In this document: one piece after another, positions 1-64,000 of the stretch
How positions within the stretch are numbered: position 1 is the stretch's first letter
How the letters are laid out: the number at the start of each line of letters is the position of its first letter
Assembly (NCBI GenBank): GCA_965240325.2
Contig: OZ251232.1
Coordinates: 2,170,001-2,234,000 of the forward strand
From: Rebecca billardiae RCC1528
Lineage: Eukaryota > Protista > Haptophyta
DNA: 64,000 bases
Direction: 5' to 3'
Notes under the pieces: generated by a model
The model's input: the letters and a program-made list of their open reading frames with translations, nothing else
Database searches by the model: none
What the model was told of the DNA's origin: nothing
Program-made: the position numbers and the translations under genes

Positions 1-85
1 CCCTGCGCCGGCCCGCGATGATGCCGGTCCGGGACTCTGCCGTGCGCAGTCCGTCATCTGCGCCCGGCCGCGCCGTCGACACTCG

Positions 86-88
<3 letters not shown>

Positions 89-180
<92 letters not shown>
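89..180. repeat. (TA)n microsatellite
   Basis: Long near-perfect AT dinucleotide run seen directly. Confidence 0.95.
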
Positions 181-244
181 GAATAAATAATACATATAAT
201 ATCAGACTAAATCGACGACAGGCAGGGCTCCGCCGGTCGTCGAG

Positions 245-1625
245 TCACGTTGAACTCCAAACGCAGCGCAGCTTCTGCTCGCCGTCCCGGCGAGCCTGCG
301 GTTGGCAACGGCCAATCCAATCGCCTCTGGTGGCGCAGCGCTTCGACCCGTCCCATTGCCGCCCGGCCCTGTACACCGCGCACTTGACCGGGTTCTGCAG
401 CGCGCAGTTGCTCGCGCCGTTCTCCTGCGCGAGCTCGCCGATCTTCTCCGCCTCGTCGTTGAACGTCTTCTGCAGCCGGCACTCGTACGAGGGGAGGCCG
501 ATGCCGGGCGCCTTGCACGAGCCGGCCATCACCAGCTGGTCGGGCGTCGCGTAGTACGCCGCCGGGGCCGCGTCCCCAAAGTCGCACTCGCCCACGACCT
601 GCGTGAGGCGCGAGGCGCAGGCGCACGCACGCACACGCGCGCGCGCACACACACACATACGGCGCGGGGGTGTCAGCCTGCTACCAGCCAGCCACGCAGC
701 CAGCGCGCGGGGCGCGTGTTGCTCGCACGCAGGCGCCGTGCCCGCTGGAGCGCGCGCGGCGGCCGCGCGCGCTCGGGTGCACCCGCCATCGCACCGTCTG
801 CAGCGTCTCCTTGACCCGCGGCGATTGCCGGATCGCAGCGTTCAGCGCGCCGCCGCACAGACGGTTTGCGAACGGCGCCTCCACCGTGCACACGTAGTAT
901 GTGAAGCGATCGCGGCCCTCGACGTCCTCGGCGCTGACGGTGACGTTGGGGAGGCCCGCCGCGTCGAGCGCCTCGACGACCGCGGCCTGCAGCACCTCCG
1001 CCCACTCGTCCACCAGCCCGCTGTCCGCGTTGAGCCCGGTGAGCAGGTCGTCCTCCGCCTGGTCAAACTCGGCATCGTCCGCGCCGTCCTTCGCCTTGAG
1101 CGTGACGGTTACGCCGACTTTTGTATCCAGCCTGCGCCGCGGCGCGGCGTCGGCGTGCGGCCCGGCGCCGGCCGAGGCGGACGCGGCCGCCTCGCCCGCC
1201 GTGCCCAGCAGCGCGCGCCGCCGCCGGCCGTCCGCCTTGCGCCCGTCGTCGTCCACCTCGACGCCGCCGTCGAGCTTGCCGTTGATGGCGTCCTTCAGCG
1301 TGCTGTAGATGTCGGACGAGCTGTCGTCGAGCCCGTCCTCGAAGGTGGTGGCGGCGCTGTCTGAGGCGAAGACGAGGTTGAAGCCCATCTCTGGCGCCGG
1401 ATCGCTCTCGGGCGGCGCCACCAGCTCGGGCGGGTTCTTGGACTCGACGTCCAGCCAAGAGGTGCCGACGATGATCAGGATGACGAGGATGATGATCGGG
1501 GTGAGGCAGCACCAGAGCAGGCCGCACTTGGGGCTCGGCGTGCAGCAGAGCTCCTTGCACTGCGCGCCGCGCGACGTTGGCTCGCCCTCGATCTGCAAGG
1601 GCTTCTCGCCCGGCACGGCGCTCAT
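245..1625 (-). CDS. Hypothetical single-pass membrane protein with Cys-rich C-terminal region (2 exons)
   Basis: ATG at 1625 (MSAVPGEK); hydrophobic segment LLWCCLTPIIILVILIIVG; GT-AG intron 794-599 joins ...ETLQT to VVGECDFG... in frame; TGA at 245-247; strong G/C third-position bias. Confidence 0.7.
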
Positions 1626-2760
1626 CTTTACTATGGCGCCCGCGGACGGCGGGGCGGCCGGGTCGTCAATGACGACGACGATGACGAAACGAACGGGGTT
1701 CCCTCCGATCAATATTCCCGCCCGAAGTTTGTAGTTCGGGGGAATTTTTCGGGCAGCGCCAGCCGCCGCCAGCCAGCCAGCTGGCTCGAGCAGCAAGCGC
1801 GTACGCGACCGCCCGGGGAGCACGGGGCAGGCTCGACCAGCTGCTACCCGCGGCTGAGACTGCCAGCTGACATCCGGACCTGCACTTTCGCCCTTGCTCG
1901 GGGCACAGCAGGTCCATGCGAGCCGCGCAGCGCAGGTGGATCGCGCTTCAGCAGCTCAAGGCCGCGCTCAAGCTTTACGATCGCGGTGCAGGCTATGCTC
2001 TGCCACCAACGCCGACTTCGTGTCGACGATCGGGCACTGCCGCCGACGAATCAGGAGACCCGCGTCGTCCTACCTGTGTCGTTAAATCATAGAATGAGTC
2101 TGCAGCCAAGCCGTTACACGGCACCCTCCGCCTCCGGCGGAGGGTGCCGTGTGCCCAGCCGCGGTCGATGATCGATCCGAATTCTGGCCAGTCGTACCAG
2201 TAGCCGCTGGGGGCTGGGTCTGGGACCGTTCTATTAGCACCCGTCCGCACACAGTGAATGCCACAGTCATCCTGCACAGGAATCTTCACTCTAGCTACAT
2301 CAGTCAGACTCGATCCGTCTTATGAGTTATGACTAATGACAGACGAATCTATTATATATATAATGGTCCCACTGCCCCGGGCCGCTGGGCCGGCCAAGGG
2401 CGGGCCCATCGTGCCACTCGTGGCTCACAATCGCATGCTCGCCACCTATAACCTGACGGTCCCGTGTCGATACGGAGGCGGAGCCCCGCCCGCGCCGGCG
2501 CCGCCGCGCCCGCCGGCCCGGGCCCGCCGGCTCCGCACTGGCGTCGAGTGACGGTGAGCCAGTGCCATTCGGATGATTGATGAATATCCTGACTGGCATC
2601 CGGAGCCGCACTGAGTCTGAGGTGCCGAGGCGCGGGACGCCGGACGGGAGTCGGGACTACTCCCGCCGCCCGGGCCCCCCGATCCGGCCGATCCCGCGGG
2701 CGCGGGCCGCCAATCGCCATCAACATTATTTTATATTTGATGGCGAAGATATATACTACT

Positions 2761-3064
2761 GCTGCTCGCCGCTAGGTCGGCGGGCGGCGACATCGACTAC
2801 GACCTCACCCTCATCCAAGTGCTCCGGAAGGCGCTCGGCCGCGGCGGCATCTGCCGTCACCGCCGCGTGCCCCAGGCCGAGGCCGTGCCGCTGGCCATCC
2901 CGGGGCCCGCTCGGACCGTAGGTAGGTAGGTAGGGCGGGCGGCAGGGCCGTGCCGGGTGGCCGGGTGGCGCACTGCCTGACCTGGTCGGAAGGCGCGGAC
3001 GCATTCTATGTGTCTGCTGCACTCTGAGCCGCTGACGCTTGCCCGTTGCATACCACGTCCTTAA
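2761..3064 (+). repeat. Dispersed repeat copy 1 (microsatellite-tailed element)
   Basis: Closely similar to 5864-6148; ends GCCCGTTGCATACCACGTCCTTAA directly before a (CA)n tract. Confidence 0.8.
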
Positions 3065-3087
3065 ACACACACGACATCACACACACT

Positions 3088-3133
<46 letters not shown>

Positions 3134-3193
3134 TGACGGACACACTCGCACACACAATATATATATATTCAGATGTGTGTGTGTACGAGTACT

Positions 3194-3230
<37 letters not shown>

Positions 3231-3270
3231 GTGTCTGTGTGTGTGTGATGTGTGTGATTGTGTGTGTGTA
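3065..3270. repeat. Compound (CA)n-(TA)n-(TG)n microsatellite
   Basis: CA runs, then a short TA run, then TG runs. Confidence 0.9.
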
Positions 3271-3745
3271 GGGTCGTCATCGTCCGAATATAAGCAGCTA
3301 GCGCAGGATCCGCGCCCGCGGCCCGGCCTGATGCAGACAGAGAGAGAGTCTGATTGCAGGTGCCCGCCGAGTCCGGAGTCCGCCGGTCCGGGATCCTAAG
3401 ACCTGCTAATCCGGTCAGACCGAGACAGACGCGATGAGGCCGACATATACTGTAGTCGGTTTATACTCATGTCACATGGCCATCAGGCGGCCATCATGGT
3501 AGGCCGGCAATGACAACCCGCCAAAACGGCATAGCAATCATATGTCATCACTGTCAGATCCGACCGCGAATGCGATAAGTCGGTCGTCAATCGGGTCCGC
3601 GCGGATGAGTCACCTGGCGGCGCCGGCGACTGGTCGCTGCAACGGCGGTCTGCCGGACAGCACTGACTGCTGTGCAAGATCTGCTCCTACTACTGCGGGG
3701 GCGCGGCCGGATCTGCCACGCTCGAAGGCCGCTCATCGCGCGCAC

Positions 3746-4755
3746 TCACGCGGCGGTCGCCCACTTGCCCCTCTTGTTCGGCGGCAGCGCGGGTGGAGAT
3801 ACAATCTCGTCTTGGGGACCAGGCTCATCGAGGGAGCTTGGCGGCGAGGAGGCACGGTCGTGCGCGCCGGGCTGGTCGTGGAGGCCCTGCTCGAGCACGG
3901 CGCGCTTGCTGCCGGCGATTGCCATCGCCTCGGGCGGTAGGCACGGCGTAGGCTTCAGCTGCGGCGAGACGAGGCACGAGTTGTACCCTTCGCAGAACTT
4001 CTCGAGGTCGCGAACGTCCGCTGCGCGCCGAGCGCGTGCGGGGAGCGCGCGCGGAGGCCGGCGCGCGTGAGGAAGCGGGCGGCGCGGCGGGCGCGGCGCC
4101 GCGGGCACGCGCACGCGCGCGTACCCGAGGACACCTCGACGTGCACGCGCTTCGACGCCACCAGGTCGAGCGCCTGCTGCGCGGAGAAGACGCCTCCGGA
4201 GTCGATGGCGAGCACGGCCGAGCACACGATCACGCTCGGGCCGTTGCCGCTGCCGCAGCAGACGAGCGCCGGTCTGCGCGAGGAGAGGAAGGCGCAGCAG
4301 CTCTCGAGCTGCTCGCGGAGCGACTCGCCCTTCCCCGAGCACTGGTTGATCACCACGGTGTGGTACTCGATGCCGTCAGCCTTCCAAAGTGGGTCCACCT
4401 CCTGCGACGCGATCGTGACGATCGCCTTGATGCCAAGCTGCAGCATCACGAGGCGCGACTCGGAGGCGGAGAGGTCGCCGAGCCAGACGTTCTGGTCCGA
4501 GACCTTGACCAGGTCGCGCACCCCAAACTCGGCGTGCACGCACTCGGCCAGGTCGAGCGCCACGTCCTCGCCGCCGCCGTCGAGCGCGCCCGGCAGGTCG
4601 CACTGCGAGGCCGCGTGCTGCCAGAAGGGCAGGTCCTCGACGGAGGGCAGTTCGAACTGGTCCTTGTAGTCGGTCGTGCGGATGCCCGCGCGCAGGCACT
4701 CGACCAAGGCGTTGAGCTTCTCGGGCGGCCAGAAGTCGAGCTCGAGATCGGCCAT
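3746..4755 (-). CDS. Dual-specificity phosphatase-fold protein, probably catalytically impaired (2 exons)
   Basis: ATG 4755 (MADLELDFW); DSP-like motifs NVWLGDLSAS, LGIKAIVTI, ALVCCGSGNGPSVIVCSAVL, AQQALDLVASKR; intron 4124-4021 restores the frame to ADVRDLEKF; stop at 3746. Confidence 0.75.
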
Positions 4756-5863
4756 CGGGCGTCGCTCGGGGTGTAGTCGAGCGGGCGGGCGTCGCTCGGC
4801 AGTGGACGGGCGGGTAGCGGGTTTCGGACGCTCGATTCGGGCCGGTGCACGGCGAGATTTTTCAGCAGATTGTTTTTCGGCCAATCACTGCGCAGCGGCA
4901 GAGCAGCGGTGAGAGCGGAGGCATTGGCGCTGGCAAGAAAGTCCGGGCGTGCAACGCCAAGGCCCAAGTGCCACTGTGACTTGTTAGTTTTTATTTGTGT
5001 TTTGTGACGAGAGCTGTGCAGACAGCCTCCCCTGTCCCCACCGCATCAGCTCAGCCTGGGGCTGGGACTGGGCAGGCCTGGCCGGTGCGGAGCTCCGCTC
5101 ACCCCTTCCCAGCACCATTGCTGCTCGCCCTTCTTACCCCTCTGCCCAGGCTGCCCACTGCATCATGTCTTACATCGGATCCGCGATGATGCTGCCAACA
5201 GTACAGTTTACTATATGATTTAACGTGCAACAGTACATGAGTACTCTCAGTAATCGCCCTCGAAGCGGCTGAGTCAGAGTACTCAACCGACCCGCTGGTC
5301 ATCCGAATAATTCCGAATTATCATCATGCGTGTAATAATTGTCAATATTATTGTGGGACGAATGTCGTCGGTCGGTCGCGTCGGGCCGTCGTGGGCTCCG
5401 GTGGCCCGCGTCCCCGTGGCAGTGACCTCGGATGACGTCGGGCGCCGCCTGCCGGCGTGCCGCGGCTGCCGCGTGACGCGGCAGAGCGCAGGCCAGCGTC
5501 AGAGCACTATAAGGCCAGGTCGGCGCAGGTCCGGCGGGGTGCCCAGCGGGCGCAGCGCGGCAGCGGTCGCGGACAGCCGCAGCGGCGCGCTGCCGCGGCC
5601 CGTGTTGCCCGGACGGCCCAGCAATAAAGTCAAACGGCCACACCGGACCGCACCCGCGGTGCCAGCAGCGTCAAGGCCCCGACTGGCAGCAAGCGCACGG
5701 CCCGAGTCAGCAGACGCAGGCCTGCCAATAAATATATATAATATATATTATAATTATACACATATTGGCCGGCGCGCGGCGACGCGTACTCTACGACCTC
5801 ATCCTCATCCAGGCCGCCCACGCGGGCGCACGGGGGCGACAGCCGCGGCTGCCGCTTGCCGGA

Positions 5864-6145
5864 GCTACTCGCCGCTAGGTCGGCGGGCGGCGACATCGAC
5901 GACGACTACGACCTCACCCTCATCCAAGTGCTCCGGAAGGCGCTCGGCCGCGGCGGCATCTGCTGTCGCCGCCGCGTGCCCCAGGCCGAGGCGGTGCTCC
6001 GCACCCTGGCCCCGCTCCCGTAGGGGGGCAGGGCTGCGGGTGGCGCACTGTCTGACCTGGACGGAGTGGACGGAAGGCGCGGACGCATTCTATGATGTGT
6101 CTGCTGCACTCTGAGCCTGACGCTTGTTCGTTGCTGCCACGTCGT

Positions 6146-6148
<3 letters not shown>
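5864..6148 (+). repeat. Dispersed repeat copy 2 (microsatellite-tailed element)
   Basis: Matches 2761-3064; ends CCACGTCGTTAA directly before (AT)n. Confidence 0.8.
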
Positions 6149-6202
<54 letters not shown>

Positions 6203-6292
6203 GTGTCACTGATCATCAGTATTAATATATATAATATCGCGATTAATTCAATATATATATATATATGCCCGTTGCATACCACGTCGTTAATA

Positions 6293-6365
<73 letters not shown>
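6149..6365. repeat. (TA)n/(TG)n microsatellite field containing a 25-bp repeat terminus at 6266-6290
   Basis: Seen directly. Confidence 0.9.
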
Positions 6366-6369
<4 letters not shown>

Positions 6370-7408
6370 CCTCCTGCACAAAGATTGAAGCGGCGCCAAT
6401 CGATGTGTATATATACTTGTGTGAGGTGGGGATTTGTCCCTGGATGACGGGAAGAGCGACTGAGCCGACGGTGCCAAAGCTGCGCGCAGACTGCGCCAGC
6501 GTGTGGCAGCAAGGTCCCTGGCTCAGGCGAGCATAGCACTCACAGGCCTGACAACAGCAAGCTCGTCAACCACAACGGAGGCTGCAGGGGCGGATGGCGG
6601 GTTGAGCGACGAGCGAGCGAGCACGAGCAAAGAAGCACGCGACGGCGAAGGAGATGGGGCCTCGTTTGCTGATGATGAGGCAAGGGGCCGACTGGCAGTA
6701 ACTGATGAGCAGCTTGTGAGCTCGGCGCGAAAGGTCGTAAAGTGCCGATTTGTGTGAGCTCGACTGGTTAGTTGCTTGATGAACTGGAAAGCTGCCACTC
6801 GGATGACTGCAGATGATCTTGGATATGATCTCGAGCGCCGTACCAGCACGAAGCAACTACCTGCAGGATCAGGTAGACGATGGAGGCCCTTGGCCTTGGC
6901 TGTCACGACACTGCGACGCATCACCTTCCAGCCTCCCGACACATTCGGTTATAACTGCGTTATAACGCCACGTGTCCTCCTGCACAAAGATTGAAGCGGC
7001 GCCAATCGATGTGTATATATACTTGTGTGAGGTGGGGATTTGTCCCTGGATGACGGGAAGAGCGACTGAGCCGACGGTGCCAAAGCTGCGCGCAGACTGC
7101 GCCAGCGTGTGGCAGCAAGGTCCCGTTTGTGAGCAGGAGAGATCCCGTTGAGGATGAGGGCGCTGCAGCGAGATGCTGGAGGCGAGCGACACGGAGGAGG
7201 CCGAAGGTGGCGAGGTGGCACGTCCTCGTGTTTTTTTTGGTTTTTTTTTTTTGGGTAGGTTGTGTGTGTCCTGTGCGCGCGCGCGCGCACGCGCGCGCCG
7301 GTGCGTTGGGCAGAAAAGCCAGAGGCAGCAGCCCCAGCCAGACGGGCAGAAAAGCCTGCAGCAGCTGGATGGGGCAGCTGCTTTCCGCCGAGCATTTGCA
7401 TGCTCCAC

Positions 7409-8752
7409 TGAACAGGAACAAAACAAAGTCACCTGGGCAGAAAAGCTCGGGCCAGTAGGGCAGAAAAGCCTGGGGCAGCTGCGAAGGGGCCGCCCCCCGC
7501 CGAGCATATGCATGCTGCGGAACTGGAACAAAACAAAGTCACCTGGGCAGAAAAGCCCGGGCCAGTCGGGCAGAAAAGCCCGGAGCAGCCGCGGAGGGGC
7601 CGCCCCCCGCCGAGCATACGCATGCTGCGGAACTGGAACAAAACAAAGTTACCCGGGCAGAAAAGCCCGGGCCAGTCGGGCAGAAAAGCCCGGGGCAGCC
7701 GCGAAGGGGCCGCCCCCCGCCGAGCATACGCATGCTGCGGAACTGGAACAAAACAAAGTTACCCGGGCAGAAAAGCCCGGGCCAGTCGGGCAGAAAAGCC
7801 CGGGGCAGCCGCGAAGGGGCCGCCCCCCGCCGAGCATATGCATGCTGCGGAACTGGAACAAAACAAAGTCACCCGGGCAGAAAAGCCCGGGCCAGTCGGG
7901 CAGAAAAGCCCGGGGCAGCCGCGAAGGGGCCGCCCCCCGCCGAGCATACGCATGCTGCGGAACTGGGACAAAACAAAGTTACCCGGGCAGAAAAGCCCGG
8001 GCCAGTCGGGCAGAAAAGCCCGGGGCAGCCGCGAAGGGGCCGCCCCCCGCCGAGCATATGCATGCTGCGGAACTGGAACAAAACAAAGTTACCCGGGCAG
8101 AAAAGCCCGGGCCAGTCGGGCAGAAAAGCCCGGGGCAGCCGCGAAGGGGCCGCCCCCCGCCGAGCATACGCATGCTGCGGAACTGGAACAAAACAAAGTC
8201 ACCCGGGCAGAAAAGCCCGGGCCAGTCGGGCAGAAAAGCCCGGGGCAGCCGCGAAGGGGCCGCCCCCCGCCGAGCATACGCATGCTGCGGAACTGGAACA
8301 AAACAAAGTTACCCGGGCAGAAAAGCCCGGGCCAGTCGGGCAGAAAAGCCCGGGGCAGGGGAAGGGGCCGCCCCCCGCCGAGCATATATGCATGCTGCGG
8401 AACTGGAACAAAACAAAGTCACCCGGGCAGAAAAGCCCGGGCCAGTCGGGCAGAAAAGCCCGGGGCAGCCGCGAAGGGGCCGCCCCCCGCCGAGCATACG
8501 CATGCTGCGGAACTGGAACAAAACAAAGTCACCCGGGCAGAAAAGCCCGGGCCAGTCGGGCAGAAAAGCCCGGGGCAGCCGCGAAGGGGCCGCCCCCCGC
8601 CGAGCATATATGCATGCTGCGGAACTGGAACAAAACAAAGTCACCCGGGCAGAAAAGCCCGGGCCAGTGGGGCAGAAAAGCCCGGGGCAGCCGCGAAGGG
8701 GCCGCCCCCCGCCGAGCATACGCATGCTGCGGAACTGGAACAAAACAAAGTC
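7409..8752. repeat. 110-bp tandem minisatellite, about 12 copies
   Basis: AACAAAACAAAGT recurs every 110 bp (one unit 112 bp); units near identical. Confidence 0.95.
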
Positions 8753-8799
8753 GCCAAAACCAAGTGCCAGTCAGGCAGAGAACGTCGCTGACTGAGCAG

Positions 8800-10137
8800 T
8801 GTCGAGGCAGGAGCGCTGCGGCAGCGAGCGCGCCGGCGGGGCGGCCGCAGGCCGTTGTTGAGCTGCGCGAGCGCGCGCTCGCCCTGCTGCGGGCGAGCGG
8901 CAGCGAGCGGCGGTGCGAATGGAGCGTGCGGCGAGCACGGCCACGCCGAGTGCGAGCGGCACCGCCACCGCGCGCCGAGGAGGCAGCAGCGGGCGGCGAG
9001 CTGTCGAGGCCGGAGCGCGGCGGCGGCGAGCGCGGCGGCGGCGCTGCAGCAGGCTGTGTCGAGCTGCGCGAGCGTGCGCTCACCCTGCTGCGGGCGAGCG
9101 GCAGCAAAAGCGAGCGGCGGCGCGAATGGAGCGTGCGGCGAGCACGGCCACGCCGAGTGCACGCGGCACCACCACCGCGTGCTGTGGCGGCAGCAGGCGC
9201 AGCGGGCAGCGAGCCGTCGAGGCAGGAGCGCGGCAGCAGCGAGCGCGGCGGCAGTGTGGCAGCAGGCTGTTGTTGGGCTGCGCGAGTGCGCGCTCGCCCT
9301 GCTGCGGGCGAGCGGCAGCGAGCGGCGGCGCGAATGGAGCGTGCGGCGAGCACGGCCACGCCGAGTGCAAGCGGCACCACCACCGCGTGCTGTGGCGGCA
9401 GCAGGCGCAGCGGGCAGCGAGCCGTCGAGGCAGGAGCGCGGCAGCAGCGAGCGCGGCGGCAGTGTGGCAGCAGGCTGTGTCGAGCTGCGCGAGCGTGCGC
9501 TCACCCTGCTGCGGCCGAGCGGCAGCAAAAGCGAGCGGCGGCGCGAATGGAGCGTGCGGCGAGCACGGCCACGCCGAGTGCAAGCGGCACCACCACCGCG
9601 TGCTGTGGCGGTAGCAGGCGCAGCGGGCAGCGAGCCGTCGAGGCAGGAGCGCTGCAGCAGCGAGCGCGGCGGCAGTGTGGCAGCAGGCTGTTGTTGGGCT
9701 GCGCGAGTGCGCGCTCGCCCTGCTGCTGGCGAGCGGCAGCGAGCGGCGGGGCGAATGGAGCGTGCGGCGAGCACGGCCACGCCGAGTGCAAGCGGCACCA
9801 CCACCGCGTGCTGTGGCGGCAGCAGGCGCAGCGGGCAGCGAGCCGTCGAGGCAGGAGCGCGGCAGCAGCGAGCGCGGCGGCAGTGTGGCGGCCGGCTGTT
9901 GTTGGGCTGCGCGAGTGCGCGCTCACCCTGCTGCGGGCGAGCGGCAGCAAAGGCGAGCGGCGGCGCGAATGGAGCGTGCGGCGAGCACGGCCACGCCGAG
10001 TGCACGCGGCACCACCACCGCGTGCTGTGGCGGCAGCAGGCGCAGCGGGCAGCGAGCCGTCGAGGCAGGAGCGCGGCAGCAGCGAGCGCGGCGGCAGTGT
10101 GGCAGCAGGCTGTTGTTGGGCTGCGCGAGTGCGCGCT
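8800..10137. repeat. ~210-bp tandem repeat, about 6.4 copies, alternating 213/208-bp units
   Basis: GTCGAGGC anchors at 8801, 9003, 9216, 9424, 9637, 9845 and 10059. Confidence 0.9.
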
Positions 10138-10504
10138 TTGAGCGACGAGCGAGCGAGCACGAGCAAAGAAGCACGCGACGGCGAAGGAGATGGGGCCTCG
10201 TTTGCTGATGATGAGGCAAGGGGCCGACTGGCAGTAACTGATGAGCAGCTTGTGAGCTCGGCGCGAAAGGTCGTAAAGTGCCGATTTGTGTGAGCTCGAC
10301 TGGTTAGTTGCTTGATGAACTGGAAAGCTGCCACTCGGATGACTGCAGATGATCTTGGATATGATCTCGAGCGCCGTACCAGCACGAAGCAACTACCTGC
10401 AGGATCAGGTAGACGATGGAGGCCCTTGGCCTTGGCTGTCACGACACTGCGACGCATCACCTTCCAGCCTCCCGACACATTCGGTTATAACTGCGTTATA
10501 ACGC

Positions 10505-10507
<3 letters not shown>

Positions 10508-10561
<54 letters not shown>

Positions 10562-10563
10562 GC

Positions 10564-10644
<81 letters not shown>
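10508..10644. repeat. (TA)n microsatellite
   Basis: Seen directly; interrupted once by CACGCCACACAC. Confidence 0.95.
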
Positions 10645-10646
<2 letters not shown>

Positions 10647-10787
10647 TCATCGTCGCACTATACCGTCAGCGCAATAATGTGTCGTCACGGGTCCGTCATC
10701 ACGGTATTAGTTACTGCTGTGTCACGGGCGGCCGATCGGGCGACGTCGACGCGGCACAGCGCCAGCGGCAGTCTCCGGGTGGATGCG

Positions 10788-11763
10788 TCAGAAGCCCCGG
10801 AAGAACGCAGGCGGCGGCCGCCACCGCCGGCGCCGATCCCGGGGACCCCGGCCAGCTACCGCCGCCGCGTCCGCCACAGCGTCTGCCGATGTGTTCGAGC
10901 CGCCACTGCCACTAGCCGTGCCGTGCGCATTTGCAGCGCGCGCGGCGGCGCGCGCCGGCGCGGGCGCCGAGTCGCCGCTCTGCTGAGACGGTTCGCTGGC
11001 ACCGGCTGGCGCGGCGGCTGGGCGCGATCGCATGCGCCTGCCAGGCGGCCTGCCCGCTCGCTGTGGCCCGTCCGGCGCGCGCGGCGCCGGCGCGCTCGAC
11101 GTGGCCGTGGCCATCGCCCCGTCCGCCACGCCCTGGGCCGCGCCCGGCGCAGCTGCGCCTCCGCCGGTGTCGACCGCAGCGCCCTCAGCCGCGGCCGGCG
11201 CGCCCGCGCCGCGGCGGCGACCGCCGTGCCGCGCGCGTTGCCGGCGCGCCGCGCGCCCAGCGCGCCGCGCGGCCGGCGCCGCGGCCGATGCCGCCGGCTG
11301 CGAGCTCGCCACCTCGTGCTCCCGGCCGAGGGCGTCCGCGACGAGCGCCTCGTGCGGGGCGGCCTGCAGCATCGGCGAGCGCATCGACAGCGCGCGCAAC
11401 GCGTCGAGCATGCCCGTGAGCCCGCTGTCGGGTATCGGCTCGTCCTCCTCCCCCGCGCTCGGTGGCTGCGCCGCGCCGCGCCGCTGCCCGCGGCCGCGCC
11501 GCCGGCCGCGCCGCGCCCGGCCGGCTGGTCCACGCAGGGCCTCCTCGCGAATGCGCCCGCTGGCGATCAGCGAGAGGGTCGTCAGCGCGCCCGTCACGTG
11601 CGACAGGACTGCTGACGTCCCGCCCTCCCTCGCGTGCGCGCGGGACCGCGGCGCGGGCTGGGCGCCGTGGTTGCGAGCGGGGCCGCCGTCGGCGGCGGCG
11701 CGACGCCGTGCGCCGAAGCGCGCGACCTCCTCGTCGCCGCCCCCGCCGCTCTCCTCGTCCTCC

Positions 11764-11810
<47 letters not shown>

Positions 11811-13262
11811 CTCGTCGTCGTCGTCGACGTATGAGCAATCTGTCTCGCTGCCCTCGTCCTCGTCCTCGTCGCTCCCGCAGAAGTGCTCCTCGACTTCGCG
11901 CCCGCTGAGCACCTCGGAGCAGCGCCAGCAGAAGTCGGAGGCGCAGCGCAGGCAGCGCATGTGCGTGCAGCCGCCGTCCTTCTCCATCCACACGGCGCAC
12001 ACGGGGCAGCGCTTCCACCGGTTCTGCTCGACCCAGTCCGGCGGCAGCGCGACATCGGCCGACGCGTCGCGCAGCCCCGCGCGCAGCCGCGCGACGTCCG
12101 GCGGCTCGAGCACGCGCGTGAGCGGCTCGAGCGTGAGCACGGTCTCGCAGCCCGGCTGCGGGCAGCGTACGGCGATCGAGCCCTCGCGTACGCGCAGCGC
12201 GGCGTACTGCCGGTAGCACTCGAGGCAAAAGTGCTTCGCGTGGCACAGGTACGTCTCGTCGTCGTCGTCAAAGTCGTCGTCGTCCTCGTCCGACGGCGCG
12301 TCGCGCGGCGGCAGCAGCCCGCTGCTGCGCTGCGAGTAGGAAGGCGCCTCGTAGCAGACGGTGCACAGGTGCACGCGCTCGTCGTCGGATCCATCGGACG
12401 AGCGCTCGTCGGTGTCCGACTCGTCCGCGCGCTCGCTGTCCTCCGCCGCCTCGTCGTCGTCGTCGTCGTTGTTGTCGTCGCTCACAAGCTCCGTCTCGTC
12501 AGAGTCGGAGTCGCTCACGAGGTTGGGCAGGCTGTCGCTCCCAGAGCTGGCGGCGCTGCCGCCGTCGCGGCGGGCCGCGCGGCGCGCCGCGCGCGTCCGC
12601 GGCCGGCGCGGCACGTGCGCGCGCGGCACGACGTGCACGCGCGCGTACGGCGGCGGATCGCCGGCCTCGCGGGCGGCCCCGGCCGGCAGCGTCGTGTACG
12701 CCGGGTCGCGCAGGTCGTTGAGCATGTCCGCAACCGCCCGCAGCGTCGCGCCGCTCGTCACGCGTAGGTGCGCTACCTGCGCGGCGCCCTGCGCGACGCG
12801 GTGCAAGACGCGGTGCTCTGCGTCTGTGCGGCTCACGCCGCGCACGCTGCGCGCCGCGAGCTCGCCGAGCGCGTGGTCCTGCTCGGCCACCAGCATGTGT
12901 ATCGTGACCGTCTCGCTCGGGCTCACGCGCAGCGCGGGCGCCTCGTCGTCGCGCGCGCGCGCGCCGACGGGTGCGCAGTCGCTCGCGCGGTGCCCGAAAC
13001 GGCCACACTTCCAACAGCGGCCGCGGAAGAAGGGCGCGCGCCGCGGCGCCGGCTCGGGCGGTGGCGCGTCAGACGCCGCGTTCACGATCTGCAGCTCGGC
13101 CCACGCGCGCGCGAGCTCGGCCTGCAGCGCCCCGACGCGCGCCCGCAGATGATTGCGCATGGTCGCGGCTGTCGCGCCTTCCGCGGCCGCCCGCGCCGAC
13201 GGGCGCACGACGAGCGTGGGGCCAGGCTCGACGCTCACGTCGAGGAATCTGGCCTCCGCCAT
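10788..13262 (-). CDS. RBR-type E3 ubiquitin ligase-like protein with CCHC zinc knuckle, RING1 and RING2/Rcat
   Basis: [14 protein letters not shown] knuckle; CTVC...[10 protein letters not shown]...CPQPGC RING; [32 protein letters not shown] Rcat motif; acidic tracts. Start uncertain (13262 or 13160). Confidence 0.8.
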
Positions 13263-13602
13263 GGCCCGGCTCAGCGCGCCGTCTTGGCCCTCGCTCGATG
13301 GCGCCGCCGCGCTCCAGCACGCGGGTGTTGGGCTGGCGGTCGTGGGCGCCTTGCGCGCGCCCCTTCCGCCTTCGCGCCGGCTGGTGAGCACCGGTGCAGT
13401 CTTCGGGAGTCCGGAGAGCAGCGACAGGCCCGCTAGTCCGGTGCTCCGACTCGCGGCCGCTGACGGCGCTGAGTTGCAGAGCCAGCAGGGGGTGAGACGC
13501 AGCGCGCCCAACGCGCGCCGCAGCTGCGGCGCCGAGGCGTTTACTGGCGCGACGCACGAGCGCTGGGACTGGACGGAGGTGCCGAGCGCGTGGTGTTGCT
13601 GC

Positions 13603-15568
13603 ATGCCCGCGCCTGCACGGCGCCCGTCCGTTGCCGAGGAGGCGCCCATGCTCTCGCACGACGCGGGCGGGGACATCGAGCTGCCGTCGCGCGCCGAATC
13701 GGCCGACGAGCTGTCGTCGAGAGGCGCGCCGCCGACTTCGCCCACGGCGGACATCCAGCCGGTGTCCGAGCAGCCGACGAATGGCAGCAGCGCGCGCAAG
13801 GCGGCGGACGGCGCGCACAGCTCCACGCGCAAGAAGAAGCCGAAGGGCTATCTGGAGATTGAGCGAGACGACAGGCCGATCCTAGCGCTGGAGGACGGGA
13901 GCGGCGTGTCGGCGGCGTCGGTGCCGGAGCGGCCCGCGGGCGGGTCGCCGCTGTGGGTGATCGCGGCGAACAACGTGGTGTACATGGCCGCGCCGCTGAG
14001 CCTGCCCGCCACGATGGCGGCGAGCGGCTGGGTGTGGGGCACGCTGATCCTGGGGTACTCGATCGTGAGCACGTACCACTCGGGGCTGCTCCTAGGGGAC
14101 ATCATCGTGCAGCGGCCGCACCTGGACTCGTACCCGAAGGTGGCCGCCGAGGCGTGCGCGGTGTGGGCCACGCGCTACCTCGACACGCGCCTCATCTCCG
14201 TCGACCTCGTCCGCCGCATCGGCTCCGAGCTGATCGTCGTGCTGCAGTTCTGCGCCTACTTTTTCGACTCGGCGGCGCAGATCCTTTTCTGCGCCGAGTA
14301 CTTCGACCAGCTGATGCCGCAGTCGCCGGTGTGCCAGGGGCAGTGGCTGCTGATCACGTGGCTGCTCACGATCCCGCTCATGCAGGTGCGCGCGCCGCGC
14401 ACGCCGCCGCGCGCCGCGCGCCCGCGCACGCGCGCGCGCGCGCGTCCCGCGCCGACGCGCGCGTCCCGCGCCGACGCGCGCGCGCGCGCGCGCGCGCGCG
14501 CTCGCCCCCTGCGCGCTCGGCCCGCGCCGCCGGCCCGCCCAGGCGCCCAACTTTGGCGAGTCGAGCGCGTCGGTGCTGGTGGCCGGGCTCTGCCTGCTAC
14601 TCAACGTGGCGACGTTCCTCGGCGAGGTGCTCACGTACCAGCCGTGGAACTGCGAGCCCGGCCCGCAGTACATCGCGCCGAACGCGCCGCGCGTGTTTGT
14701 CGGCTTCACGGCGTTTGCGTACGCGTTCGGCGGCCACGGTATGTACCCGGAGGAGGTGCGCGAGATGAAGGACCCGCGCGACTGGCCGAAGGTGATGAAG
14801 TTCACGTACGGCACGTGCTCCACCATGTACATCGTCTGCGGCTACCTCGGCTACTTCGCCTACGGCTCCGCCGCGCGCGCCAACCTCAACTCCAACTTCC
14901 CGAACAACGCGCTCAACACGGCCTCGATCGTCGTGCAGCTGGTGGTCACGTACTACTGCATCTACGTCACCTCGCTCGTGATGCTGCTGCACGTGGAGCA
15001 GCACGTGTTCGGCATCGACCCGCGCGTCTCGTGCGGGCAGACGACGCCGCGCACCGCCGCCACGCGCTTCGTCTTCCGCACCGCCTTCGTCGGCCTGCAG
15101 GTGCTGCTCTGCTGGTGCCTGATCGGCGTGAGCGGAGATGTGCTGCTGTCGATGACATCTCTCTCGGGCGCGATCGGGATGACCGCGCTCACGTACATCC
15201 TGCCGTTCGTGCTGCACTGGGTGCTGCACCCGGAGAAGGTGCAGACGCGGCGGATGCGCGCGTGGTACGTGATCAACATCGTCCTCGGCCTCGTCATCAT
15301 GATCGGCGGCACCGTCTCCGGCGTGAACGACCTGCTCGCCGGTTTCATCAAGGTGGCGAGCGGAGAGGACGCTGCCGCGGACGACGCGGCGGACGGCGAC
15401 ATGTGCCACCTCGAGTTCATGTACGCGCCGCAGTCGCCGTGCGACGCGTGCCACGTGAGCGGGCTGCCCGAGGAGTACTACACGCTGCCGAAGGACGCGC
15501 GCCTTCCCGAGCTCTGCGAAACGCTCTTCGACGACGACTTGCGGCGGACCCTGCGGCTGCGACGCTGA
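13603..15568 (+). CDS. Amino-acid transporter (Aa_trans/AAAP family), 2 exons
   Basis: LSLPATMAASGWVWGTLIL, HLDSYP, FAYAFGGHGMYPEEVREMKDP motifs; many TM segments; intron 14386-14542 joins IPLMQ to APNF in frame. Start 13603 or 13648. Confidence 0.9.
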
Positions 15569-15833
15569 GTCGGCGGCTGTGACGCGGCGGACGACTCGGT
15601 GACAGGCGAGCCTGCTCAGCGGCTGGACCGGTGAAGTGCTTCTGCCTACAGGACTCTCCCGGCCGATCGCCTAAGCCTGGTACGTTTTGATTTTAGATAG
15701 GTGAGCTCATGTATCATGATACATTTTTAAATAATAATTCGATATATTTCTCGTCGGAGTTTCTTGTCATAATAGTCATGCCGCAAAGTATTATTAAATT
15801 ATTATTATATATATGACGTTATATATATATATA

Positions 15834-15890
15834 TTAACGACGTGGTATGCAACGGGCAGGCGTCAGAGTCAGCAAGCTGTAGCAGCAGAT
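15834..15890 (-). repeat. Truncated copy of the microsatellite-tailed dispersed repeat
   Basis: Reverse complement of TGACGCCTGCCCGTTGCATACCACGTCGTTAA abutting (TA)n. Confidence 0.7.
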
Positions 15891-16012
15891 CGAGCAGCAG
15901 AGTCTCACTTGCAGAGACAAACACCAGGATCAGCGCTCCTCGCCGTCGTCCCCCCCGGGCCCCCTCGTAGTCGATATATATAGTTATTTTTAAATACGAC
16001 GACTTACCACTA

Positions 16013-18322
16013 TCACTGTAATGGCTGTAGAATGCAATCCAGCAGCGGCGGCATGGGCCGCATGGCGGCTGCATCATGAGTAGTCGGCGTGGGGCTGGGC
16101 GCTGACGACGCCGACAATGACGCTGTTGTCGTTGAATCAGCACCGGGTTCATCCGATGAAGGCAGTGACCCGCCGCCGATTGCAGCGACCCAAGCCTTGC
16201 ACTCAGCAGAGGATGCCAGCTCGTCAGCTGTGACTTCAAGCTGAACCCCATGCGTGTTCCTCGGCCGGACCCGGCCTGCGTCCGACGCGTTGCCGAGGGC
16301 AGGTGCCACGGGTACAGCAGCAGCCGCGTCATCGGAACGACGGCTCGAATACGCAGGCCAGGTCACGGCTCCGCGACCGCTGCTGCGGCTGTCGTAGATC
16401 GCCTGCAGGACTTCTGGGACACCAACCAGGCTGGCGCGCATGTTGAGCCCAGTAGCCACGTCGAAGAGGGTCACGTCCGCCACGCCACGCTCGTATGCGA
16501 CGATGGAGTGGACGTACTCCCGCGAGCGAACGGCTGCATCGCCGTGCTTGGCGCGCAGTCCCGCCAGGGCTCCAAGCTCGGACACGTTGATAGGTGCAGA
16601 GATGCCGAGCAGGTCGAATGAAGGGAATGCTGACCCTGTGCCGCCAGTCCTGCGCGGGCGGCGCACCAGCACGGCCGCAATCGCGTGCGCGTACGCCGCC
16701 GGGGTCGTGTCGTTGCCCTTCATCTTGACACCCCAGAAGGCCTGGGTGTGCGCGAGCGCCCAGAAGATGTCGCCCTCGTCGACGCTCATGCCGTACACGT
16801 ACCGCGAGCTGCCGCGCAGGTGCAGGGCGTCAGGGCGTGGGGGGGCGCGGGCGCCGAACGGCACAGCGTGGCAGCTGCTTTGGTTCACATGCAGCACATG
16901 GAACGGAGCCAGCGAGTACACGGCGTAGATCTCGCCATCCACCACCAGTGATGCCCAATTCTTCTCAGTCTGGCAGCGCGCCCTGCGTGGCGAGCGCAGG
17001 CGGCACGAGCGCAGCCCGCCGGATCTCCCCTCCGCGCCGCCGGCCCCTGCGACGTCGCCCAGCGCGACGAGCGCCATCTCGCGCGAGCTGAGGAGGCCAC
17101 CCGACTCCACGCAGCCCTTCGTCGGCACGTTGGCGAGCGCAAACAGCCGGCCGCCGACCACGTCGAGCCGCGCGTCCTCCGGCCCGTTGAAGAAGCGCCC
17201 CGTCTGCTTGTACGCGAGTGGGACGACGTGCTCGCGTGCCTGCTTCCATCTGCAATCGGAAGCGCGGCACGAGAGCTCGCCCGTGACGAGCGTCGATGCG
17301 ACGATGCGCGCCCAGTGACGGCACGCTTGGGTACACAGCCGCGCGGTGAAGTACTCATGACCGTGCACGAGCACACCGCTCACGAATTGCGCGCCTGTGT
17401 ATCTGGGCGCCGTGCCGTCCGGGAGCGGCGCGGGTGCTTGGGCCACTGCTCTTAGCGCACCGCCCCATACGATAGGTACGGCACGCACCAGCTGAGCGCG
17501 AGGCCGGCCTCCGCAGCGACCAGTCCCTGCAGCGTGTGCCGGCTGTTGATGATGAGAGGATCGCTGGCACACGAGCGGCTGCTGCTGCTGCTGCTGTGCA
17601 GTGGTGGTGGTGGTTGCCACATTGCGCCGGTTGCGGGAGCCGATCGGGTGCGCGGGGGCGGCGGGTCTCGCGATCGAGCCGTCGTGCAGTCCTGGATGCA
17701 ACACCACGTCGCCAAGCGCCGGCGCCTTCCGGAGACACAGCTCCGCCCACGCGCACGTCAACGCGCCCGCGCGCGGGCCGAGCGTTTGCCTGATGCACCC
17801 ACTTCGATGATCAGCGTGGAGCATCGCGCGCGCGAGCTCGAGCCACACGGGGTGTCGCGGCGGCGAGATCAGAATGCTCGAGCGCACTTCGAGCTGGCCA
17901 TCGGCATTCTCGACTGGGATGAAGGCGCTGCCAGCCGCAACGAGTGCGCGCAACGCGGCTGCGTCCACCAGCTGAGCTGACAGCTCAGCGTAGATGCCTC
18001 CGTGCACGTGCATGAGCGCGAATCGGCTGATGTCCCCACGTGAGCGGGCGTCGCCCATGCTGCGCACTGCGTGCGCGAGATGAGGGAACGCCTCGGCAAC
18101 GACGCTTGGGAGACTCGCCGCGCGATGCGTTCTGCAGCTCACGCCAGGGAGCTGCTCGAACGTTGCTGTAGTCGCATTGACGAGAGCGGGGTCACTCTGG
18201 TCAGCCGGAAATGCGGGGTCTGAGTCCGCAAGCACGCGGTGCAGGACAAGGGGCGTCGTGCGCGGCTCGCTCAAAGCTCCATGCGCAATACCGGCAAGCG
18301 CAAACACCACGCTCGCCAGCAT
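16013..18322 (-). CDS. Secreted/Golgi glycosyltransferase-like protein: GT32-like domain plus a GPEDxR/EKNW propeller-type domain
   Basis: Signal-like MLASVVFALAGIAHG; RGDISRFALMHVHGGIYAEL resembles the GT32 RxD.R...GG.Y.D.D motif; GPEDARL and EKNW...VYSLAP resemble GH130/Bmt-like propellers; intronless. Confidence 0.65.
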   Translation of the reverse strand: MLASVVFALAGIAHGALSEPRTTPLVLHRVLADSDPAFPADQSDPALVNATTATFEQLPGVSCRTHRAASLPSVVAEAFPHLAHAVRSMGDARSRGDISRFALMHVHGGIYAELSAQLVDAAALRALVAAGSAFIPVENADGQLEVRSSILISPPRHPVWLELARAMLHADHRSGCIRQTLGPRAGALTCAWAELCLRKAPALGDVVLHPGLHDGSIARPAAPAHPIGSRNRRNVATTTTTAQQQQQQPLVCQRSSHHQQPAHAAGTGRCGGRPRAQLVRAVPIVWGGALRAVAQAPAPLPDGTAPRYTGAQFVSGVLVHGHEYFTARLCTQACRHWARIVASTLVTGELSCRASDCRWKQAREHVVPLAYKQTGRFFNGPEDARLDVVGGRLFALANVPTKGCVESGGLLSSREMALVALGDVAGAGGAEGRSGGLRSCRLRSPRRARCQTEKNWASLVVDGEIYAVYSLAPFHVLHVNQSSCHAVPFGARAPPRPDALHLRGSSRYVYGMSVDEGDIFWALAHTQAFWGVKMKGNDTTPAAYAHAIAAVLVRRPRRTGGTGSAFPSFDLLGISAPINVSELGALAGLRAKHGDAAVRSREYVHSIVAYERGVADVTLFDVATGLNMRASLVGVPEVLQAIYDSRSSGRGAVTWPAYSSRRSDDAAAAVPVAPALGNASDAGRVRPRNTHGVQLEVTADELASSAECKAWVAAIGGGSLPSSDEPGADSTTTASLSASSAPSPTPTTHDAAAMRPMPPLLDCILQPLQ

Positions 18323-18652
18323 GCTAGATAAGCACCTTGACGCTTGATCGCACGCGACGCAAGACTGTTGGCGCGCGGCCTTCTTGACTGAACTCGCTCG
18401 CCGGAATCCGCGCGCCGGACTGTCGCTCGCGCGGAGTCGCGGTGAACCGCCGTCCCTCAGACGAAGCCCACGTCCGGCCTGCATGGCGTCGACGACGGTG
18501 ACCAATGCGACGGAAGCGCAGCGCCAACGGCGTACGACGCGCAGCGGACGCACCTCCCGGGTCTGTCGCCGTGGCAGCAACCGCGTCATCGCGAGTTGGC
18601 GACCCTCGCCGCAGCGCGACACAGACAAGCCCGTGATGCCATCTGCAGAGAG

Positions 18653-19056
18653 ATGAAACGTCGAGCATGCAACATCGCCGCGCCATCCTCGTCCATCGTT
18701 CAGACGCTGCGGGACGAGGCGGACGTCGTCAAGCCGGTGACGGATGAGCTGCGATTCGTGTGCCTGCTCGAGCAGCTTGTGCCCACTCTCAATCGCGAGT
18801 GGCACACGCTGTCGCTGTGCGCGCGCACGCACAACCAACAGCTCATCGTGCCGCCGAACACGCGGGCGCCGGACCTGTCGCACGAGACGAAGAGCGACGA
18901 CCGCGTGAACGTCGACGCGCTCGTGCTCAGCGTGGTGACCCTGCACGACGTCAACGCGACCTTCGCCGAGCCCATCATGCCCGGAACGGACATCGGCATC
19001 CTCGCGATCTCGGTTGGCAGCAGGAGGACATGCCCACGATCTACAGCATCTACTGA
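18653..19056 (+). CDS. Possible small hypothetical protein (appears to need a frameshift near 19000)
   Basis: ATG 18653, G/C third-position bias and globular-looking composition; a neighbouring frame ends DLGWQQEDMPTIYSIY* at 19056. Confidence 0.3.
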
Positions 19057-19089
19057 GTCGTGCATGCGCCGTGGGCGTGTGCATGCGCT

Positions 19090-21342
19090 CACGGCGCATG
19101 CACAGCACATCGATCCCTGCGCCGTGAGCGCGCGGCGCGCGGCACACACGGGGCGCGCTGTCTGTGAGTCTTCACACCGAGGCAGAACGGACCCGCCGCG
19201 CGCGCCCCGTGCACACGCTGGGCAGGAGCAGCAGCAGGCCGGGGGGCGTGAGGTCGCGCCGCGCCACGCGCGCGAGCCAGCCAGCGCGCGAGAAGCGATC
19301 TCGCCCGCGCACCGGCGGTGCCTGCGCGAGATGCAACCTCGCCGAGGCGCGGGGGCGCGGCGCGCACAGAGGTAGGTGTCGGTGGGCTTCAGGTCGTGGA
19401 TGCGTGCGTACAGCTCGACGGCGGAGAGCATCTCGTCGAAAGGGCAGACCTGCGCGTGGCTGACGAACAGATTGGCGCGCGCCACCGCCGGGCAGCCGTC
19501 CGCCGTGCGCCGATCCCTCACCAGCTCCGCCACTGAGCACGGGCCTGCTGGGCCGTTGAACCCGAGCGCGTGCCGAGCGGGCGCCGACATGCTGAGCCGC
19601 TTGGCGAGAATGCCGACCTGGTAGGAGGCGACGCCGGGCGGGACGTGGAGCTCGGACCGCAGCTCGCGCAGGTAGCCCAGCTGCACGCCCAGGAGCAGGT
19701 GCGGCCGCTCTTCCTCAAGCTCGGGCGCCTCGGGCTGCTGGACGGCCGCGGCACCGGCGTTGCTCGACGCCGGCACGATCCTATGCGATCGAGTTGAGAA
19801 GAAGAGCGACCGCCGCGGCGGCGTGCCCTGGGCCGAGGCCGAGGCCTCCGTGCGCTCGGTGGAGGTCACGCTGTAGACCGAGAGGCGAGCCTCACCCGCC
19901 TTGGTCGCGTTCGCGACGCAGCGGCAAAGCCGGCGCACCGCGCGCCACGCGAACGAGCACAGGCGAGCGGCGGCCGCGAGCAGAACGCGCGCGCAGCGCT
20001 CGAGCGGCCCTGGCACCAGCTTCACGCCGAGGGGCGCAAACGTGGAGGCGTGCACGGCGGAGCTCGCGTTGAGCGCGCATGGGAAGACGAAGGTCGCAAC
20101 CAGTTGGAACCATGGGTGCCCCTGCGTGGCGGCTATGCCCGCGCTCGCGAGCAGCGCGACCGCAGACGCTGCGTTGGTGCACGCCATCGAGCGCGTCAGG
20201 CTGCGCACGACGCCAGGCGGCAGAGACGGCAGCACCTTGCGCGCGCGCCAGTGCGTGTGCAGCGAGAGCACGAGGACGAAGAGCGGCAGCAGCACGGAGG
20301 CGGTGAAAAGCTGCAGGTACACAAAGCCATCCGGCGCCGGGAAGAAGTAGCACGCGCCCAGGCCCACGTCGAGCAGCGCGATGGCCGCCACAAACGCCAG
20401 CAGCCGGCGGCGCGCGCGCGGGCTGTGCGCGAGCGTGGGAGACGCGAAGCGCACGCCGTCGACTTCGGCGGAGGGCCAGGCGGCCTGCGCCCAGTAGAGC
20501 AGGAAGAGCGTGCCCGCGACGACGCCGATCGAGATGGAAGCGACGATGAGGAGCTGCCACACCGGGACCGGTAGCCTCCTCGATTGCGCAAGATGAAGCA
20601 CGAGCGCCACAAGCTGAGCGCCAAGCTCGAGCTGCAGCACAGCCTGTGCGATGCCCGGCGACAGCCCGCCGTCCGCGCGCCAGAACGCGTACAGCCGGTT
20701 GGCGATCAGCTCGATGAGCACGAGCGACTGCAAGACGAGCAGCACGTCGCGCACGACCCACGCGGGCGAGAGGCGCACCGTCACCCACACCGTCTCCGAG
20801 CGCGTGAAGCGAGCGTGCACCTCCTGCCCGGCGAGGAGCGCATCGACGAGCGGCCTCGCGCCGCGGTGCGTGACGTCGGCGGCGGGCGGGTGGGGCAGAC
20901 TGCGCGAGTCACCGGGCCAAAAGTGGTAGTAGCGCCACCCCGGCAACGGGTCGAGGCTCGTTTCCGCCGCCGCGCTGTAGATGAGCCAGCCGACTGCGCC
21001 CGCAGCGCCCGCGCCGCGCGCGTTCGACTCGTACGAACAGTGGGAGATTGACGGTCTGTGCCGCAGGACGATGGCGCCGTCGAGCGACTGCGAGCCGACG
21101 TACACGGGCGGGCACGGCCCGTCGTTCCACTCGTCCGAGCGCGTGAGCACCACCCGCGCGCGCACGTCGAACGCGGCGGGCGTGAACGCGAACGGCGCGG
21201 CGAGCAGCTCGGCGCCGCGCAGGTGTGGCGGACCGGCCTCGACGACGAGGCGCGCGCAGGCGGGGCGCGCCGCGAGGAGGAGGACGAGGGCGGCGAAGGG
21301 GCCGGCGGCGCCGCGCGGCGAGCAGCCGCGCCGCTGGAGCAT
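19090..21342 (-). CDS. Signal peptide + PA domain + seven TM helices + start of a TIR-like (FVSHA...WIDxxC) domain; 3' end unresolved
   Basis: PA motif CSYESNARGAGAAGAVGWLIYS; seven hydrophobic segments; ANLFVSHAQ; intron 19367-19117 gives TYL-WIDVLCMR; no convincing continuation beyond ~19090. Confidence 0.65.
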
Positions 21343-22123
21343 AACTTCGAGCGAGCTATTCGCGCGGGGCACGTGCACGATCCCCCCTGAGACCTTTGCT
21401 CCCACCGCGAGATCGGAGAATCCTTGCTCAGTCAATAATTGATGACTCGATGGTCCTACCCCCAAATGTCCATACAGTTTACTAAGAATAAAAGAGACGC
21501 ACACAGCTCAGGCAGGCGACAGTATCATATCACGAATGTACCCATTCTATGATTTAACGACACAGGTCGTAGTACAATTTGGCGCGATATCTTATTATAT
21601 TGCGACAACCCAAAACGCGGTGAAAAACGAGCGGCGACAGACGAATCAGGAGAGCTCTGAGCTGCGCCCTCGTGCCTACTGTGTCTTTTAAAATCATGCG
21701 CATCATAAAATCGGTCATTTTTCATCATAATAATAAACTACGACTCTATCATCTATTATCATTATAAATTATAGATGTGGTCTTCTCGGCCGCCTGAGCT
21801 GCTGTGTGCGCGTCTCTTATAATCATGACGACGAATGAGTATCCCGGCCAGTCGCCGAACCGGCACGGTCAGGCTGGCCAGGGTAGGGCTGGAGGCTTCG
21901 GCCGCCAGTCTGATCACCCGGAGCCCGTTATAAAGGGGAATTTAAAAGGCTTGACGCGCCTACTATGATATATGCCTGCTATCCGGTAACGACTTACCCG
22001 GAATGCCGTGAGCCGTATCTGCCCGTATCATATGACCGTACTCACTCTGGCTCTGCAGCTAACTGGTGCCCCGCCGCAGCATAGTGAGCATGGGGGCGCG
22101 ACGCGCCGGCGCCCTGCCTGGTG

Positions 22124-25100
22124 CTAGACATCCGCGCGCGACATCTTCACCTTGTCGCCGTCGTAGCAGCGGCTGGACTCCATGCTGTCGCCCGCGAGCA
22201 GCAGCAGGTGGTCCATCTCGACAAAGCGCACGTGCACGTACCGCTGCTCGTCCTTGCCGGGCACGAGTCCCCACGAGCCGTGGCCCCACGGCGTGCTGAG
22301 CGAGCCGTCCGCCCTGAAGTCGAAGCCGGGCGCGTTGCCCCAGCGCCACTTGCCGCCGTGCTCGAGCACGGCCTTCGCCGCGGGCGCGCGCGCCGCCTCG
22401 GCCGCGCTCAGCGCGTGCCACTTGCTCGTGTCGCCGCACACCGAGCCCTCGTATCGCGCGAACACTTCCAACCCATCCGCGCAGCGCGCGCCGACGAGCG
22501 CGCGCTTCCGGCGGATGAAGCGGTAGCGCTCGCCGAGGATGGATGCTTCGACGACGTTCGAGCTCGCCGCGCTCCACCAGTCGTCGGCGCGGGGCGGCGC
22601 GGGCGGGAGCAGGGTGCGCGCGCGCACGGCCGAGGGCGCCGCGTCCGCCGCGCGCGCGTCGGGCAGCGGCGCGATCAGCTCGAGCGAGCCGTTGGCGAGG
22701 AAGCGCAGCGGCGCGAAGGCGTTGCGCCCGTCCGCGCCCACCCCAGCCAGCACCCCGCGCTCGGACGCGTTGAGCCCGCCGCGCGCGCCGGCGGGCGCGG
22801 GCATGTTACTCAGCAGCCACGGGCCGGTGGCGGAGAGCTCGACCAGCTCAGCACCGAGCGCGGTGTCCGCGCGCGGCCCCTTCTCGCTGCGCGGCGCGCG
22901 CGGGTTGCACGCGCCGCGCCGGCCCTCCGTGCCGCTCCACGCGCGCAGCGCCTTCACGTCGCCCTCGCCGCCGCCGCCGCCGCCGCCGCGGTCGACGTAG
23001 TGCTTGACGAGGTCCGCCATGCGGTTTGGCTTCTCCGGGTGGTAGTTGATGTGGACTGAGACGGGACGGTGCTGCGCCCACGCCGGCCGCTGCAGCCAGA
23101 CGCGGAAGACCCACTTCGAGTTGCAGAAGCACGCGTGGTTGAGCACGCGCGCGCGCACGCGCGTGCCCACGCGCCCGGACCCGGCGGGCGGCTTCGCCTC
23201 GCCCACCGCGCCCGCCGCCTTGTCCACCTGGATGGCTGGCCAGAGGAGCTCCTGGGGCGCGCGGGCAGCGGCGGGCGCGCGGGCAGCGGCGGGCGCGGGG
23301 CGCGGCGGCGGTGGTGCGGCGCGGTGGGGGCGCGAGGGAGGGCGGCGGTGGGCGCACCGCGCGTGCTCGCGGGCACCATGCGGGCCCGGGCCCGCGCGCC
23401 CAGCGCCCGGCCGGGCGCGCGCGCGGCGCGTGCTCGGCGCGCGACCCATGTGAGGTTCCCATATTACCCACATTACCCACCTGGTTGTACGCCGACTGGT
23501 CCCACACGCGCTCGACCGCCATGCGCGCCGCCATGCGCCGCACGAGCCGGAGCGAGGGCAGCGTGGCGCGGATGTAGAACTGGCCCGAGTTGCGCGCGCC
23601 GAAGCGCAGCATCCTGCGCGGCGCCGGCTCCGCCGCGCCGCCCGCCGCGCCGCCGCCGCCGTCGCCGCGCCCCTTGGGCGGCGGGCGCAGCCTCATCCTC
23701 CAGCCGTAAGCAGTCGCGTCGTCCCAGCCGTCTGTCATCGCCTCCACGTCCGAGTCGCGGTGGAGGTGGGCGGAGGGCGCGTCGTGCGACGGCGCCGCGC
23801 CGCGCAGGGCGGGGTGCGGCGCGAACGGGTTGCGCAGGTACACCACGTCCACATCGGAGAGCAGCACATTCGCGCCCACCTTCAAGAAGGGGATCAGGAT
23901 TCGGAACTTGAGGCCCGAAGTTGCATGGTTGCCTGTCGCGCCGCCGAGCGCGCGCAGCTGGCGCTCGAAGGCGAAGGCGCCCTTGGCGCGGACGAAGTCG
24001 GTGGTCGGCTTGTCGAGCGAGACCACCACCGCGTTGCGCACCCCCACGCTCCGCAGCCCGTCGATGTACTGCCCGAGCACCGGCAGGATGTTTTTATTCG
24101 AAATGGCGACGATCGTGTCGCGGCTCACCGGGTCAGCGCCGCCTTCTCGCAGCACGGCGCACAGCGGCGCCAGCCCGCCCGGCGGGTCCTCGTCCTCGAG
24201 CGCGCCGAGCTGGGCCTCGGCCCAGCGCCCGCCGCCGCCGCCCTCGCCGCCGCCCTCGCCGCAGTGCGCCGGGAACGGCTCGTCCGGGCTCACAATGTGC
24301 TGCAGCAGCAGCGCGCGCGACCGCGCGTCCGCGGCCGCGTCGGCGGCGGCGGCCGCGCCCGCGGCGCTCGTCGCGGCGGCCGCGGCGCGCGCGGGCACGA
24401 CGCACTGCGACGAGACGGCGCGGTCGGCGGAGGTCTGCTCGAGCGCCCAGATCAGATCGTCCCGCAGCCCCCGCTGGATCGGCACAACCCCCGGAATCGG
24501 CTGCGCCAGCTCGGCGGGCAGCCCGGCGGGCCGCGCGCCCGACGGCGCGCCAGGCGGCTCGGGCGGCGCGGAGGCGCGGAGCTCGGCGGCGATGCGCTCC
24601 GCGAGCGCTCGGGCGGCTCCGCGCTCGAAGGGGCGGGCGGAGGGCGTGGACGCGTCGCGCAGCGCGAGCGCGAGCGCGCCCAGAGCGCGCGCCACGCCGT
24701 CGGACTCGCCCTCGCCCTCCTCCGCGCCCTCGTCGCACTCGGCGGCGGCCGCGCCGCCGGCCGCGCCGCCGGCCGCGCCGCCGGCCGCGCCGCCAGCGTG
24801 CTGGGCGCAGCCGGGCGCCACGAGGGCGCCGGCGGCGTCGCGCCGTGCGAGCGCGGCCTCGGGCACGCCCGCGGCACGCAGGTGCTCGCTCAGCCCGTGC
24901 GCGCTCACCACCACCGGCGCCTCCGCCATGCCGCGCAGCGCGCGCTCCGCGGTGGCGAAACAGCCCGGGTGCAGCACGCGGATGTCCACGGCCGCGCGCG
25001 GCTGGTCGTCGTACGCGGCGCCGAAGAGCTCCTCCGTGAGCAGCCCGGCGCTGAGGCCCTCGGGGCTCGTGCCCAGCCGGCGGAGCAGCGCGCGCGCGCC

Positions 25101-26129
25101 CACGCTCACGCCGCCGCCCGCCGCGGGCGCGGGCAAATAGAGGAATGTGGGTAGCGCGTAGCTAATGCGAAGTGTCTCGGAATATCCCGACCAGCCCATC
25201 GCCTCGTCGCCGAAGCCGTGGACGTGCCCGCCGGTGGTGACCTCGTCCCACCCCTCGGAGAGCACCTCGACGTCCGCGTCGCCCGCCAGCGCGCCGAACG
25301 GGTTCGCGCCGAACAGGGCGGGCGCGCCGGCGCTCAGCAGAACTCCGAGGCCCGAACCTAGCAAGGCATGCGCCGCGCGCGCGGCCGCCTGCGCGCGCGA
25401 CACCGCGTCGGACGCAGCGGCGGGATCGAGCCGGAAGCAGGCGACGCCCGCGCGCGCGGCCGCCTGCTCCGCGCCGTCGTCCATCGCGAGCACCACCACC
25501 GGCGCGAAGCCGCCCGCCGTGCGCGGCAGCACCCGGACGGCACTGCCGAGGCTCAGCTCGAGCGAGCGCGCGCGCCCGCGCGCGCCTGCGAGGAGCAGCA
25601 CGCGCGACGCGTGCGCGACGCCGTGCGCGAGCGTGCACAGGGCGGCGGCGTCTCCCGCGCGCAGCTCCGCGCACGCGGATGCCCGGCCGAGCGCGCTCCG
25701 TGCGAACGCCGCCGACGCCGCCACGCGCGCCGCGTGCACCGACTTGTCGACGAGCGGCGCGGAGCACGTCCGAGCGGGCGCGAGCCCGGCGGCGGTCGCC
25801 GGCGGCTCCGGCGCGAGCGGTCGGGGCGGGATGGCGCGACCCCGGATGACCAGCCCCTCGGCCGCGCCGCCGTCCGAGCTCGCGGCCGGCGTGGCTGCCG
25901 GCTCGCGCGCGGCGGCAGCGGCGCCGGCCTGCGCGCGCGCCTGCGCGATGAATTTGGCCTTTGCCAAGAAATGCGCGGAGTCGCCCGCGTGCGCGCGCGG
26001 GCGCGTCGGCGGGTTGGCGAGGTGGCGCAGCTGCAGCACGCACGCGAGCAGCACGCACACCGCAACGAAGCCGCACAGCCGCCCGGCGCGGCATGCGCGC
26101 GCGCCCGCGGAGCGCTGGAGCGCCGCCAT
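22124..26129 (-). CDS. GT77 nucleotide-diphospho-sugar transferase, RRA arabinosyltransferase-like, with a second degenerate GT77 domain (2 exons)
   Basis: SGLKFRIL...VLLSDVDVVYLRNPF...HRDSDVEAMTDGWD...NSGQFYIRAT...WDQSAYN|ELLWP...FCNSK...VHINYHPEK; N-terminal TM anchor; intron 23480-23252. Confidence 0.88.
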
Positions 26130-26289
26130 CGTGACTGTGCTCAGCTTCTGCTCGTCCACTTGAAGCTGGAAGACTGCGCGCGTTCCTCTCAAGCAGAACG
26201 CGGCCCGTGCGGCGAGGGAGCGGACGAGGACCTGTCGACGCGTGGCCCGAATCGCGGTGCGCTGCCTCCGTGCGCCGCAGGCCCAGCGC

Positions 26290-26934
26290 ATGGGGAAGCG
26301 GCAGCCCAAGAAGCGCACGCTCGCCTCGCGCAAGCGCGCCAAGAATGTCGACGGTGCGCGCGAGGGCGTGGCATTCGGGACCGGCCTCCCGCCGCCTCTG
26401 CACCCGTCGGTGCACAAGTGCATGTCGCGCAAGCTGCGCGAGATGCTCGAGCGCAAGAGCAAGCTCGAGCAAGCCGGCGTCCTCCCGCGCCGCCGAGCGA
26501 GCGCCCCCAGCCAGCCCGCAGCGGAGCTGGACGGCGAGGCGCCGCCAGAGCCGCGCGCGGAGGTGAGGGCACCCGCGGCCGCGCCTGCTGCTGCCGAGCC
26601 CCAGCCCGAGGGCGACGCGCTGCCGTCGCCAGGCCAGGCGACGGCGAAGAAGCGCCGGCGCCGAGCCAAGCGAGCACGCGCTGCAGACACGAGCGAGGCC
26701 GCGCAGACCCCGGGCAACGCGGCGCTGCCGGTGCCAGCGGGGACCGCCGCGGTCGCCGCGATCTCGAAGAAGCGCAAGAAGCCTGCCGCCAAGCCGGCCA
26801 AGGTGCGCTTCGGAGAGACGAACGCAGCGCCGCCGCAGCTCAACTTCTCGAATCGCCTGCTCGCGAAGGCGGAGCGTGCGCATACCGCGCCGAAGCCGAA
26901 AGCGCCGCCGGCACCTCGCCCTGTTGGCTACTGA
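26290..26934 (+). CDS. Basic Lys/Arg-rich hypothetical protein, probably nuclear
   Basis: ATG 26290 MGKRQPKKR; NLS-like clusters KKRRRRAKR and KKRKK; coding-like third-position bias. Confidence 0.65.
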   Translation: MGKRQPKKRTLASRKRAKNVDGAREGVAFGTGLPPPLHPSVHKCMSRKLREMLERKSKLEQAGVLPRRRASAPSQPAAELDGEAPPEPRAEVRAPAAAPAAAEPQPEGDALPSPGQATAKKRRRRAKRARAADTSEAAQTPGNAALPVPAGTAAVAAISKKRKKPAAKPAKVRFGETNAAPPQLNFSNRLLAKAERAHTAPKPKAPPAPRPVGY

Positions 26935-29109
26935 CGATATGGCTGAAATGATGCGCGCGCGCGGCGTCGCGTTGCTGAGTGAGATGCTCGCATGATGACA
27001 TCTGACATTCATGATGATGACGATGCTGTCGTCTATCGATGATGAATGCTCCGATGACGATGATGATGATAGTGACTATCTGACGCCGCCGATCATCGCG
27101 AAGTGACTACTGGCTAGTCGTCGCCGTTATATTAATAAAATATATATATATCATATCAGCAGGGCCAGAGAGAGAGAGAGAGAAAATTATATATATATAT
27201 TATATATATAGTAGTATAATTATATATACTCGCCATCCACTGACTTACGGACTGACGAGACGACTATGCAGCGCCGAGTCTGGCAGGCTCTGCCTCGTCC
27301 GACATCCGCGCGGCAATAATCTCATCCCGTGCGCCGTTCAGGCGTTCTGCCGGGACGGTCCGGGCGTGAGTCGCGTAGCCGCGTAGTGCTAGCTAGGACG
27401 AGTTGCTCGATATGATGACATGCTGACGATGATTCATGCCGCCGATGTCGATGATGACGCCGGACGATGCTGTCATCATCATGCAGATCATCAGCATCGT
27501 CTGTCGATGATGATGAATGCTCCGCGATGACGATGATGACACAGCGCAGGGATGCGATGATACCGTAGTGACGACGGCTATACTGTATGTATGCAATGCC
27601 GCGATTCCGAACTCGCGATGACTACGACTGCTGACTGAGAAGCCTCAGCCTCTCGGACATCACTTCTGTAAGCGCGTGCGCAGGCCGAATAATGCGGCGG
27701 CCCGCAGCCCGTGACCAGTGGTCGTGACAGTGCTGCCCGGCCGGATGCCTTAAGTCGGCTGCACGGGCTGCGTCATAGCTGCTAAGAATACAGCAGTCGA
27801 TCGTCAGACCGCCATCAGGCGGATCATCAGCGCAGCGTCAATATCGTCCGGAGCGAGGAGCACTGACTGAGCGGCCGGGGGCACGATACACGAGGCAGAG
27901 ACGCTGGTCTGTCTTCGTGGTGTCTGCGCAGTAGTCGTAGTCATGAAGTCATATCAACTCATCATCGCATCATCACATTCGCGGGGCCTCATTAGTCATT
28001 CCTCGTCTGACTCTGCGGTGCGCGCGCCCCGTGAGTGCGGCGGGGTCAGGCAAGCGGCTGGCCGAGCGCAGGGTCTTCCGGTCGCCCCCGCGCGGCCACC
28101 TCGAGCCCCTACCGCGTGTTCAGGCTACGGGCGTCCGACTTCCAGGCCGGGTGGCCGGGCGTGGCCACTGTGAGCACCCTACCTAGCATGCAAGGGCGAC
28201 GTAGCTAGTATTATTAACAGTAAGGGCTGAAAATAAACTTAGCTCCCAGCCAGTCACAATGGCGCCGAGTGGCGGAGTCGCTTGTCCGCACCCTCACAAC
28301 TCGTGTGGCCTCGCGCCGCAGCGGCTAAGTCTCGTGGGCCGCCGCCCCGTGGAGGGCGCCGTGCGGAGTGCGCGGTGTGGTGGCCTCCACGGTCTAGGGG
28401 CGCGCGCCAGGGGCCGAACGAATGCTCGCGTATGATGGGCGCGAGCACCGCCGAGGCGCGTTTCCACTGCAAGAGTGCAAGTCTGCAACGGTTCAGCAGA
28501 AACTGCTGCAGGCGCGTACAGCATTTTTTTACATGTATATTTTACTACTCGTCATACTCGTAGTAGCGAGTACACGGGATAGATGTATGCTAGATGTTAT
28601 CTACATACTACTATCCTATCCAATCTCCCGATACTACTATGGATACGTCGGGGGGGCATCGTTGTATATTCGTGCGCGAAGGCGACAGGATGGTTGGTCA
28701 CGCGCGTGGCGAGCGGCGGTGCCGCGGTGGCTCCGCTTCGCCGTCATGTCGACGTTGGTGCGTGCGGGCGTCGTGGGCGCACTGCGAGAACCGCCCATGG
28801 GCGAGTACGCGCGCCCGCCCAGCGCCGCCCCGCCGCAGCCAAAAGCGCGCGTGCGCTTCTCCTGACAGTCCTGTCTCCATCCGCATCTGCATCGAGCGCG
28901 CTCGAGCGAGCGTGCGTGCCAGCATCATGCTGACTACACCAGCCAAGCGCGCGGCCGGGGCAGACGACGACGAGCGCGCGCGGCGCGTACGTGGGAGGGT
29001 ACGACGTGATAGTCCGCAGGCGCCCAAGCAAACGCGCCGCGTCTCGGTGTCTGCGGCCGCCACGAAGACTTGGACCGTTACAAGTACAAGTAAAGCGCCT
29101 GCGCAAACT

Positions 29110-30164
29110 GAGGCCGCTCGAGCGACTTCGTGTCTGGCGAGGCAGATCGCGCCAGTGCGTGGCGAGGCAGACGCTCGCCTGCCTCGCCGCTTGGCGAGGC
29201 AGCTAAGCTAGTAAAGCCGCGGCCGAACTTTGCGAAAGCCAAATGTCTGCCGGTGCGCCGCCCGTCTTTTGCGCACGGTGACAAGGGCGCGCGAGGGCGC
29301 TTCCTCACGATCCCGAAGAGCGCTGCGCGCGGCGTCGCGTTGGCGGCGGCAGCGGCGCTGGGGTGTATCTTGCCCATTCTGCGTGGCGGCGCGCTCTCAT
29401 GACGCCTCGGCCGCCGCCACGCCATGCGCGACCGGGCGTGTCGCCTTCTTGACGGGCAGTGCACACGCCCTTGCAAGCGCACAGCCGTGAAGAGCCGAGA
29501 GCGTCCGTCGCGAGCACGCCGCCCACGCGATATGCGTTATGTTGTCACCGAAGCCACCTTGCGCATGCGCTTCGCCGAGTTCGCCATGCGTTCAGAGCAG
29601 TCAAGATCGCTGAACGAGAGGCCTGTCATCGGCTGAAATGCAGGTTAGCAGTGCTCATCGTAGCTGCTACCCATGGTCATCCTGGCTCGCACATGCCAGA
29701 GCGCGAGCACCCAGTGTCATACGAATAGCCCTGGCAACGCATCCCGCGTGGGCGGCGTGCTCGCGACGGACGCTCTCGGCTCTTCACGGCTGTGCGCTTG
29801 CAAGGGCGTGTGCACTGCCCGTCAAGAAGGCGACACGCCGGGTCGCGCATGGCGTGGCGGCGGCCGAGGCGTCATGAGAGCGCGCCGCCACGCAGAATGG
29901 GCAAGATACACCCCAGCGCCGCTGCCGCCGCCAACGCGACGCCGCGCGCAGCGCTCTTCGGGATCGTGAGGAAGCGCCCTCGCGCGCCCTTGTCACCGTG
30001 CGCAAAAGACGGGCGGCGCACCGGCAGACATTTGGCTTTCGTAAAGTTCGGCCGCGGCTTTACTAGCTTAGCTGCCTCGCCAAGCGGCGAGGCAGGCGAG
30101 CGTCTGCCTCGCCACGCACTGGCGCGATCTGCCTCGCCAGACACGAAGTCGCTCGAGCGGCCTC
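29110..30164. mobile_element. Foldback/MITE-like element: ~420-bp near-perfect inverted arms, ~200-bp spacer, candidate 5-bp TSD AAACT
   Basis: 29110-29529 is the reverse complement of 29745-30164 with about two mismatches seen; AAACT at 29105-29109 and 30165-30169. Confidence 0.7.
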
Positions 30165-30662
30165 AAACTGGTAGATACCAATGTCCATGAATACGACGTG
30201 AAATGAGCATAATATGAATATATACTGACAGGTAACGTTCATATATGTGTTTGATAGGCACAGTATTGCTCTAAATATTCGCCAAGTAAGTAATATGCAC
30301 TATGTATCAATTACGATTGACGAATTATGGAATCTATGCAGAGTCAGACTCATTAAGTCGCGATGCGACATATTATCGTATCAATTGAGAGTTTGAACTC
30401 TCTCAATTAACGGTGATTGATAAAGTAAAGGTTTGGTCTCTATACCTTTAGGAAGAAACTACCTAGGAAACGGGCGGATCCAATTGTGTCGCTTCCGCAT
30501 TTTGGAAAGTTGATTCAACACGAATCCGCGAATCGGGTGCCGCCGCCGCCGCCGGGGGGTGCGCACCCGACACTCGTGGCACACAAAACCACCCACCCAC
30601 GCAACACCCCCGGCGCCAACCGCGCGCTCCCCTCCGCCCTCGGCCTCGCTCCTCACACGCTG

Positions 30663-33275
30663 ATGGGACGTGACCAATTCGGCCGGTCCATGCTGTTTGC
30701 CATGCTCGGCAGCAACCCAGCCCAGCTCTCGCTCGCCTCCACCGACGTCTGCTCAGCGGAGCACTCGGACTCTTCGTCGACTTCCGTCACTTCGGACGCA
30801 GACGCGTCGCCTGCTGCCGCGGCGGCGGCAGCAGGCGACGCGGAGTGCGACGACCGCGCGGCGGCGGACGAAGGCAACGCGCAGCAAGACCAATCGCCAA
30901 CGTCGTCGACGCCGCCGCCGCCGCCGCCGCTCGAGAAGGTCGAGCCGCCGCGCCTCACGCTCAAACTCAAGTTTGCCGACGCCCAGCGGGAGTGCGCGTA
31001 CGCGTCGGAGCTGCTCGCGCATTACCCCCCGCGCCTGGTGCTCGCAGGCGCGGCGCTCGCGCTCCTGTGTGCTGCCACCACCGCCCTGCGGCTGGCGGGT
31101 GCGGCGCGGGCCCCGTCGCCGTGGGCAGCCGCGCGCAAGGTGGGCGCGATGGCCGCAGCTGCTGGCATGGCCTACTTTGGCTTCGCCTTGCCGCGGCTGC
31201 ACATGCGGCTCCGCACCGTCGAGGGCGTCACCTTCGCGCTCGTACTCTTCTTTGCCGCGTGCTTCATCGGCGTAGACGATGGCGGCCGCGTGGCCCTGAT
31301 CACCGGCGGCCCGGGCGACGAGGAACTGGCCGCAGCGCACCGAGCGCTCGGCCAGTTTGACATGCTGCTGCGCGCTCTCGCCGTCCCCGCCGTCGCCGCG
31401 ATGGTCCTGCCGATGCAGGCCACGGCGACATGCGCGTTGGGCGGCTGCATCGCGCTGCAGCAGCTCGTCGTCCTTGCGGTGCACTCGCGTGCCGAGGAGG
31501 CCGTCCCGATGCTCGAGGGCGGCGCACTCTTCACGCTCTTGCTCTGCTGCACGCTGCTCAGTCGCCTCGCGCACGTCTCGGCGCAGCGCGCGCAGCACCA
31601 CTACCAGCACACCGCCGACTCGCTCGCCGCCGCGCAGCGCACGATGCTCGAGGTGGCCATGGAGCGCGCGACACTCGCGGTCGACGAGCTCCGGGCGAGT
31701 GAGACCGAGCAGCAGATGCAGCTGCACAGCGCGCTCGCGGCCAAGCACGCGCGCTCGCGGCTCATCCGCGTCGTGATGCACGACCTGCGCAGCCCGCTGC
31801 TCGCCGTGGCCAACATCGTCTCGACGCTGCAGGAGCTGGACGGCTTGACGCGGCTGAGCCACGACGACGTGACTGGCTCGGTTGACGCGCTCGGCAAGAT
31901 GTCGATGCTGATGCAGCACATCGTCTCGGACATGCTCGACTGTGCGCGCGCGCGCGGCACGCGCGGCACGCCCGTGCGCGCGCGCGGGCGGCCACCACCC
32001 GTGCTGCGCGCGCCCGGCCGGTCCTGTCGGCCCGAGCGCCGCCCCGCATCGTCCAGCTGACTCGATCGGCTCCCTCGCGCGCGCGCCGCGCCCGCCTCGT
32101 CGCGCAGTCGAGCGCATCGACAGCGGCCGGCTCATCCTCGTGCCCGCGCCCTTCTACCTGGGCCAGCTGTGCGAGGACGCTTGCACGACCTTCATGGGGC
32201 TGGCTGAGCGCAAGGGCGTGACGCTCCGGGTCGAGCCGCTCCCGCCCGAGCTGCTGCTGCAGCCGCTGATCGCGGACGCGCGCCGGCTGCAGCAGTGTGT
32301 GAACAACGGCGTCTCCAACGCGGTGCGCGGCCGCTCCGGGCACGCGCGGTGCGCGCGCGAGCGCCGGAGCGCTGGGGCTGACGCGCTCTGCCCGCGCCGC
32401 CGCCTGCCCGCCTGCCGCGCCGCCGCCGCCGCTGCCGCCGCCGCGCAGCTCAAGTTCAGCGAGCCCGGAGGCACGATCACCCTGCGCGCGGCCGTGATGA
32501 ACATGCACATGACGGGCGGCGCGTCCGACTCGAGCCCGTGCGCGCGCCACCCCGAGGCCGCGGCTGACCAGGCGGCGGTCTCGCTCTCGGTCGTCGACAC
32601 GGGCATCGGCATGAGCGCGGACGAGCTCCGGACGAGCTCACGACTCTCCAGAAGGGCGAGGCCTTCTCGCAGGTGGGGCAGGGGCAGCTGCAGGGCACGG
32701 GCGGCACCGGGCTCGGGCTGACGATCACGCGGCAGCTGCTGCAGCTGCACGGCGGCTCGGAGCTGCACCTCGACTCGCCCGGCCCCGGGCTCGGCGCCAC
32801 CTTTGAGCTGCGCCTCCGGCTGTGGCGCGCCAGGTCCAACGAGGGAGAGCTCGGGCCGCTCGTGGCGTCGACGGCCTCGCCGCCCGGCCTGCACGCTCGG
32901 CTCGCGTCGGCGCGCGCGCACGCGCGCAGCACGACGCTCGCGCGCAGCCAGGAGGGGCTGCACCGCAGCCTCGGCGCCGTGCCTCCGGCGGCCGGGCTGC
33001 GGCAGTCCCTCGCGCACGTGCCGCTGTTGTGCGAGCCCATCATGTCGGCCGACGAGGGCGAGGCGTCGCCGCCGCCGCAGCGCCGGCTGCCGCCCGCGCC
33101 CACCGCCTCGCGCCTCGAGACGCCCGAGACCGAGGCCGCGGCGGCGGTGGCGCCGAGGGGCTCGCCGACGTGCGTGGCCGACGGCGCCAGTCTCGCCGTG
33201 CCGCTTGGCGCGCAGCCGCCCAGCCCGCTCGGCACCGCCGCCGTCGCGGCCAAGACCAAGAAGACAGAACGGTGA
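30663..33275 (+). pseudogene. Multi-pass membrane sensor histidine kinase (HisKA + HATPase_c), frameshifted in this assembly
   Basis: H-box VMHDLRSPL; N-box RLQQCVNNGVSNA|LKFS; G1 VVDTGIGMS; G2 GGTGLGLTI; introns 31942-32107 and 32323-32448; the 11-bp duplication at 32618-32639 breaks the frame. Confidence 0.85.
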
Positions 33276-34015
33276 TGGACAAGGACGAGGCGGGCGTGAA
33301 GGAGGTGCTGCGCGTGCTCGAGAGCTGCCTGCTGCCCGTCCACGAGCTCGCCGTACCGCCCGCCGCGTCGACCGCCCAGGCGCTCGAGGCGTCGGCTGCC
33401 ACCACCACGGCCGCCGCGCCCAGCGCGGCGCTCGAGGAGTGCGCGGCGCGTGCCGCGGCTGAGGCCGCCGCGGCCGCGCCGGCGGCCGACGTGCCGATGT
33501 TCAGCACCGAGGCGCGGCGCGCGCGCGCGTTGAGCGTGCGCTCGCCTATCATGGCGCAAGTCGCGGAAGCCGACTCCGACGGCGCCCTGGGCGCGGCCCC
33601 GGCCGCCGCCGACGACCCGCCGGCCGCCGGCTCGCCGCTCGCGCCCGACTCGGCGATCTGGGCGCAGCTGCAGCTGAGCCATCAGAGCTCCACACACGCG
33701 CGCCGCCGCCGGACCGGCCGGCACCACACGTTCGGCATCGGCGGGCTCAAGGACTACAGGGGCGAGGACGACGACCTCCGCGCGCGCCCGCGCACGCTCT
33801 CGGCGTTCATGATGCCATATGAAGATCAGTCCGAGGACACGGACGAGCCCGAGCCCGGACTGGACAGTTCCGGGTCCGGGAGCACGCCCGCGCCGCTGTC
33901 GAGCCACGACGGGTCGGAGGCGGAGGAGGCAGAGGAGGACGGCGCGCGCGCGCTGCCGCCGCCCGTGCTGGGCACGCTCGGCAGGGTTCGATCTTACCGC
34001 CGGCGGTACTACTAG
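33275..34015 (+). CDS. Low-complexity ORF, possibly the detached C-terminal tail of the histidine kinase
   Basis: ATG overlaps the upstream stop (TGATG); coding-like bias; no recognisable domain. Confidence 0.4.
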   Translation: MDKDEAGVKEVLRVLESCLLPVHELAVPPAASTAQALEASAATTTAAAPSAALEECAARAAAEAAAAAPAADVPMFSTEARRARALSVRSPIMAQVAEADSDGALGAAPAAADDPPAAGSPLAPDSAIWAQLQLSHQSSTHARRRRTGRHHTFGIGGLKDYRGEDDDLRARPRTLSAFMMPYEDQSEDTDEPEPGLDSSGSGSTPAPLSSHDGSEAEEAEEDGARALPPPVLGTLGRVRSYRRRYY

Positions 34016-34045
34016 TCATCGTGGCTACTACTAGCTATAGTGCGC

Positions 34046-34077
<32 letters not shown>

Positions 34078-34435
34078 ATATATATATATATACATATATG
34101 ACGACGATGACGACGATATGGATATATGATATGCGCGACGACATATCGTCATGATGACGATCGGCGATATGTCATATGATGACTGACGACGACGGCGCGA
34201 CCGAGTACGATGCTGATGATGATTAGCGATATATCGTCGCGACGGCAATAATAATATAATTCCATCACGGCGGAGCCCTGCGCGCGGCCGCTCCCGGCCG
34301 ACAACTGTCATGCCAACTGATTCGCGAATAGCGGTCATGCGGTGCCGATCAGCCGCGCTGGCCGGTTGAACGGCACTCTGCGGTCGTCGTATAATTCATC
34401 GTTATTTGAACAGGAGCCGCGAAGTAGAGCCGCAG

Positions 34436-35284
34436 CTACGTCATCAGCAGCCCGCTGGTACGAGGCAGCTTCGGCCGCGGCCGCAGGTTCCCGCGAGCCC
34501 CGCGCAGCGCAAAGAAGGTGACGTCGTGCATGACGCGCGGCGGCGCGGGCTCGTCCGAGGTGAGCGGCGGGATGGCGTAGAAGAAGCAAGAGCGGTCGCC
34601 CACGATGGCGGAGGCGAGGTGCGCGCCTTCGACGTTGGCGCCGGCGAGCTCGGCGTCGATCGAGAAGATCGCGCCGTGCAGGCTCGTGTCGCGCAGGTCC
34701 GCGCCGCACATGTTCGCCCCGGCGAGCGACGCGCCGCGCAGGTTGGCGCCGCGGAGGCTGGCACCGCGCAGGTCGACGTGCGAGAGGTCAGCCTCGGCGA
34801 GGTTGGCGAAGGCGAGCTGCGCGCCGGCGAGCGAGCACCAGCTGAAGGCGCAGCGCTGGAGGCAGAGCCGCGACAGGTCCAGCCCGCTGAGGTCCGTCGA
34901 CGCGAAGTTGGTGCAGCTCGCGCGCAGCAGCTCGACGACCTCGACGCGTGTCAGCTCGGGCGTGAGAGCGCCGGCCGCATGCTGCTCGAGGTTGTAGAAG
35001 CGCAGCTCCGCGACGAGCGCGGCCTTCTCCTCGGCGCCCTTGGGCAGGCGGAGCGTGCCGTCTCGCATGAAGTTGATGATCGCGCGGAAGTGCGTCGGGT
35101 CGCGGTCGATGAAGATCGAGCCGTCCGGCTCACGCAGCACCGCGTGCCGGCCGGAGAGCATCGCGGTGAAGAACGTGTCGTCGAAGCGGCACAGCGTCGA
35201 CTGCGTCGTGTCGAAGCGCTGGCCGCCGACGTTGAGCGTGATCCGCTCGGGGAGCTGCGCCAGCGCGCGCGACGAGGACGCCAT
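34436..35284 (-). CDS. BTB/POZ (KCTD-type) domain protein with pentapeptide repeats, KCTD9-like
   Basis: ITLNVGGQRFDTTQSTL...IFIDRDPTHFRAIINFMRDG...ELRFYNL followed by A(N/D/S)LxG pentapeptides. Confidence 0.92.
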   Translation of the reverse strand: MASSSRALAQLPERITLNVGGQRFDTTQSTLCRFDDTFFTAMLSGRHAVLREPDGSIFIDRDPTHFRAIINFMRDGTLRLPKGAEEKAALVAELRFYNLEQHAAGALTPELTRVEVVELLRASCTNFASTDLSGLDLSRLCLQRCAFSWCSLAGAQLAFANLAEADLSHVDLRGASLRGANLRGASLAGANMCGADLRDTSLHGAIFSIDAELAGANVEGAHLASAIVGDRSCFFYAIPPLTSDEPAPPRVMHDVTFFALRGARGNLRPRPKLPRTSGLLMT

Positions 35285-35860
35285 CGCCACCGCGCGCGCC
35301 CGTGCCCCTTCGGCCGCGACGGTGTAGCGGGCTGCCGCGGCAAGCTCTCCCACCGAGTGGACGGGCGGGCGGGATGCCGGGAACCGACTTTTTCCAGACT
35401 CCTGTGCCCGTTCGCGTCCAGAGCCCGTCTCGACGGGCGAGGCCCGGAACCACTGCGCAGGCGCGGCCCGGAGTCCCGGACCCGGACTGAGAATCGACTG
35501 GGAATGAGCTCGCTCGGCCTCTCGCCCGCCGCGGACACGCCCCGCGCCTCCTCCTCGCACCGGATGAAGTTCATCTGTTCATGCTGCGCTCAGAGACCAC
35601 ACACCCGTGCCGCCTGCGTCCCGGTCCGGATTGAGCTGTGAGCAGGGCGCAAATGCATAACACTGAACAGGCCGCGCTGAATAAATCGCCGAAGTCAGAT
35701 TGTCACAGTACAGATAACACTTAACAGATCAGTCATCAGACTCAGAGTCAGACACTTCGTAGCAGACGCGCGCTAATTGATTCATTCAGCAAGTTTTATC
35801 AGGTATTAATAATAAAACTTCAGGGCCGTGACGGATTTCCGACAGCCAGCCGTACTGAAG

Positions 35861-37753
35861 TTATTCGTGCAGCCCCGTCGAGCGGAACAACAGCGGCGGC
35901 CGAGCCCCGTCACCCGCGGCGGCCGCGCCCTTGGCCGCGCCGCGCCATCGCAGCCTCGCGCGCGCGCCCGCCAGCATGCCGACCAGCGCGTCGAACAGAC
36001 TGTACAGCGTCAGCCGCGCGCGCGCGCGCGCGAGCTTGAGCCGGCGGCGCCAGCGCGGCCCGCCGCGGCGCGCGAGCGCGCCCGGCGCGTGCCGCTGCTG
36101 CGGCTGCGGCGCCTCCAGCTCCGGCGCCTCCGCGAGCGCGCCGAGCGCCTCGAGCGCCTGCACGACGAACGTGTCCGCAGGGCGCGCGCCGAGCCGCGCG
36201 CCGACCGAGCGCAGCGCGTCGTTCGTCTTGAGGAGGAGGAGCACGGAGCGCGGCAGGCTCTCGAGCACCTCGACGATCGCCGCCGCGTACCGCGCCACGT
36301 CCGCGCGCAGCGCGTCGCGCGCCTTCGCGTCGTGCGCGAGCGCGGTCCGGACGTCGAGCCCCTCGAGCTGGCCGGTCCGGATTTGCGAGTACGGGCGAGC
36401 GGTCAGCATGGCCGCCAGCAGCGTGAACGAGTGGCCGGAGCGGAGGGCCTCGATCCGCGCCGAGCGCGCGCCGAGCGCGGCGCACGCCTCGCGCATCTCC
36501 TCCTCGTCCGCCGCCACGATCGCCGCCCACAGCTGCGCGTACCGGACTCGCACCGGACTCTCCACCTGCCGATACAAACCGTGGTCCAATAAAATAATCT
36601 GAGGCCCGCCGTCGGCCGCGCGGCGCACGAGCACGTTGCCCGGGTGCGGGTCGCAGTGCACGAAGCCGGTGCGGAACGTCATGTGCGCGAACACGCGCGT
36701 GAGCAGCCGCGCCGTCTCGCGCGCGTCCACCCGCGCGGCGCGCAGCCCCGCGAGGTCGGAGACCTGCACCCCGGGCTCAAACTGCATGGTGAGCACGCGC
36801 CTCGACGAGAGCGCCCGGTGCACAGCGGGCACGACGACGCGCTCGGGCGGGAAGCGGCCGCGCAGGCTGGCGATGCAGCGCGCCGCGTTGTCCGCCTCCA
36901 CCGTGAAGTCCAGCTCGCGCGGAAGGTTCTCCGAAACCTCCTCCACCAGCCACTGGAACCCGAAGCCCGGCACGGCCAATCGGACGAGGTCGACGAGCCG
37001 CGCGAGTAGCCACACCTCTGTGCGCGCCATCGCGAGCAGGTCCGGGTGCTGCACCTTCACGGCGAGGCGCCCGCCGCCGCGCGCGTCCGTCGCGACGTGC
37101 ACCTGCGCGAGCGACGCGCTCGCGATCGGCTTCTCCTCGAAGCTCGCGAAAAGGTTCTCCAGAGAATCGCCCAGGTCCTGCTCGATGGCGGCGCGCACGT
37201 CCGCGAACGGCGTCGTGCGGTTGCGGTCGAAGAGCGGGCGCAGCGCGACGACGTAGCCGTCGGGCACGAGGTAGTCGAGCAGGGCGATGTGCTGCCCGAT
37301 CTTCACGTAGATCCCGCCGTTCGCCTCGCACAGCGCGAGCAGCGCGCGCCCTCCGCGCTCGTGCGCGGCGCGCATCGCCGCGTCCGCGCCCGCGCTGCCG
37401 CGCGGCGGGAGCGCGCGGTAGTCGGCGACGATCGAGCCCGCGGTGAGCACGCACCGCCCGACACGCACGAGCGCGTGGCACATCGGCCGGTCGGTCGCGT
37501 ACAGCCCCGCCGCCGCCACCGCCGACGCGCCGACGCCGACCGCCACGCCGCGAGCGCCCCACGCGCACGCGCGGCCGAGCAGACTGCGCGCCACCGGCCG
37601 CGTCGAGAGCGCGCGATGGCTGGCGGGCGCCGCGGCGCGCGCGGCTGCGCCCGAGCCGCCGAGGTGCACGCTCGCCGCTCGCGTGCCCGCGCCCGCCGCC
37701 ACCGCGCCCGCGCGGGCCACGGCGGCGCGGCCGAGCAGCGCGGCGGCTGCCAT
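35861..37753 (-). CDS. ADCK1: ABC1/UbiB atypical protein kinase, ADCK1-like
   Basis: NGGIYVKIGQH, PIASASLAQVH, AVKVQHP, ELDFTVEA, HCDPHPGN, LLDHGLY; N-terminal targeting-like peptide. Confidence 0.92.
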   Translation of the reverse strand: MAAAALLGRAAVARAGAVAAGAGTRAASVHLGGSGAAARAAAPASHRALSTRPVARSLLGRACAWGARGVAVGVGASAVAAAGLYATDRPMCHALVRVGRCVLTAGSIVADYRALPPRGSAGADAAMRAAHERGGRALLALCEANGGIYVKIGQHIALLDYLVPDGYVVALRPLFDRNRTTPFADVRAAIEQDLGDSLENLFASFEEKPIASASLAQVHVATDARGGGRLAVKVQHPDLLAMARTEVWLLARLVDLVRLAVPGFGFQWLVEEVSENLPRELDFTVEADNAARCIASLRGRFPPERVVVPAVHRALSSRRVLTMQFEPGVQVSDLAGLRAARVDARETARLLTRVFAHMTFRTGFVHCDPHPGNVLVRRAADGGPQIILLDHGLYRQVESPVRVRYAQLWAAIVAADEEEMREACAALGARSARIEALRSGHSFTLLAAMLTARPYSQIRTGQLEGLDVRTALAHDAKARDALRADVARYAAAIVEVLESLPRSVLLLLKTNDALRSVGARLGARPADTFVVQALEALGALAEAPELEAPQPQQRHAPGALARRGGPRWRRRLKLARARARLTLYSLFDALVGMLAGARARLRWRGAAKGAAAAGDGARPPLLFRSTGLHE

Positions 37754-37867
37754 TCCGGCAGCACAGCAAGTAGTTCTGGCGATGCGCAGTCCGGGACGAT
37801 CTCTCGGGCTCTCCAAGGGTGGTCCCGGACTCTCCATGCGTTCACGGCGTGTCGAGATCTGATCACG

Positions 37868-40030
37868 ATGGACGTTCATCGCGAGGCGCAGCGCTACCGC
37901 AAGCGCCTGCTGCAGTGGACGGCGCAGCGCATGCAGCAGCCGGGCTTCTTCCGGCTGAGCGAGCGTGACTCCACCTACGTCGCGCTCGCCCGAGCGCGCG
38001 CGCGCGCCGACGAGCCGGCGCCGACGAGCGCGCCGGCGCCGGCTGCGGCCGCGCGCGAGTTGCCGGCGTGGCTGCGCGCTCACGCCGACACGGCGGCCGC
38101 GCTGCGCGCGCACGCACGGCTCCTCCCGCGCGGGCTGATCGAGCGCGAGGCGGAGGGCGCGCTCCTCGTCCTCGCGCTCGCGTGCGGCGAGCACGTCCTC
38201 CTCGTCGGCCCGCCGGGCACGGCAAAGAGCGAGCTGGCCCGGAGGCTTGCGAGAGCGATCGCGCCGCCGGCGCCCGGCGCGTCGGCCGCGCCGAGCGAGG
38301 CGCGCGTGAGCGACGAGGGCGCGGCCGCGGCGGCGGAGTGCGCGTACTTTGAGCGCCAGCTCTCGCGCTTCTCCCTGCCCGAGGAGCTCTTCGGCCCGCT
38401 CTCGCTCCGGGCGCTGGATCAGGACCGGTGCGCGCGCGCGCGCGCGCGCGCGCGTGCGCGTGCGCTTGCTTGCTCGCTGCGCAGGTGGCCCGTGCGGCCG
38501 CGCTTGCGCGCTTGCGCGCAAGCGCGTGCGCGCGCGCGTGGGTCGGTGGGTCGGGCGTGCCGGGGGCCCTCGTCGTGCGCCCTGTGCGGCGCTCACCCGC
38601 CACCGCCGCGCCGCGCCGCGCCCCACAGCTACGAGAGACAGACCGCAGGCTACCTGCCGCGCGCGCGCGTCGCATTTTTGGACGAGTTATTCCGCGGCTC
38701 GTCCGCGATTTTAAATGCGCTGCTCGGGCTGATGAACGAGCGGCTGTTCGACAACGGGAGCGGCGTGGTGGGCGTGCCGCTCGTCACGCTCGTCGGCGCG
38801 TCCAACGAGTGGCCGCGCTCCGAAGAGCTCGAGGCCCTGCTCGATCGATTCTTGCTCGTGCGCGCCGTCCGACCGATGAGCGGGCGCGGGCGCGCGCGCG
38901 CGCTGCTGCGCGGCGCGCACGCGCGGCAGCCGGCGGCGTGCGCGGCGGCGGCGCTCGAGCTGGGCAGCGTGGGCGCGCTGCGCGAGGACGCGCACGCGCA
39001 CGTCGCGCTGGGCGAGCGCGCGCGCACGCTGATGCTCGAGCTGCTCGACGACGCGGACGCCGCGGCCGCGCGCGCGCGCGCCGCGGCCGAAGTGGGCGCG
39101 GACCTGGGCGGCACGGGCGCGGGCGCGGGCGTCGGCGAGGCGGAGGACGACGGCGGCGTGCTGCTCGGCGAGGGGCCGCCGGTGTCCGACCGCCGGCTGA
39201 TGCAGACGGCGCGCGCGCTGCGCGTCGTCGCCGCGAGCTGCGGCCGCGCGCGCGTCAGCCCGTGGGACCTACTGCTCCTGCCGCTGTGCTGGCCGCGCGT
39301 GCCGCCCCTGCTGTCGCAGCCGGTGGCGGCGGCGGCGGAGCCGGCTGTGGCGGGTGCCGAGGGCGCGCGCGCAGCGTCGGAGGGCGCGGAGGGCGCGGCG
39401 CCGTGCGCGCTCACCGCCGCGGTGCTCCGAGCCGCGCCGCCGCAGCCCAGCCCGTCCCTCGAGGCGCTTGACCTCGCCCTGAGCGGGCTGCACGACGGCG
39501 TGTTTTGCGCCCTGTGCGCGGACCCCAACCCTAACCCTAACCCCAACCCTAACGCCGCTAGCCCTAACCCCAACCACCTGTGCGCGGGCGCGGACGGTGG
39601 CGGCGCGGGCGCGGACGACGGCGGCGCTGCCGCCGCGCTCGGCTTCGAGGCCGAGGCGGGCACGCTCGCGCGCGCCGCGGCGGACGCGCGCGCGCGACTG
39701 CTCCGAGCATGCGCCGAGGATGCCAGGCATCTCGGCGCGCACGCGTGGCTGCCCGGCGCCGAGCGGCGGCGCGCGCTCGGCGCGCTCCGCGGCGCGACCG
39801 CGCGCGCCGCGCAGAGGCTGGACGCCATCAGGGCCGACGCTCTGGCGATGCGCGAGTGGGCGCGCGAGCGCGCGCGCGCGGGCGCGTGGCCGTCGGCAGG
39901 GGCGGCGGTCGCGATGGCGCCCGCGCTCGGCGTGCGCGCGCTGCGCGAGCGGCTCTCGGCGGACGCGCCCACGGCCGAGAAGCGGCGCGCCATCGCGCTC
40001 ATGGACGAGCTGGGCGGCGTCACGCGCTGA
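37868..40030 (+). CDS. ravA: MoxR-family AAA+ ATPase, RavA-like (2 exons)
   Basis: GEHVLLVGPPGTAKS Walker A; PEELFGPLS; FLDELF Walker B; ILNALL..MNER; GASNE; LLDRF; in-frame intron 38428-38628. Confidence 0.88.
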   Translation: MDVHREAQRYRKRLLQWTAQRMQQPGFFRLSERDSTYVALARARARADEPAPTSAPAPAAAARELPAWLRAHADTAAALRAHARLLPRGLIEREAEGALLVLALACGEHVLLVGPPGTAKSELARRLARAIAPPAPGASAAPSEARVSDEGAAAAAECAYFERQLSRFSLPEELFGPLSLRALDQDRCARARARARARALACSLRRWPVRPRLRACAQARARARGSVGRACRGPSSCALCGAHPPPPRRAAPHSYERQTAGYLPRARVAFLDELFRGSSAILNALLGLMNERLFDNGSGVVGVPLVTLVGASNEWPRSEELEALLDRFLLVRAVRPMSGRGRARALLRGAHARQPAACAAAALELGSVGALREDAHAHVALGERARTLMLELLDDADAAAARARAAAEVGADLGGTGAGAGVGEAEDDGGVLLGEGPPVSDRRLMQTARALRVVAASCGRARVSPWDLLLLPLCWPRVPPLLSQPVAAAAEPAVAGAEGARAASEGAEGAAPCALTAAVLRAAPPQPSPSLEALDLALSGLHDGVFCALCADPNPNPNPNPNAASPNPNHLCAGADGGGAGADDGGAAAALGFEAEAGTLARAAADARARLLRACAEDARHLGAHAWLPGAERRRALGALRGATARAAQRLDAIRADALAMREWARERARAGAWPSAGAAVAMAPALGVRALRERLSADAPTAEKRRAIALMDELGGVTR
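39522..39576 (+). repeat. Interstitial telomere-like (CCCTAA/CCCCAA) tract inside a coding exon
   Basis: CCCCAACCCTAACCCTAACCCCAACCCTAA...GCCCTAACCCCAACC flanked by CCTGTGCGCGG direct repeats. Confidence 0.75.
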
Positions 40031-40613
40031 CTGGCTGACTTCCAGCCCCAACCACCGTTGCAGCCAGACTAATATTACTGATCCGACGGCGGTCCGGCGG
40101 ACGTCGGACTGCTCCGACGCGCCCCAGGCCTCGTCCTTATTAGTCGTAGTGGTTATAGAATGACGAGGCTACGGCCTGCGACTGCGTACGGCCACTGAGT
40201 GGTCTCAGACGGGCCGCGGACGGTACTCGTAAGCGTTACAACAGTTAACTTGAGACTCGCGGTCCAAGCGCCAATTCCGCGACGATAATTACGGAACGGA
40301 TGCCACCGCTTGCCACGCGACGACTGGCGGTCACTGACGAGTCGTCCGCCACGCGACAGCCGCACATCATCCGATCGGCGGGCGCCGGACGACGAAGTCG
40401 GAATAATAGCGTCGGATCATCGACTGCTGCTGACGAGTCGGATCGTACTCGTAACGGTCATTGGCGTCGTGCCTAACCCAGTGTGGCCGGCGGCCGGCGG
40501 GCGCCGCGCGGCGCCGCGCCGCATCAGACGTGATGAGGACAGGCATTGAAAACCTGGCCTCGTCGGCGGCCTCTGGCACCCTGCGGCGGCACCCTGTGGC
40601 GTCCCAGGGACCG

Positions 40614-41432
40614 TCACGTGAGTCTGATGCCAGGCTGCTGCTGCTCGGTGCTCGACGGAGCCGCCGCAGGCTCCACGTCTGACGCTGAGTCTGAGTCTGA
40701 GTCTGAGTCTGACTCTGCCGCCGGCGGTGCCGCCATGAGAGGGGCGCCGGGGATGCCACGCTCGAAGCGGCGTAAGCGCGCGTACTGCGGGCGCAGCATC
40801 TCGACCACGCGCACGACGCCCGCCCACAGGTCCTTCAGCTCGGCGTGGTGCTCCGCCTCGGCGAGGGCGGCGTGCGGCGCGCTCGCCGAGCGCACGTACG
40901 CGCGCGTCGGCAGCGCGCGCCTGGGCGCGCTGCCGTCGGCGCACGTCCAGCCGGCGTGGTGGTCGTGCGGCAGGCCGGACGACGTCGCCGCCGACGCGTT
41001 CAAGTTCATCACCACCTCGCCGCCGCCGCCGGAGCGCGTGACCGTCTCGCCGCATGGCATCTCGAGCCGCGCGCCGCACGAGAAGAGATCAATGGCGGCG
41101 TAGCCGTACTCGGGCCAGGTGTGCACGGAGGTGTGCGACTCGGAGAGGAGGACGACGCCCGTCACGCCCTGCGGGCTGAAGCGGTGGAACGCCGACTGCA
41201 GCACCGTCAGCCCCGCCGCCTCGGACGCGTCCGCGAGCACGCGCGCGAGGTAGCTCTCATCATCGAGCGTGTGCGCGCGCACACCCCAGACCTCCATGAC
41301 GAGGTGCGTGCCCAGGCGGTGCGAGAGGGGGCTGGAGACCGCGCCAGCGCGCAAGCCGCACGCTAGCAGCGCGATACCCGCGGGCCCGCGCAGACGCCCG
41401 CGGGTGCCGCCTCGCCTGCGCGCCGCCACCAT
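40614..41432 (-). CDS. speD: Pyruvoyl-dependent S-adenosylmethionine decarboxylase proenzyme, prokaryotic class
   Basis: GTHLVME...HRFSPQGVTGVVLLSESHTSVHTWPEYGYAAIDLFSCG...FERG; E/SH self-cleavage site. Confidence 0.88.
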   Translation of the reverse strand: MVAARRRGGTRGRLRGPAGIALLACGLRAGAVSSPLSHRLGTHLVMEVWGVRAHTLDDESYLARVLADASEAAGLTVLQSAFHRFSPQGVTGVVLLSESHTSVHTWPEYGYAAIDLFSCGARLEMPCGETVTRSGGGGEVVMNLNASAATSSGLPHDHHAGWTCADGSAPRRALPTRAYVRSASAPHAALAEAEHHAELKDLWAGVVRVVEMLRPQYARLRRFERGIPGAPLMAAPPAAESDSDSDSDSASDVEPAAAPSSTEQQQPGIRLT

Positions 41433-41636
41433 CCTGTGCCCGCTGCCGGGCGCGGCGGCCTTGTGTTGCGGCTTCCGCCACTGGGACGAGTCCGGATGCT
41501 TGCTCCGCTCGTTGTCTCGCTTGGTCTCGCCCGTCCAGTGGCAAAAAAGTCCGGCCGCGCTCCTGCGTTGGAGCCAGCGCTTGGTCTGATAATCCGGCTT
41601 AATTAGCTCGAGCCGCGTCCCTCGGCACTCGCAGTC

Positions 41637-41990
41637 ATGTTCGTGAAGAGCCTCATCCTCCTCGCGGTCGCGCTCTTCGGCTCGACCGACGCGCTGAAGG
41701 CGCCGCTGAGCAAGGTCAGCCTGACGCGCTCGACGGCCGCGAAGGCCGCGGGCGTCGCTGCCGCCCCCGCGCTCTTCTCGTCGGCGCCGGTGTGGGCGAA
41801 GGATGCGGCTCTGCAGGTGTCGCCGTACGGCACCGGCGGTGAGGGCACGGGCGACACTCTCGGCATCAACGACGGCTCGCTCCTCGGCGTGCTCGTGTTC
41901 ATCAGCGGCACCATCTTCGCTGCCTTCATCGCGAACTCGAAGGACGTGCCGGACGACGACTTCTTCGATGGCTACGACAGCCAGCGCTAA
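41637..41990 (+). CDS. psbW: Photosystem II reaction centre PsbW-like protein with signal/transit peptide
   Basis: Signal peptide MFVKSLILLAVALFG; AxA-like VWA site; EGTGDTLGINDGSLLGVL + TM + acidic tail as in PsbW. Confidence 0.75.
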   Translation: MFVKSLILLAVALFGSTDALKAPLSKVSLTRSTAAKAAGVAAAPALFSSAPVWAKDAALQVSPYGTGGEGTGDTLGINDGSLLGVLVFISGTIFAAFIANSKDVPDDDFFDGYDSQR

Positions 41991-42519
41991 GCGGCTTTTG
42001 TCGGGGGACCGTGTCGGCGCGCGCGCGCGTGACGACGGCATGGCGCGACGGGGCGCTCGCGTCTCTGCAGCGCGGCACGATGACGACGCACGGATACGCG
42101 CGTCGCGGAAAGTCGACTCAGAGGCGTGCCGGCGATCCCGTGATCCACAAGACTGATGACTGCCGTGTCGTGAGCACCGAGTCGGAAGCGGCGTCGGCGG
42201 CCGGTCCGCGCTCGCCCGGCGCGGTGCCAGCGATCGACCTCGAGACTGCCACTAAGGTGATCGCGAGGTGAATGTAGACCCTGAATCTGGCGTAGCTGAT
42301 TGACCGCCTCTGCTGTGATCGACGGCTGCCTCGGAGAGGAGTTGCGGCTCGCAGTCGCACCCCCAGCTGTCAAGTTGTCCCGTCTATTTGCGCGACCCGT
42401 TTCACGCCCGCGCGGGGGGGTGCCCGCGACGAGCCGGTCGCGAGCGCGGGGTCGCGCGGGCGTCTCGAAGGGCAAGAAAATACTTGCGGAAAAGCCCGCA
42501 GCAGCGGAAATTGAAATAA

Positions 42520-45051
42520 ATGCAGCCGGGTACGTCTTTGCCGTTCGCGCGCAAAACCGGTGGTGCATCCCGAGGCGAATGGCGGTGCTTTTCGCGGTGC
42601 TCGTGCAAGCTGCTGGCGGCCGCACGGGGCCGCCGATGCACCGGGCGGCACTGCCACCCCTCGCCACCGTCGTCCCCACCGCCGCCGCCGTACACGCCCG
42701 CCCCGCCGCCGCTGTATGACCGCGGCGACGTGGAGTGCTACACGCGCGCCGACCACGCTGACTACCGCGGCCTCAAGAACGTGACGCACCGCGGGCTCAC
42801 GTGCCAGCGCTGGAGCGAGCAGAGCCCGCACGAGCACGACATGCTGCCCGAGCTCCACCCGGGCGAGGGCCTGGGCCACCACAACTACTGCCGCGCGCCC
42901 GGCATGCTCGGGCGCTCGTGCGCTTACTGCTTCACCACCGACCCGCACATGAAATGGGACTGCTGCGACATCGGCAAGCCAGCGAGCGCCTGCCCGGGGC
43001 CGCAGCCGCCGTCGCCGCCGCTGCCGCCGCCCTCGCCGCCCTCGTCGCCGCCGCCGCCCTCGCCCTCGCCGCCGCCCTCGCCCTCGCCGCCGCACCGGCT
43101 CGGCGGCGCGCGGCCGCCCGGCGGCGGGGCCAGCTCTGGATGGCCCGGCGACCCGCGGCGACCGTGGCTGCCAGTGGGAGGGCTGCCGTCGGGGCAGCGG
43201 CCGGGGCACCCCGGCACGCCGGCGCACCCGCCGCGCCGCCGCCGCCGCCGCCTCTCGCCGCCGCCGCCGCTGCTCTCCCCGCCGCCCCCGCCGCCGCTCG
43301 CGCCGCCGCCGCCGCCGTCGCCGCCCGACCCGCGCGAATGCTACGTGCGCACAGACTTGAGCGACTACCGCGGGCACAAGGCGCGCACGGCGTGGGGGTA
43401 CACGTGCGTGGCGTGGGCCGAGGCGGCCCCCGCGCACGGCTGGAGCCTCGCCGATCACCCGCACGCCGACCTGCGCCAGAACTACTGCCGCCGACCCTTC
43501 GGCACGCGCTGCGCGTGGTGCTACACTGCCGAGAGGCACAAGCGTGACTGGGACTGCTGCGAGGTGGGCGCGCCCCAGCGGCGGTGCGAGCACAACTCGC
43601 CGCCGCCGACGCCGCCGCCGCCGAGCCCGCCGTACCCGCCGCCCGCCGCGCCCTCGCCGCCGCCCGCCGCGCCGCCGCCCTCGCCGCCGCCCGCCGCGCC
43701 CTCGCCGCCGCCCGCGCCGCCGCCGCCCGCCGCGCCGCCGCCGCCGACGCACCAGCTTTGCTTCACGTGCAAGCACGTCGAACGTGGGCCTCACGCCGAG
43801 TGCTACACTCAGAACGACGCGTCGGACTATCGCGGCCACGTGGCGCGCACGGCGCGCGGGCGCGCGTGCGAGGCGTGGACCGACGCGTTCGCGCGGCTGC
43901 GCCGCGAGCGCGACGCGGCGGACGCGGCGGACGCGGCGGACGAGGCGGACTGGAAGGCGCGCCACCCGGGCCGCCGCTATCGCAAGCCCCGGCGGCGCGA
44001 GCCGCCACCGCTGTACGACCCGGCGGCGCGCGCGGCGGACGGGCTCGGCGCGCACAACTACTGCCGCGCGCCGGGCGGCTCGCACCACTGCGCGTGGTGT
44101 TACACCGGCCCGACTGAGCGCGGCAACGACTGGGACTGCTGCTCCATCGGCGTGCCCGCGTTCGAGTGCCGTGACCCGTCACCGCCGCCGCCGCCCGCGC
44201 CGCCGAGCCCGCCCGCGCGCCCGCCGAGCCCGCCGCCACGCCCGCCGCCGCCCTCGCCGAGCCCGCCGCCACGCCCGCCGCCGCCGGCCCCGCCGCCGCC
44301 GCCGCCGCCACCCTTCCCCAGCGCGCCGCCGCCCGCGCCGCCGCCCTCGCCCAGCCCGCCGTCGCCGAGCCCGGCGCCGCCCGCCTCGCCGCCGCCGCCG
44401 CGCCCGCCGCCCTCGCCCGCGCCCGCGCCGCCGAGCCTGCCGCCGCCGCCCTCGCCGCGCCCGCCGCCGCCCAGCCCGGCGCCGAGCCCGCCAAAGCCGC
44501 CGCCCTCGCCGCCGCCGCCCGACGAGTCCGAGTGCTACAACGCGCACACCGCCGAGGACTACCGCGGCAGCGTCAACGTGACGGTGTGGGGCCGCAGCTG
44601 CCGCGCGTGGACCGCCGCCGAGCGCCGAAAGTACCCGGGCGCCGACCTGGACGGCAACTACTGCCGCCACCCGTGGGGCCGGATCCGCTGCGCCTGGTGC
44701 TACTACGACGAGGAGGACGGGCCGTCGGAGAAGCGCCGTCGGGAGTCGAGGGACGACGCGGGGCAGCTGTACGACTGCTGCGAGGTGGGGTACCCCGCCT
44801 TCACGCCGTGCGCGATGGCGACCGCCACGCGCGCCGCCGTCGCGCGCTCGCGGCTCGCGCCCGGCGCGCTGAGCTCTGAGCGGACGGGCGCGCTCCGGGC
44901 GCGCGGGCGTGGCTCGTCCTCGGCGGCGCGCCGAGTCTGGCTGGCGGGCGCGCTCGCGCTCGCGATGGGCGCGGCGCTCTTCGCAGGCCGACGAGCGGCG
45001 CATCGCGCGCGCTGTCGCGCGCAGCACTCACCCGAGTCCAGACTGCTGTAG
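42520..45051 (+). CDS. Type I membrane protein with four kringle domains separated by Ser-Pro(n) extensin-like linkers
   Basis: Four ECY...DYRG...C..W...NYCR.P...C...CC units; SPPPP tracts; C-terminal TM VWLAGALALAMGAALFAG. The true start may be 42579 (see findings). Confidence 0.85.
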   Translation: MQPGTSLPFARKTGGASRGEWRCFSRCSCKLLAAARGRRCTGRHCHPSPPSSPPPPPYTPAPPPLYDRGDVECYTRADHADYRGLKNVTHRGLTCQRWSEQSPHEHDMLPELHPGEGLGHHNYCRAPGMLGRSCAYCFTTDPHMKWDCCDIGKPASACPGPQPPSPPLPPPSPPSSPPPPSPSPPPSPSPPHRLGGARPPGGGASSGWPGDPRRPWLPVGGLPSGQRPGHPGTPAHPPRRRRRRLSPPPPLLSPPPPPPLAPPPPPSPPDPRECYVRTDLSDYRGHKARTAWGYTCVAWAEAAPAHGWSLADHPHADLRQNYCRRPFGTRCAWCYTAERHKRDWDCCEVGAPQRRCEHNSPPPTPPPPSPPYPPPAAPSPPPAAPPPSPPPAAPSPPPAPPPPAAPPPPTHQLCFTCKHVERGPHAECYTQNDASDYRGHVARTARGRACEAWTDAFARLRRERDAADAADAADEADWKARHPGRRYRKPRRREPPPLYDPAARAADGLGAHNYCRAPGGSHHCAWCYTGPTERGNDWDCCSIGVPAFECRDPSPPPPPAPPSPPARPPSPPPRPPPPSPSPPPRPPPPAPPPPPPPPFPSAPPPAPPPSPSPPSPSPAPPASPPPPRPPPSPAPAPPSLPPPPSPRPPPPSPAPSPPKPPPSPPPPDESECYNAHTAEDYRGSVNVTVWGRSCRAWTAAERRKYPGADLDGNYCRHPWGRIRCAWCYYDEEDGPSEKRRRESRDDAGQLYDCCEVGYPAFTPCAMATATRAAVARSRLAPGALSSERTGALRARGRGSSSAARRVWLAGALALAMGAALFAGRRAAHRARCRAQHSPESRLL

Positions 45052-45326
45052 TGACGGTGTGACGAGCTATCACGTCAGCCATCAGGCCGCGACGCTGTGC
45101 GACGACGGCCGTCGCTCGGCGTGGAGTGCCTGCCGCCTGCCGGCGCCGGCGCCCGCACGCGGCACGGCCACGCGGGACTCGCCTGGCGGTGGGAGAGCTG
45201 GCTTAGAGGCGGACGGCTGGCCCGCTATTTAGACGAGATTCACATCTCGCAATTAATGCGACAAAAAACCGCCGCTCTGGTGGCGAGCTGCCGAAGTCGG
45301 CCTGCTCTCGCTCGCGCTCGGCATCA

Positions 45327-46366
45327 ATGCGGCTGCTGTCGGTGACGCTCCTGCTCGCGGCAGTCGCCCATGCGAGCGCATTCGCGCACGCGGGCGCGCG
45401 GGCGGTCGCACGCCCGACCGTGCGCACGAGCGCGGTCGCCATGCGCCTCGGCGGTGGCAAGGCCGGCGGCAGCTTTTTCGGCCGCATCGGCAGCAGCGCG
45501 CGCAAGTCGTGGCCGTCAGTGCGGCGGGGGAGCAGCGAGGGCGGTGCGGTCGGCGGCGGTGGCGGCGATGGTGTGAGCGGCTCGTCCGGATCGAGCGCAT
45601 CCGACGACTCCTCCGACAAGGGGCCGCTCGGCAGCATCTGGGCGGGCTACAACTCGATGCTCGACAGCCAGCCGCTGCTGACTAAGGCACTCACCTCCTT
45701 CACCGGCTTCGCCATCGGCGATCTGCTCGTGCAGTTCTTCATCGAGAAGAAGGAGGATTTCGATTGGATGCGCTTCCTGCGCTTCACCTCGTTCGGCTTC
45801 CTCGTCCACGGTCCGTTCCGCCGACCGCGCGCGCGCGCGCAGACGGCTGGTCAGTTGGCGGGCTCACGCGCCGGCACGCGTCGCGCGCGCGCGCAGGCCC
45901 GACCGGCCACTGGTTCTACGGCAACCTCGACTCGCTCATCCCTGGCGCGACGGCGCGCAAGGTCTTCACGAAGGTCTTCATCGACCAGGTGCGCGCCCGC
46001 CCAGCTCGCAGCGCAGCTAGCCCGCCGCCGCGCGCCACGAGCGCGCGTGCCCGCCGCTGAGCGTGGGCGTGCCCGCGCGCCCACCTGCCTGCACTGCCGC
46101 TCGGCGCGCAGGTGCTGTGGAACCCGATCTTCGGCATCATGTTCTTCGGGTACATGGCGGCGGCGGAGGGCAAGGGCCCGATGCTCGTGGCCAAGCGCGT
46201 GAAGAACGAGCTCATGACGCAGGTGACCGGCTCGTGGAAGGTGTGGCCTCTCGCGCACGCCATCAACTTCGCCTTCATCCCGACGCAGCAGCGGATCCTC
46301 TACATCAACTCGATCCAGATCGGGTACAACATGTTCCTCTCGGTGATCGGCAACCGCGGCGCCTGA
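45327..46366 (+). CDS. Mpv17/PMP22 family membrane protein with N-terminal signal/transit peptide (3 exons)
   Basis: PLLTKALTS, GDLLVQ, HGPTGHWFY, KVFIDQ, WKVWPLAHAINFAFIP; introns 45811-45896 and 45989-46111. Confidence 0.92.
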
Positions 46367-49049
46367 GCGCGTCAGGGCAGGCTGCGCCGCCGAACGCGTT
46401 GAAGGCGCGCGGCCAAGCAGCAAGGCGCAAGCCACTGGGCCGGCGCGGGAATCAAAAGACTGTGATGATGCGGCGGGCATCCGCCATATAAATCAGCGGA
46501 GCCGGCGGCCGAGCCGGCGAGGCCCGCGGGAGTCGGACTGCAAGACGAGCGGCCAGCGGCCGGTCGCGACTCGGTGCCGGCTCGGTCAGGCCTCTGGCGG
46601 CTCCCGACGGCCGAGGCCCGGCCCCCGGAGGGGCGAGGCTCGGTCCCGGACCCGGGCCGGGGCCCGGCCGACGGGCCGCGCCGCCGGCGCTGACCGGGCG
46701 CGGACGGCGGGGCGGCCGAGCGGCGCGGCAGCGCGCGGCCACCGTGCCCGTGGCCGTGCCGGCCCGTGGCCGTGGCATCATCGCGGGGGTGATCACGAAG
46801 TCCTACTGGGTTCACGCCTGGTGATCCGGCCGCGGCGCGGCGGCAGAGGCAGAGACGAGTGTAATCGACTAAAGACCGGTGAATCCGCGGATGCCAGCAG
46901 AAATAAGAGCCGCAGCGCTATAAGTATAACGCGCCGGCCCGCGGGGCGGCCGCGGTCGCGCACTGCCACTCGCGCCGGTCGGCGTCGCCGTCGTCGCCCG
47001 AGTTATATGCCACTTATGGCCGGCCGATCCGCATAACACTTAACAGCGCTAGCGTCCGTCGTCCGATGGCGATGCTAATGGTCCATACGGATTACGACCG
47101 CCGATTACGGAGTCGTAGACACGTAGCGTTACTCGGTATTAGTTGACGACAATGCGCTAGTAGTACTGCCGATTGCATGATGAGCCATATAAGCATATAT
47201 TATTTGGGCGGCATTAATTTGCGGGCCATGATTCGACAAGCTGTCAAGCTCTGCCACAGTGCCAGTGAGTCTGATCACGGACGCGCGCGGATTTTTTTTT
47301 ACGATACTTTCAGGCCATCGCTGCGTCATGCCGCATGCGTGACTTGGCAGATCCGCGCCGCACGGGCCGGCGCCTCAGGCCGCAGGGCGGAGCGTGAGCG
47401 CCACCAATATTGAGAGACGAACGATCGAGCAGCCAGCCAGCACGCAGCAGCAGAGAGACGTCCCCAATGACAGGCGGCGACAGTACTCAGTAGCCCGACA
47501 CTGACAGCCTGCGAGCGTGGCGTCTCCCCAAACTCAAAGTCCCGACGAAGGCCCTCAAGCTCAGTCACTAAATTGCCTCTTGCCGCGCGCGCTGACGCGG
47601 CGCCCTCGCCGCCGCGCGGGTCATTAGGCCGGGGAGTCCGAGTCGGCGTCGGCACTGGGCCGCACGGGCCTGCCCCTGGGCGTCTGACTGGAGTCTGCTG
47701 GGCTCGGCGCCAGCCAACCTCCACGTCGGCAGCGGCGCGGATGATGCCGACCATGCTCGCGCCGCTGCAGTCTGCACTGCTCCGTCCCGGGCGGCGTCCG
47801 AGCGGAGCCGATGGCCAGCGCAAGCCGGCCAGCGACGCGACGGAAGCACTCCACGCTGCCTCAAGCCTGCGCAGCCGCAGCGCACGAGCAGCTACCACCC
47901 CCGTCGCTTCAGCAGTGGCAGCAAGGGGCTTACAAAATACCACTGCGTCTCTTATTCTTACAGGTGGATACGGGCTAACTGGACACAGGGGCTATCTGGA
48001 CACTCAGCGGGCGACAGCCTCGTGGCGAGGGCTCGTGGGCGAACGAGCACGAGCGCCCAATGGCGGGTCGCCACGACGGCGCACGATGTTCGCTCGACTC
48101 ACCTGGTCGTGGGACGTCGTCTGCGCACGCGCCAGGTCGCGCTTCTCGCCGCCTTCGCCTTGTTTCGTGAGTCCCGCGCACAAGGCCGAAAGCCAGCGTT
48201 TCAAGCCGCAAGACGCGTGCGCGGACTCAGGAAGGGCGGACTCCGAGGCAAGGCGCGGTTGCGCTGGCGTGGGTAGGTCCCTGAGCAACCGTCCGAGCCG
48301 CTGCACACGCTTTTCCTCTGCGCGCGCGTCTCTGAGCTCGATTCCCATGCCTCAGCCAGTGCCAGGGGCTAATTGGACAGTGCCATTGCCCATTGCGGCC
48401 GCCACGCGCGGAGACGGGCCCGCCTGCGCAGCGCAGAAAGCGCGCTGCGGCGCAACCAGGGAGCCCCTGAACTGAAACTGGTGAAGTCCGTCCCTGGCGC
48501 CCCTTTGACCCCAATGCTCCCAGAGAGGCCTCCGCGTGAGTTGGGTCGGCCACTGTCCAGTTCACCCGTACAGTATCCGCCTGTACTCGCAAATGCATGC
48601 GTATAATATCATGCACATATGGCCAATTATCGGCCGAGGCGTCGTAAATCGTAATCGGTCCCGATGATGATATCGACTCCTTCGACTTCAACATAATAGT
48701 TATGGGCGCGCCATCGTAAGGTATGTGTAGCGGCAACTCCTTTCAGTATAATATGAGACCACCGAAGCGGTTTTAAACATTTTGGCCCCTCGAGTCCTCG
48801 ACTTCTCCACAATTAGTCACGTCAAATTCCCGCAAGCCCTGAAGCAACGACAATAATGACACGACGAAGCAGGCACAAGTTTGCAGCACCTCCGCGTACC
48901 CGCTCATTTGCGCCTGCGTCATATTCGCCGAAGCCCCCTTCGCTGCGCCCAGCGCTAAAGTACGGTACACACGCGAGGTGTTATTTGTAGCCCGGGCGCG
49001 ACGGAGCCTCTCAGCAGGTTCTCAATCATAGCGGCCGTGGTGTGCCACG

Positions 49050-52000
49050 ATGCTGCCGGCGCTAAGGCGACGACCAGCGCGCGGCGGGGGCCTGGTCATT
49101 GTCACTGATCCTGGTACGCTCTCTTGCCAGCCGTCGCGCGCGCGCAGGGGCGCGCGCTCGGGCGCGTGCGTGTGCGTGTCAACTGGAGCGCTCACGACGT
49201 GCCGCCCGCGCGCCGCGCGCGCGTCCCTCCGCCGCAGGCCCTGATCCCGATGACGTCAAATGTGCGCGCGGATCGGCACGCTCGCGAGTGCTCCGCGATG
49301 CGCACCAGCGCGGCGCGGCGCGCGCTGGCCGGCCGTGCGCCTTGCGCGCGCGCGCGCGCGCGCGCCGATCGCCCACCCGTGCCACGCCCGCGCCCCGCGC
49401 GCCCGCCCCGCCTGCCTCGCTCGTCGCAGCGCTGCTCATCGCGAGCGTGCTCCACCGGCAGGGCGATCTGCAGCTGCGCGCGGTCATCTGCAACGGCGGG
49501 CAGCAGCAGACGCAGCGCGCCGCCCTCGCGCGCTGCATCCTCGACAAGCTCGGCCTGCCCGCCGTGCCGGTAGGCGTCGGCACGGCGGGCAAGGCATATG
49601 CCGCGCGGCCGCACGAGTTCAGGCTGCTTGGCGCGGCGCTCGACGACGTGGACCTCTCGCGGCTGGAGGAGGGCGCGCCGCTCTTCCGCCGCGTGCTCGC
49701 CGACGCGCCCCCCAAATCCATCACCGTCCTCTGCATCAGCAGCCTGCGCGACTTTGCCGACCAGATCAGCGCGGACGCCGAGCTCGTGCTGACGAAGGTG
49801 AGGGAGGTGGCGGTGCAGGGCGGGCTCGAGTGGAGCGAGGCGGAGCGGCGCTGGGTGCCGGACACCAGGTGCGCGCCGCGCGGCCGCGCGCCGCGCGACG
49901 CCCGCCGGCCGCGAGCGGCTGCCGCGCGCGCGCGCGCGCGGCCGCGCTCGGCTGTCGCGCTCGGCGGCTCGTCGCGTCCTGACACGCGTGTCGCGCGCCC
50001 GTGCGCCGCGCGCGCCGCGGCGAGCAGCGTGAACAACACGTTTGACATGGAGGGCGCGGACCGCGTGTACTCCTTCTGCTTCGAGCGGCACGTCCCCTTG
50101 GCCGTCGTCTCGCGCGACGCGGTGCCGATGCTGCCGATGCAGGTGCGCTCTCGCGCGCCGGCGCGGCGCTGCGGGCCGCCGCGCGAGGCGCGCCGCGCGC
50201 GCCGCGCGCGCCGCGCGCGCCGCGCGCGCCGCTCGCGTGCCGCGCCGCCGCGGCTGCCGCGCGCCGTGGCGCCGAGCTGAGCGGCGGCCGCGCGCGCGCG
50301 CGCGCCCGCCCCTCGCGCCCCGACCACCGCGCAGCTCGCAAAGTCCTTCGCCGTGCGCACGCGCGACCCCATTATGACCTACTTAGCGGACGCGCAGTTT
50401 CTGGGTCTCGAGGGTTTGTGGCGAAAGCTGTGCGCGGGCGAGCTGCCCGCGCGCTGCACGAAGCAGTGGTACTTCGCGACGTTCTGCGGCACGGACGCGG
50501 AGGCGTTCGAGCGCGAGGGCCACGAGAGCCTCGACGCGCGCGCGGACATCGTGCGCCACCTCAACGGATTCGTCAAACCGTGCGCGCGCGCGCGCGCGCG
50601 CGCGCCAGCCACGAGCACGCACGGAGCAACCGCTCCCTGCGGCCGCCGCGAGGCGCCGCCGCGCGCTGTGCGGCGGCTGCCGCGAGCACGCAGGGAGCGG
50701 CCGCGCAGCGCGCGTCGGCGCCGGCGCGCGGCGCGCGCGCGCTCACGCGCCCACCCGCGCGCGCGCGTCTCGGCCCCTCGCAGGTACGACGTGGTCGCGC
50801 TGATGACGGTGCTGCCACACACGCGCAACTTCTTCCCACAGCCCGCGCCCGGCTTTGGGCGCGCGCTGCGCATCTACTCGCGCGCCGAGCACGCGGTGGA
50901 CACCGCGCACGTGCTCAAGCTCCTGCGGGACACGTACCACGAGGTGGTGCTGATGGTGCAGGACTGCAGCGCGTCGGAGCAGCCGCTCTCCGGCGCGGGG
51001 AGCCCGCGAAGCGGCGGCGGCGGGAGCATGACTCGGCCCGCGCCGCGCTCGCGGCTCGCCAGGCTGGGCGGCGGCGCGGGCAGCTGGCACGCGCGCGGCG
51101 GCGCGGGCACGGCGCCGGGCGGCGGCGGCGCGGGCGGCAGCGGCGGCTCCAAGGCCTCGCGCGTGCACCCGTGCCTCGCCGCCGGCCCGGAGCGGGGCCT
51201 CTCGGAAGCATCGTCCGGCGCGGAGCACGCGCGGAATTCGGCCTCACGGCCCGGCGCGATCGATCAGAGGATGCGCGTCCAAGTCGCCGCGCCGCAGCAG
51301 CCGCCGGGCGGCAGCCAGCACCAGATGAACCAGGCGCAGCAGCAGCAGCTGCAGAGCCTGTTCCAGCAGCACTCGCAGTACACGTCGGACGACGAGGGCG
51401 AGCCCTACCTCTCGCCCGTGCGCCGCCGGCTGCACTCCGCCTCGGCGGCGGTGAGCGGCGGGCTGCGTCTCGAGCCGTCGTCCGGAGGCCCCGATCGCGA
51501 TCGGCCGGACCGCTCGTCGCGCGCGCGCTGCTCGCTGTTTTCGTCCGACTCGATCATCCTCGGCTCGCCGTCGATGCAGCCGACGGCGGCGGCGGGCGGC
51601 GGCGCGGCGGGCGAGGCGGCGGCGGACGCGGAGGCGCGGCAGCGCTCGAGCGTCTCGGGACGGACGGAGGAGGAGGAGGGGGAGGAGGGCGAAGGATCTC
51701 ACAGGCTGCCTTCCCCGCTGCTCGGCGGCGGCGGCCAGCCGCGCGCCGCCAGCCCGGCGTCGCCCGCGCGCGCGCGCTCGCGCTCGAGCGTCGAGCCCTC
51801 CGCCGCGGGCGCGCGCCGCTTCGACGTGGGCGCGCGCCAGCGCTCGCGCTCGAGCGCCGAAGGCATGGGCGCGGCGTGCGCCGAGCTCTCCGCCGCGGCG
51901 GAGGAGGGCGCGCTGGGCGGCGGCGGCGCGCGCGCGCTCTTTCGGCGGGACGAGTCGGCGTCGTCCAACGGCTCGTCGTCCGCCACGCCGATCGCCACGC

Positions 52001-54666
52001 CGCTGGGCACGCGCCGCCGGCTGCGCGGGCCCTCGCTCAGCACCGTCTTCACCTCCACCGGCTCCTTCTCGCCGCCGCCCGGCGGCGGCGGCCGCGTGCT
52101 CACTCGCGGCGCGCGGCAGCGGGAGGTGCGGCTACGCACCCTGGTGACGATGCTGGAACGTGCGGTCGCGCAGGCGTCGCGCGCAGAGTACAGGCTCGCG
52201 GTGGGCTCGATCTTCGCGTCGTGCTGCCTGCTCGCGTGCGCCGGCGTGCTCTTCGCGCTCAGCCGCTGGGCCGCGACGCTCTCCCTCGACGCCTCCGGCG
52301 CAGCGGTGCCGCTCCACGACGCCGCGGCGTCGACGTTGTATCTCGCTTTCGGGATGGCCGTCGTCTCCCTGCACCCCACGTCGGCGTTTCGCCGGCTGGT
52401 GCGCGCGGTGGCGTGCGGGCTGGTGTGCGCGAACGGCGTCGCGCTCGGCGTGCTGCTGCTCGTGCTCGCGCGCGACGACGACGTCGACGCGCTCGAGCGC
52501 GCGCTCGGGGCGCCTGAGCCGCGCGTGGCGGCGGCGGTCGGCGCCGCGCGCATTGCGGTCGTCGCGAGCACTCTCGCTTGGCTGGGCTGCGCGCTGAGTA
52601 CGCGGTGGGCGCACACGCAGCGGCTGCTGCTGTGGCTCGTGCTCGCGGTGGGCGCGTCCGCGGGCGCGGAGGGCGTGCTCACGCTCACGCTGCGCGGCTC
52701 GTCCGGCGCGGCGTTCGGCGGCGCCGGCCGCGCCGTCGCCCTCTCGAGCTGGCTCCGCACGAGCACGCAAGGGGTGGTAGCGCTACTGCTGCTCTGGGGA
52801 CGCGCGCGCTCGGCGGCGCGCGCGGCGCTCAACGCGTGCGTGCGCAGGGGCGGCGGGCGCGGCGCGCACGACGGCTCGCTCGCGCCGCTCGCGCCGCTGC
52901 TCGGCTACGGCACCGCGCACGTCTCCCTGCCCGCCGCCCTCGTCTCCAGCGCAGACGCGCTCTTCCGCGCCGCGACTCTCGACAGCGCCGGACTCGACGC
53001 GATGCGGGATGAGTGGGCGAGTCCTGGCGGCGGCTCTTTTTTCAAGACGCACGGGGCGGAGGCGCGGTGGCGCGAGGCGCTGCCGAGCGAGCAGCAGGCG
53101 CCCGCCGCGGGCCGCCGGCGCATGCCCAGCCGCGGCACCTCCACCGACCTCTTCGGCCCCTCCGCCGCCGCGCTCAACTCATCGCCGCCGCCGCCGCCGC
53201 AGCAGCCGGCGGCGGCGGCGGCGGCTGCGGCGCATCATGGCCGACAGTCGCACTCGAGGACGACGTGGCACGGCGATGGCACGGTGCCCGACGCGGTGCT
53301 CGAGGTGCTCACGCGCGGCGCGCGCGGGCCGCGGCGCACGACCGGCGAGTGTCGCCACTCGGAGGACGGATCCCCGGCCTCGCCCGCCAGCGTGACGAGG
53401 CACCCGGCCACGCCGGACGAGCCCGGCGGCGGCGCGGTGGCGCGCTCGCGCGTGCCGCAGCCGTCGACGCCGGACGGTCGCGGGCGGCTGCCGCCGCGCG
53501 TGGCGCGCAACATCTCGCCGCTGCGCTGGGCGGCGGCGCACTCCGCGCTCGAGCAGGGGCAGCCGGCGCAGCCGGGCTCGGCCCTCCGCCACTCCTCCGC
53601 CTCGCCGCGCCCGCCGCCGCCGCCGGAGCAGCACAGGCCGCCCTCCGAGTCTGTCTCGCGGGCATCTGTCTCGCGCGACGAGCCGCAGCCCGGTGGGTTG
53701 GCGCAGGGGCAGCGCTCGGCGGACGCGAGCATCCGCGGCGCGGTGAGCTCGCTCACCGAGGCGTCGTTCGGGCCGCTGGGCCACCGCGCCGAGTACTGCG
53801 TCGTGCACTCGCCCGCAGACAGCGCGGAGCACAAGCTCGGCGCGCTGCGCGCGTGGGCTCTGAGTCAGCCCAGCCCGCCGGTCGCGTGGGTGGACGCGCT
53901 GTGCGCCGACCTGTCGCTGCTCGACCACGAGCACCTGCCGCACATGCTCGCCAACATGCACGCGTGCCGCCGGCTGCTCCTGCTCGCGGGGCCGCAGCTC
54001 GCCGACAGTCTCTGGTGCGTCGCGCAGCTGTATGCATGGAGCGCCCTCGGCCGGTCGATCGATGACGTCGAGGTCGTGCTGGTCGCGCCGCAGCCGCCCG
54101 AGGCCGGCGCGGCGCACGGCGGCGCGGACGGCGCGCCGAGCGGCGGCGGCGCGGACGGCGGCGCCGACGGGTGCGGCGGCGCGGCGGCGGCCGCCGCCGC
54201 CGCCCCGACCGATCGGCGCGCCGCGCGCAAGTCGACGTCGCCCGGCGGCGCGGCGGAGCGCGGCGCGCGCCAGGCGGCAGAGTCCGAGCTGGCCGAGCAG
54301 AACATCCTCGCCGCCTTCGACGCGTTCGCCGTGCACTACGCGCGCGCCGCCGACTGCCCGCAGGAGGACGGCACACGGATCATCCACTCCGTCGAGCTCG
54401 CGAGCGCGTCCGCGTACAACGAGGTCGTGCGGCAGTACGTGCCGCTGATCCGGCGCGCGATCGACGACCGGCGCGCGGCGGCGCGGCAGCGCGCGGAGGG
54501 CGGCGCGGCGCGCGGCGCCGCGCTGGACGGGCCCGGCAGCGGCAGTAGCCCCTCGCCGCCCACGCCGCCGCTCTTCCCGACGGCCGCCGCCGAGCACTCG
54601 AACCATCGCACGCGGCTCGGGGCGGCGACCACGGCGCCGATGCCGCGCCGCTCGCCGGTCGACTGA
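49050..54666 (+). CDS. Nucleoside-hydrolase-like domain + ~6 TM helices + C-terminal TIR-like domain (6 exons)
   Basis: Introns 49114-49237, 49262-49429, 49869-50027, 50143-50334 and 50580-50783 give a continuous frame with IVTDPGPDPDDVK, VPVGVG, VAVQGG, SVNNTFD, KPYDVVAL; TM block ~52190-52800; TIR-like HS.AD...K...AW...WVDALC...CRRLLLLAG...LWCVAQL at ~53780-54450. Confidence 0.8.
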
Positions 54667-55207
54667 GTCACTGACCGTCTGGTGAGAGTGATGCCGCGCG
54701 GCACTCGAAATGTCATCGGATTCTGCGCTCATTAGACTGCTTTAAGACGATGTAGCGCACTAGTATAGTAGACAGTGCGGTGAGGCCGGGCGCCATCAGG
54801 CGGGCCGCCCGGCCCCGCCGCCGATATCGTCAACATATGCGGGCAGCAGAGCATCATCAAGCTGCGTCATTGATCCGCGAATTCCGATATATCATATCAA
54901 TTATCATCGACGTGATGACGAGGCGGCTGCTCGCATATCATCATCCATAATATATATCATCTCTCTGCCTCTGATCTCAGCAAGCAAGTGACGATATCTC
55001 GGATCATGCCGCTTATTACTACCGACATCCGCCTGCGCCGTGCGCGCAGGTACGTATGCGCCAGCAGCTGGTAGATAGCGCAGTAGTATAGCACGTGGCT
55101 ACGTTCAACACGTCTGGACTCTGGGCGGAACGTCGGGCCCTTCGTCCATGACCATGACAGCCTCGGGCAGCAACCGCCTGTAGTAACACTAGACCTGCCT
55201 GTGACAG

Positions 55208-57115
55208 TTACGCCGCCGCAAGACGATGCTGCTGCACCCGCCACGCGCGAACGAGCACTCGCCGGTACATGTCGAAGGCGTCGCACGGGGGCCCCAGCGT
55301 CGCGGCCCCCACCCCCGCCGGCGGCCGCCAGCCCGCCGCTGCTCGCGCGGCCGCGTCCGCAGCGCACGACTCGTCGTCGAGCGCGTACACAAACAGCGGC
55401 GCGACGCGCTCGAGCTCGGTGCGCATCGCCCGGAGGAGCGGCGAGCGCACGAGGCTGGTGACCTCGCCGAGCCACGTGCTCGACGCGTTCCGCGGCGGGG
55501 CGGGAGGGCCGAACGCGCTCGCGTTGAGCACCACAGCGAATCGAGAGTAGTCGAGGCCTGGCCACGAGGCAGCCTCCGCGTCGTCCTCCTCAGCAGGGGG
55601 CACCACCTGCGGATCTCCGGGGCGCGTGGGCGCGGCCGACGACAGGGGGCGCCGCCACGGCCACGACGTTGCTCTGCTCTCGTCGTACAGCCGGTGGCCG
55701 CCCTCGACGAGGATGGGCACGCTGCCGCTCAGGATCGCCGCGAAGAAGTGCGACCGCTCGAGCGAGTCGCCAGGCGGCTCAAAGGACATGTGCGAGCGCA
55801 GCAGCTGCGTGAAGAGCGTCGAGCGCGGTGGCGAGCTGAGCGGGCACCCCCGCCCGCGGCGGACGCAACGCGCGCACAGCGAAAGCCCTCTCGTGCAGTT
55901 CGCGCCGTGTCGCCTGAGCGTGAGCATCATCTTGAAGCGCACGTACTGGTTGGGCTCACCGTCCGCGTGCAGGTGACCGCCGCGCTTGATGTCGGCGGCA
56001 GCGAGGATGGCGATGTCGCGGCGCTTGGCGCTCTTCGCGGGAGAGTAGGCGCCGTGCGCCACGCCCCAGCTGCGCACCGCGCGTGAGAAGCCCACGGCCG
56101 CCGGCACCGAGACGAGCAGCGGCCCGCCAAAGTCCACGGCCGGAGCGGCGCGTCCGTGCTGGCGGCCGGCAGCCGCCGCGCGGACCAGCGCCTCGCGGCG
56201 CGGCAGCTCGACGAGCGCGTCGTCCGACCACGCGGCTCCGAACAAGCGGCGCGTCTCAAGCCCGACGCGAGAGAGACGGTTTGTCACCACCACGACCGAC
56301 TGGAACGCCGCCGGCTGCTCGCTCAGTGCCCCGACGAACGAGAGCAGTGGGCCTGCCGGCGGTAGCTCGACGGCCACGACGACCAGCGGCGGATGCGCGC
56401 GGCCGTCAAAGTACAGCCGCCGCACGAGCGACCAAAACGCACTGCTCATGTCCCTGGACGAGCAGAAATGCACCCCCCACGAGAAGCCGTGGGTGGCGAA
56501 GAGGTGGAGGAAGAGCGAGGGCACCACCACGATGTCGGCGTTGCACGCGGCAGCGTTGGCAGGGTCGCACACGGCGTGCGCGCTCTGCAGGTGGCGCGCG
56601 AGGAAGATGCGCTCGTGGAGGTACTCGTCGAACTCCACCGGCCTCGGCTTGCCCAGTCGCGAGGGCAGATTCTCGAGCGTCGGCTCCCGGATCGACTCGC
56701 AGTGCGGGCTTGTGTGCACGCAGTAATCGGGTGGCGCCGAGCTGGCCGGCACAAAACGCTCATCGTCGGCCACGGCGCACGTGCGTGCACTTTCGTTGAA
56801 GATGTGCCGCATGTTGAGCAGCGAGTGGCGGAGGCTGACCATGCTTGGCCTGGCTGAGGCTTTTCGCCAAGGCGGCGGCCAGCAGTCGTTGGCGAGACGG
56901 TGTGGCGGGTGTGTTATGAGCAGCCCCTTGCACGCGTACGCGACGTCGCCATCGACAGCCGAAGCGACATCGATGCCGGCCGAGCGCAGGTCGAGGAAGT
57001 CGCTCACCGCGATCGAGGGAGCAGCCGGCACTCCAGTGTCGCCTGCTTGGTCAGCGAGGGCGCCCACAAGAGCAAGCAGCAGGCAGATGCAAAGATGACA
57101 GCGCGAAGGTCCCAT
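55208..57115 (-). CDS. Exostosin-family (GT47) glycosyltransferase-like protein
   Basis: Signal/anchor CHLCICLLLALVGALA; DPANA...DIVVVP; LLRSHMSFEPPGDSLERSHFFAAILSGSVPILV matches the GT47 C-terminal motif. Confidence 0.8.
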   Translation of the reverse strand: MGPSRCHLCICLLLALVGALADQAGDTGVPAAPSIAVSDFLDLRSAGIDVASAVDGDVAYACKGLLITHPPHRLANDCWPPPWRKASARPSMVSLRHSLLNMRHIFNESARTCAVADDERFVPASSAPPDYCVHTSPHCESIREPTLENLPSRLGKPRPVEFDEYLHERIFLARHLQSAHAVCDPANAAACNADIVVVPSLFLHLFATHGFSWGVHFCSSRDMSSAFWSLVRRLYFDGRAHPPLVVVAVELPPAGPLLSFVGALSEQPAAFQSVVVVTNRLSRVGLETRRLFGAAWSDDALVELPRREALVRAAAAGRQHGRAAPAVDFGGPLLVSVPAAVGFSRAVRSWGVAHGAYSPAKSAKRRDIAILAAADIKRGGHLHADGEPNQYVRFKMMLTLRRHGANCTRGLSLCARCVRRGRGCPLSSPPRSTLFTQLLRSHMSFEPPGDSLERSHFFAAILSGSVPILVEGGHRLYDESRATSWPWRRPLSSAAPTRPGDPQVVPPAEEDDAEAASWPGLDYSRFAVVLNASAFGPPAPPRNASSTWLGEVTSLVRSPLLRAMRTELERVAPLFVYALDDESCAADAAARAAAGWRPPAGVGAATLGPPCDAFDMYRRVLVRAWRVQQHRLAAA

Positions 57116-59424
57116 CGTGATTTGGGCGTCATCATCAGTTCATCAATCACGTGCTTGTATTTACCCGTGAGATATTCATCAGCTAGTATTTAGCAGATAC
57201 GAAGCATATTGGGTCCTTCCCGACCGAGTTCCCTACTCGGGCCGGGGGTTTGCCTGGTAGCGAGGTTTGTAACGGTTTGTCCGCGGGACAAACCGTTTCA
57301 GCTTGGTCGGCGTGCGCGCTATTTTGAGCGCGCGCCTATGAAGGCAGCTGCTATTCAAAGGCGAATCGCCTATGAAGCCGGCTCCTATGTGTCAACACCT
57401 TACGGGTACTTGGGAGCGGGCTCATAGGGCTCACCAGGCCGCGAGACTGCACCATGCCGCCCATCTGCACGTCGCCGAATCGGCCGCAATTCGGAAGCGA
57501 GAGGCGAGGCAGAGGACGGCAGACGTTTGCCACGAGCGTGGTGTCGGTCCTTGTTGCGTGCGCCGCCGTCGTGCTTGCTCCCGCTGCGGGGAAGCAGGCG
57601 CGTAGCTGCCGAGTCCACGCAGAAGGACTACAATTCCTATCGTTCAACGCATGCGCCGAGCTGTCGATCCAAGTACATGGCTGTTGGGCGACCCTCTCGC
57701 CGTTCGCGGACGCTGCCATACCGTACTGCGCGACCTCTTGCTGCTAGCTGCTCCGCCCAGCTGGCACGAAGGTGGGGCGCGAGGCGTTTTGATTGGCAGA
57801 TGTCTGGAAGTAGAACACCCTGACCTCGCAGCTGATGCTTCCCTCAGTGTGCTGTCCCAGTTGACAGACATGTCGTGGCTTGCATCTCGGGTGCAGGTAT
57901 TCATCTTCAGTAGCGCTTCGCCAAGCTACGCCCTGCGCAAGCCGCCTCAGTGAGCGCCGCTCTGAAAGCCTCACCGACCTCTGCGTTCTATCGCGTGCCG
58001 TCTCACGCGTGATGCGGTTGAGCTGCCGTTGCGCACGGCGTGTGGCTCGAGCTCGCGCGGGGCTTGGCGACGCACACGTACGTGCGGAAAGCCGCATTGC
58101 TCTCGGCCTACGCCGCGCTCGTCCGCGCGATGGGCGCGGGCACGCTCACCGGTCAGCGCGCGCATGAGCTGCGCGCGCTGATCGCCGGTGAGCTCAGAGC
58201 TGCGCGCGCTGCCGGCAGTCATCCCTGCGAGTGCTGCGGCGGCGAGCGGCGGGCGAGGCGCCAGCAGGAAAGCTCGCACTCGTCGACTCAGCGTTCGTCA
58301 TGCTGCCCTCGCTGCCGCCCGACGCGATTCGCCTGCAGTTGAGGGCGCCAGGGTGACGCTGCGCCCGCTCCTAGGGGCAACCGGCGGCTGAGGACGAGTC
58401 GACTGGATGCAGTATGACTATGAGTAGTCGCTGACCGTTGACGATGATGCTACGCGTACTAAGACTACTGACGATTTTGACGCGCTACTGGTCTCGGCGG
58501 TCATCAGCTGAGGCTGCGAGTGAGACTTGTTTCTCTCACTGCTGCCATCCGCCGCCGGATATGTGACTACACGTGAGCCGACGATTATCACTTGAGCTCG
58601 GCGCCAGCCCGATCGAAAGCAGCCTGAGCCTGAGGCCCCGGGCCCGGACGGGCGGACAGTGACAAGCTGCAGACGACTCGACGATCAGCTGCTGACAGAT
58701 GATCACGGCGACATGATGATGATGGGCGCAGTTGCGGAAGGCCCACCTGCCACGGCCTACTGCAGGATGCGCAAAGGGGTGGTCAACATTAGATATCTGC
58801 TAAGGTGACAGGAGCTGTAGCCGCGGGCCGCAGCGCGGCGCGCAGCGCGCATGCATGCACGCGCGCTTGACAGATGCTCCGGGCACGAATGATTGCCCTC
58901 AGCTCAACCCAGACGAGTTGAAGCATGGCAGAGTGGCGCCGTGCACACGTTCACATCGATGGCCGTGCGACCATACAGTCTTGCCATGTACGCCCGCGAG
59001 GTCAAACCACAGCTGTGGCTTTGGATCAGGTCCGCCGAGCACCACCGCGGTACAGGCCCAAGCCTTGGCAGTGCGAGCAGTCCTCTTGAGTTCGGCGAAC
59101 TGGAAAGCATGCATCACCTGGCCCACAGTGCGCAGCATCGCGAAGCTGTGGGCCAGATGGTTCCCCGCGCGAACAAGACCAATAAGGGCAATGCTCGCTA
59201 CGTGAGCAGATGCTGATACTCCTACGGCACCCGCTCGGGAACTTGTGCCCCGGTCTCGACATCTGGGTATCGCCCGGATCATGGGCCGGGGCATTGGCCG
59301 CCGCGCCGCCCATCCCATCAACGCAACAATCGCAGCTGCGGCCTGCTGCACCTCCGGTCCCGCGTCCTCCCCCGGCGCGGCCATCACCGTCGCGTGGCAT
59401 GGATCGCGTCCGCCACAGTCCCGC

Positions 59425-59463
59425 GATTTTCCGAAAAACCGGCGGCCGATTTTTCGGAAAATC
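59425..59463. promoter_or_regulatory. 39-bp near-perfect palindrome upstream of the sulfotransferase-like gene
   Basis: GATTTTCCGAAAAA (59425-59438) and TTTTTCGGAAAATC (59450-59463) are exact reverse complements; function is inferred from position only. Confidence 0.4.
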
Positions 59464-59526
59464 CTTACCGCCAAACCCCCGGCCCGAGTAGTAGTTAACT
59501 AGGCCTCGCCGTCCGGATCAGCCAAG

Positions 59527-60504
59527 ATGCCGCGTCGATCGGCGCTCAACGTGGCGCTCGTCCTCGGCAGCTTGGCGCCCGGCGGCGTCGCGCTGGCCCT
59601 GGACACTGCGCCGCGCGCGATTGCGATGCAAGGCTGCTCGGGCTCGACGTGGACCCTCAAGATGCTGCGCACGATCGTGCGAAACGCGACGCACGTACAG
59701 GTCCAGGGCACAGAGTTCGAGATTCTCAAGCCCGAGAAGAACTGGTTCTACACGCCCAGCCTGGGCGCGCATGGCGCATTCCTTGCGATGAACAAGCACG
59801 CTGTGTCGAAGGGCCGCGCCCTCGTCTTCAAGGCTGACTTGCACCTGATGATCCCAGGGCCGATGGTGCCCGCATTCCAGAGCGCAGGGGTGCGGCTCGT
59901 GTACATCTACCGCGCCAACAGGCTGGACTACTTGATCTGCACTGTGAACGACTGCTTCGTTCCGAGATCGCAGGGGACGCCGGTCTTCAGCAACGGCACC
60001 GTCTCCGATCTGTGCTTCCGCCGCCGCCGCTCCCAAAGCGAGGCCGCGCCCGGCAAGCTGCTCGTACGCTTCGATCCGAGCACCATCGCTGGCCGCCTGA
60101 CACAGTTGCACCGGCAGGCGATCAAAAGCCGCGAAGTACTGGCTGCCTGGGGCTATGCTGTCTCACCGCACGTCGCGATCTTCGAGGAGCTCGCCGAGTT
60201 CACGCACGACCGCCTGGCACTGCCACGGTCTGCGCTTGCGTTTCGCGCCGTGCTCGCAGCATGGGGCCTGCCGCTGCCAGTGGAGGCGATCGCTGCTGTG
60301 CTGCAGCCAGAGGCGGGCACGCGCGCGCCGCCGCCGCCGCACTCCATGAAGATAGACAACTTCTGGCGCGTGCAGCAGGCGCTCACCGCGCCGGACGTGC
60401 CGCCCGAAGTGCGCGCCATGCTCCGTTCACCGTATCAGCCGTCCACGACGGCGCCGACCGCGGGCAGCCCGGGCGGGCTTGCTGACCGAGTGTCCGTTAT
60501 ATGA
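59527..60504 (+). CDS. Sulfotransferase-like P-loop protein (Stf0-like)
   Basis: N-terminal signal/anchor; 5'-PSB-like MQGCSGSTWTLKML; 3'-PB-like LVYIYRANRLDYLI. Confidence 0.65.
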   Translation: MPRRSALNVALVLGSLAPGGVALALDTAPRAIAMQGCSGSTWTLKMLRTIVRNATHVQVQGTEFEILKPEKNWFYTPSLGAHGAFLAMNKHAVSKGRALVFKADLHLMIPGPMVPAFQSAGVRLVYIYRANRLDYLICTVNDCFVPRSQGTPVFSNGTVSDLCFRRRRSQSEAAPGKLLVRFDPSTIAGRLTQLHRQAIKSREVLAAWGYAVSPHVAIFEELAEFTHDRLALPRSALAFRAVLAAWGLPLPVEAIAAVLQPEAGTRAPPPPHSMKIDNFWRVQQALTAPDVPPEVRAMLRSPYQPSTTAPTAGSPGGLADRVSVI

Positions 60505-60581
60505 CGACTACTCTAACAGTCTATTGAACTGACTGATGGTGTCTGAGACTGATGAGTACAGAGTAACTAGTGGATGCATCA

Positions 60582-60616
<35 letters not shown>

Positions 60617-60640
60617 TATGCATGTATATATATATACATA

Positions 60641-60691
<51 letters not shown>

Positions 60692-60715
60692 CGACACACA
60701 CACACACACACACGA
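60582..60715. repeat. (TA)n/(CA)n microsatellite
   Basis: Seen directly. Confidence 0.9.
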
Positions 60716-61039
60716 CACTATAATATAGCTTACTACCTGCGTACTGCTCTGTCCAATCACCAATGAGTTAAGTCATGTTTTTGTATTTGGTTGTAACCGA
60801 CGTAACGGTCACGTGAAACGTGCGCTGCGACGCGCCTGAGTGCAATAATGAATAAAGACGGTTTTGCGCTAGGTCTGAGCTACACGCCAATATACCGCCT
60901 TATAGACGTGCTTATGCTAGAACCGACTCCTACGCCGCCGGTGATGCCATACATACGGATGAGCAGGTCTCACGCCGCCGACGGCGCCGTGCGGACGGCG
61001 CAGCGGCAGGGTGCCAGCGGCTGCGCCCATTTCGACTTG

Positions 61040-61345
61040 CGCCGCTTGCGTGCGCAATACTCGACGTCACTGTTCACTTCGGTGCTGACAACCTCCTTCA
61101 TGATGCGGCACGTGTACACCAACATCTCCTCGAGCTTATACTTATCGCTCGGGTATTCCAGGCATCACATCATCGACCAGCTGGCGCTTCGGCTCGGGCT
61201 GGCGCCTCGGCGCCGCTTGCCCGTGCTGACCGCGATCGCGCGGAAGAAGCTGAGGTCGCAAGTGTTGAAGTCCGGGCTGTTTGACGGCTGCGCTGGCGCA
61301 CAACGATCGACGGGCTCATCGACGCGCCGTACGCGTTCAGTCAGT
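61040..61345 (-). pseudogene. Degenerate Tc1/mariner-type transposase fragment
   Basis: The minus strand encodes AQPSNSPDFNTCDLSFFRAI (QPSNSPDFN at 61290-61264), resembling QPPNSPDLNxLDLGFF; surrounded by stops and frameshifts. Confidence 0.5.
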
Positions 61346-61898
61346 CCAGCAGCTTGGCATACTCATCGAGCAGCTGCACCTTCCCGCCCTCGTCCATGCT
61401 GTCTTCAGCGCGACTGCGTTTGTCCCGCTCAGTGCACTCGAGCGGTTCGCGGACCGATGACAGCGGATAGCTGGACGACCGAGGATTACGAGCAGTGCGC
61501 GCGACATCCCTATCATCGTTGTTCGGTGGGGCATTCTCTTGGTCCTCTGGAGCTATGTGTGCGAAGAGTGCCACGTGCGCGCGCACGCGCACGCGCGACT
61601 GGGCGTGGGCCTGAGTGGACGTCACAGGCAGAGGAGCTCACGGTTGGTTGCGCGCGCGCGCCTCTGACGCCCGGCGCCCGCGCGCTGGACCCCGGCTTAT
61701 GGGGTATCGTTGAAAAGCGCACGAGCAGCGCAAAACAACTTCGTCCTCTCCGAGGGCGCAGCGCCAACGCCATACGCGAGAGGAGCGTGATTGCTTGAGA
61801 AAACATGATGACTATAAACTTTTTCGGGACTAAGAGGTAGTATATATATATATATATATAATATAATTAATATCATCGGTGATGTGAATAAAAGATGA

Positions 61899-64000
61899 TG
61901 TTTATTCCGCCTTACCAGTTCCCCGGTCACGCAGGGGCTTATGACAGTGTCCCTGCGGACGTCGTCAGCAGCGCCGTCCGTGCGGACGAGCGGGCGGTGT
62001 CGGTCCTCAGAAACGGATAAAAAAGCGGGGGGCGGCAAACGGCGGCCGCCATACGTAACTGGCAGCGCAGCTTTCGCCTGCAGCTCTGCAGGCAGTACCG
62101 GGTACTTCGACCATCCGGACGGTTGGAGCCAACCGCCTGGAGAGGAAAAGAAATCGTGCACGTAGGGAATTCGGGATTAATACAACACCCCCCCTCGACA
62201 TCATGCCGAAGGCGGCAGAGGTTGTGGAACAGCATGCAGTATCGCCACGACGTGTTTGAGAAAAGTACTCGTCGCGGTAGCCTTGGTCATGATGTCGGAC
62301 CGGTTGTCGTCGGTCGACACCTTCTGGATCAGCACGGCGCCGTCGGCTTGCGCGCGCCGCGTGAAATGGTACTTCACGTCAATGTGCTTGGTGCGCTTGT
62401 GGTGCACCGGGTTGTTCGTCAAATCGATCGTGCCCTGGTTATCCTCGTAGATCACCGTCGTGGGCTCCACGACCGGCTCGTTCAAAAACGTGACCAGGTC
62501 GCGCAGGTAGATCACCTCGCGGCAGCACTCGCTCAGCGCGATGTACTCCGCCTCGCACGTAGACAACGCGACCACGCTCTGCAGTCCGCTGTGCCACGAG
62601 ATCGGGACCCCGTTGTACATAACAAGGTATCCCGTCGTAGAACGTCGATCTTCGCGATCGTTCGCCCAGTCCGAGTCCGCGTACGCCACCAAATCAGGGT
62701 GTTGTGCGTGCGTCGCGTGCCGGAACAGGATGCCGCGCCGACGCGTGCCGAGCAAGTATCGGAGCGTGCGCTTCGCGGCGGTCAAGTCGTAGAGCCGGGG
62801 ATTGGACATCCGGCGTGCCAGCATGTTCACGGCGTGCGCGATGTCGGGGCGACACGTCGTCATGCAGTACATGAGGGCACCGGTCATCTCCTGGTAGTGC
62901 TGGCGGTCAGCGCGCAGCAGGAGGGCTTGCAGCGGGCGGGGGATCTCGCGCGTCTCGCTGCACTCGGGGGTCGGTGGGTGGCGCTCTCCACTCAGGTGGA
63001 AGCGCTCGCACACATCACCGATGTACTGGTTCAGGTGGGTAAAAAGTCCGTCCACCGTGGTCTCAAATTCGGCGCCAAGGAACTTGCTCAGGCAGTCCGC
63101 GCCCTGCATCTCGTAGTGCGTCAGCAACGCCGTCATCAGCGCGTCCAACGCGCTCTTGTCCTTCGAGATGTTCATCATCAGCAGATCGTCGACAAAGTGA
63201 CCGACGAACACGTAGCCGCCATCGACTGCCTTCGAGTAGATGCACGGCGCGCTCGGGCACGGCTCGAACCCATGTTCGAGCAAACACTTCCGCAAGTGTA
63301 GGTACCACACGCGCCCGGCCTGGCGCATGCCAGGGAGCGCCTTCACAAACTTCGCGACCACCTTCGAGCCGAGCGGCGTCGAGCTCTTCGCGGTGTAGCC
63401 AGGCGGGAGCGGTGTCATCACCTCCTCACCCTCCGGCAGGTCGCTGTTCAGGTATGCGTGCCGCACGTCGGCGGGTCGCATCTCCACGATCTTGGCGCTC
63501 GCCGCGTCCGTCATCGAGACGCCTTTGGCCTTGAGCGCGACCGCGAGCATCAGCCGCAGCTGTTCTGGTCGTATCGTCGGGGCGAACACCTCATTGAAGT
63601 CGATGCCCTCGCGCTGGCGGAACCCCTGGGTTACCAGCCGCGCCTTGAACTTGATCACTTCGCCATCGGGAAGCGTCTTCACGTCGAACACCCACTTGAC
63701 AGGAATCGTCCGCGTGTTGTCCGGCACAATCACCTCGAAGAACGTGTGTCTCACGCCGTGCGCGTCGAGGTGGTCGTGGCAGGCCTGCATCCAGAGCTTG
63801 GCCTCGGGCGACTTCATCGCCTCGTCCCACGTCGTGGGGATGGTGATCGGCACACCATTCATCCGCGCGATCGTCGTCGCAGCGAATGCCTCGAAGCTGT
63901 TCTCCTCGGTAGGTTCCTCGCCCGCGGCCTGGAACGCTGCCTCGGTCACAGCCTGCACCGTCTGCGCGGCGGGTCTGCTCCGCCTCGCTCGGTCTCGTCG
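61899..64000 (-). mobile_element. Ty1/copia LTR retrotransposon, 3' part (RT-RNase H, PPT, 3' LTR); continues beyond the window
   Basis: pol ORF; polypurine tract GAGGGGGGG at 62196-62188 followed at once by TGTTG at 62187; LTR far end uncertain (~61899 ...AACA, or 61942-61948). Confidence 0.9.
62201..64000 (-). CDS. Copia polyprotein: reverse transcriptase (RVT_2) and RNase H, 5' partial
   Basis: KWVF..K, KARLVTQGFRQREGIDF, FVDD, YADSDWA, STCEAEY, EDNQG, RTKHIDVKYHF. Confidence 0.95.
   Translation of the reverse strand, partial: RRDRARRSRPAAQTVQAVTEAAFQAAGEEPTEENSFEAFAATTIARMNGVPITIPTTWDEAMKSPEAKLWMQACHDHLDAHGVRHTFFEVIVPDNTRTIPVKWVFDVKTLPDGEVIKFKARLVTQGFRQREGIDFNEVFAPTIRPEQLRLMLAVALKAKGVSMTDAASAKIVEMRPADVRHAYLNSDLPEGEEVMTPLPPGYTAKSSTPLGSKVVAKFVKALPGMRQAGRVWYLHLRKCLLEHGFEPCPSAPCIYSKAVDGGYVFVGHFVDDLLMMNISKDKSALDALMTALLTHYEMQGADCLSKFLGAEFETTVDGLFTHLNQYIGDVCERFHLSGERHPPTPECSETREIPRPLQALLLRADRQHYQEMTGALMYCMTTCRPDIAHAVNMLARRMSNPRLYDLTAAKRTLRYLLGTRRRGILFRHATHAQHPDLVAYADSDWANDREDRRSTTGYLVMYNGVPISWHSGLQSVVALSTCEAEYIALSECCREVIYLRDLVTFLNEPVVEPTTVIYEDNQGTIDLTNNPVHHKRTKHIDVKYHFTRRAQADGAVLIQKVSTDDNRSDIMTKATATSTFLKHVVAILHAVPQPLPPSA

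Follow-up and report, generated by a model that had tools for sequence, protein, structure and literature searches.

XopQ and HopQ1, type III effectors of plant-pathogenic bacteria, hydrolyse 2'cADPR to ADPR, and the substitutions D120N/D399N (HopQ1 D105N/D384N) abolish this hydrolysis (bioRxiv 10.64898/2026.06.15.732069). Earlier work, as cited by Roth et al., found X. oryzae XopQ and HopQ1 to be inactive on nucleoside and nucleotide panels. HopQ1 homologues (HLP) also form an algal clade with members in Aureococcus, Thalassiosira and Emiliania (Piechocki et al. 2018, PMC6019455), described in a paper that mentions neither TIR domains nor transmembrane segments nor domain architecture. In the haptophyte Gephyrocapsa huxleyi, multi-TM TIR proteins with N-terminal membrane helices ahead of a cytosolic TIR domain respond to virus infection, and the text of that report contains no occurrence of a nucleoside-hydrolase domain (PMC12489294). 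The fungal HET domain (PF06985) is a remote relative of TIR (Dyrka et al. 2014, PMC4986451).

Here we analysed a gene of the haptophyte Rebecca billardiae RCC1528 whose predicted product joins a XopQ/HopQ1-like hydrolase domain, six membrane helices and a TIR-fold domain. It lies in a 64,000-nucleotide stretch of contig OZ251232.1 (the window), in which all positions are given. An earlier note on this DNA did not know the architecture from characterised proteins, and we likewise found no description of a hydrolase-6TM-TIR protein in searchable papers.

Gene structure

The gene occupies positions 49050-54666 of the + strand, where six exons and five GT-AG introns form one 1589-aa frame:

49050..49113, + strand, exon 1 (E1): ATG, then a short basic stretch and the opening strand of the hydrolase fold (…LVIVTDPG)
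49238..49261, + strand, exon 2 (E2): micro-exon of 24 nt; codes for (G)PDPDDVK(S), the Asp cluster with the HopQ1 D105 equivalent
49430..49868, + strand, exon 3 (E3): hydrolase domain core
50028..50142, + strand, exon 4 (E4): hydrolase domain (VNNTFDMEGA…VPMLPMQ)
50335..50579, + strand, exon 5 (E5): hydrolase domain, XopQ-specific helical region, 64% identity to the paralogue
50784..54666, + strand, exon 6 (E6): remainder of the hydrolase domain, linkers 1 and 2, the membrane helices, juxtamembrane segment, TIR fold, tail and TGA

Together the exons are 4770 nt long, which makes 1589 codons and the TGA stop, and E6 alone runs for 1293 codons without a stop. The ATG of E1 has an in-frame stop six codons upstream, its donor is ctg|GTACGC, and its product aligns with the N-termini of the relatives P0070 and P0076. 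E2 is flanked by a GCAG acceptor and a GTGCGC donor; all five introns start with GT(A/G)CGC and end with GCAG, and the four split codons encode Gly, Ser, Ser and Pro. Each of the five junctions is bridged by intron-free homologues (e.g. VTDPGPDPDDxKALL), namely the uninterrupted paralogue ORF L001:8922-10001 and the cDNA-derived MMETSP proteins P0014, P0022 and P0070. E4 shares 59% identity with the paralogue DNA, where it is contiguous with the equivalents of E3 and E5. Throughout E6, GC3 is 91-97% as against a GC2 of 46-75%, while the introns are flat, with ~85-92% at all three positions. Since intron-free relatives cross all five junctions and the GC3/GC2 periodicity is present, the splicing is, as judged from the sequence, more than chance. 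This agrees with the five introns that the earlier note had joined into one frame, and the TDPGPDPDD acidic motif that it had pointed out was found divided between E1 and E2. A metagenome scan for the window gene came back blank.

It is very improbable that the earlier note wrongly joined two separate genes, one for the hydrolase and one for the TM-TIR part. The NCBI model of the paralogue KFE25_009413 does begin downstream of the hydrolase part, which in that paralogue is out of frame with the remainder near L001:9980. In the window gene, however, the last ~60 residues of the hydrolase fold and the second catalytic Asp share E6 with the membrane and TIR parts, E6 has continuous coding periodicity and no intervening stop, and complete MMETSP transcripts carry full-length fusions. 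Taken together, these comparisons indicate a real six-exon gene for a membrane protein of ~1589 aa.

The N-terminal hydrolase domain

49050..50964 (introns included), + strand, XopQ/HopQ1-like nucleoside-hydrolase domain: aa 1 to ~356

The top match of this domain is XopQ both in the PDB and in NCBIfam (NF041355). E3 and E5 each matched XopQ best, at collinear positions: E3 alone matched 7jlu_B (E 2e-7), the NCBIfam XopQ model (E 2.9e-8) and, below the cut-off, Pfam PF01156 (E 1.4e-4), while the best PDB match of E5 alone was to XopQ residues 338-409 (E 7e-4). The paralogue ORF matched the XopQ structures 4kl0, 4p5f and 7jlu_B at E 6e-23 and PF01156 above the cut-off. The nucleoside-hydrolase fold proposed earlier for the N-terminus is thus supported, and specified as XopQ/HopQ1-like.

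The likeness to the bacterial effectors lies in the TDPxxDPDD Asp cluster, the site for Ca2+ and substrate, and in the C-terminal aspartate of a YD pair. In the alignment, HopQ1 D101, D105, D107, D108 and D384 are all kept, with the E2 Asp residues at D105, D107 and D108, and the second catalytic Asp, the D of YDVVALMTVLP (codon 50788-50790), at D384. XopQ and HopQ1 are, however, secreted bacterial proteins, whereas the window gene is eukaryotic and intron-containing, and its polytopic membrane product also carries a TIR fold; and while 2'cADPR hydrolysis has been shown for the effectors, the window hydrolase is likened to them from its sequence, at ~26-30% identity. The domain appears to be of the algal HLP kind, but here it forms one end of a hydrolase-6TM-TIR protein belonging to a Pavlovophyceae gene family. 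Standalone hydrolase relatives occur as well (P0014), which indicates that the hydrolase needs no TIR partner.

Linkers and membrane block

50965..52194, + strand, linker 1: ~410 aa, low-complexity, probably disordered, coding periodicity retained
52195..52797, + strand, six predicted membrane helices: aa ~767-967
52876..53019, + strand, conserved juxtamembrane segment: LAPLLGYG … ADALFRAATLD, kept in P0001, L002 and alignment A2
53020..53784, + strand, linker 2: ~255 aa, low-complexity, coding periodicity retained

Neither linker matched a Pfam family, and linker 1 showed no conservation with the relative P0001. For the membrane block, hydropathy gave five clear peaks and a weak sixth, the AF2 model gave six long helices (pLDDT 83), and six was also the modal number of hydropathy peaks in the family, in line with the approximately six helices counted earlier. 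A structure search returned no specific PDB relative of the block and no likeness to known channels. No signal peptide was found in the window protein. Because of this and of the even number of helices, the hydrolase and TIR-fold domains are both predicted to face the cytosol, and the earlier argument that an even count places them on the same side of the membrane is supported.

The C-terminal TIR-fold domain

53785..54480, + strand, TIR-fold domain of the protist 'HSW…WLDxxCxDQ…LWCxxEL' family
54025..54027, + strand, codon CAG, Gln in place of the TIR catalytic Glu: SLWCVAQLYAW
54085..54243, + strand, Gly/Ala-rich insert in the TIR fold: ~55 aa, between strand D and helix D
54481..54663, + strand, C-terminal low-complexity tail: seen in translation, not conserved

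The AF2 model of this domain (pLDDT 85.6, pTM 0.80; above 95 in the TIR core) found only TIR domains among its best 50 Foldseek matches in the PDB, albeit with E-values of only ~1e-2, and VIA Z scores reached 10.2 (7xoz_B, 139 residues aligned). A TIR-like C-terminal module, as first suggested, is therefore upheld. Its WVDALC and SLWC motifs were present as described, but the reported 'SHS' reads VHS (family consensus HSW). With the enzymatic TIR domains (plant RPP1, RUN1 and RPPT-TIR; SARM1; AbTir; ThsB) the fold is shared over the whole domain (Z 8-10 over 117-143 residues among the top matches), and the S/R-L-W-C-x-x-E-L motif of helix C is common to most family members. The window copy differs from them in having Gln for Glu, in its insert and in the lack of a match to any Pfam TIR model when searched alone; it did not match HET either.

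The family recalls the fungal HET domain in its consensus W-L-D-x-x-C-x-D-Q and in weak PF06985 matches in 12 of 104 relatives. TIR_2 is commoner (31/104), however, and the TIR likeness of the window domain extends beyond helix C over the whole domain, which is a member of a large protist TIR_2/HET-like family. One Atlas cluster is automatically named HET-domain. The insert is missing in P0001, is modelled at pLDDT 43-63 and has a GC3 of 97%; it may be an unspliced short intron.

The standard means of inactivating TIR NADases is to replace the catalytic Glu with Ala or Gln. In the family profile, LWCxxEL falls opposite WCQYEL of TLR15, and the column of the catalytic residue holds Glu in 87 and Gln in nine of the 104 relatives. 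In the tree, the window copy falls within a small Glu-less group, its nearest relatives having Leu or Val; the Glu-less relatives, some of them full-length, retain the hydrolase residues. The conserved Glu that the earlier note cited for many NAD+-cleaving TIR domains is thus not present in the window copy, unlike in the G. huxleyi TIR proteins (PMC12489294), and the reading of two nucleotide-handling domains is, owing to this Gln, doubtful here while fitting most relatives. The Gln suggests, without strictly proving, that the TIR domain is probably inactive. We consider it improbable that this is an active two-enzyme copy, in which the TIR domain would process NAD+ despite the Gln, or through a neighbouring residue, so that the protein both makes and degrades a signal. 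The remaining TIR core is indeed well conserved and confidently modelled, but Glu predominates in this column, neither Leu nor Val can serve as catalytic base, and Glu-to-Gln changes routinely inactivate such enzymes.

Distribution of the fusion

The search for the same domain order in algal proteins was successful: at least 12 paralogues of Diacronema lutheri have hydrolase, six helices and TIR in this order, as do proteins of Pavlovales sp. CCMP2436, whose DNA shows it too, and four complete MMETSP transcripts that carry all three modules in one ORF. The hydrolase domain also accompanies 23 of the best 150 representatives of the C-terminal domain. The fusion is a Pavlovophyceae-expanded family in which the domain order is kept.

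This conservation bears on whether the two soluble domains work together. A membrane-tethered nucleoside-salvage hydrolase carrying a TIR/HET-like adaptor, a protein-interaction or death-fold domain with no nucleotide-signalling logic, would accord with the weak HET matches, with the classical view of HET and animal TIR domains as adaptors (PMC4986451) and with the standalone hydrolases. It is nevertheless rather unlikely: the hydrolase is closest to XopQ/HopQ1 and not to salvage nucleoside hydrolases, the two effectors were inactive on the panels cited through Roth et al., and at least 23 clusters preserve the fusion, which argues for functional coupling.

The idea that the window copy is a decaying paralogue from a large gene family, non-functional or barely expressed, which has kept an intact frame as a side effect of the 78% GC content, we likewise regard as improbable. 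Long ORFs occur here in several frames on both strands, the catalytic Glu is lost, the linkers and insert are unusually long, and searches of annotated proteins returned none identical to the window gene. Against decay, the GC3/GC2 periodicity is strong and frame-specific across the 3.9 kb of E6, the splice sites are all intact, the catalytic residues of the hydrolase and the core motifs of the TIR domain persist, and the Glu-less state is common to other full-length relatives.

Proposed function

We favour, with moderate confidence and from sequence comparison, a nucleotide-signalling module at the cytosolic membrane face. In most family members, the Glu-bearing TIR domain would consume NAD+ to give a cyclic ADP-ribose-type signal, and the tethered XopQ-like domain would hydrolyse the TIR-made signal as XopQ converts 2'cADPR to ADPR; with both on one chain, this would form a self-limiting, membrane-localised signalling unit. 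Since the window copy has Gln for Glu and the Glu-less group keeps the hydrolase residues, it is probably a hydrolase-active, TIR-inactive terminator or regulator, whose TIR domain would only bind a ligand or assemble with other TIR domains. Relaxed selection on the window copy may also explain its Glu loss and its long low-complexity linkers.

The conserved, confidently modelled membrane block suggests more than a passive anchor. An unlikely alternative builds on this: the XopQ-like domain would bind a TIR-made nucleotide and the six helices would be the effector, either forming a channel or disrupting the membrane, giving a one-chain TIR signalling system reminiscent of those Thoeris effectors in which membrane helices are coupled to a nucleotide-binding domain. 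It fits the family-wide conservation and confident modelling of the block and juxtamembrane segment and the conserved order of hydrolase, membrane and TIR parts, but every catalytic Asp is kept, which argues for turnover and not mere binding, and the block is unlike any known channel.

A signalling or immune role is plausible for the window protein, and the fusion suggests that these algae couple the synthesis and destruction of TIR-type nucleotide signals.

Gene structure

The gene lies on the forward strand at 49050-54666 and was divided into six exons and five introns.

Exons, placed by splice sites and frames, and introns, with donor GT(A/G)CGC and acceptor GCAG, of the fusion gene
49050-49113 (+), exon 1
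49114-49237 (+), intron 1
49238-49261 (+), exon 2
49262-49429 (+), intron 2
49430-49868 (+), exon 3
49869-50027 (+), intron 3
50028-50142 (+), exon 4
50143-50334 (+), intron 4
50335-50579 (+), exon 5
50580-50783 (+), intron 5
50784-54666 (+), exon 6

All five introns keep this donor and acceptor without exception; they are short (124-204 nt), have a GC content above that of the exons and are packed with (GC)n and CGCGCGCC repeats. The strict pair is a useful splice signature when genes of this genome are modelled. The exons total 4770 nt (1589 codons plus TGA), the split codons specify Gly, Ser, Ser and Pro, and six codons 5' of the ATG there is a stop in the same frame. The GC content of the window is 63-80%, and since many frames give long ORFs in DNA of 78% GC, an open frame alone is little proof.

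Searches were performed with single exons, the intron-free paralogue DNA and database proteins as queries. The closest database protein to the window gene was P0001 (KFE25_009413) of the pavlovophyte haptophyte Diacronema lutheri (GCA_019448385.1), and the DNA of this paralogue locus (L001:8922-10001) holds the entire N-terminal domain in one unbroken ORF with 50-64% identity to window exons 3-5. The cDNA-derived MMETSP proteins P0014, P0022 and P0070, as well as proteins of Pavlovales sp. CCMP2436, are contiguous over exon junctions, and every junction is bridged by intron-free relatives, including those of the 24-nt micro-exon, which supplies PDPDDVK. Exon 6 has a GC3 of 91-97% as compared with a GC2 of 46-75% in each 300-nt block, linkers too, and the GC content of the introns is flat over all three codon positions. 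The six-exon gene model is therefore real and rests on two independent checks, intron-free relatives and coding periodicity; the single frame joined by five GT-AG introns that an earlier note had proposed was borne out, with splice sites, frames, relatives and periodicity in agreement. Scanning exon 3 against metagenomes gave no match.

Among the retrieved database proteins there was no annotated protein identical to the window gene, the D. lutheri paralogues being at most about 71% identical to it over the best-matching stretch, and database entries label the family proteins 'hypothetical'. A word search with the C-terminal region returned one paralogue alone, its candidate list being filled by low-complexity words. 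At the KFE25_009413 locus (L001:9826-10003) the intron-free hydrolase ORF ends in KPYD, with a GTGCGC donor after it; a run of about 35 C stands in the intron, the frame past the GCAG acceptor (about 9969) reads VVALCRAHAT-stop, and the TM-TIR frame (…PRTRHLMASAE…, NCBI start 10001) is shifted by a single base near 9980, which reflects either an assembly indel or a true frameshift splitting that paralogue. At L002:12506-13660 in the genomic DNA of Pavlovales sp. CCMP2436, the NCBI model P0003 ends after the hydrolase domain and linker, whereas the membrane and TIR-like parts carry on past its end on that strand, in an ORF broken by a short stretch of X; the locus contains 2488 N overall. In both Pavlovales genomes, several members of this family look incompletely annotated or split. 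A 947-aa protein from the Logan assembly (P0230) presents the reversed order, with the TIR-like domain at 268-422 and the hydrolase domain at 478-816; most likely the gene caller fused two tandem family genes, which hints at tandem arrays of the fusion family.

Conservation of the domain order

The domain order, which the earlier note had suggested looking for in algal proteomes, recurs in D. lutheri, CCMP2436 and MMETSP proteins. Using local HMMs, a hydrolase domain followed by about six hydrophobic peaks and a TIR-like domain was detected in at least 12 D. lutheri proteins and in several CCMP2436 proteins, and the same order was present in four MMETSP 'complete' transcripts (P0070, P0220, P0223 and P0237). 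Among the best 150 representatives of the C-terminal domain, 23 also bear the hydrolase domain, and in CCMP2436 DNA the annotated hydrolase gene P0003 is followed, 1.4 kb downstream and in the same orientation, by a TIR-like domain; the interval contains hydrophobic ORF pieces. Standalone hydrolase proteins, such as P0014, occur as well. The locus could in principle hold two separate genes, one for the hydrolase and one for the TM-TIR part, but this is very unlikely, because the fusion is conserved, MMETSP transcripts included, and because in the window a single exon joins the end of the hydrolase fold, with its second catalytic Asp, to the membrane and TIR parts. The hydrolase-6TM-TIR arrangement is a new domain architecture built of known folds, of which no description was found in the searchable literature.

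N-terminal hydrolase domain

The Pfam nucleoside hydrolase profile PF01156 matched window exon 3 alone with 22 bits (E 1.4e-4), below the 34.2-bit cut-off, and the intron-free paralogue ORF with 41.2 bits, above it; PF01156 was also present in P0070 and other full-length relatives. The N-terminal nucleoside-hydrolase-like domain predicted earlier thus belongs, via the paralogue ORF and these relatives, to the IU-type nucleoside hydrolase superfamily. When compared with PDB sequences, the paralogue ORF matched XopQ (4kl0, 4p5f and 7jlu_B) at E about 6e-23, while the next, classical nucleoside hydrolases reached 1e-6 or worse, and a search with the tail of this ORF matched a proline-rich stretch alone. 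XopQ was likewise the best PDB match of window exons 3 and 5, at collinear positions, and ranked first in NCBIfam (E 1.5e-26 versus 5e-6 for UriH), and tblastn against plasmids returned hopQ1 and xopQ genes. Because the NCBIfam XopQ scores fall far under the equivalog cut-off of 500 bits, the domain is a homologue and not an orthologue of XopQ. By sequence comparison, it is nearer to XopQ/HopQ1 than to classical nucleoside hydrolases.

Each exon fragment was aligned on its own to HopQ1-1 of P. savastanoi 1448A (numbering +40 relative to the annotated start). Asp is found in the window at all five positions corresponding to HopQ1 D101, D105, D107, D108 and D384, so that the essential catalytic and Ca2+-binding pair D105/D384 (XopQ D120/D399) is kept. 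Both XopQ and HopQ1 convert 2'cADPR, which TIR domains produce, to ADPR by hydrolysis, and D120N/D399N (HopQ1 D105N/D384N) are inactive on 2'cADPR (Roth et al., bioRxiv 10.64898/2026.06.15.732069). This hydrolysis is known from the bacterial proteins. A 2018 paper (PMC6019455) described HopQ1-like proteins that form an algal clade, and it makes no mention of TIR or membrane segments.

Membrane block

Hydropathy of the window protein presented five clear peaks and a weak sixth, six being the modal count in full-length relatives, and an AF2 model of the block built on an 18-sequence alignment (pLDDT 83, pTM 0.78) contained six long helices, with a conserved juxtamembrane segment right after them. 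There is no signal peptide, as the N-terminus leads directly into the hydrolase fold, and the flanks are rich in K/R (8 ahead of helix 1 and 6 past helix 6). Given the even helix count, the missing signal peptide and these flanks, both the hydrolase and the TIR-fold domain are predicted to face the cytosol, so that the same-side placement proposed in the earlier note from an even TM count holds as a prediction. Foldseek returned no specific relative of the block (E > 0.5, TM-score < 0.32), and an exhaustive VIA search gave generic helical hairpins alone (Z < 10); a channel or transporter assignment is unjustified by these results. A reading in which the membrane block is the effector and the hydrolase domain its sensor appears unlikely.

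C-terminal TIR-fold domain

Pfam gave no match to the window TIR region at E up to 10 or 0.1, and nothing useful for this region or exon 6. An exhaustive HMMER search with the C-terminal domain of the paralogue recovered 1668 cluster representatives (E up to 1e-3). In an alignment of 104 relatives of the domain, 31 matched Pfam TIR_2 (best E 2e-6) and 12 matched HET (PF06985) weakly (best E 0.001), the window copy matching neither; HET domains are known to be remotely related to TIR (PMC4986451). The family profile matched the TIR domains of TLR15 and SIGIRR at E 0.01-0.03, and the paralogue matched the TIR-like FxsC at E 0.0016. The AF2 model of the window domain (pLDDT 85.6, pTM 0.80) had TIR domains as its best 50 of 50 Foldseek matches in the PDB (prob about 1.0, E about 1e-2), and VIA-align gave TIR in 50 of 50 rows, with Z 10.2 to RPPT-TIR over 139 aligned residues. 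The module anticipated as TIR-like therefore has the flavodoxin-like alpha/beta fold of TIR domains, which made up all best structural matches.

The insert at 54085-54243 inside the TIR fold has a GC3 of 97%, which favours coding over a reading as an unspliced intron.

Look-alikes in the Atlas were haptophyte clusters auto-named TIR or HET, and structure neighbours there included clusters from haptophytes, oomycetes and diatoms that contain HNOB (haem NO-binding), TPR and DUF285 domains. The same TIR/HET-like domain forms the C-terminal end of numerous other proteins of protists and apparently serves promiscuously as an output or assembly module. On the reverse strand, window 18700-21504 holds a long ORF with many hydrophobic segments that ends in '…ANLFVSHAQVCPFDEMLSAVELYARIHDLK…'; this end resembles the beginning of a further TIR-like tail, with an intron to follow, and membrane proteins with tails of this kind seem to be frequent in the genome.

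Loss of the catalytic glutamate

The family consensus of the TIR-like domain is HSW…WLDxxCxDQ…GPxxxxRLWCxxEL. In the family profile, LWCxxEL is matched to WCQYEL from the TIR domain of TLR15, so that the Glu column corresponds to the conserved helix-C glutamate; of the 104 aligned relatives, 87 have E in this column and 9 have Q. The window copy differs at this position, as read from the codon and the alignment column.

Substitution at the catalytic position
54025-54027 (+), CAG, Gln in place of the catalytic Glu

The Glu that characterizes NAD+-cleaving TIR domains is thus absent from the window copy. The interpretation in the earlier note was largely right, this residue excepted. In a quick ML tree, the window domain fell in a four-member group without the Glu (window Q, P0119 V, P0114 L and P0179 L; SH-aLRT 89) that sits inside a well-supported five-member set. 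A base-calling error at the Gln codon was judged unlikely because the nearest relatives also lack the Glu. P0119 kept a strong hydrolase-domain match, and P0214, the D. lutheri member of the P0179 cluster, kept both hydrolase motifs. Gln thus identifies a subgroup in which the hydrolase is intact and the TIR domain, judging from these residues, is probably inactive; that the TIR domain of the window copy is still active we regard as improbable. Decay of the window copy as a paralogue is given equally little credence, and its hydrolase residues are intact. Over the quick tree as a whole the catalytic Glu was lost repeatedly, well-supported branches forcing at least three changes.

Discussion

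Our results suggest a model in which the cytosol-facing TIR domain of the family would turn NAD+ into a cyclic ADP-ribose-type signal, which the tethered XopQ-like hydrolase would destroy or convert, so that generation and destruction in one chain may form a self-limiting, membrane-localized unit. In the window copy, with its hydrolase residues intact and its TIR domain devoid of the Glu, the latter may mediate assembly, and the residues point to a terminator or regulator as the most likely role. That a eukaryotic alga carries XopQ-like and TIR domains fused in one protein is an independent 'Rosetta stone' argument for placing both activities in one pathway; that the two functions are unlinked seems quite unlikely.

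XopQ, an effector of plant pathogens that long remained enigmatic, breaks down 2'cADPR, an immune signal made by TIR domains (2026 preprint, bioRxiv 10.64898/2026.06.15.732069), a recent result that makes the architecture timely. E-type and Glu-less paralogues offer a natural set for direct biochemical comparison, and the family also brings a conserved six-helix membrane block for which Foldseek and VIA found no relative. Haptophytes are a major group of marine phytoplankton under heavy viral pressure, and the fusion suggests that they have cyclic-ADPR-type TIR signalling with built-in termination. A wider proposal, which we hold as possible and rather doubtful, is that haptophytes run endogenous 2'cADPR-type TIR signalling at membranes through proteins combining generator and terminator, with Glu-less members as off-switches or decoys, and that XopQ/HopQ1 derive from or imitate an ancient host-side signal-terminating enzyme. 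If true, the XopQ/HopQ1 effectors of pathogens would be copies or mimics of a host enzyme and not purely a pathogen invention.
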